A stretch of 37,570 nucleotides of DNA from Planctomycetota bacterium (GTDB lineage: Bacteria; Planctomycetota; B15-G4; SIAN01): assembly GCA_031409275.1 (NCBI GenBank), contig JANNXA010000046.1, positions 1 to 37,570 of the forward strand. Direction: 5' to 3'. A program made the translations under genes and the position numbers. This document shows, piece by piece, positions 1 to 37,570 of this stretch; position 1 is the stretch's first letter, and every line of letters begins with the position of its first letter. Below the pieces are notes generated by a model that was given only the letters and a program-made list of their open reading frames with translations, was not told the origin of the DNA and did no database searches.

Positions 1-2
1 TC

Positions 3-233
3 ACCGGCGGCGCGCCCGGCGTGCTGGGGCTGATCGCGGTGGTCTCCGTCGACGGCGTGCCGCTCTTCCAGCCGGTCGCCTTCGCGGCGCTCGACAGCTT
101 CGGTGAGCTCACCTACGGCGATGTCGCCGACAGCTCGCTGACGGGCCTCACCATCGAGGTGCAGGGCCTCTGCCAAAAGCCGACTGGCCGCGGCGTGCTC
201 TTCAGCGTGCCCGAGACGATCGAGTTCCGCTGA
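3..233 (+). CDS. 3' end of a gene truncated by the window edge; probable C-terminal beta-rich domain of a secreted protein
   Basis: Frame open from the window edge to TGA at 231-233 (...GVLGLIAVVSVDGVPLFQPVAF...PETIEFR) with host-like GC3-rich codons. No family recognised. Confidence 0.6.
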   Translation, partial: TGGAPGVLGLIAVVSVDGVPLFQPVAFAALDSFGELTYGDVADSSLTGLTIEVQGLCQKPTGRGVLFSVPETIEFR

Positions 234-303
234 GTTTCGCGGCCGCCGCCGCACCGCACCGGCGTCACCGCCTTGCCGTTACGCCCTGCGACGGCGCCGC
301 CCG

Positions 304-558
304 TCAGCTCCGCCGCTCGAGTTCCTGCGCCAGCGCGTCGACATCGAACTTCGCGCGGTCCTTGGCGGTGAGCGGCGGGAGGCGCGGGTCGACGCCTTGG
401 CCGAACTGCTCCGGCGCATCGGCGCGGTGGCGGCGGCGCGAGCGGCGCCACGCGCGCCACGGCGCGAGCAGCAGATCGAGCAGCCTCTCGAGCGCGCCGC
501 GCGTCGGCGGCTCGCGCTGCGATGGGATCGCGTTGGGGATCTCGCTCGGGTAGCCCAT
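304..558 (-). CDS. small hypothetical protein (84 aa)
   Basis: ATG at 558 lies 11 nt after the HAD gene stop on the same strand; MGYPSEIPNAIPSQREPPTRGALERLLDLLLAPWRAWRR... Probably the last gene of the operon. Confidence 0.55.
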   Translation of the reverse strand: MGYPSEIPNAIPSQREPPTRGALERLLDLLLAPWRAWRRSRRRHRADAPEQFGQGVDPRLPPLTAKDRAKFDVDALAQELERRS

Positions 559-569
559 CGGCCGACTCG

Positions 570-1232
570 CTAGCCACCGGCGTCGAAGCGCGCCAGCACC
601 TCGCGCGGGTGAGCCGCAAGGAAGCGCGCGCCGCTCGCTTCGAGCTCGGCCTGCTCGCGAAAGCCCCACAGGACGCCGAGAGGAACGAAGCCCGCGCGCC
701 GCGCCGTCTCCATGTCGGTGCCGGTGTCGCCGACGTAGAGCACCTCTGTCGGCGAGCACCCGAACTGCGCCGCCATTTCGAGCGCGGCAGTCGGATCGGG
801 TTTCGGCGGGCAGCCCTCGCGCTGTCCACGGATCGCAGTGAAGCGGCCGGCGATTCCGAGCCCCGCCACCGTCTGCAGCGTCAGCGCGTCGGGCTTGTTC
901 GACAGCACGCCGAGCGGCGCGCCGCGCTGCGCCAGCGCCGCGAGCAACTCCTCGATGCCGTCGTAGAGGCGCGCGGAGTCGAGCACGTGCGTCGCGTATC
1001 GCGCGCGCATGACGGCCAGCAGCTCGGGCAGTCGCGCCTCATGGCCGCGCGGCAACACCCGCTCCGCCAGCTTCGCGATGCCGTCGCCGACGAAACGGTT
1101 GAAAGCGGGCAGCGGGTGGGTCGGCAGGCCGAGCTCGCGCAGCGCGAAGTTCGCCACGCCGGCGATGGTGGCCAGCGTGTCGGCCAGCGTGCCGTCGAGG
1201 TCGAAGACGACCGCGCGGAAGGGGCGGCTCAT
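570..1232 (-). CDS. HAD-superfamily hydrolase, phosphoglycolate phosphatase-like (220 aa)
   Basis: Motif I VVFDLDGTL, motif II LSNK, motif III KPDP, motif IV YVGDTGTD. ATG at 1232 forms an ATGA overlap with the upstream stop. Confidence 0.9.
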   Translation of the reverse strand: MSRPFRAVVFDLDGTLADTLATIAGVANFALRELGLPTHPLPAFNRFVGDGIAKLAERVLPRGHEARLPELLAVMRARYATHVLDSARLYDGIEELLAALAQRGAPLGVLSNKPDALTLQTVAGLGIAGRFTAIRGQREGCPPKPDPTAALEMAAQFGCSPTEVLYVGDTGTDMETARRAGFVPLGVLWGFREQAELEASGARFLAAHPREVLARFDAGG

Positions 1233-4200
1233 CGCACGTCGCGTCCACCGGTCGTCGCGGCCGGCTCGATCGCGCTGCCATCCTCGACGTGGAACGTGGT
1301 GCTGTCGCTGCTCTCGCCCGCTTCGATCGTGACGAGGTAGTCGCCGGGCTTCAGCCGTTGGTCGCGCATGGACGGCATTCCGGGCGCGTCGACGTCGAGC
1401 GCCAGGTTCCAGCGCACGACCTGCAGGCCGGCGCTGCCCGGGCCCGTGAGGCGCGCGACGATGGCGCCGCTGACGTTCTTCACGGCGAGCGCGACGTTGG
1501 CCTCGCTGCCGTGGCGGCGCCACCACCAGAACTCGACGCCGTCGCGCGGGTTCTGGCCGTGGAAGCGCGGCGCCGCATAGGAGTTCGAGCCGGGCAGTCG
1601 CGGGGCGAGCGTCACCGTGCGCGGCTCGAGCAGTTCGAGCTCGGAGGCCACCACGTCCTTGTTCAGCTGCTCGAGCGGCGTGATGTCGGCGATCCAGAGG
1701 CCGCGGCCGTGCGTGGCGGCGACGAGCTCCCGCTCGCGCGGATGGACGACGAGGTCGAAGACGGGAACGGTGGGGAGCGCCCCGTCGAGCGCGACGAAGG
1801 TGTCGCCGTCGTCGATCGAGTAGTGGCAGCCGACCGAGCTGCCGGCGAAGAGGATGCCGCGGCGCCGCGGCGACTGCGCCAGCGCGTGGAGGTTCTGAGC
1901 CGGCAGCCCGGTGCCGATGCGCGTGAAGGTGCGGCCGAAGTCGCGGCTGCGATAGAGCCACGGCGCGCAGTCGTCGCTGCGGCGACCATCCAGGGCGACG
2001 AAGAGCGTCTCCTTGTCGTGGCTCGAGAAGAGCAGATCGGCGACGTAGCGCGGGCCGGGGAGGTCGGGCAGCCGCTCGGCGAGGCTCTCCCAGGTGCGAC
2101 CGCCGTCGCGCGTCAGCCACAGCGCGCCGTCGTCGGTGCCCACCGCGACGACATCGGCGAAGCGCGGCGATTCGGCGATCGCAGTCGCGCTGCCGCGCGC
2201 CGTGCGCGACAGCTCGGGGCTCACGCTGGTCCAGTCATCGCCGCGATTCACCGACTTGAAGAGCTGCTCGCCGCCGCACCAGAGCGTGCGCGAGTTGTGC
2301 GGCGACAGCAGGAACGGCGTGTTCCAGCAGAAGCGCTTGCCCGGCGGGCGGATGTCCGCGCGCGTGCCGCTGTCGAGGTCGAAGCGGGCGAGCGCGCCGT
2401 TCTGGCTTTCGGAGTAGACGAGGGTCGCATCGTCGGGGTCGATGGCGCACTGGAAACCGTCGCCGCCGTTCGCGTAGATCCAGGCGTCGCCGGGAATGCC
2501 TTGTCGGCGTCGAGTCGCGCTCGGTCCGACCCAGCTGCCGTTGTCCTGCAGGCCGCCCGCCACCGTGTAGGGGCGGTCCATGCCGACCGCGACGCTGTAG
2601 AACTGGCCGATCGGCAGCTTCTCGTTCATCTCCCAATGTCTGCCCGCGTCGAAGCTCGCGTAGAGGCCGCCATCGTTGCCGAGCAGCAGATGGTCGCCGT
2701 CGTTCGGATCGATCCACAGCGCGTGGTGGTCGGGGTGGGCGTCGCTGGCGCCTTGCGCGTCGAAGGTGATGCCGCCATCACGCGACACGTGCAGCGAGAT
2801 GCCCAGGACCCACAGTCGCTTGGCGTCGCGCGGGTCGACGCGCACCTGGCTGTAATAGAAGGGCCGCGGATTGAGGCTGTTGATGCGCTGCCACGTCGCG
2901 CCGCGATCCTCGCTGCGGAACAAGCCGCCCGTCTCGAAACCGCGTGCGCCTTGCCGCTCCTGCGCGTTCGCCGACTGTCCGCCTTGCTCGCCGCCGAAGT
3001 CGCCGCTGGTGCCGGGCCGACGCCCGAACTTGACCTTGAAGGTCTGCTCGTTGCCTTCGCGGCGCACGACGACGTCGACCTCCTCGCCCGCCGTGCGCAC
3101 GTCGAGCAGCGTGCGCAGCTCCTCGAACGTGTGGATCGCGGAGTCGCCGATGCGCAGGAGCGTGTCGCCCTTGGCGATGCCCGCCGCTGCCGCCGGCCCG
3201 CCCTCGATCGATTCGCTCAGCACGTAGCCATCGGCGCTGCTTTCGCCGCGCACGCCGAGCCACGCCGGCCCCGAATCGTCCGGCGACTGGCCGGGCGCGG
3301 TCTTGCCCGTCAGCTCGCTCTGCACGGTGGCGAAGACGATGCGCGAATCGGCGGCGAAGAGGTCGAACCCGACGCGGCCGAGCGCCACCGTCGGCAGTCC
3401 GGCGCTCGAGCGTGTGAAGGTGGCGCCACCATCGATCGAACGCCAGATCGCCCCGCCCGGCCCGAACTGCACGGCCGGGTCGCCGTCGTCGAACTCGTCG
3501 CGTCGCCGCTGCCACGTCGCCGCGTGGACGATCGCCGGCTCCTGCGGATCGATGGCGACGTCGATGCAACCGGTCGCCGCGTCGACGAAGAGGACACGCT
3601 GCCAGGTGGCGCCGCCGTCCTGCGTGCGGTAGAGGCCGCGCTCGTCGTTGTCGCCCCACGTGTGGCCGACGGCGGCGACGAAGAGGAGATTCGGGTCGGT
3701 GGGGTGGATCGCGATGCGGCCGATGGCGCGGCTGTCGGCGAGCCCCATGAACGTGAAGCTCTTGCCGCCATCGATCGACTTGAAGACGCCAGCGCCGGGG
3801 ATCACCGAGTTGCGCGGATTGGCTTCGCCGGTGCCGAGCCACACGATCGCCGAATCGGAGGGCGCGATGGCGACATCGCCGATCGAGGCGGTCGGCCCGC
3901 TCTCGAAGACGGCGGCGAAGTGGGTGCCGGCGTTCTCGGTCTTGAAGAGCCCGCCGCTCGCGGTGGCGACGAAGAAGGTGCTGCTGCGCCGTGGGTCGAC
4001 GGCGAGGTCGGTGATGCGGCCGCCCATGTTCACGGGCCCAAGGGCACGCCACGAGAGGTCGTCGAAGAGCGCGCTGCTCCAGGGGGCTTCGATGCCGCCG
4101 GCGGGCGTTGGCGCGACGGCGGGTGCCGGCGCGGGCGTTGGCTCGGGCGTCGGCGCGGAGGCCTCCTGCAAGGTCGCCGCCGACGCGGTCGCGCAGCAGC

Positions 4201-4234
4201 AGAGCAAGGCGAATCGAAGTGCGGCGTCGTGCAT
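1229..4234 (-). CDS. secreted BNR/Asp-box (Vps10/sortilin-like) beta-propeller protein with an internal PDZ domain (1001 aa)
   Basis: Signal-like N-terminus, WRALGPVNMGGRITDLAV start, many S/TxDGGxTW/F Asp-boxes, GGLQDNGSW and GGDGF motifs. PDZ-like segment at about 3024-3265 (AWLGV...GGPAAAAGIAKGDTLLRIG...VVVRREG). RBS-like GAGGA upstream. Confidence 0.85.
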   Translation of the reverse strand: MHDAALRFALLCCCATASAATLQEASAPTPEPTPAPAPAVAPTPAGGIEAPWSSALFDDLSWRALGPVNMGGRITDLAVDPRRSSTFFVATASGGLFKTENAGTHFAAVFESGPTASIGDVAIAPSDSAIVWLGTGEANPRNSVIPGAGVFKSIDGGKSFTFMGLADSRAIGRIAIHPTDPNLLFVAAVGHTWGDNDERGLYRTQDGGATWQRVLFVDAATGCIDVAIDPQEPAIVHAATWQRRRDEFDDGDPAVQFGPGGAIWRSIDGGATFTRSSAGLPTVALGRVGFDLFAADSRIVFATVQSELTGKTAPGQSPDDSGPAWLGVRGESSADGYVLSESIEGGPAAAAGIAKGDTLLRIGDSAIHTFEELRTLLDVRTAGEEVDVVVRREGNEQTFKVKFGRRPGTSGDFGGEQGGQSANAQERQGARGFETGGLFRSEDRGATWQRINSLNPRPFYYSQVRVDPRDAKRLWVLGISLHVSRDGGITFDAQGASDAHPDHHALWIDPNDGDHLLLGNDGGLYASFDAGRHWEMNEKLPIGQFYSVAVGMDRPYTVAGGLQDNGSWVGPSATRRRQGIPGDAWIYANGGDGFQCAIDPDDATLVYSESQNGALARFDLDSGTRADIRPPGKRFCWNTPFLLSPHNSRTLWCGGEQLFKSVNRGDDWTSVSPELSRTARGSATAIAESPRFADVVAVGTDDGALWLTRDGGRTWESLAERLPDLPGPRYVADLLFSSHDKETLFVALDGRRSDDCAPWLYRSRDFGRTFTRIGTGLPAQNLHALAQSPRRRGILFAGSSVGCHYSIDDGDTFVALDGALPTVPVFDLVVHPRERELVAATHGRGLWIADITPLEQLNKDVVASELELLEPRTVTLAPRLPGSNSYAAPRFHGQNPRDGVEFWWWRRHGSEANVALAVKNVSGAIVARLTGPGSAGLQVVRWNLALDVDAPGMPSMRDQRLKPGDYLVTIEAGESSDSTTFHVEDGSAIEPAATTGGRDVR

Positions 4235-4280
4235 CGACGGATCCTCTTCGAGCGAGTCTCAGTGGTTGACCAGTTCGGGC

Positions 4281-4331
4281 ACTCTACGAGGCGGCACCGC
4301 GGGGGGCGCGCCGGCGCCGCGTGGCTATGGT
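4281..4331. promoter_or_regulatory. divergent -10-like hexamers: TAGAGT (minus, 4281-4286) and TATGGT (plus, 4326-4331)
   Basis: TANNNT hexamers between the divergent genes; TATGGT lies 7 nt before ATG 4339. Confidence 0.4.
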
Positions 4332-4338
4332 CTCGCTC

Positions 4339-5919
4339 ATGAAGCGGATCGTGATCGTGTTGCTGTCGCTCTTCGTGGTCGCCGAGGTGGCGGTGCGAAT
4401 CGTGCTGCCTTCCGCGACGATCTCGCCGGACCGGTGGCGCGACGCCGGCAGCGACGCGCTTTGCGGTGCGGTCCGTTACGCCACCGACGCGAATGGCCAG
4501 CGCGCTCGGGCGACCGAGCGGCTCGCGTCGCCCCTCGCCCATCCCCTGCTGATCGTCGGCGGGAAGTTCACGGCGGCGCCCGGACTCGCGCTGTCGGAGC
4601 GATATCCCGAGCGGCTCGAGCGGCGTGCGCGCGCCGGCGGCTTCAGCGACGTCGTCGCGCTCGCGGTCGACGATCTCGAAGCGGCGGTGCGCTCGGCGCT
4701 GCAGTTGCCGCGTGCGCCGGCGGGCAGCGCTGGCCCGCCGCCGAGCGTCACCCGCCACGCGACCGGGCCGGATGTGCTGGTGATCGAGCTCGACGCGGCG
4801 CAGAGCGGGGCTGACGACGCGCTGTTCACCATCCAGAACGACGAACCCGGTCCGGCGCCGTTTCAGTTCGGCCCGGTGCGCGTGGTCGACGCGTGGGAAC
4901 TCTTTCGGCTGCGCCGCTGGCGTCGCAGCCATGAGGCGGCGCTCGTGGACCTCGTCCAGCGCGACGGCCTCACCGGCCGCGGCACGGCGCGAATGAAGCA
5001 ACGACTCGATCTCCTCACGCAGGCGCTGCGCGAGCGGAGCGTCGACGCCGCGCAGTTGCGCTACGCGCGCGCCGCGTTGGCGGAGCTGCATGGCCTGTCG
5101 CGTTCTCGCGCCCGCGCGACGACCGTGGCGCGCTTCACGCAGCTCTTCACGGAGCTGCGCGATCAGCAGCGCGCCGTGTTCGTCCTGGTGACCGGCCCGA
5201 CCGTGCTGAGCCTGGCCGTGGCGCAGACGGCGGAGAGCTTCGGCCACGTTGTCGTGCACGCGCCGCCCTTCGAACTCGATCCGCAGTTGCGGGTGATGTT
5301 GCCGTCGCCGCGCCCGGCCGGAGTCGTGCATGCGCAGGTCGCCGACACGCTGTGGGCCGCGCTGTCGCGGCGCGGCCTGCTCGCACCGTCGGCGGCGGCC
5401 CCAGCCGAAGTGATCGAACGGGCCGACGCCATCGAGCAGAGCTTCCAGTCGCGCGGCGGCTTCGATGAGTCGACGTTCCGGCTGCTCGAGAGCCAGGTCT
5501 CCGCGCAGGTCGAGGTCGGCTACGGGCCGCTGCCGCTCTCGGTGTTGTCGGGAGTCGGGGAGGACGGCCGCTTCGCCGCGGATGGGTGCGCCGAGCTGGT
5601 GCTGCGTCGTCCGTCGCTGCCGACCGAGTTCGTCGTGCGCTGCGAAGTGCCTGCCGGACAGCGGCCGCTGCTCGAGCTGCGCTACCTGCTCGACCGTCGA
5701 CTCATCAGCGAGCGCGTTTCGCCGAAGGAGCTCGGTGCAGTGGCCGGGCGCATCGGGCTCGAGCGTCTGGAGTGGAGCTTCGCGCCGCCCGCGCCGGTCG
5801 GTCCGATCGACTATCCGGGCATCGAGCTGCAGCTCGCGCCCGAGGCTTCTTCCGATCGCAGCGCGGTGCCCGAGTGCTTCCTGCGCGAGGCGCGTTTCCT
5901 GGTCCAGCCGCCCGAATAG
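4339..5919 (+). CDS. membrane-anchored protein with a degenerate SGNH/GDSL-like fold (526 aa)
   Basis: N-terminal TM helix MKRIVIVLLSLFVVAEVAVRIVLP; LLIVGGKFT...YPERLE resembles SGNH block I and SPRPAGVVHAQVADTL resembles block V. Start could also be 4327. Confidence 0.65.
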   Translation: MKRIVIVLLSLFVVAEVAVRIVLPSATISPDRWRDAGSDALCGAVRYATDANGQRARATERLASPLAHPLLIVGGKFTAAPGLALSERYPERLERRARAGGFSDVVALAVDDLEAAVRSALQLPRAPAGSAGPPPSVTRHATGPDVLVIELDAAQSGADDALFTIQNDEPGPAPFQFGPVRVVDAWELFRLRRWRRSHEAALVDLVQRDGLTGRGTARMKQRLDLLTQALRERSVDAAQLRYARAALAELHGLSRSRARATTVARFTQLFTELRDQQRAVFVLVTGPTVLSLAVAQTAESFGHVVVHAPPFELDPQLRVMLPSPRPAGVVHAQVADTLWAALSRRGLLAPSAAAPAEVIERADAIEQSFQSRGGFDESTFRLLESQVSAQVEVGYGPLPLSVLSGVGEDGRFAADGCAELVLRRPSLPTEFVVRCEVPAGQRPLLELRYLLDRRLISERVSPKELGAVAGRIGLERLEWSFAPPAPVGPIDYPGIELQLAPEASSDRSAVPECFLREARFLVQPPE

Positions 5920-5932
5920 CGCCCCGCTCGTG

Positions 5933-7642
5933 TTAGTCCGCGGCGCGGCCGTGCCCCGCTTCGAGGTCGTGGACGCGGCCGGCGTCGAGCGGTCCAAACT
6001 CCTCGCGCGTGCCGTCGGGCCAGCGCACGGTCACGCGGTCAGCGACGGCGGCTCCCGCCAGCCCGAACTGGAGCGTCAGCTCCTGCCACGAGGCGAAGGA
6101 GGCGGCGCCGCGGACCTCTTGTCGTTGCAGCAGCGTTCCCGCATGGACGTCGACGCGCGCGCCGATCGCGTCGCGGTTCTTGCCGCGCCCGTGGAGCGAC
6201 AACCGCAGCCAGCGGCCGACGCCGTGGCCGCTGCGCTCGGCGATGACGGCGTCGTGGCCATTGGTGCTGAGTGCGAGGTCGAGGTCGCCATCGCCGTCGA
6301 GATCGCCCGCCGCGAGCCCGCGCCCGACGAACGTCTGCGCGAAGAGCGGGCCCGCCTCGGAGCCGGCGGCGGTGAAGCGCCCCTTGCCGTCGTTCAAGAG
6401 GAGCTTCGGCTTCTGCGCGTAGCTCTGCGAGGCGTCGTAGGTGGCGACGCCGGCATGCAGGTGGCCGTTCAGGACCACGAGATCCTGGTCGCCATCGCCC
6501 TCGAAATCGAAGAAGCGGCTGCCCCAGCCGAAGTCGAGCACCGAGCTGCGACCGATGCCGCGCGCGAAGGCCTGCTCGTCGAAACGGCCACCGCCTTCGT
6601 TCACGTAGAGGGCGTTCGCCTCCATCGCGAGGTTGGTGACGATGAGGTCGAAGTCGAGGTCGCCATCGATGTCGGCGAAGTCGCAGCCCATGCATCCCTG
6701 CGTGCGGCCATCGCGGTCGTAGGAGATGCAGCTGCTCTCGGAGGCGTCGCTGAAGCGGAGCTCGCCGGGCTTGCCCTCGTTGCGGTAGAGGAAGTTCGGC
6801 GAGGAGTCGTTGGCCACGAAGAGGTCGAGATCGCCATCGTCGTCGACGTCGCTCGCGATGGCGCCGAGCGCCTTGCCGTCGCGGCGCACCACGCCGACCT
6901 GGAACGTCACGTCGGTGAAGGTGCCGTCGCCGTTGTTGCGGTAGAGCAGATCGGGCTCGGCCTCGAAGACGTCGGGATGGCAGTAGGACTTCTCGGCCGG
7001 CGGGAGCGCGCAGGTGCGATGGAGCGCGAGCGTCCATTTCACGTAGTTGCCGACGTAGAGGTCGAGGTCGCCGTCGCGGTCGAAGTCGGCCCAGAGCGCG
7101 GTGCCGGCGTAGCGCTCGTCACCGACGCCCGCCTTCGCGGTGACGTCCTCGAAGGTCCCGTCGCCGCGATTGCGAAAGAGCGTGTTGCGGCCGAGCCCGT
7201 AGACGAAGAGGTCGCGCCAGCCATCGCCGTCGTAGTCGCCGCACAGCACTCCGGTGCCGTAGAGAACCGCGCCGCAATTCGCCGTCCGCGTCACGTTGCT
7301 GAAGTGCAGACCACCGTCGTTGCGCCACAGCTGGCTCGTCGGCGGGCTGCTGCCGGTATTGCCTTCGAGCGAACCGCCCTGGACGAAGTAGAGGTCGAGG
7401 TCGCCATCGCCGTCGTAGTCGAAGCAGCCGAGTCCGGCGCCGTTGGTCTCCGGGAAGTACATCGCGCCGTTCGCGCCGTTCTCATGGTGGAAACGCACGC
7501 CGCTCGCCGCCGTCACGTCGACGAACCCGACGCGGCTCGCCGCCACCTCCCGCGGCTTCGAGTCGTCGGGATCGTCGCAGCTAGCGAGGCTCGCCGCCAG
7601 CAGTCCGAGCGACCACCGCAAGCGCCGCGGAGCGCGACTCAT
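5933..7642 (-). CDS. CRTAC1/ASPIC-UnbV family FG-GAP repeat lipoprotein, copy 1 (569 aa)
   Basis: Lipobox LASC; repeated DxDGDGDLDL Ca-binding FG-GAP motifs; C-terminal NRDAIGARV...FGLAG...VRWPDG (ASPIC/UnbV). ATGA overlap with the TPR stop at 7639. Confidence 0.9.
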   Translation of the reverse strand: MSRAPRRLRWSLGLLAASLASCDDPDDSKPREVAASRVGFVDVTAASGVRFHHENGANGAMYFPETNGAGLGCFDYDGDGDLDLYFVQGGSLEGNTGSSPPTSQLWRNDGGLHFSNVTRTANCGAVLYGTGVLCGDYDGDGWRDLFVYGLGRNTLFRNRGDGTFEDVTAKAGVGDERYAGTALWADFDRDGDLDLYVGNYVKWTLALHRTCALPPAEKSYCHPDVFEAEPDLLYRNNGDGTFTDVTFQVGVVRRDGKALGAIASDVDDDGDLDLFVANDSSPNFLYRNEGKPGELRFSDASESSCISYDRDGRTQGCMGCDFADIDGDLDFDLIVTNLAMEANALYVNEGGGRFDEQAFARGIGRSSVLDFGWGSRFFDFEGDGDQDLVVLNGHLHAGVATYDASQSYAQKPKLLLNDGKGRFTAAGSEAGPLFAQTFVGRGLAAGDLDGDGDLDLALSTNGHDAVIAERSGHGVGRWLRLSLHGRGKNRDAIGARVDVHAGTLLQRQEVRGAASFASWQELTLQFGLAGAAVADRVTVRWPDGTREEFGPLDAGRVHDLEAGHGRAAD

Positions 7643-8766
7643 GGCGCATCCCACAGCGTGCGCAACGGCAGCGGCAGCTGCGTCGCGGACGCGTTTGCGA
7701 CCGCCGCGCGCCACGCCTTCACGCGCGCACCTGCGCCGGCGCGGTCGCCGTTTCGCCAGGCGAGCTCGATCCCCAGCAGGTGCGCTTCGTTCGTGGCGGG
7801 CAGCGCGCGCAGCAGGTCATCGACCGCGAGCCGCGCCTCCGCATCGCGCTTCAGTTCGACGAGCGCGCGCGCGAACTCGAGGCGTGCCTTCTCGTTCTTC
7901 GGATCGAGGTTGGCAAGTTCGCCCCACCATTGAAGCCGTCGCTCGGGCTCGCGAAGGTCGCGGCCGGTGGTGTTGTCGTAGAGGTGGTTCAGCGCTCGGT
8001 GGATCTTCTCTTCGCGCGTCGCGTCTGCGTCCCGGCCGAGCTCGCGGTAGAGGCGCGAGAGCCGGAAGTGGCTCGGCAGGTGGTTGCGCTCGAGCTCGAT
8101 CGTCGCCTCGAAGGCGGCGGCGGCTTGCGCCGGTTGCCCCGCCGTCTCGAGCGTGAGGCCGCGCTCGTAGAGCGTGTCGGGGAAGCGGGGATGGAGTTCG
8201 GCGGCGCGTGCGAGGCGGGCGAGCGCGGCGTCGTGATCGCCGCGCAGTCGCGCCAACACGCCGAGGAAGTGCTCCGCTTCGCCGCGCATCTCGCGCGGTG
8301 TGGTGTCGCGGGCCGCGGCCGCGAAGAGCAGCAGCTCGCGCTCCGCTTCCTCGTATTCGACGAGGCCGTACGCCGCGAGGCCGAGCCCCCAGTGCGCTTC
8401 GACCTGGTGGGGGTCGAGTTCGAGCGCGCGGTGGAAGGCGTCACGCGCGCGCGAATAGGACATTCCGGCACTCGACAGGACCGTGCTCCGTCCGAGCCAG
8501 TACCACGCCGACGCGAAGGAAGGGTCCGCGCGCGTCGCTTCGTCGAAGGCGGCGCGAGCTGCGGGCAGGTCGGCACCGGTGTAGAGACGCTGACCGCGGT
8601 CGAGCGCGGCCTGCGCGGCGTTTCGATCGCCGGTCACCGTGGCGGCAAGCGGCGGCGTCGAGGCCGCGGCGGGAGCCGCCGACGGTTGCGGAGCTGGAGT
8701 CGGTGAGTCGCCGCACGCCGTCAGCGCGGCCGACGCGGCGACGAGCGGCAGCAGCCGTCGAATCAG
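7639..8766 (-). CDS. TPR-repeat lipoprotein, copy 1 (~375 aa; start uncertain, probably CTG)
   Basis: Lipoprotein signal IRRLLPLVAASAALTAC and TPR helices (AWYWLG, RALELDPHQVEAHWGLG, LYERGLTLE). No in-frame ATG/GTG/TTG close to the signal peptide; CTG at 8766 overlaps the upstream TGA. Confidence 0.8.
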   Translation of the reverse strand: MIRRLLPLVAASAALTACGDSPTPAPQPSAAPAAASTPPLAATVTGDRNAAQAALDRGQRLYTGADLPAARAAFDEATRADPSFASAWYWLGRSTVLSSAGMSYSRARDAFHRALELDPHQVEAHWGLGLAAYGLVEYEEAERELLLFAAAARDTTPREMRGEAEHFLGVLARLRGDHDAALARLARAAELHPRFPDTLYERGLTLETAGQPAQAAAAFEATIELERNHLPSHFRLSRLYRELGRDADATREEKIHRALNHLYDNTTGRDLREPERRLQWWGELANLDPKNEKARLEFARALVELKRDAEARLAVDDLLRALPATNEAHLLGIELAWRNGDRAGAGARVKAWRAAVANASATQLPLPLRTLWDAP

Positions 8767-8912
8767 GGGGCCGAACGGCGCGTGGCGCTGTCGGGGTCGC
8801 GCACCGGCTCGATGGCGCGCGTTTTGTCGCAGTGCAACACGAGGCAATGGAAGCCGAAGGCGATCGCCAGTACGAGCAGCACGGCAGCCAGGAGCAGTGG
8901 GATCCAGCTCAT
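8763..8912 (-). CDS. small single-pass membrane protein (49 aa), not in the ORF track
   Basis: Hand translation MSWIPLLLAAVLLVLAIAFGFHCLVLHCDKTRAIEPVRDPDSATRRSAP*. GGAG lies upstream, and the stop overlaps the probable TPR start. Confidence 0.65.
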   Translation of the reverse strand: MSWIPLLLAAVLLVLAIAFGFHCLVLHCDKTRAIEPVRDPDSATRRSAP

Positions 8913-9023
8913 CGACGTGCGGTTTCTCCACGATGCAGGGGCTCAGTCCGTATGAGGTGAGCAAGGAAGGTACCAGTTGGATGCCATCGTCCAAGGGTGC
9001 GTTGAAACGCAGTTTTCGGGCGG

Positions 9024-9047
9024 AATAAGCGCGCCTCCTCAGGCGCG
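9024..9047 (-). terminator. possible weak intrinsic terminator after CRTAC1 copy 2
   Basis: Stem CGCGCCT/AGGCGCG (9030-9047) with a 4-nt loop directly after the stop, followed by CTTATT on the minus strand. Confidence 0.4.
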
Positions 9048-10775
9048 TCACGGCGCTTCCTCGATCCGGTGGTAGCGGCCCGTTTGCAGTTCCTTCACGA
9101 TTTCCCGGCCGCCGCTCGGCCAGCGGAGTTCGACGGTCACGGGACCGGCGTCCTCGCCAAGCCCAACCAGGACGCGGCGATCGTGCGAACAGAGGTAGCT
9201 CTCGCCGCAGCGGACCGATCGACGCAGCGTCTTTCCGGCCGTCTGGATGAGCACTTCCGCGCCGAGCGGGTCGCGCGGCGAACGCTTGCCCACCAGCTCG
9301 AGGCCGATCCAGGAGCGGACGTTTCCCCGTTCGTTCCTCAGCAGATGGGCGGCCTCGCCGTTGTTGGTGAACAGCAAGTCGAGGTCGCCGTCGTCGTCGT
9401 AGTCGGCGGCGGCGAGTCCGCGCCCGACGTGCCGCTCGCCGAAGTAGCCGCCCGCGGCTTCGACGCTCGCCAAGGTGAAGCGGCCGCGGCCGTCGTTCCA
9501 GTACAGGTGGGCCGGCTGGCGGTAGGTGATGCCCGGCAGCAGCTTCTCGGCGTTGTCGAGCACGTGGCCGTTGGCGATCGCGACGTCGAGGTCGGTGTCG
9601 CCATCGAAGTCGGCGAAGAGCGTCCCGAAGCCGACCCATGGCAGCGAGGGGCCGCCCAATCCGCTCGCGTAGCTGCGATCGCGATAGTGCTCGCCGTCGC
9701 GCAGCCAGAGCGTGTTGTACTCGTTGCTCAAGTTGCAGGTGAAGAGGTCGAGGTCGAGGTCGCCGTCGACGTCGGCGAATGCGGCGCCCATGCACGATTG
9801 CGTGCGCCCCTCGCCGTTGAAGTCGACGCCAAGCTGCGATGCGACGTCGGTGAAGCGCAGCGCCCCATCGTTGCGCCACAGGAAGTTCACGTCGGAGTCG
9901 TTCGCGACGAAGAGGTCGAGGTCGCCGTCATCGTCGAAGTCGCCGACCGCGACGCCGAGTCCCTTGCCTTTCTTGCCCGCCATTCCGGCCGTCGCCGACA
10001 CGTCGGTGAAGGTGCCGTCGCCATCGTTGCGGAACAGGGTGTCGTCGATCCCGGCGTAGATGTCGGGATGGCAGTAGCTCGCGTAGTCAGGCCCGCGCGC
10101 GAGCTCGCCGCACGTCTTGCCGTCGCCGACGCGGAAGTCGACGTAACCGACCACGTAGAGGTCGAGGTCGCCGTCCCCGTCGAAGTCGGCCCACGCGCAC
10201 GAGCTGTGGTAGCGGTCGCCATCGGCGACCCGCGCGATCTCGGTGACGTCGGTGAGACGGCCGCCGTCGTTGCGCCAAAGCACGTTCTTGCCGTAGTTGG
10301 TCACGTAGAGGTCGGTGTCGCCGTCGTTGTCGTAGTCGGCTGGCGCCGCCGCCATGCCATGGGCCGACTCGGCGCGCAGCGCCGCGGGCGTCGCGTCGAC
10401 GAAGCGCCCGCCCTCGTTGCGCAGCAGCGTGTCGTGCAGCGGCCGCGTCGGCGTGAAGCCGGGCAGCGCCGCGCCTTGCACCAGGAAGAGGTCGAGGTGC
10501 CCGTCGCCGTCGAAGTCGAGCCACGCCGCTCCGGAGCCGTTGGTCTCGACGAACCAACGCTTGCCGCTCGCGCCGTTCTCGTGGACGAAGTCGAGCCCCG
10601 ACTCCACGGTGACGTCGCGGAAGCAGGCGGTCACCGTTGCGGAAGCGGCGTCTCGCGGCGGTGCGCCGGCCGGTGCCGAGCGATCGGCAGGTTCGTCGCC
10701 GCAGCGAGCCAGCAGCGCCAACACCGGCAGCAGTCGCGCCAGCGGCCACGTCGAGCGCGAAACGTGGCACCTCAT
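9048..10775 (-). CDS. CRTAC1/ASPIC-UnbV family FG-GAP repeat protein, copy 2 (575 aa)
   Basis: Signal/lipobox-like LLPVLALLARC; FG-GAP DxDGDGDLDL repeats; SYCHPD motif shared with copy 1; C-terminal RDPLGAEV...GLG...RWPSG. ATGA overlap at 10772-10775. Confidence 0.9.
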   Translation of the reverse strand: MRCHVSRSTWPLARLLPVLALLARCGDEPADRSAPAGAPPRDAASATVTACFRDVTVESGLDFVHENGASGKRWFVETNGSGAAWLDFDGDGHLDLFLVQGAALPGFTPTRPLHDTLLRNEGGRFVDATPAALRAESAHGMAAAPADYDNDGDTDLYVTNYGKNVLWRNDGGRLTDVTEIARVADGDRYHSSCAWADFDGDGDLDLYVVGYVDFRVGDGKTCGELARGPDYASYCHPDIYAGIDDTLFRNDGDGTFTDVSATAGMAGKKGKGLGVAVGDFDDDGDLDLFVANDSDVNFLWRNDGALRFTDVASQLGVDFNGEGRTQSCMGAAFADVDGDLDLDLFTCNLSNEYNTLWLRDGEHYRDRSYASGLGGPSLPWVGFGTLFADFDGDTDLDVAIANGHVLDNAEKLLPGITYRQPAHLYWNDGRGRFTLASVEAAGGYFGERHVGRGLAAADYDDDGDLDLLFTNNGEAAHLLRNERGNVRSWIGLELVGKRSPRDPLGAEVLIQTAGKTLRRSVRCGESYLCSHDRRVLVGLGEDAGPVTVELRWPSGGREIVKELQTGRYHRIEEAP

Positions 10776-11764
10776 GGCGGGAACCCCTCGGCGGCCAGCT
10801 TCGCCAGCTCGGCACGCAGCTCGGGCGCGATCGCCTTCGCCTGGCGCAGCAACGCTTCGAGGTCGCGGCGCGCGAGCGCATCGCTCGACGCCTTGCGCAG
10901 CAGATCGATCAGCAGCAGCCACGCCTCGCGCGGCGCGTTCGGCTCGAGGACCAGCGCCTTCATCCGCGTCAGCGCGAGCTCCGTGCGACCGAAGCCGAGC
11001 TGCATCTGCGTCAGCTTCAACCGCCCCTCGAACCAGTGGGGCAGCAGCGTCTCGAGCTGTTCGAGCGCCGAGAGCTTCTGCAGCACCGACTCGCGGGTCG
11101 AGGCGGTGTTGTCGCTGGTGTCGTTCAGCAGCGCGTGGAGGCGCGACGCCTGCTCCGCCTCGACCGTGCGCCCGGCGCGTCGCAGCAGCTGCGCGCGCAG
11201 GAAGTGGCCTTCCAGCAGTCCCGGCCGCTCGCGCAGCGCGCGCTCGACCCAGTCGAGCGCCTTGGTGTCGTCGCCCGACTCCGACCACGCATTCGCGGTG
11301 CGGAACATCGCGTAGGCGTAGTGCGGCGACAGTTCGAGGGCGCGCGCGTAGAGCGGCGGCGCTTCGGTGAAGCGTCCCTCGCGTTCGAGCATCCAGCCGC
11401 GCAACACCCACGCCTCGGCGGTCCACTCCGGGTGTTCCTTGGCGGGCCGTGCGAAGTAGGCATCGAGGGCAACGCGGCAGGAGGCCGCCGCTTCGGAACG
11501 GAACGCGGCGCGCGCCAACAAGAACGCGGCTTCGGCGTCGTCCGGCGCGTTGCCGAACGTCGCGATGAGGAGCGCCATCGCCTCCGGCGGATCGGCCTTG
11601 GCATGGACCGCCACGAGGTCGCGCGCGCGGGCGATCGCCTCCGCCGCGACTTCCGCGGCAGGGTGGAGCGTCACCGTTGGCGGACCGCCCTGTGGCGCTC
11701 CGGGCGGCGCCGGCGGATCGCAGGCACACGGCAGCAGGAGCGCGAGGAGGATCGATGGACGCAT
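10772..11764 (-). CDS. TPR-repeat lipoprotein, copy 2 (330 aa)
   Basis: MRPSILLALLLPCAC lipoprotein signal; TPR helices (AWVLRGWMLE, RALELSPHYAYAMFRTA, GHFLRAQLLRRAGR). TACGCT hexamer 9 nt upstream of the ATG. Confidence 0.85.
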   Translation of the reverse strand: MRPSILLALLLPCACDPPAPPGAPQGGPPTVTLHPAAEVAAEAIARARDLVAVHAKADPPEAMALLIATFGNAPDDAEAAFLLARAAFRSEAAASCRVALDAYFARPAKEHPEWTAEAWVLRGWMLEREGRFTEAPPLYARALELSPHYAYAMFRTANAWSESGDDTKALDWVERALRERPGLLEGHFLRAQLLRRAGRTVEAEQASRLHALLNDTSDNTASTRESVLQKLSALEQLETLLPHWFEGRLKLTQMQLGFGRTELALTRMKALVLEPNAPREAWLLLIDLLRKASSDALARRDLEALLRQAKAIAPELRAELAKLAAEGFPP

Positions 11765-11863
11765 GGAGGTGTCAGCGTAGCGCCGTGATCCGACGCTTCG
11801 ACGGGACGCTGCGCCGCGTCCCCGTTGCAGCTCGCCGCTTCGCTCGCCACGATGCTCGCCCTC

Positions 11864-12589
11864 ATGCGACGACCCCACACGCTCCTCTTGTTCGATCTCG
11901 ATGGCACGTTGGTCTCGAGTTCCGGCACCGGTCGGCGCGCGCTCGATCACGCGTTCGGGCAGCTGCACGGCCGCGCCGACGCCTGCGCCGGCTTCAGCCT
12001 CGCCGGCCTCACCGATCGCGCCATCGCGCGCCGCGGACTCGAAGCGATCGGCAAGCCGGCGGACGATGCGGCCATCAAGGCGCTGCTCGACGCCTACCTC
12101 GCGCGGCTCGACCACGAACTCGAACGCGCCAGCGGCTACCGCGTCCTCGAGGGCGTGGTGGCGGCGCTGAGGAAGGCTGCGCAGTGCGAGGGGATCGTCG
12201 TGGGCCTCGGCACCGGCAACCTGCGCGCTGGTGCCAAGCGCAAGCTCGATCGCGTGGCGCTCTGGAACCATTTCGCCTTCGGCGGCTTCGCGGACGACCA
12301 CGAGCAGCGACCGGAGCTGATCCGGATCGCCGCCGAGCGCGGCGCCGAACTCGTGCGCTCGCCGGTGCGTTCGTGCCGTGTCATCGTCATCGGCGACACC
12401 ACGCTCGACATCGCCGCCGCGCGCGCCAACGGCTTCGACGCCTTCGCCGTGGCCACCGGCCCGGTCGCACGCGCCGAGCTCGAAGCGGCCAAGCCTGACG
12501 CGTTGGCCGATTCGCTCGCCGATTCGGGTGCGCTCGACTGGCTGCTGGCGGCGCGCGACGGCCGCCCGCCGCGGCGGCTGCGCCCGTGA
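11864..12589 (+). CDS. HAD-superfamily hydrolase (~241 aa)
   Basis: LLFDLDGTL, GLGTGN, FAFGGFADD and VIGDTTLDI motifs. Alternative ATG at 11852. Confidence 0.9.
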   Translation: MRRPHTLLLFDLDGTLVSSSGTGRRALDHAFGQLHGRADACAGFSLAGLTDRAIARRGLEAIGKPADDAAIKALLDAYLARLDHELERASGYRVLEGVVAALRKAAQCEGIVVGLGTGNLRAGAKRKLDRVALWNHFAFGGFADDHEQRPELIRIAAERGAELVRSPVRSCRVIVIGDTTLDIAAARANGFDAFAVATGPVARAELEAAKPDALADSLADSGALDWLLAARDGRPPRRLRP

Positions 12590-13980
12590 ATCGGCTCCGC
12601 GCGGCGGCGCGCGCGCTGCGCGCCGCCTTCGTGGGCGAGGCGCGCGACTACACCAGCGGACCGATCGCGCCGGCGCTGCTGCTGCTGGCGGTGCCGATGG
12701 TGGTCGAGATGTCGATGGAGTCGCTCTTCGCGCTCGTCGACATCTTCTGGGTCGCGAAGCTCGGCCGCGACGCCACCGCCGTCGTCGGCACCACCGAGTC
12801 GCTGCTGTCGATCCTCTACGCGTTGGCGATGGGGGTCTCGATGGCGGCTGCGGCGACGGTGGCGCGCCGCATCGGCGAGAAGGAGCGCGACGCCGCTGCG
12901 ACCGCCGCCGTGCAAGGAGTGGCGCTGGCGCTGCTGATCGCGTTGCCGGTCGGGCTGCTCGGTGGCTGGTTCGCGCCCGAGCTGCTCGCCGCCATGGGCA
13001 CACCCGACTCGACGATCGCGAGTTCGGGCGGCTACGCGCGCGTGATGTTCGGCGGCAACGCGACCATCCTGCTGCTCTTCGTGATGAACGCGATCTTCCG
13101 CGGCGCCGGCGACGCCGCGATCGCGATGCGCGTGCTGCTGCTGGCCAACGGCATCAACCTGGTGCTCGACCCGTGCCTCATCTTCGGGTGGGGGCCATTC
13201 CCGCGTCTGGGCATCGAAGGGGCTGCGATCGCCACCAACATCGGCCGCGGCGTCGGCGTGCTCTACCAGCTGGCGATGCTGCGTCGCGTCGGCGGGCAGT
13301 TCCGGGTCGAGCGGCGCCATCTGCGGCTGCAGCCCGCGGTGCTGGGCGCGATGACGCGCTTCTCGTTGACCGGAGTCGTGCAGTCGCTGGTGCAGACGTC
13401 GAGCTGGGTCGGGCTCGTGCGCGTGCTGGCCAGCTTCGGCGAGGCCGCGGTCGCCGGTTACACCATCGGCATCCGCGTGGTGATCTTCGGGCTGCTGCCG
13501 TCGTGGGGGATGGCGAGCGCCGCAGCGACCATGGTGGGGCAGAGCCTGGGCGCCAAGGACCCGCAGCGCGCCGAGCGGTCGGTGTGGATGGCGGGTCGCT
13601 GGAACCTCGCGTTCCTCGGCGTGGTCGGGCTTGGCTTCATCTTCGGCGCGGAGTGGATCGTGCGCTTCTTCAGCGACGACCCTTCGGTCGCGGCGCACGC
13701 CATCGACTGCCTGCGCACCATCAGCTACGGCTTCGTCTTCTTCGCGTTCGGCATGGTGCTGGGGCAGTCGTTCAACGGCGCCGGCGATCCGTGGACGCCG
13801 ACCTGGATCAACCTCGTCTGCTTCTGGCTCTTCGAGATCCCGCTGGCCTGGTTCCTGGCCCGCCACACCGCGCTGGGGGCGGCCGGCGTCTTCTGGGCGA
13901 TCTTCGCCGCGTTCTCGCTCTTCACCGTCGTCGCCGGGCTGCTGTTCCGTCGCGGGAAGTGGAAGGTCAAGGTCGTCTGA
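12586..13980 (+). CDS. MATE family efflux transporter (464 aa)
   Basis: About 12 hydrophobic segments; LLLLAVPMVVEMSMESLFALVD, IFRGAGD, NLVLDPCLIFG, GIEGAAIAT, FNGAGD. GTGA overlap with the HAD stop. Confidence 0.92.
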   Translation: MNRLRAAARALRAAFVGEARDYTSGPIAPALLLLAVPMVVEMSMESLFALVDIFWVAKLGRDATAVVGTTESLLSILYALAMGVSMAAAATVARRIGEKERDAAATAAVQGVALALLIALPVGLLGGWFAPELLAAMGTPDSTIASSGGYARVMFGGNATILLLFVMNAIFRGAGDAAIAMRVLLLANGINLVLDPCLIFGWGPFPRLGIEGAAIATNIGRGVGVLYQLAMLRRVGGQFRVERRHLRLQPAVLGAMTRFSLTGVVQSLVQTSSWVGLVRVLASFGEAAVAGYTIGIRVVIFGLLPSWGMASAAATMVGQSLGAKDPQRAERSVWMAGRWNLAFLGVVGLGFIFGAEWIVRFFSDDPSVAAHAIDCLRTISYGFVFFAFGMVLGQSFNGAGDPWTPTWINLVCFWLFEIPLAWFLARHTALGAAGVFWAIFAAFSLFTVVAGLLFRRGKWKVKVV

Positions 13981-14076
13981 GAGTGACGGCGCAAGAGTCC
14001 GAGAAAGTTGGTCGCCGGGTGAAGCAGGTGGGCGCTCGGCGGCAATAGAGCCTCGTACGCACTCGCGGAGGCCCGC

Positions 14077-17000
14077 TTGCCAGACGACCGGCCAGATCCA
14101 GCGACTTGGGAGCAGCTGCTCGCCCATGGCGAGTTCCTGCGTCGCCTCGCACGCAGCCTGGTCCGCGATCCGTCGTTGGCCGACGATGTGGTGCAGGCGA
14201 CGTGGCTCGCCGCCGTCGTCGATCGGCCCTACGGCGGCAAGGCGCTGGGCGGGTGGCTGCGGCGCGTGGCCGGCCACGTCGTCCATCAGTGGCATCGCAC
14301 CGACGAGCGACGACTGCGTCGCGAACGGGTGGCGGCCGCGCCCGAAGAGGACCCTGCGGCATTGGCCGCGGCGGTCGCGCAGTTCGAGTTGCAGCAGCGC
14401 GTCGTCGCGGCGGTGGCGGCGCTCCACGAGAAGTACCGCGCGGTCATCACGCTGCACTTCCTGAACGGCCTGCCGTTGACGGAGGTCGCGCAAACGCTGG
14501 GGCTGCCGCCGGCCACGGTCCGCACTCAGCTCGGTCGCGCGCTCGAGCAACTGCGCATTCACCTCGATGCCGCTCATGGCGGCGATCGCGAGACGTGGCG
14601 CCACGGGCTGGTGCTGCTCGCCGGCGCGGGTGGCACCACGGTGGCGGGCGCGGCGCTGGCGCTGGTGGCGACGTTGCTGCTGATGATTGGGGGCGTCTGG
14701 TGGTCGATGCGGGGGGTCGACCACGATTCCCCGGAGGCGCACTCCGCTTCCGCGACGGAATTGGCGGACGCGCTGCCGGATGACGTGAGGGAGTTCACGG
14801 AACGAAGGTTGGCGACGGCGGACGTGCCGGCGCAGATGCGGAGTGTCGTCACTGGACGCGTGGTCGACTCGCTCGGACGCCCGATCGAAGGGGCGCGCGT
14901 CGAGCTGTTCGACTGGTGGTGCGATCCAGAGACCGCGACCACTCCGCTCTGCGCGGCGACGACCGACCACGCCGGCCACTACGGCTTCGACGACGTGCCG
15001 GGGGGATCCCTCCGACGCGTCGTGACGAAGTCGGGCTACGTCGCGACGAACGACGGGCTTGCCTTGGACGCTGCGCACCGGACGGAACGCGGCACGACGA
15101 CCTTCCTGCTCCCTGCCCGAGAGCTCGAAGGCGTCGTGCGCGCACCGTCCGGTGCCGTGGTGCCGTTGGCGTGGGTGGTCGTTCGCTCCGACCGGGGCGG
15201 TGACGTCGACGAAATCGCGACGCGCACGGATGCGCAGGGGGCGTTCCGGCTGAGCGGCGTGCCGCTCGCCCCCGTTGAGATCGAGGTCACGGCGCCGGGC
15301 TACCTGCCGCGGCGCTACGGACCGCTCGAAGGCCAAGTACGTGCCTGCGAGGTGGTGCTGCAGCCGGTGGCGCGCGCCTCGCTCGAACTCGCGTTGCGCG
15401 GCGCAGCGACCTGGATCGAGGTTTCGCCCAAGGAGCCCGCGTCCGGTCCACTGGCAGCGCCGTCGGCTCACTTCAGGCTGCCGCGGGCGGCGCGCCGCTT
15501 TCGAGTTCCCGAGAACGGCACCGTCGTCCTCGATGAACTCCCCGCCGGCACCTACACGACCTCCCTTCTGGATTGCAACGGAGCGCGCCGCAGCGACGGT
15601 CCGCCGCTCGAACTGAAATGGGGAGCGCGGACGAAGTTGGAGGTCGTCGCCGCAGCCGAGGCTCCGACCTTGCGCGGGCGCCTCGTCGATGTCGATGGCG
15701 TTGCCCTGGCCGGTCGGCGATTGCACGTGGCCGCGGCGAGGTGGGGTGGCGCGGCGCAGGCAACGACGGCCGCGGACGGCACTTTCGAAGTCGTCGCTCC
15801 CGTGTTGGCTGGGGCGAAACTGCAGGTGAGCCTGGTCGATTCCGACTTCGCTCTCGTCGCGCCGCGCGCCGGAACGCAGGCCGGTCCGCTCCTCGAGTCG
15901 ATCGCCGATCCGGCCGTCCCGCTCGAGTGGATCGCGGCACCGGCCGCGTCGCTGTCGGGCCGCGTTCTCTTCGACGATGGAACACCGGCCGCGGGCGTGG
16001 AGATCGTGGTCGAACCGTACGCGGTCGAGCGCAGCGCGGCCGACGGCGTCGCCGCCTCGTCGCCGCTGGCCGCAACGACGAGCGACTTCGATGGCACCTT
16101 CGAGCTGCTCGGACTGGCGCCGTGCGCCGAGTCGGTCGGGTTGCGCGTCTCGGCACCGTCGGCGCAGCAGCCGTCGACTCCGCCCGATCGCTACGTGCTT
16201 GAAGCCGGTCGCGCCATCGCCGGCGTCACGCTGGTGCTGCCACGGCGAGCCGAGGTGCGTGGCCGCGTGGTCGATCGCGCGGGCGTGCCGTTGGCCGGGA
16301 TGGCGGTCGAGTGCTTCGAGGGCAAGCGTCCGCGGGGGACATGGAGCGACGCGCACGGCGAGTTCCGCTTTGGTGACCTCGACGCGGGGACGACTCGCTT
16401 GCTCGCCGGGACCTCGATGTCCGCGCTCTCCTGGGTGCTACTCCCGTGGCTCGTAACTGGCGAGCCGCAGCATCCGTCGGGCAGCGACAGCGTCGTCGAA
16501 CTGGCCGCCGGCGAGGTGCGTGGCGACGTCGAACTGCGCGTCGGGCTCGAGCCTGACGCGGCGTTCGTGCGCGGCCGTGTCTCCCTGGCATCACGTTGGC
16601 TCGCGCAGTCGTTGGCGCAGCCGGAGGTGGAAGTGGGCGGTCGGTCGCGACGACTCCCGCTCGGAACGATCGAGGCGCCGCTCTTCGACGAGCCGTTGGC
16701 GTCCCCGACGGACTCGATTCACGCGCGCAGCGTCACGCTCGACGCGGATGGCTCGACGATCGTGGTCTCCTGCAGCGTGCTGCGCGAAGTGGGAGATGGC
16801 TGGGCGCTCCTTGACCTCGAACTGCCGGAGCCGGCGGCGACGCGCATGCGCGCCCGCGTGGTCACCGCGACGGGGCAGCCTTGCGGGTGGCCGATGGCCT
16901 GGTGGATCGAGCCGGCGGGAGGCGGAGCGCACGGACCGTTGCTGGCGAGCGGCACGAACGAATCACCCGAAGGAACGGTGGCGTGGCGTGGCCTCGCACC

Positions 17001-17721
17001 GGGCGCCTATCGCCTCGGCTTCGGTGCCGATCGAGAGGCGCCGCGCGCGGCACGAGAGTTCACCCTGTCCGCGGGCGACGACCTCGACTTCGGCGACGTC
17101 GCGCTGGCCGCGACCGGCACGGTGCGCGGCACCGTCGTCGATGCGAACGGCGCTCCGATCCCCGGCAGCTGGGTCGGCTCATCGATGCTGAATCAATCCC
17201 TCTTCCTTGGCTTGGGTCGCCGACGTAGCGGTGAGGCTCTTGGAGCGGAGGTGCCGATCGTCGAAGTCGCGGCCGATGGCCACTTTGCGATCGACGATGA
17301 TGAGAATCTCGTGCCCACGGCGGTGGCGCCTGGATTCGCGCCGCGTAACTTCGATCGGGCGATCGAGCGCGAGGTGACCGTGGTGCTGCTGCCGGCCGGA
17401 GACATCGCGCTGACCGGTGTTCCGGTCGCGCGCGGCGGCGAGGCCGGCTGGCGTCTGCAGGTCACGTCGCTCGAGTCGGAGGCGGCTCGCTTCGGCTATC
17501 CCCGCACGACGGGGGTGATGACGTCGAGCCGGTTCGATCTGCTGCGCGGCCTCTTCGAGCTGCCCATCGGCGTCTATTCGGTGGCGCTGTGGCGTGGCGA
17601 GGCCAACACCGTGCGCGGCAACGAGGCTGCGCCCATCGTCGCCAACGGAGTCGACTCCTTCTCGTGGACCGTCGAGGTCCGCACCGGCGAGACGACCACG
17701 ATCGTCTTCGAATCGCCATGA
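14077..17721 (+). CDS. ECF sigma-70 factor fused to a TM helix and multiple carboxypeptidase-regulatory-like (Ig/transthyretin-like) repeats, copy 1 (1214 aa)
   Basis: GGAGG RBS (14067-14071) before TTG; region 2 ADDVVQATWLAA; region 4 KYRAVITLHFLNGLPLTEVAQTLGLPPATVRTQLGRALEQLR; TM ALALVATLLLMIGGVWW; repeated GRVVD..G.P..GA.V...TD..G.F units. Confidence 0.88.
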   Translation: MPDDRPDPATWEQLLAHGEFLRRLARSLVRDPSLADDVVQATWLAAVVDRPYGGKALGGWLRRVAGHVVHQWHRTDERRLRRERVAAAPEEDPAALAAAVAQFELQQRVVAAVAALHEKYRAVITLHFLNGLPLTEVAQTLGLPPATVRTQLGRALEQLRIHLDAAHGGDRETWRHGLVLLAGAGGTTVAGAALALVATLLLMIGGVWWSMRGVDHDSPEAHSASATELADALPDDVREFTERRLATADVPAQMRSVVTGRVVDSLGRPIEGARVELFDWWCDPETATTPLCAATTDHAGHYGFDDVPGGSLRRVVTKSGYVATNDGLALDAAHRTERGTTTFLLPARELEGVVRAPSGAVVPLAWVVVRSDRGGDVDEIATRTDAQGAFRLSGVPLAPVEIEVTAPGYLPRRYGPLEGQVRACEVVLQPVARASLELALRGAATWIEVSPKEPASGPLAAPSAHFRLPRAARRFRVPENGTVVLDELPAGTYTTSLLDCNGARRSDGPPLELKWGARTKLEVVAAAEAPTLRGRLVDVDGVALAGRRLHVAAARWGGAAQATTAADGTFEVVAPVLAGAKLQVSLVDSDFALVAPRAGTQAGPLLESIADPAVPLEWIAAPAASLSGRVLFDDGTPAAGVEIVVEPYAVERSAADGVAASSPLAATTSDFDGTFELLGLAPCAESVGLRVSAPSAQQPSTPPDRYVLEAGRAIAGVTLVLPRRAEVRGRVVDRAGVPLAGMAVECFEGKRPRGTWSDAHGEFRFGDLDAGTTRLLAGTSMSALSWVLLPWLVTGEPQHPSGSDSVVELAAGEVRGDVELRVGLEPDAAFVRGRVSLASRWLAQSLAQPEVEVGGRSRRLPLGTIEAPLFDEPLASPTDSIHARSVTLDADGSTIVVSCSVLREVGDGWALLDLELPEPAATRMRARVVTATGQPCGWPMAWWIEPAGGGAHGPLLASGTNESPEGTVAWRGLAPGAYRLGFGADREAPRAAREFTLSAGDDLDFGDVALAATGTVRGTVVDANGAPIPGSWVGSSMLNQSLFLGLGRRRSGEALGAEVPIVEVAADGHFAIDDDENLVPTAVAPGFAPRNFDRAIEREVTVVLLPAGDIALTGVPVARGGEAGWRLQVTSLESEAARFGYPRTTGVMTSSRFDLLRGLFELPIGVYSVALWRGEANTVRGNEAAPIVANGVDSFSWTVEVRTGETTTIVFESP

Positions 17722-17766
17722 ACGGGAGCGGCGCGCCCCACGCGGGACGCGCCGCATTCACCGTTC
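17720..17766 (+). other. intergenic stem-loop between the two ECF genes
   Basis: GAACGG/CCGTTC outer stem and GCGGCGCG/CGCGCCGC inner stem immediately after the stop; no U-tract. Confidence 0.35.
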
Positions 17767-17887
17767 GACCGGTCGCTCGAGCGCGAGCTCGATCACTTCG
17801 CCACCACGCTCCAGGCGCGCCGCGCCGCGTCGTGAGCAGGATCGAGAGGCGGCGGCATCTCGTGGCTGGACCATGCTGGAGCCCACG

Positions 17888-20800
17888 ATGAATCCTCTCG
17901 ATACGACCCTGCCCTGGGACGAGTTGCTGCAGCATGGCCGCTTCGTGCGCGCGCTGGCGCGGACGCTGGTGCGTGATGCAGCGCAGGCCGATGACGTCGC
18001 GCAAGCGAGCTGGCTCGCCGCGGCGCGCCATCCGCCGAGCGGCGTCGCGTCGTTGCGCTGCTGGCTCGCGCAGGTGGTGCGCAACGTCGCGCGCCAGGAG
18101 CAGCGCGGCGAGCGTCGCCGCAGCGCGCGCGAGGCGGTGACGGCGCAAGACGAGTCGAGCGTGGCGTCGGCCGACGCAGCGGCAGCGCAGCTCGAGACGC
18201 AAGCGCTCCTGCTGGCCGCCGTGCAGGCGCTCGATCCGAAGTACCGCGCCGTGGTGACGCTGCGCTTCTACGAGGAGCTGCCGCCACGGGCGATCGCGGC
18301 GCGTCTCGCGCTGCCGGTCGCGACGGTGAACACGCAGCTGCAGCGCGCGCTCGAGCAGTTGCGCGTCGCGCTCGACGCGAAGAGCGACGGGGCGCGCGAG
18401 CGGTGGATGAGGGCGCTGGCGCCGGTTGCGCTGGAAGCGACGGTGAGCGTGCCGGGCTTGCTGTTGGCGGTCGCGGCCGTCGTGCTGCTGCTGGTCAGTG
18501 GCGTTTGGTGGCGGTTGACCGTGACGTCGGGCGACGCAGCCAGCGTCGCCGTGGTTGCCACGAACGGCGAGGACGCCGCGGTGGACGAGTCGCTCCTGGC
18601 GGCGCTGCCGGGCGTGATCGCTTCGGTGAGCGGCACGTCGGTGCCACTCGCGAGCGAGGCGCGCGTGGTGACCGGCCGCGTCGTCGATGCCGCGGGTCGG
18701 CCGATCGAGGGGGCGACCGTCGAACTCGGCGACGGTTTCACTTCGGACGACCTCGCCGGGACGCCGCGTACGGCCACAACCGGCGCCGACGGCGGCTACT
18801 CGTTCGACGCCGTCGCACGCGGCCGGCATCACCTGCTGGTTCGCAAGGCCAGCTTCACTGTCGCGCGCCGCTTCATTCGGATCGACCCGCAAACGGCGAG
18901 CGATCGCGGCGCGACGGTGGTGCTCTTCGCCGCGCGCCGGGTGGCCGGCCGTGTCGTCGACGCATCGGGCGAGCCGATCGCCGACGCGCGGCTAGTGGCG
19001 TTCGACGAGACGCTCCTCGATCGCTTCGAGTGGCCCGAGACCGCGACCGGCTCCGATGGCCGCTTCACGCTCGACGGAGTGCCGACGTGCCGCGTCTGGC
19101 TCGATGTCGTGGCGTTTGGCTGCGCGAAGCAGCGCGTCGGCCCGGTCGTGGCTGGGAGCGCGGCGCTGGCCGAGTTCGGCGACATCGTGCTGGTGGCCGA
19201 GCCGCGGGCGACGCTCGACCTGCGGGCGTTCGACGCGGCCGGCGAGCCGCTCCGCGATGGGCGACTCGGCTTCACCCTTCTGGGTGAGGAAGACACCGAG
19301 TTCTCCTACTTCCGGATGCCCAAGTCCCTCGAGCAGATCACGCTCCCGTCGAATGGTCACCTCGTGACCGATCAGCTTCCGAACGGGAGCTATCAGTTCC
19401 AGGTCTGGAGTCCCACGTCGCGGTTCGATCCGTATCGCTTCGATGCGACGCTCGCGTCGGGTGCGACGACCGTGATCGAGCAGCGCGCCGCATTCACCCA
19501 AGGCGCCGCGCGGGTTCACGGCACGTTGCGCGACTCGATGGGTGCGCCGCTCGCCGACCGCGTCGTCGCGCTGGCGGCCACGTCGTGGAGCGACCCGATC
19601 CGCGTGACGACCTCAGCCGACGGCAGCTTCGAGGCGCCGGCTCCTTGCGCAGCCGGCAGCCGGCTATCGACGTGGATCGAGGACGAGGACGAAGTGCTGG
19701 TGGGTTCGGCGGCGCCCTACGCCGTCGTCGAGGCGACATGCAACCCGAGCGCGCCGCTCGCGCTGACTGCGACCGATGCAGCGGCGCTGCGCGGCGTGAT
19801 CGTCCATGACGACGGCACGCCGGTCCTCGGCGCGCGCCTCGAGGCGGCGCCAGTGGGTGCCACCGGCGACGACGACATGCCGCAAACGACGACCGATCTC
19901 GACGGCGCCTTCGAGTTTCGCGGCCTCGCACCGAGCGAGCGAGCGGTGTGCCTGCGCGTCGCTTGTGGCGAGCTGGCCAAGTTCGTGACGCTTCCGGACG
20001 AGCACGAGTTGGTGGCGGGAGCGACGGTCGCAGGGTTGCGCATCGTCCTCCCGCGCCTGGCATCGATTGCAGGGCGCGTGGTCGATCCAGACGGCGCGCC
20101 GATCACAGGAGCGATCGTCGCGTGTCATGACGGGAGCAATCCGCTGCAAACGGTCAGCGCGGCGGATGGCTCGTTCCGCTTCGCGCGCGTTGCGCCGGGG
20201 AGCTTCGACGTCGATCTCGAGGGATCGCGGCCGAGATTCTCGGTCAGCTTCGGCACGGTGCCGACGAGGCAAGAGCCGACTCAGGTGACGTTGCTCGCCG
20301 GTGAGGCGCGCGAGGGTCTCGAACTGGTGGAGGGCGATGCGCCCGATGCGCGGCTGGTGCATGGCACGATCGAGCTGCCGCCGGGAATTCAGCCAAAGGA
20401 CGGCGAGCTCGGAGTCGCGCTGCGCTCCGCGACGGCGAACGCGACGACGTTCGGTGGACTCACAGAGTTCCGGTTCGAGGGAATCGCCGCCGCCGAAGCT
20501 CGCCTCGTCGCGCTGTTCGTCGCCAAGGATCCTGCGGACGGCCCCGCGGCGTGGACCGTCGTCTTCGGTCCCGAAGTCGTCGTCGTGCCGGGCGGGGCGG
20601 CGCTGCGCGTTCCGCTGCCGGCGCCGGCCGATTCGACGGTGCAGATCCACTTCGTCGACGCGCAGAACGCGCCGTCGCGGCGTCCGATCGATGTGACCGT
20701 CGAGCTCGACCCGCCGCCGGGCGGAGACGCCGCGGGCGACTGGAATGGCAACAGCGTGACGTTGAACGGCGTGCTCGACGAACTCTCGATCCGCGGCCTC

Positions 20801-21508
20801 GCGCCCGGCCGCTACCGGTTGCGCCTGCCGCCGACGGTGATCCGCGACTTCACCGTCACCGGCAGCGGCACGCTCGACCTCGGCGGCTTCGAGCTGCCAT
20901 CGCCGCCCCGCCTCGAAGGGATCGTGACCGATGCGTCGGGTGCGCCGTTCGCTGGCGCGAAGATCGGCGTCGCGCGAAGCGATCACTTCGACGTCTTCGA
21001 GAAGCGGGTCGGCGATCCGTTCGATCCGTCGTTGCCGATCGTCACGCTCGGCGACGAAGGCACGTTCTCGATCGAGTCCGACCCGCATCGCAACCTCATC
21101 GTGTGCGCCGACGGCTACGCACCACGCTGGTTGCGGAATGACCCCCGGCAACTGCGCGAAGAGCCGATCGTCCTGCTGCCGGCCGGCCACTTCGAGCTGA
21201 CCGGCTTCCCGCGTGAGATCGCCGACTCCGGTGAGTGGCGCTTCGCGCTCGTCTCGCTCGAGTCGGAGGAGGCGCGCTGCGGCTACGCCCGGCAGTTCGG
21301 CCCGCTGAGCGGGGGGCTGAGGCGGACGCTTGGCTGCTACGCGATTCCTGCCGGCCTCTACGCCGCCTGCTTCTGGAAGGGGCCCGCTGGCCGCCGGAGC
21401 TCGAACGAACCGCTTCCGGAGCAGACCGTTCCCCACGAGGCGTACCGCTGGACAGTGACGGTGAGGCCGGGCGAGACGACCACCATCGACCTGTCGCGCG
21501 AATGGTGA
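17888..21508 (+). CDS. ECF sigma-70 factor fused to a TM helix and carboxypeptidase-regulatory-like repeats, copy 2 (~1206 aa)
   Basis: GGAG before ATG 17888 (alternative 17873); ADDVAQASWLAA; KYRAVVTLRFYEELPPRAIAARLALPVATVNTQLQRALEQLR; TM GLLLAVAAVVLLLVSGVWW. Colinear with copy 1 through the C-terminal GETTTI. Confidence 0.88.
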   Translation: MNPLDTTLPWDELLQHGRFVRALARTLVRDAAQADDVAQASWLAAARHPPSGVASLRCWLAQVVRNVARQEQRGERRRSAREAVTAQDESSVASADAAAAQLETQALLLAAVQALDPKYRAVVTLRFYEELPPRAIAARLALPVATVNTQLQRALEQLRVALDAKSDGARERWMRALAPVALEATVSVPGLLLAVAAVVLLLVSGVWWRLTVTSGDAASVAVVATNGEDAAVDESLLAALPGVIASVSGTSVPLASEARVVTGRVVDAAGRPIEGATVELGDGFTSDDLAGTPRTATTGADGGYSFDAVARGRHHLLVRKASFTVARRFIRIDPQTASDRGATVVLFAARRVAGRVVDASGEPIADARLVAFDETLLDRFEWPETATGSDGRFTLDGVPTCRVWLDVVAFGCAKQRVGPVVAGSAALAEFGDIVLVAEPRATLDLRAFDAAGEPLRDGRLGFTLLGEEDTEFSYFRMPKSLEQITLPSNGHLVTDQLPNGSYQFQVWSPTSRFDPYRFDATLASGATTVIEQRAAFTQGAARVHGTLRDSMGAPLADRVVALAATSWSDPIRVTTSADGSFEAPAPCAAGSRLSTWIEDEDEVLVGSAAPYAVVEATCNPSAPLALTATDAAALRGVIVHDDGTPVLGARLEAAPVGATGDDDMPQTTTDLDGAFEFRGLAPSERAVCLRVACGELAKFVTLPDEHELVAGATVAGLRIVLPRLASIAGRVVDPDGAPITGAIVACHDGSNPLQTVSAADGSFRFARVAPGSFDVDLEGSRPRFSVSFGTVPTRQEPTQVTLLAGEAREGLELVEGDAPDARLVHGTIELPPGIQPKDGELGVALRSATANATTFGGLTEFRFEGIAAAEARLVALFVAKDPADGPAAWTVVFGPEVVVVPGGAALRVPLPAPADSTVQIHFVDAQNAPSRRPIDVTVELDPPPGGDAAGDWNGNSVTLNGVLDELSIRGLAPGRYRLRLPPTVIRDFTVTGSGTLDLGGFELPSPPRLEGIVTDASGAPFAGAKIGVARSDHFDVFEKRVGDPFDPSLPIVTLGDEGTFSIESDPHRNLIVCADGYAPRWLRNDPRQLREEPIVLLPAGHFELTGFPREIADSGEWRFALVSLESEEARCGYARQFGPLSGGLRRTLGCYAIPAGLYAACFWKGPAGRRSSNEPLPEQTVPHEAYRWTVTVRPGETTTIDLSREW

Positions 21509-21621
21509 GCCGGCTGACGCGCGAGCGGCGAGCCGACACTCATGTCACGATCGGGCGCGTCGCGGGAAGTCTGCCGCTGCGGCGCGCCTGATCCGCCGCT
21601 CTTCGCTCTGCCGCTCTTCGC

Positions 21622-23121
21622 TCAGCCGCTCCAGCGCTGCCCGCGGCGGCGCGCATAGGCGTCGCGATAGAGCTGCTCGTAGTCGCCGGCGAAGCGGTCC
21701 CAGCTCCAGTCGAGGCTCATCGCCTCGCGCCGCATCGCGTCGATGTGATGGCGCCGCTGCTTCCAGGTGGCGAGCGCCCAATGGACCGTGTCGTAGAGGC
21801 TGCTCGGCGTGAGCTCGTTCAGAGTGAAGCCGGTGCCGCTGCCGGCGTTCTCGTCGTAGTTGCGCACGGTGTCGGCGAGGCCGCCGGTGGCGCGCACGAT
21901 CGGCAGCGTGCCGTAGCGCTGGCTGTACATCTGGTTCAAGCCGCACGGCTCGAAGCGCGACGGCATCAGGAAGAAGTCGGCGCCCGCTTCGATGCGGTGG
22001 GCGAGCTTGCCGTCGAATCCTGCGAAGAGCCGCAGCTTCTGCGGGTAGCGCGCCGCGAGCTCCGCGAGCCACTGCTCCATCTTCGGATCGCCGGTGCCGA
22101 GCATCACGAACTGCGCCTCTTCGTGGATCAGCCCCATCAGCGCGTGGGCGACGACGTCGATCCCCTTCTGCCAGGCGAAGCGTCCGACCCACGCAATCAG
22201 CGGCGTCGTCGCGCGCACCGGCAGGCCCGCCTCGCGCTGCAGCGCCATCTTGCAGGCGGTCTTGCCATCGAGGTCGTCGCGCGAGTAGGGCGCGCTGATC
22301 AGCGGATCGCGCGCCGGATCCCACTCGTCCTCGTCGATGCCGTTCAGGATCCCGTGCAGGTCGCTGCCGCGTTCGCGCAAGACGCCGTCGAGGCCGCAGC
22401 CGTGGGCGCTGCTCTGGATCTCGCGCGCGTAGGTCGGGCTCACGGTCGAGAGGAAGGTGGCGTGGTAGAGGCCACCCTTCATCAGGTTCAGCGCGCCGAA
22501 GTGCTCGAGCCCCTTTCCGTGCAGGTGCTCGGCGCCGAGTCCGGCGCGCCACAGCTCACGCGGGTCGAACTCGCCCTGGAACGCGAGGTTGTGGATGGTC
22601 AGCAGCGAGGCGGCGCCGTGCAGCGGCCGACCCCACTCGACGGTGTTGAGGTAGACCGGCACCAGCGCCGCCTGCCAGTCGTGGGCGTGGACGACGTCGG
22701 GCGTCCAGTTCAGCGCGGTGCACAACGACAGCGCGCCGCGCGAGAGGAAGGCGAACCGTTCGAGGTTGTCGCCATACGCTTCGGTCGGGCTGCCGTAGAG
22801 GTGCGGTCGATCGAAGTAGCGGCGATGTTCCAGGAAGTAGACGCGCACGTGTGGTGCGGTGCGATCGTTGGCGCGGCGCGGAAGTTCACCGACGCGCACC
22901 GCGGCGCGTTGCGCTCCGCCGCCCATCGGCACCGTCAGCACGCCGTCGAGCCGCTGCTGCTCGTCCCAGCGCAGCGTCGACAGTCCGCCGTAAAGGGGCA
23001 TCACGATGCGGACGTCGTGGCCGCGCCGCGCCAGCCACTTCGGCAGCGCGCCGACCACGTCGCCGAGCCCGCCGGTCTTGGCGAACGGCGCGCACTCGGA
23101 AGCGACGAAGAGGATCTTCAT
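21622..23121 (-). CDS. glgA: glycogen synthase, GT5 (499 aa)
   Basis: MKILFVASECAPFAKTGGLGDV (KTGG loop), HAHDWQAAL, GILNGID, QKGID, MPSRFEPCGLNQMYSQRYGTLPIVRATGGLADTV. Confidence 0.95.
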   Translation of the reverse strand: MKILFVASECAPFAKTGGLGDVVGALPKWLARRGHDVRIVMPLYGGLSTLRWDEQQRLDGVLTVPMGGGAQRAAVRVGELPRRANDRTAPHVRVYFLEHRRYFDRPHLYGSPTEAYGDNLERFAFLSRGALSLCTALNWTPDVVHAHDWQAALVPVYLNTVEWGRPLHGAASLLTIHNLAFQGEFDPRELWRAGLGAEHLHGKGLEHFGALNLMKGGLYHATFLSTVSPTYAREIQSSAHGCGLDGVLRERGSDLHGILNGIDEDEWDPARDPLISAPYSRDDLDGKTACKMALQREAGLPVRATTPLIAWVGRFAWQKGIDVVAHALMGLIHEEAQFVMLGTGDPKMEQWLAELAARYPQKLRLFAGFDGKLAHRIEAGADFFLMPSRFEPCGLNQMYSQRYGTLPIVRATGGLADTVRNYDENAGSGTGFTLNELTPSSLYDTVHWALATWKQRRHHIDAMRREAMSLDWSWDRFAGDYEQLYRDAYARRRGQRWSG

Positions 23122-23208
23122 GGGTCGTGGCACGGCCGCGCATCGTCTCCGGCGGCGCGACAAGATCAAGCCGCGCTTCGAGCGTTCGGCAGGAACTCGC
23201 CGGCCGCC

Positions 23209-24801
23209 TCACGCCCAGACGCGGTAGTCGAGCTTGGCGAAGAGGTTGTCCTTCGCTTCGAGCGCCGCGAGGTAGGGCGCGTCGATGCGGCCGGCCAGCA
23301 GGTCGTCGTGCAGGCGCGTGAAGCGGACGATCGCCTCGTGGGTCCGGCGCGTCGCGTAGGAGACCATGGTGCCGGTCTTCATGATGAAGGCCCAGTCGCT
23401 CGACTGCGCGAGGAGCAGCTCGCGGCCGGCCTGATCGAGCGCGCGCCGTTCGAGCTCGCTCGGCGCGGTGAAGCGACGCGCCAGCGCGACCATGCGATCG
23501 GCGGCTTCGTGCAGGTGGGGGTAGACCCACGCGTTGGTCTCGTTCAGCCAGTACTCGGCGAAGCCGCGTTGCCCCCAGCTGCTGGCGCTCGGCGTGGCGA
23601 CCTGATTCGTGGCGTGGCGATCGAGGTAGACCGCCGGCGTCATCGACTCGAGGCCGTGGCCGGGCTGCTGATCGAAGTGGAGCTGGCGGAACAGGTCGTC
23701 GAGGAACTGCACGCCTTCGTACCACCAGTGGCCGAAGAGCTCGGCGTCGAACGGCGCGACGATCAGCGGCGGGCGGTCCATGTGGGGCGCGAGCGCCTCG
23801 CACTGGCGACGTCTTCCTTCGCGGAAGTGGCTGGCGTGGAGGCCGGCCTTGCCGCGCGCGATCTCCGGATCGTAGACCCACTTGTCGTGCAGCTGGTCGT
23901 GCGTGATCGCGTGGTACTTGAAGCCGGTGTAGAGGCGATGCCCCTCCGGATGGATCCACGGCCGCAGGTAGTCGACGGGCAGGTCGAATCCGATGTCGCG
24001 ATAGAAGTCGCGGTAGTGCTTGTCGCCGGGATAGCCCTCCTTCGCGCTCCATACCTGACGCGAGGACTCGGCATCGCGCGCGAACGCGGCGACCCCGCTC
24101 TCGCAGTAGAGCGGCGCGTGCGCGCCGTACTGCGCCGGCCGCGAAGCGTTCTCGAGCGCGTGGGTGTCGACGAAGAAGTAGCGCACCGCCGCCGCGCGCA
24201 GCAGCTCGTCGCAGCCCGGCACGTAACCGCACTCGCCGAGCCACATCCCCGGCGTGCGCCGCCCGAAGCACTCCTCGTAGAGGTCGGCGGCGAGCTCGAC
24301 CTGCGCCCGCATCGCGTTCCAGTTCTTGTCCATCAGCGGGAAGAAACCGTGGGTCGCGTTCGACGTGATCAGCTCGAGCCCGGTCCCCGCATCCTGCAAC
24401 CGACGAAACGCGCGAACGAGGTCGCCGTCGTGCGCTCGCCACGTGTCGCGCAGCGCGGTGTAGCGCGCCCGGTAGTACTCGGCGAGCTTGCCGTACCACG
24501 GTTCGGCGACGGTGCGCACGCGCTCGCTTTCGCCGAGCGCGATCAGCGAATCGAGATGCTCGGCGATGCGCTCCTTCAGCAGGTCGTCGCGCAACATGCA
24601 GATCAGCGGCGCCGACAAGGAGAGCGTGCAGCGGAACGGCACGCGGTCGTGCGCGAGTCCCTCGAACATCCGCAACAGCGGCAGGTAGGTGTCCGCGACC
24701 GCCTCGTAGAGCCAGCGCTCCTCCATGACCGTCTTGTCCTCCGGATGGCGGAGGAAGGGGAGGTGGGCGTGCAGGACGATCGAGAGGTAGCCGGTCGGCA
24801 T
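23209..24801 (-). CDS. GH57 1,4-alpha-glucan branching enzyme with DUF1957 C-terminal domain (530 aa)
   Basis: IVLHAHLPF, EERWLYEA, ATHGFFP, GMWLGECGY (nucleophile Glu), PFDAELFGHWWYEG (acid/base Asp), RELLLAQSSDWAFIM. TACGAT hexamer upstream at 24834-24839. Confidence 0.93.
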   Translation of the reverse strand: MPTGYLSIVLHAHLPFLRHPEDKTVMEERWLYEAVADTYLPLLRMFEGLAHDRVPFRCTLSLSAPLICMLRDDLLKERIAEHLDSLIALGESERVRTVAEPWYGKLAEYYRARYTALRDTWRAHDGDLVRAFRRLQDAGTGLELITSNATHGFFPLMDKNWNAMRAQVELAADLYEECFGRRTPGMWLGECGYVPGCDELLRAAAVRYFFVDTHALENASRPAQYGAHAPLYCESGVAAFARDAESSRQVWSAKEGYPGDKHYRDFYRDIGFDLPVDYLRPWIHPEGHRLYTGFKYHAITHDQLHDKWVYDPEIARGKAGLHASHFREGRRRQCEALAPHMDRPPLIVAPFDAELFGHWWYEGVQFLDDLFRQLHFDQQPGHGLESMTPAVYLDRHATNQVATPSASSWGQRGFAEYWLNETNAWVYPHLHEAADRMVALARRFTAPSELERRALDQAGRELLLAQSSDWAFIMKTGTMVSYATRRTHEAIVRFTRLHDDLLAGRIDAPYLAALEAKDNLFAKLDYRVWA

Positions 24802-24938
24802 CGAGATCTCGTCGGGGACGGCGAGGCGGCGCGATCGTAGCGCCGTCCGCTGCGGCCGCCGCGCCCAAGCGGTGCGATCGACGCCTTGCGCTCGTCGGCG
24901 AAACGGCGATCCTCCGGCGATCTTCCACGGAGCTGTAC

Positions 24939-26990
24939 ATGCAACGCCTCGCCCTGCTAGCCGCCGTCCTTGGATTCGGCGCCGGCGCTCATGCGCAGAC
25001 CATCCAGGCGGAGGGTGAACCCACCCTCGGTCGCGTCGGCTGGTGGCGCGCCGATCGCGGCGTCGTTCGCGGCACAAGCAACCTGGTCAGCCGCTGGGGT
25101 GACGCCAGCGGCAACGGCTTCACGCTCACCGGCAGCGGCAACGGCGAGTCGCAGCCCGAATGGTTGCCGGTCGCCATCGGCGGCCAGCCCGCGCTGCAGT
25201 TCGACGGCAACGATTGGCTGCAAGGCGTCGGCATGCCGACCGGCGGCTACACGAAGGCGGTGGTCTGCCAGCTCGACGACCTTTCCTTCACCAACAACGT
25301 GGTGTCGAGCGCTTCCCACCACGCGCTGTGGTTCGCCGGCACGCCCTACGCGCGGATCTTCCATTCGGGCGACGTGGTGCAGTCGTCGGTGGCCGTGACG
25401 GCGGGCGTCCCGATCCTCGTCGTCGCCACCTACGAGCCGATCGGCGGCCGGGCGACGCTCTACGTCGACGGGCAGCTCGTCGGTCGCGCGAACCGCGTGG
25501 CCGCGAACTGGGACAGCACGCTGCAGCTCGGCAGCTTCGCGTGGGGCAACTTCCTGAAGGGCAAGATCGGCGAGGTCGCGCTGTTCGACCACGAACTCGA
25601 TGCGCCCGAGCTCTTCGCGCTGCACTCCGACCTGCGCCGCCGCTGGTTCTCGCCCGCGCCCGCGGTGGCCTTCCTCGAGCTGCCGCGACCGTCACAGCTC
25701 TTCCAGCGCGACGTCAACGACCAGGCCGATGTCGTGGTGAAGGGACGCGTGAACAGCCCCGGTGCGTTGTCGATCACGCTCGACGTCGAGCGCGACGGCG
25801 TCGCCTTCTGGCAGCAGACCAAGACGTTGCGCTACGTGGCGGGCGGCTACGCGAAGTTCGACTTCAGCGTCCCGCTCTACGCCGGTCTGCATGACCACGA
25901 GTTCCGCGCGTGGGTCGACGAGGGGCACGGGCGCCGACTCGTCGCGGATGTTCCGGCGGTGACCGTCGGGGACGTCTACGTCGTCCATGGCCAGAGCAAT
26001 GCGCAGGCCTCCGACTATTGGGGCGAGCAGCTCGCCAACCAGTCGCAAAGCCCGTGGATCCGCTCGTTTGGCACCGCCTCGATCTGGGGTGCCACCGAGT
26101 TCGACTACCACTGGGATGTCGCCGACGGCGAAAGCAGCCTCACCCACGCCTCGGTCGGCCAGTGGGGACTGCGCATGGCCGAGTACCTGCTCCGCCACGA
26201 GCAGATGCCCATCGCGATCATGAACGGCGCGGTCGGCGGAACGTCGGTCTGGAGCCACCAGCGCAACGACGCGTGGCCGCTCGACTCGAGGACGATCTAC
26301 GGCCGGCTGCTGCGCCGCATGCGCGAAGCGGGCGTCGACCAGAGCTGCCGTGCGCTGCTCTGGTACCAGGGCGAGTCGGACGCAGGGAACGCCAGCTCGT
26401 GGCTCACGGGTTGGAACGAGGTGCGCACCGATTGGGCGGTCGACTACCCCGCGTTGCAGCAGGTCTACCTGGTGCAGATCCGCAATGACTGCGGCAGCGG
26501 CGGCGCCGACTTGAAGCAGCTGCAGCGCGACCTGATCGACACCTGGAGCGACACGCAGGTGATGGCCAGCAACGCCGTTCCGGCCCATGACGGCTGCCAC
26601 TACCTCTACGCCGGCTACCGCGACCTCGGCGAGAAGATGGCGCGCCTGCTGCGTCGCGACTTCTTCGGCTCGAGCGATACGGCGCAGATCGACGCCCCGA
26701 ATTTCCTGTCGGCGCAGTGGACCGACGCGACGCACACGAAGATCGACGTGACGTTCCGCGACACGCTCTCGACGATGGTCTGCGAAGTCGGCGCCGAGGT
26801 CGACTTCGTCCTGAGCGATGGCGTCGCCGTGGTGTCCGGCAAGGGCAAAGGCAACGTCGTGACGTTGACGCTCGCTGGCGCCAGCACCGCCAAGAAGCTG
26901 AGCTATCGCGGCCATGCTCTCGACGGGCCGTGGCTGCGCAATGCGCGTGGCGTCGGCGCGCTTTGTTTCGAGAAGCAGCGGATTCAGTGA
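24939..26990 (+). CDS. secreted LamG/ConA-like plus SGNH (SASA, sialate O-acetylesterase/CE6-like) esterase (683 aa)
   Basis: Signal peptide ending AHA; N-terminal WWRAD...VSRWGDASGNG...LQFDGNDWL...LYVDG (LamG-like); GQSNA, GAVGGT, WYQGES and DGCH SGNH blocks all present. Confidence 0.85.
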   Translation: MQRLALLAAVLGFGAGAHAQTIQAEGEPTLGRVGWWRADRGVVRGTSNLVSRWGDASGNGFTLTGSGNGESQPEWLPVAIGGQPALQFDGNDWLQGVGMPTGGYTKAVVCQLDDLSFTNNVVSSASHHALWFAGTPYARIFHSGDVVQSSVAVTAGVPILVVATYEPIGGRATLYVDGQLVGRANRVAANWDSTLQLGSFAWGNFLKGKIGEVALFDHELDAPELFALHSDLRRRWFSPAPAVAFLELPRPSQLFQRDVNDQADVVVKGRVNSPGALSITLDVERDGVAFWQQTKTLRYVAGGYAKFDFSVPLYAGLHDHEFRAWVDEGHGRRLVADVPAVTVGDVYVVHGQSNAQASDYWGEQLANQSQSPWIRSFGTASIWGATEFDYHWDVADGESSLTHASVGQWGLRMAEYLLRHEQMPIAIMNGAVGGTSVWSHQRNDAWPLDSRTIYGRLLRRMREAGVDQSCRALLWYQGESDAGNASSWLTGWNEVRTDWAVDYPALQQVYLVQIRNDCGSGGADLKQLQRDLIDTWSDTQVMASNAVPAHDGCHYLYAGYRDLGEKMARLLRRDFFGSSDTAQIDAPNFLSAQWTDATHTKIDVTFRDTLSTMVCEVGAEVDFVLSDGVAVVSGKGKGNVVTLTLAGASTAKKLSYRGHALDGPWLRNARGVGALCFEKQRIQ

Positions 26991-28789
26991 GCCGCGCGCG
27001 TCGGGCGAAGTGGACCGCCGCGGCCCTCGCGATCTTGGTCGCGGGAGTGGGAGCGTGGTGGGCGGTCCAGCGCGCCGCGACGCCACGCGTCTTGCTGCCG
27101 CTGCGCCCCGTCGAAGGCGCTGCCCTCGAAGCGGCGCACGCGGCGCCCGTCGAGGCGGGCAGCGGCGCGGAGCCGGTCGTGCTTCGCGAAGCCGATGTCG
27201 TGGCGAGCGCCGCTTCGAAGGCCAGCGCCGATTGGCAGCCGCTCGTGTTGCGTGTCCGTGACGCGACCAGCGGCGTCGAACTGCGCGATGTCGCGGTGAA
27301 TCACCGATCAGACGGCAGCGGCCCGTTCGCTCGGGCGGATCGCGATGCCACCCTGCTCACGCGCGGCGATTCGCCGTTGCGGCTGCAACCGCCGGGCGCG
27401 ACGGCGCGGCTCGGGCAGCTCACCGTGGACGCGGCTGGCTACGAGCCCGCGCCGCTGCGCATCGACTGGAGCAGTGGCGGTGAGCGGTCGATCGTGCTGC
27501 AACCCGCCGGCGCGCTGGTCGTCGAGGTGCGCGACGTGCCGATCGGCAGCCACCTCGCGGTGCGCGTCTACGACCGCTCGCGCTCGCTCGCGCGACTCGA
27601 AAAGATGCTGCGGCGCGTCGACGGAAGCACGGTCGTCGCCGGCACGCATTGGAGCGAACGTCAGCGCGCGGCGATGTCCTGGTTGCGTCGGCTCGGCGGG
27701 CCGGCGCTCGGGCTCGAGACGCCCGGTGATCTGTTGCAGCAGATCCTCGCGGACGGCCAGCTCGATCTCGATGGCGAAGGGCGCGCTCGTTTCGAGGGGC
27801 TGCGCGGCGGCGACTGGCTCGTCGCGGTCTTCACCACCGACCGTCGGCGGCGCGCGTGGGTCGCGTGGGGCGACGCCTTCGTGCAGCCGGGTCGCGAGTC
27901 GCGCGTCGAACTGAGCTACGAAGCGCCGCCGGAGCCGCCGCTCGTCGCGGTGGCGGGCACGTTGATCGTCGATTCCGGTTGGCTCGAGCCGGGCGCGCCG
28001 CCGCTGCCACGCGAGATGGAGATGCGGTCGACGGAACCGAGCTCGATCACGTCAGGGATGGGCGGTCGCCTCAGCGTCGCGCTCGAAGCGACCGGCACTC
28101 CCGGTGTGCTGCACTTCGACGCGGGCGAGTGGCCGCCGGGCGACGCGGCCGTGACCCTCGATGTCTGGCAGTGCGAACTCGCCTTCACGGTGCCGGAAGC
28201 GGGCGAGCGAGAACTCGAGCTGCGAATCGCGCCGCCTGCCGACGTGGAGTTGCAGGTCGGCGACCTTGTCGGTGCGCCGTACCCCGGTGCCTGGGTGCTT
28301 TGGCGCGTGATCGACGATTCACGCGAGCCGCTCGACTCGGCCTTCCCGGTGCTTCGCAGCGATGCGGCGGGCCGCGTCGACTTCCGTGCGCCGGCGGGCG
28401 CGATCGAGCTGCGCGTGGCCACCGAAGCGCCGCAGTTGAGCCTGTTCCGCAGCTCGCACGTGCTCGTCCCGGGCCGGAACTTCCTGGCGGCCACGGCGCG
28501 CCGGCCGGCCGCGGTCGAGGTGACGCTGCGCGAGGGGAGCGCGTGCGTCCCATGGGAGTGGTACTTCGGCTTCGCCGCGATGGGGGAGCGTGGCCCGATC
28601 GCGCAGGTCGGCCTCTTTTCGGCGAGCGGCGACCACGACCCGTCGATGACGCTGCTGCTCGACGGAGAGGGGCCGGCGCAGCTGATCGCTCTGGATGTCG
28701 AGGGCTACTTGCCGTCCGCGCCGGTGCCGGTCGAACTGGTGCGCGGCGCCACCGCGACGGTCGAGGTCGCGCTGCGCCGCCGCAACTGA
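26987..28789 (+). CDS. membrane-anchored protein with carboxypeptidase-regulatory-like beta-sandwich repeats (600 aa)
   Basis: GTGA overlap with the esterase stop; N-terminal TM WTAAALAILVAGVGAWWAV; beta-sandwich units (LDGEGRARFEGLRGGDW, SDAAGRVDF) resembling the ECF ectodomains. Confidence 0.7.
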   Translation: MSRARRAKWTAAALAILVAGVGAWWAVQRAATPRVLLPLRPVEGAALEAAHAAPVEAGSGAEPVVLREADVVASAASKASADWQPLVLRVRDATSGVELRDVAVNHRSDGSGPFARADRDATLLTRGDSPLRLQPPGATARLGQLTVDAAGYEPAPLRIDWSSGGERSIVLQPAGALVVEVRDVPIGSHLAVRVYDRSRSLARLEKMLRRVDGSTVVAGTHWSERQRAAMSWLRRLGGPALGLETPGDLLQQILADGQLDLDGEGRARFEGLRGGDWLVAVFTTDRRRRAWVAWGDAFVQPGRESRVELSYEAPPEPPLVAVAGTLIVDSGWLEPGAPPLPREMEMRSTEPSSITSGMGGRLSVALEATGTPGVLHFDAGEWPPGDAAVTLDVWQCELAFTVPEAGERELELRIAPPADVELQVGDLVGAPYPGAWVLWRVIDDSREPLDSAFPVLRSDAAGRVDFRAPAGAIELRVATEAPQLSLFRSSHVLVPGRNFLAATARRPAAVEVTLREGSACVPWEWYFGFAAMGERGPIAQVGLFSASGDHDPSMTLLLDGEGPAQLIALDVEGYLPSAPVPVELVRGATATVEVALRRRN

Positions 28790-29799
28790 CCGCACGCCGC
28801 GTCGACGTCGCGGCCGGTCGACGCGCGGATCGTCGAGAGGATGCGGTGGGACTTGACCTGCTCGCGCAGCTCGACGGCGCGCTCGAGCGAGGTCGGCGTG
28901 AACGGCATGCCGGCGACCGGGTTCCAGCGGATGAAGTTGACGTAGCCGCGCACTCCCTTCAGCAGCGCGGCGAGCTGCACGACGTCTTCGTCGCGGTCGT
29001 TCACGCCGGCCAGCAGCGTCCATTCGAAGACGATCGGCTTCTTCTGGAGCGCGGCGTAGCGGGCGGCGCCGGCGACCAGTTCGGCGACCGGTTCCGGGGA
29101 TGCGTGCGGCAGCAGGTCGCGGCGGATCGCGTCATCGGCCGAGTGGAGCGACAGCGCGAGGCACGGTTTCACGCGCGCCGCGGAGAGCCCCTCGAAGGCC
29201 TTCGTCGAGCCGACGGTGGAGAAGGTCTGATGCGCTGGCCCGATGCCGGCGCTCGACTTCAGCATCGCGACCGCCTCGAGCACGTTGGCGAGGTTGTGCG
29301 ACGGCTCGCCCATGCCCATGTAGACGACGCGGTCGATGCGCCGTTCGCGGCGCGCGTGGATCACCTGCTCGACGATCTCGGCGGCGGTCAGGTTGCGCTT
29401 CAGTCCGTTCATGCCGCTGGCGCAGAAGCGGCAGGCGACGGCGCAACCGACCTGGGTCGAGACGCAGACGGCGCCGACGGGCATCGCGACCGTCTCGATC
29501 AGTTCGCCGTCGCGCAGCTTGACCACGAGCCGCGCCGAGCCGTCATCGGAAGGGACGCGCTCGGCGACGCGAGTCGATAGTCCCTCCTGTTCCCAGACCG
29601 CGAGGCGAGCGGCTTCGGGTTTCGACAACGCGAGTGCACGCGCCGCGAACGCGGCCGGCGCGAGCGGCAGGCCCGACATCACCAACCGCCGCGCCATGCG
29701 CGCCTTGGCCGGCGGCAGCAGCGCGTCGAATTCCGGCAATGCCGCCGGAAGCGCGGCGTCGGTGAGAAGAGGGTTCTGCGATGGCGGGTCGTCGATCAC
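28705..29799 (-). CDS. RlmN/Cfr-family class A radical SAM RNA methyltransferase (~364 aa)
   Basis: CVSTQVGCAVACRFC (resolving Cys plus CxxxCxxC), YMGMGEP, LALSLHS, C-terminal DVDAACGQLR. GTG 29799 chosen because TACGAT lies 8 nt upstream. From recall it looks more like the short uncharacterised RlmN paralog clade than canonical RlmN, so no symbol is given. Confidence 0.88.
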   Translation of the reverse strand: MIDDPPSQNPLLTDAALPAALPEFDALLPPAKARMARRLVMSGLPLAPAAFAARALALSKPEAARLAVWEQEGLSTRVAERVPSDDGSARLVVKLRDGELIETVAMPVGAVCVSTQVGCAVACRFCASGMNGLKRNLTAAEIVEQVIHARRERRIDRVVYMGMGEPSHNLANVLEAVAMLKSSAGIGPAHQTFSTVGSTKAFEGLSAARVKPCLALSLHSADDAIRRDLLPHASPEPVAELVAGAARYAALQKKPIVFEWTLLAGVNDRDEDVVQLAALLKGVRGYVNFIRWNPVAGMPFTPTSLERAVELREQVKSHRILSTIRASTGRDVDAACGQLRRRSATSTVAVAPRTSSTGTGADGK

Positions 29800-29851
29800 G
29801 GCGCGGCATCGTAGGCGCGGACAGGCAGGAGCGAGTCGCGGGCTCCTTGTT

Positions 29852-29873
29852 TTGACATCGTTCATGAAACGAT
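29852..29873 (+). promoter_or_regulatory. TTGACA -35 box overlapped by a palindromic operator-like site
   Basis: TTGACA at 29852-29857; inverted repeat ATCGTT-CATGA-AACGAT at 29857-29873 in an AT-rich patch between divergent genes. Confidence 0.5.
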
Positions 29874-30050
29874 CGTGGATCGTGTAGGAACCGCGGATCG
29901 GCACGGTTGTCGGCGCCGTCGAGGATCAGTAAAAACCCTCCCCTCCCAAACGGGAGAGAGGGTCGCGCACCGGCCTCGGCGCGCCGCGGAGAGGGAACCG
30001 CGGCGCTGTCTGAACGCCGCGTGCTCTTTCATTTTTTGGAGCGTCACTGC

Positions 30051-31073
30051 ATGCGATCGAACGTCCTTTCCGCTCTCGTCATCGTCGCGCTCGCCGCGTC
30101 GCCGGCGTTCGGCGACACCGTCAAGTTGAAGAACGGCGACACGCTCACCGGCAAGGTGGTGAGCATCCTCGACGGCAAGCTCACGCTGGCGACCGATGCC
30201 GCGGGTGAGATCAAGCTCGACGTCGCGCAGGTCGAGACGCTCTCGACCGATGCACCGATCACGGTCGAGCTGCCGGGCGGCGCGACCTTCTCGGGCAAGG
30301 CGGTGGCGGCCGCTGGCGGGAACATCACCGTCGAAGCGGACGGCGTCGGCACCCAGACCGTGGCGCTTGGCGCGGCCGCGATCAACAAGCCGGCCAAGCC
30401 GGCGCGCGCGTGGACCGGCTCCGTCGCCGGCGCCGCCACGTGGACGCGCGGCAACACCTACACGCAGACCGTCGCGCTCGACGTCAACGCGGTGAACCGC
30501 GGCGAGATCGACCGTCTGACGTTCAGCGGCTGGTACCGCACGGGTCGCCAGAAGGACCAGAACACGGGCGTCACCTCGACGTCCGAGCGTCGCCTCGGCG
30601 CGGGGCTGAAGTACGACTACTTCATGGCCGAGAAGGCGTACTGGTACGCCAACATGCTGGCCGAGAAGAACGCGATCGCGGCCCTCGACCTGCGCTTCGT
30701 CGCCGGTCTCGGTCTTGGCTGGCAGTTCATCGAGAACGCGACCACGAACCTGAACGCGGAAGCGGGCCTCTCGTGGTTCTCCGAGAACTACTCGAACGGG
30801 ACCTCTTCGGTCGACGAGATCGCGGCACGCGCCGCCTTCCACTTCGACCACAAGTTCGACGAAGTCCACTCGATGTTCGACGACACCGAGTTCTTCAAGA
30901 TCTTCGGTGACCCGCGCGACTACCTGGTGAAGACCAAGGGCGGGTTCCGGCAGAACTTCTCGGCGAGCTTCTTCGCGCAGGAGTGGGCCGAGTTCTATTG
31001 GGATCCGACGCCGGCCGCCGGCAAGAAGCGCACCGACGTCACCTACTTCGTGGGTGTCGGCTGGAACTTCTGA
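30051..31073 (+). CDS. DUF481/YdiY-like outer-membrane beta-barrel protein (340 aa)
   Basis: GGAG RBS; signal peptide ending PAFG; N-terminal DTVKLKNGDTLTG; WTGSV...RGNT barrel start; alternating amphipathic strands; C-terminal aromatic GVGWNF. Confidence 0.85.
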   Translation: MRSNVLSALVIVALAASPAFGDTVKLKNGDTLTGKVVSILDGKLTLATDAAGEIKLDVAQVETLSTDAPITVELPGGATFSGKAVAAAGGNITVEADGVGTQTVALGAAAINKPAKPARAWTGSVAGAATWTRGNTYTQTVALDVNAVNRGEIDRLTFSGWYRTGRQKDQNTGVTSTSERRLGAGLKYDYFMAEKAYWYANMLAEKNAIAALDLRFVAGLGLGWQFIENATTNLNAEAGLSWFSENYSNGTSSVDEIAARAAFHFDHKFDEVHSMFDDTEFFKIFGDPRDYLVKTKGGFRQNFSASFFAQEWAEFYWDPTPAAGKKRTDVTYFVGVGWNF

Positions 31074-31211
31074 TCCAAGGATGATGGTTTGAATCGACGG
31101 GGCGGCTGCGCAAGCGGTCGCCCCGTCGTCGTTTCGGACCGGCGCCACGCGCCGCGCGCCGCGCGCCGCGCGCCACGCGATCGCGGTCGCGCCGGGCGCC
31201 GGTCGGGAATC

Positions 31212-32891
31212 TCAGCGCGGGGGCAGCGGCGGCAGTGGCGGCAGCGGTGATTGCGACGGCGCCTTCGCCGCCGCGAGTCGCGCCTCGCTGCCGGCATCGA
31301 ACTGCGAAGCCGCCTTGCCGCCGCGCCGCGCTTCGCTCGCGCCTGCAAAACGCTCCTCGCTCGCCCCGCGCAGCCGCAGCTCCGACGCGGCGAGCCAGCG
31401 CCGCTCGCTCGCGCCTGCCGCCAGCCGCGGCTCCGAGGCGCCCGCGGCCAGCGCGCCGGCGGCCAGCGCGCGCCGGAACCAACGCCGCTCGCCGATCCGT
31501 TGCCGTCCCGCGCTCACCGCTCGCACGCGGTAGAGCTCCCAGCGCGCCAGCACGCGGCGACCGCCACGCGCGCCGATTCCGCGGATCTCGACGCTCCACG
31601 GCGCCTCGCGCACGCGCCACGCGGTGCCGCGCCGCTCGATGATGGGGGCACCGCCGCTGCGCGTCACCACGACCGCCGCCGCTGGAACGTCGAGCTCCCA
31701 TTCGCCGGGCCCGAAGGTCGCGGCATCCTCGAATGGCGCCATCGAGCCGGTGGTGAGTTCGCCACCGTCCGTGAGTTCGAGGGTGCCCGCTTCGAGGCCG
31801 CTCGATTCGAGGTCGCCCTCGTCCTCGGTGATTTCGGTGACGAAGTCCCACGCGAACGTCGTCTCCGTCGGGGTGGCTCGCGCGAGCACTCTCGCGTCAT
31901 CGATCGCGCCCTGTCCCGACGCGTCCTCGCGTTGGGGTGAGGTGCGAGGGGCGTCGGCGACCAGCGGGGAGGCGCCACCTGCGCCGCCGCTTCGGCTCGG
32001 CGCCGGTGCGGGCGTGATGGCCAGCCGATCGCTGCGCGGCTCGCTCTTCACTTCGCGGACGGTGAGCCAGTCGACGGGCCCCGACGGCGCCGGATCGCGG
32101 CGCGGGAAATCGACCCGATGCGAGCGAGCGATGGCGGCGAAGCGGCCATCGTCGCCCACGAGACCGAGCTCGACGATCACGGACGAAGTGGGGCGGCCGA
32201 TGTGGTGGAACCGCTGGCGATCGGCGCGACCGATCGCGAGGTCGAAGGAGTGGTGGGCGTTGCTGCCGTCGAAGAGGAGGTCGGTCACGTCATGCACCCG
32301 CAGCACGAGCTGGCCGCTCTCCGATCGGGCGAGCCGTTCGCGCGCGGCGGCGAGGCTGTCGTCGGTCACTTCCCAGTAGATGAAGAGCGAATCGGGGTCG
32401 ACCGCCATCGCGGTGACGCGGTCGCGCCCGTAGCCCCAAGGAATCGTCTGCGTCTTCTCGCGCGCGTCGAGCAGTTGCGTCCATTCGTGCGGGCCGAGCT
32501 CGAACTTGGAGCGCAGCGCCTCCTGTTCCGCTTCCGCGACGTCGACGGCGAGGAGCGCGGCGTGCGGCGGCGCAGCAGTCGCCGCCGGCTTCACGTTCGC
32601 CGCGGCTTTGGCGCCGCGCGCCGCGCGGGCGATCGCCGGGCGCTTCGCCTTCGCAGACGCCTTCGCGGTCGGCTTGGTCGACCGCTTCTTCGCGGCGGCC
32701 GAGCGTGGGCGTTTCGCCTTCGCGGCCGCTTTCTTCTTCGGCGTCGATCGCTTCGCCGCCGTCTTCTTCGCCGCCTTCTTCTTCGGTGACGGCGGCTTCC
32801 GCAGGGGCGCCGCCGGCTTGCGCCGCTTCACCGCTTTGCCTGGCCGAGCGCGTCGTGGCGCACCCGGTTCGTTTCGCTTCTTCTTCGCCAT
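31212..32891 (-). CDS. DUF4912-domain protein with Lys/Ala-rich N-terminal extension and GASE repeats (559 aa)
   Basis: GGAGG 7 nt before ATG 32891; IPWGYGRDRVTAMAVDPDSLFIYWEV and LVLRVHDVT...FDGSNAH...ELG...IARS core motifs. Confidence 0.85.
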   Translation of the reverse strand: MAKKKRNEPGAPRRARPGKAVKRRKPAAPLRKPPSPKKKAAKKTAAKRSTPKKKAAAKAKRPRSAAAKKRSTKPTAKASAKAKRPAIARAARGAKAAANVKPAATAAPPHAALLAVDVAEAEQEALRSKFELGPHEWTQLLDAREKTQTIPWGYGRDRVTAMAVDPDSLFIYWEVTDDSLAAARERLARSESGQLVLRVHDVTDLLFDGSNAHHSFDLAIGRADRQRFHHIGRPTSSVIVELGLVGDDGRFAAIARSHRVDFPRRDPAPSGPVDWLTVREVKSEPRSDRLAITPAPAPSRSGGAGGASPLVADAPRTSPQREDASGQGAIDDARVLARATPTETTFAWDFVTEITEDEGDLESSGLEAGTLELTDGGELTTGSMAPFEDAATFGPGEWELDVPAAAVVVTRSGGAPIIERRGTAWRVREAPWSVEIRGIGARGGRRVLARWELYRVRAVSAGRQRIGERRWFRRALAAGALAAGASEPRLAAGASERRWLAASELRLRGASEERFAGASEARRGGKAASQFDAGSEARLAAAKAPSQSPLPPLPPLPPR

Positions 32892-32970
32892 CGTCATCCC
32901 TCCGTCCGCAGACGATACGTCCGTTTCGCCGCGGAACCGGCGCGGGGACGATCCGTGTGGCTGCGCGGCG

Positions 32971-32976
32971 TAAGAT
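32971..32976 (+). promoter_or_regulatory. -10-like hexamer for ettA
   Basis: TAAGAT followed by GCCGCGCC, the same 8 nt that follow TACGAT upstream of the RlmN-like gene. Confidence 0.45.
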
Positions 32977-33031
32977 GCCGCGCCCTATTTCGGCGGTCGC
33001 GTGGCGGCACCGCTTCCGAGGAGATCGCGCC

Positions 33032-34705
<1,674 letters not shown>

Positions 34706-35000
34706 GCGGCGTCGGGGTCGGTACGAGCGGTCTCAGCGGTCTCAGGCGCTCTCGCGCAACGCCGGCACGCGTCGGCGCGCGCCGCGCTTGCCACCGAGGG
34801 GCAGCAGTCGCGCGACGAAGCGGGTCGCTCTGGCCGCGCGTGGGTGCCACCGGTGCCGATGCCGTCGGCTCCGATCCAAAACGGTTCAAGGTGCGGCGTT
34901 GACGTGGATGGCATCGACGTGGGCGGTGCCTTGGTGGCACGCCATGTCGCGGTGACGATTCGCCGAAGATGACCGGCGGGCGGGCTCGCGCAGGCTCCGG

Positions 35001-35546
35001 TCAGGCGCAGCCGTACCGCGACTTTCGCCAGCGGCTGACTCGTTTGCGGAGAACGGTTGCCGAGACTCCGCGTTCGGCGGCCAACTCGTTCCAGCTCCGG
35101 CCTTCGCAGTGAAGCTCGAGCAGCCGCGCCGGCTCGTTCATGTCGATCGCGGTGTTTGTTTCGGGTGCCTCGACCTCAGCCTTCGGCAGCGGCTCGGCGG
35201 GCGCCGCTAGCCAGCGCAGGTCGGGCAGCGTCTCGATCGTCGCACGTTCGAGCCGCGCTCTCCGTTTCGTCGCAAGCAACTCGAATCGGAGGAAGCGGCA
35301 GACCAGCGGGACGGAGAGGCGCGCCCACTCGATGCCGGCGCTGCTCGCGCGCAGCAGCGCTCCGACGACGAGATCTTCGCTCGACACGAGCGCGTAGTTT
35401 ACGTCGCGGCTGATCCTTCGTGCGATTGCGTGGCAGCGACGCCACTCGAGGTCCGTGAAGCCGGAGTGTGGCTCGGCGGCCGGCGGATCGACGGGAGGAC
35501 GGGAGGACGGGAGGACGGGGCCGCGGGACTCGGTTGTTGAATGCAC
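35001..35546 (-). CDS. divergent stand-alone ECF-type sigma factor / sigma-70 region 4 HTH protein (181 aa)
   Basis: SEDLVVGALLRA resembles region 2.2 (AEDLVQEALLRA); LLELHCEGRSWNELAAERGVSATVLRKRVSRWR resembles the region 4 HTH. GGAGGG 7 nt before GTG 35546. Confidence 0.65.
   Translation of the reverse strand: MHSTTESRGPVLPSSRPPVDPPAAEPHSGFTDLEWRRCHAIARRISRDVNYALVSSEDLVVGALLRASSAGIEWARLSVPLVCRFLRFELLATKRRARLERATIETLPDLRWLAAPAEPLPKAEVEAPETNTAIDMNEPARLLELHCEGRSWNELAAERGVSATVLRKRVSRWRKSRYGCA
35490..35519. repeat. 8-nt tandem repeat (GACGGGAG)x3 plus GACGGG inside the 5' coding region of the sigma gene
   Basis: Directly readable: units at 35490, 35498 and 35506 and a partial unit at 35514. Confidence 0.9.
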
Positions 35547-35706
35547 ATCTCATCCCTCCACTTGTCGAGCTCGGCGGAATGGCGAGATTTCCTAGCGGAG
35601 AAGATGCGCCGCGCAACTTTTTGAAAAGCGGTCACAAACGCGAGGACCAAGGCACTTAAGGCGCAGCGGAATCGCGATGGTGCGGTCGCCGCTGAGGAGT
35701 GAGATC

Positions 35707-36063
35707 GTGTTCCAAGCACAACTGCTCATGTCGGGGACGGACGTCTACAGCCCGTGGTTCAAGCGTGGCGGGGATGGCTTGCGCGCGACGCTCGACTTCG
35801 TCGCCCAGTCGGGAGGCAACGTTCTGACCGTGCGTGCTTTCACGAAGAACGAGGCGGACACCGGCGATGGAACGGACGCAATCTCGGCCGTGACGATCAC
35901 GGCAAGCACGACGCCTGGTCGGTTCACCAGCGAATGGCTGTCGACGGTCAGCACCGGGCTGAAGGAACTCGTGCGGTACAAGTTCTCGCTCGCGAACACG
36001 GCCAGCGGCTGGGCGCTGTTCCGGATGCTTCCGCCGGTCTGGTTCGACGCGGTCAAGATCTGA
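35707..36063 (+). CDS. uncharacterised small beta-rich protein, paralog A (118 aa)
   Basis: GAGGAG (35694-35699) before GTG 35707; MFQAQLLMSGTDVYSPWFKRGGDGLRATLDF...FTKNEADTGDG...ELVRYKF...GWALFRMLPPVWFDA. Its homology to the next ORF supports coding status. Confidence 0.85.
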   Translation: MFQAQLLMSGTDVYSPWFKRGGDGLRATLDFVAQSGGNVLTVRAFTKNEADTGDGTDAISAVTITASTTPGRFTSEWLSTVSTGLKELVRYKFSLANTASGWALFRMLPPVWFDAVKI

Positions 36064-36082
36064 CCCGCCTGGAGTACGAGCC

Positions 36083-36520
36083 ATGAAGGGCGATTCGTGC
36101 GATTGTCGCTGCCGCGGCTGCCAGGGCACGCTGAAGGGCGTCCAGCTCTTCAGCGGGACGAGGGTGCTCGGGCCGTGGATGCGGCGTCGCGGGGACTACG
36201 TCCGCGCCACCGCGGACGTCACGAACAAGAAGGGCGACGTCAATCTTGTGGTCCGAATGTTCACGAAGAACAGCGAGAACCGCGGCGACGGAATTGACGT
36301 CGACTCAACTCGCACGATCACCACCGAGATCACCGGCCGGAAACTTCAGGAGTGGGGCACCACTGGTGTCGGGATCCGAGAGCTCGTCCGCTACGAGTAC
36401 GAGTGCAACGTGGTGACAACACCTGGATGGGTGAGGTTCCGGATGCTCGGCGGGTGCTGGTTTGAAGCGGCAGGGTTGGGCGGAGGCGGAGTGGTGCTGC
36501 CACCGCCGGAGGGGGAGTGA
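36083..36520 (+). CDS. uncharacterised small beta-rich protein, paralog B, with Cys-rich N-terminus (145 aa)
   Basis: GGAG RBS at 36071; MKGDSCDCRCRGC then GPWMRRRGDYVRATAD...FTKNSENRGDG...ELVRYEY...GWVRFRMLGGCWFEA. Confidence 0.85.
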   Translation: MKGDSCDCRCRGCQGTLKGVQLFSGTRVLGPWMRRRGDYVRATADVTNKKGDVNLVVRMFTKNSENRGDGIDVDSTRTITTEITGRKLQEWGTTGVGIRELVRYEYECNVVTTPGWVRFRMLGGCWFEAAGLGGGGVVLPPPEGE

Positions 36521-36529
36521 GGGAAAACC

Positions 36530-37570
36530 ATGGAAAGAATGCCACCTGGCTGCTTGAACGATTCATGCATCCACGGCGCAATGCCCGTCGTCGTAACTCC
36601 AGGGACGGAGGAGATGTTCGGTTCGCATCGCAACCGCTTGGAGTTGCTTGCCGATCTCCAGAACTCAGATCGTCTACATGCAATCGCTGACGACGTGAAA
36701 CGCAACCCGGCGGGTGGCGATGACTACCAAAAAGGGCTTTCTGTTCCGACGACATCAAAGGGCGAGCCGCTGAAGAGGGCGTCGTCGGAAGGATCTGACT
36801 CGAGCATCCACAACAAAGAGGTTGATGGGCGTAAGAAGTCGAAGCCTCTAGTTGGATGTGAAGCGACGATCGTCAAGTGCCTATGGATCGACGCCGACTC
36901 GTCGACCAAGAGTGGCTGTACAGATATCAACATCGAAACACTCCACGCAGATCTCAATGCGGCAGCGCTCAAGTGGAAGGATCTGACATGTCCGTGTGTC
37001 GACGAGGATGGTAATCCTGTAGAAGACAAGGACCGGAATAAGGGATGCACGGTGCATGTAGAGTTTGAAATCAATCGCGACAAGAAACCGCCGACGGGAT
37101 GCGCCTCAGTTGTATTGCATTGCGGCGGAAGTACTCCCGACCCGAACGCGCCAAGCCCTGGGGGTGGCGTCACGAGGGTCATGGACATGCATCTGGATGT
37201 GGCGATCTCTGATTCAACATTGGCGCATGAGCTTGGTCATTCCCTTGGCATTCAGGGTGAGAACTACACCTTCGTTGTTGAAGGAGACAGGCTCAAGTCG
37301 ATCGCGAGCATCGGGTTCGAAGGGACGATGATGGGGGATCCTGGAGCGCGAGAACAGAAGCCACCAACTGCGGAAGAATCGTGCGTCATCATTCATACAC
37401 TGAACCAGGGTGGCCCCAGCAAGTCCGGGAACAGCAAGCAGAAGTTCTGCGCAGAAGAGATGTGCTGCCCGACGACGCAATTGATGTCGTTATCCAATGC
37501 GGTGCTGCGACTGCCGATCCCCGCCATTCCTGGCTCGCAACGAGAAGAGGGTGGTGACGGCGGCGGTGGC
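36530..37570 (+). CDS. Cys-rich zincin (HExxH) metallopeptidase-like protein, 3'-truncated by the window (at least 347 aa); absent from the ORF track
   Basis: Hand translation from ATG 36530 (GAGGG upstream, 9 nt after the paralog B stop) has no stop to the window end. TLAHELGHSLGI with the first His at 37226; candidate Met-turn GTMMG at 37322-37336; 14 Cys. Confidence 0.8.
   Translation, partial: MERMPPGCLNDSCIHGAMPVVVTPGTEEMFGSHRNRLELLADLQNSDRLHAIADDVKRNPAGGDDYQKGLSVPTTSKGEPLKRASSEGSDSSIHNKEVDGRKKSKPLVGCEATIVKCLWIDADSSTKSGCTDINIETLHADLNAAALKWKDLTCPCVDEDGNPVEDKDRNKGCTVHVEFEINRDKKPPTGCASVVLHCGGSTPDPNAPSPGGGVTRVMDMHLDVAISDSTLAHELGHSLGIQGENYTFVVEGDRLKSIASIGFEGTMMGDPGAREQKPPTAEESCVIIHTLNQGGPSKSGNSKQKFCAEEMCCPTTQLMSLSNAVLRLPIPAIPGSQREEGGDGGGG

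Follow-up and report, generated by a model that had tools for sequence, protein, structure and literature searches.

Paralogous predicted jelly-roll proteins head a mobile, cargo-swapping cassette of Planctomycetota, a likely polymorphic toxin system

PirA of the PirAB pair is a small stand-alone jelly-roll protein that serves as the partner of a separate toxin chain. Its structures (PDB 7fcn, 3x0t) are similar in size to the two proteins considered here, but the identity is 6-7%, the partner is one and fixed, and there is no immunity gene. XepA and YomS, described in PMC6834076 (PDB 6i56, 6i5o), share the jelly-roll fold and offer a precedent in lysis cassettes, but they are prophage proteins that form pentamers, are not known to have a variable cargo and show no sequence similarity to our family. 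Ena endospore appendage subunits (DUF3992) are likewise tandem jelly-roll paralogs, some copies of which bear a Cys-rich N-terminal extension; according to 10.1101/2020.08.21.260141, the fibres use Cys-containing N-terminal connectors that are received by a core Cys. The phage cement protein Bbp16 (PF21190, PDB 3j4u) has a similar size and strand layout and a weak profile and language-model resemblance. Polymorphic toxin systems, as defined in section 29 of PMC12419801, resemble the locus in pairing a conserved N-terminal part with a C-terminal tip that varies, in the immunity-like gene linked downstream and in repeated or decayed cassettes on islands. In the T7SSb of Firmicutes, the small accessory genes that co-occur with a polymorphic toxin encode WXG100-like proteins, and 10.1101/2022.07.06.499029 describes how Lap1 and Lap2 bind the N-terminal domain of the LXG toxin; a leader-binding role is proposed here for jelly-rolls that are, in contrast, all-beta and encoded in a genome without a WXG100 match. 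The system of PMC9424270, with the signal peptides and S8 peptidase described there, is a different one.

The window, i.e. the whole analysed stretch of 37,570 nt (contig JANNXA010000046.1 of the Planctomycetota assembly GCA_031409275.1), carries near its end the features collected in Table 1.

Table 1. Features at the 3' end of the window
Feature	Position	Strand	Description
21-bp direct repeat	34692..34712	+	spans the 3' end and stop codon of an EttA-like ABC-F gene
sigma-like ORF	35001..35546	-	181 aa; divergent; degenerate, ECF-sigma-like; profile match E 3e-7
ORF A	35707..36063	+	118 aa; predicted jelly-roll; zero Cys; without signal peptide
ORF B	36083..36520	+	145 aa; paralog of A; Cys-rich N-terminal extension
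cargo ORF	36530..37570	+	at least 347 aa, runs off the contig end; 14 Cys; HEXXH at residues 233-237; without signal peptide

An earlier note, made from the sequence alone, had recognized A and B as a tandem pair of paralogs from six motif pairs aligned by eye. All six are indeed present and colinear in the two translations, BLASTP aligns them with 52/110 identical residues (47%, E 1e-29), and the Smith-Waterman score is 228, whereas 2000 shuffles average 28 and reach at most 56. The duplication is old, since at the DNA level the two genes resemble each other in patches only, the best of which covers 47 nt at 79%. Inspection of the sequence places the start of A at a GTG codon with GAGGAG upstream, and 50/54 aligned homologs have a start Met matching that of ORF A (column M1 is at least 90% conserved). 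The earlier note did not mention that B possesses, besides its Cys-rich extension, a Gly/Pro tail; its layout corresponds to the subtype "last copy with Cys leader" known from other loci.

The same note's statement that the family is unnamed holds as far as tested against Pfam, PHROG, NCBIfam, PADLOC and PDB sequences. Neither A nor B gives a Pfam match over the cut-off or any NCBIfam, PADLOC or PHROG match; when 55 family members were compared with PHROG and Pfam, no family matched more than one member and all E-values were 0.006 or worse; and the family profile retrieved zero PDB sequences up to E 10. Those 55 proteins (A included) came from a search with ORF A among 73 candidates, while the profile matches 777 representatives of 50%-identity clusters. 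The family occurs in 6/42 genomes of the class, in 0/7 other genomes of the window's own taxonomic family and in 32/401 genomes of the phylum, the last count being a lower bound because 11 candidates were scored per genome. Titled records are almost all from Planctomycetota, with one labelled Nitrospira, and there were zero matches in the viral contigs and phage records searched. The mean Cys content is 0.5%, with no conserved Cys column in the alignment. On a quick tree built from few columns, from which the window's A and B rows were left out, the last copies with a Cys extension cluster (7 rows; 2 changes versus 6.8 shuffled; 0/500), while "first" copies and plain "last" copies form no clades. 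A weak search found no longer fused proteins among 7990 scored candidates, although fusions exist: in G009 (L145, 9154-10752, minus strand) a 430-aa domain without annotation carries a jelly-roll fused to its N-terminus, and in P0157 one chain holds two family domains.

The window's own genome (G000) contains a second cassette on C49 (L001 6945-10145), in which a tyrosine-recombinase-like ORF adjoins an A/B pair (C49:8229-8951) and the 391-aa cargo has a Cys leader and a C-terminus that is helical and hydrophobic; 206 nt of the recombinase region are repeated at 10557-10762. Elsewhere (L134 of G157, 3179-3908, minus strand) two tandem small beta-rich paralogs, 36% identical and with a weak F5/8 type C match, sit after a family gene and before Cys/Pro-rich ORFs. 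Their profile similarity to the jelly-roll family is not significant; they are possibly a sister system.

The AlphaFold model is all-beta with a pLDDT of 91. The best structural match is PirA (Z 9.8, rmsd 2.6, 96 residues aligned), accompanied by XepA (Z 8.8), a GOLD domain (8.8), carbohydrate-binding modules (CBMs), Ena2A (8.2, rmsd 4.2) and, at 7.2, the cement chain of a Bordetella phage; the identities are 4-15% throughout and the scores largely tied. YomS matches at Z 7.5. The PirA match therefore shows the fold only, its Z being tied with those of XepA and GOLD domains, and the confidently modelled fold of A and B is a generic jelly-roll. Of the earlier suggestion of a jelly-roll or discoidin-like sandwich, the former half is upheld by this model and its matches at Z 7-9.8, while nothing singles out discoidin; it is not among the listed structural matches, an absence that does not in itself speak against it. 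Language-model (Atlas) features are similar, at 0.93-0.96, to phage protein clusters, in one of which 21% of members are Bbp16. A complex prediction for two A and one B (score 0.00, mark 0.32, controls not folded) counts neither way.

What the earlier note had missed is the main point, namely that A and B form the conserved front end of a cassette in which the cargo can be swapped and which includes a likely immunity gene. Across Planctomycetota, 1-4 jelly-roll copies are followed by a cargo lacking a signal and then usually by a gene for an exported or membrane protein or a lipoprotein, the whole lying on islands. A total of 153 cassette hits were reduced to 101 by imperfect dereplication. 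In the 58 cassettes flanked by 600 nt or more on each side, a single copy was counted in 21, two copies in 24, three in 11 and four in 2. Of the 61 dereplicated cassettes whose downstream sequence extends for 1.5 kb or more, 53 have a same-strand ORF of at least 200 aa within 450 nt behind the last copy. The cargo set comprises 47 proteins (median length 388 aa), the window's ORF having been added and seven rows dropped (L074, radical SAM; L085, transposase; L079, duplicate; L144 and L145, of a different or fused type; L072, a mis-called ORF; L014, a fragment). At least 4 Cys residues occur within the first 120 aa of 39/47 cargos, versus 28/161 control ORFs picked in the same way behind other genes, and a clustered Cys motif in 26/47 versus 5/161. 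An N-terminal hydrophobic segment was found in 0/47 cargos, in 31/46 of the genes downstream of them (15/46 lack it) and in 77/245 genome controls; a Tat motif was likewise seen in 0/47 cargos. Since the loci are related, these layout counts and the tip counts given below are not independent. Some loci break the pattern: at L074 (956-2999) the place of the usual cargo behind the pair is taken by a radical SAM gene together with a short ORF rich in Cys and Pro, L085 has a transposase, and L144 and L145 encode beta-rich proteins. Repeated and decayed cassettes are common on the islands. Transposases, integrases, kinases and sigma-like ORFs recur as neighbours, and no transporter, ATPase or capsid gene recurs within 6 kb of family genes.

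The cargos fall into 36 C-terminal clusters among the 47. At L038, A and B are 76% and 74% identical to the window's pair and the cargo is unrelated; in G021, three B copies that are 95-96% identical each precede a different, unrelated cargo. A variable C-terminal tip behind a conserved part is the arrangement of polymorphic toxin systems. The cargos of one clade (f28) have a leader in common, whose profile has matches in 11/29 genomes: 11/16 carriers, with none in 5 carrier genomes, and 0/13 genomes without the jelly-roll. Each of the 13 matches, including 7 that were not part of the seed, is found shortly behind a jelly-roll gene, in one case at a distance of 2.7 kb. The scanned cargos differ from those of polymorphic toxin systems in that no signal peptide, RHS, PAAR, WXG/LXG, DUF4157 or MuF part was detected; the trafficking hallmark would here be the stand-alone jelly-roll family with the Cys-rich leader, neither of which stands among the hallmarks in the relevant passages of PMC3482391 and PMC12419801.

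Most cargos have no Pfam or NCBIfam match, so the label "toxin" rests on the layout and a minority of hydrolase tips. DUF3750, presented in PMC10318531 as a Ser-type papain-like family with predicted activity, is found in 7 cargos (5 over the cut-off), DUF6973 in 1, and HEXXH in 3, the window's included. Motifs resembling Ntox44, as listed in PMC3482391, were seen by eye in L140 and L044; the Ntox44 Pfam model was blank in 5 genomes, and the same search rang in no control either. An unannotated Cys-containing tip is common to cassettes L129, L132 and L143, and at L038 (2669-4825) and L042 (7380-9467) S46 peptidase genes lie directly behind two cargos whose C-termini, compared by eye, look alike. 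The window's cargo is predicted to be a zinc metallopeptidase and is a candidate toxin: besides HEXXH, its domain has Atlas features at 0.94 to M10/matrixin-like clusters. The match to Pfam Reprolysin_3 reaches E 0.12 only, Gly occupies the position of the metzincins' third His, a homolog search gave no match and a single-sequence fold had a pLDDT of 33.

The divergent ORF upstream of A is likely the regulator of the cassette, judging from its match to a profile built from nine sigma-like ORFs near other family loci. One of those seeds matches Pfam Sigma70_r4_2 at E 4e-5, below the cut-off, and the window's ORF has zero Pfam matches; a sequence scan found neither a sigma-70 promoter nor a terminator. 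GC3 in the window is 0.94 for the ABC-F gene, 0.84 for A, 0.82 for B and 0.63 for the cargo. The 21-bp repeat, which recurs once in the genome (G000:C16:259173, minus strand, about 1.1 kb from the end of C16), is likely the left attachment site of an island. In the same-genus genomes G004 and G001, genes that in G000 lie on C16 come immediately after the ABC-F gene, and G003 and G002 have other inserts at its 3' end. That 3' end (gene at 33035-34705; L153-L156) is an insertion hotspot, 3/5 genomes of the genus carrying different inserts.

The last island gene on C16 encodes a 313-aa lipoprotein-like FGE-sulfatase protein (FGE domain, E 5e-34), and the ORF before it stops 4 nt ahead of its start. 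FGE proteins are described in 10.1101/2021.05.21.445229 as a T6SS immunity family, and the lipoprotein is, across an assembly gap, the putative immunity gene of the window's cargo. Among the proteins encoded downstream of cargos in general, 0/43 match a named immunity family, and two are S46 peptidases. In contigs of the runs X1, X2 and X4, all from one study and two of them (X1 and X2) perhaps the source, a 97-nt piece joins 34884 to 37392, so that the sigma-like gene, A, B and the greater part of the cargo are left out; its depth is close to that of the full form. The short side of the junction piece is 26 letters only, and the depth of 37430-37570 is about 2.4 times. This junction may come from a strain with a deletion or from an orphan copy of tip plus immunity gene.

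We consider it likely, as the best reading of the locus, that the cassette is an undescribed polymorphic toxin system in which jelly-rolls bind and deliver the toxin; no description of such a system was found in the open-access literature searched. A and B would accordingly be paralogous predicted jelly-rolls at the head of a mobile, cargo-swapping cassette, and they probably bind the cargo, itself a probable toxin, and bring it to the target bacteria. This does not account for heavily Cys-rich cargos without a signal peptide, and the window's cargo is cut and without a homolog, its link to the FGE gene crossing an assembly gap. The note's idea that the pair acts as particle, spike or chaperone subunits survives in its last part, as a chaperone or carrier role is the better fit for a pair at the head of such a cassette. 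The idea of a phage particle or spike finds no support, the family being absent from the viral contigs and phage records searched and capsid or tail genes not recurring beside it.

No known injection machine tracks with the cassette. VipB occurs in 5/34 carriers and the eCIS tube in 6/34, together 9/34, which leaves 25/34 carrier genomes (all counts from incomplete genomes) without a T6SS sheath or eCIS tube marker. The window's genome, 93% complete, has no Hcp, sheath, Phage_capsid or WXG100 match (the WXG100 search rang in 3 control genomes), and its searches for the eCIS tube, eCIS_core and Bbp16 were also blank, as they were in every control genome. A T6SS or eCIS effector module should have its machine in the carrier genome, and most carriers show no marker of one. 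Nor, on the features compared, does the cassette match the T7SSb, Ena or phage cement systems, and it has neither the sequence family of PirA nor the PirB partner: no PirB-like Pfam match was found in the cargos scanned. A further reading, which we regard as unlikely, is self-contained delivery, in which jelly-rolls descended from phage capsid cement proteins would build their own carrier particle and load any cargo with a Cys leader, with no known secretion or injection machine.

The tandem arrangement of paralogs of about 115 aa and the match to the Ena2A fibre (Z 8.2, rmsd 4.2) would also suit polymerization of the jelly-rolls, either as a fibre of the Ena kind or as a small particle, with Cys N-terminal connectors on B and the cargo tethering the variable tip by disulfides, and the Cys-leader copies of B type are indeed placed last and cluster on the tree. 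However, an acceptor Cys in the core is needed, yet A has none and the family mean is 0.5%; the connector is absent from most copies, DUF3992 matches 0/55 members, the host is non-sporulating, cargo and immunity-like genes follow here, and the latter are left unexplained, so that we hold this reading to be improbable. Descent from captured capsid cement of the Bbp16 type, fixing a toxin to helper-phage virions in the spirit of MuF toxins, draws on the phage clusters among the Atlas features, on the Bordetella cement chain and on a profile comparison with 5 Bbp16 proteins that gave E 0.016 in a plausible register. Against it, hhalign assigns a probability of only 2.9%, PF21190 matches 1/55 members at E 0.067, the similarity is not significant, viral contigs and phage records hold no match, and true Bbp16 genes of the phylum adjoin major capsid genes, whereas no capsid gene recurs near the jelly-roll family and a search of G000 with the Phage_capsid model gave no match; this reading is very improbable. 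The many CBMs and GOLD domains among the structural neighbours, the unannotated state of most tips and the presence of peptidases or HEAT proteins among the downstream genes could also be read as signs that the cassette is no weapon and encodes variable enzymes or adhesins that act harmlessly outside the cell, aided by helpers that bind carbohydrate. The helpers and cargos lack signal peptides, however, the tips turn over extremely behind near-identical pairs, cassettes are repeated and decayed on islands, and a dedicated exported gene follows most cargos, all of which makes harmless enzymes or adhesins an improbable account too.

In the toxin-carrier reading, the sigma-like gene would switch the operon on, and A and B, once folded in the cytoplasm, would attach to the Cys-rich leader of the cargo. 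We infer that the complex would leave by a non-Sec route, most likely by lysis-type release, which is favoured because no known injection machine tracks with the cassette. At the target, the jelly-rolls would then be the subunit that binds the envelope, in the manner of PirA or a carbohydrate-binding module; the tip of the cargo, in the window a predicted zinc metallopeptidase, would attack that envelope, and the lipoprotein encoded behind the cargo would protect kin.

A large family without a name acquires a probable function in this way, and a candidate toxin system is defined for uncultured lineages of Planctomycetota. Through the family, candidate toxin and immunity domains that lack annotation can be collected by the dozen. 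If jelly-rolls and a Cys-rich leader do suffice for loading and delivery, they would constitute a route separate from T5SS, T6SS, T7SS and eCIS.
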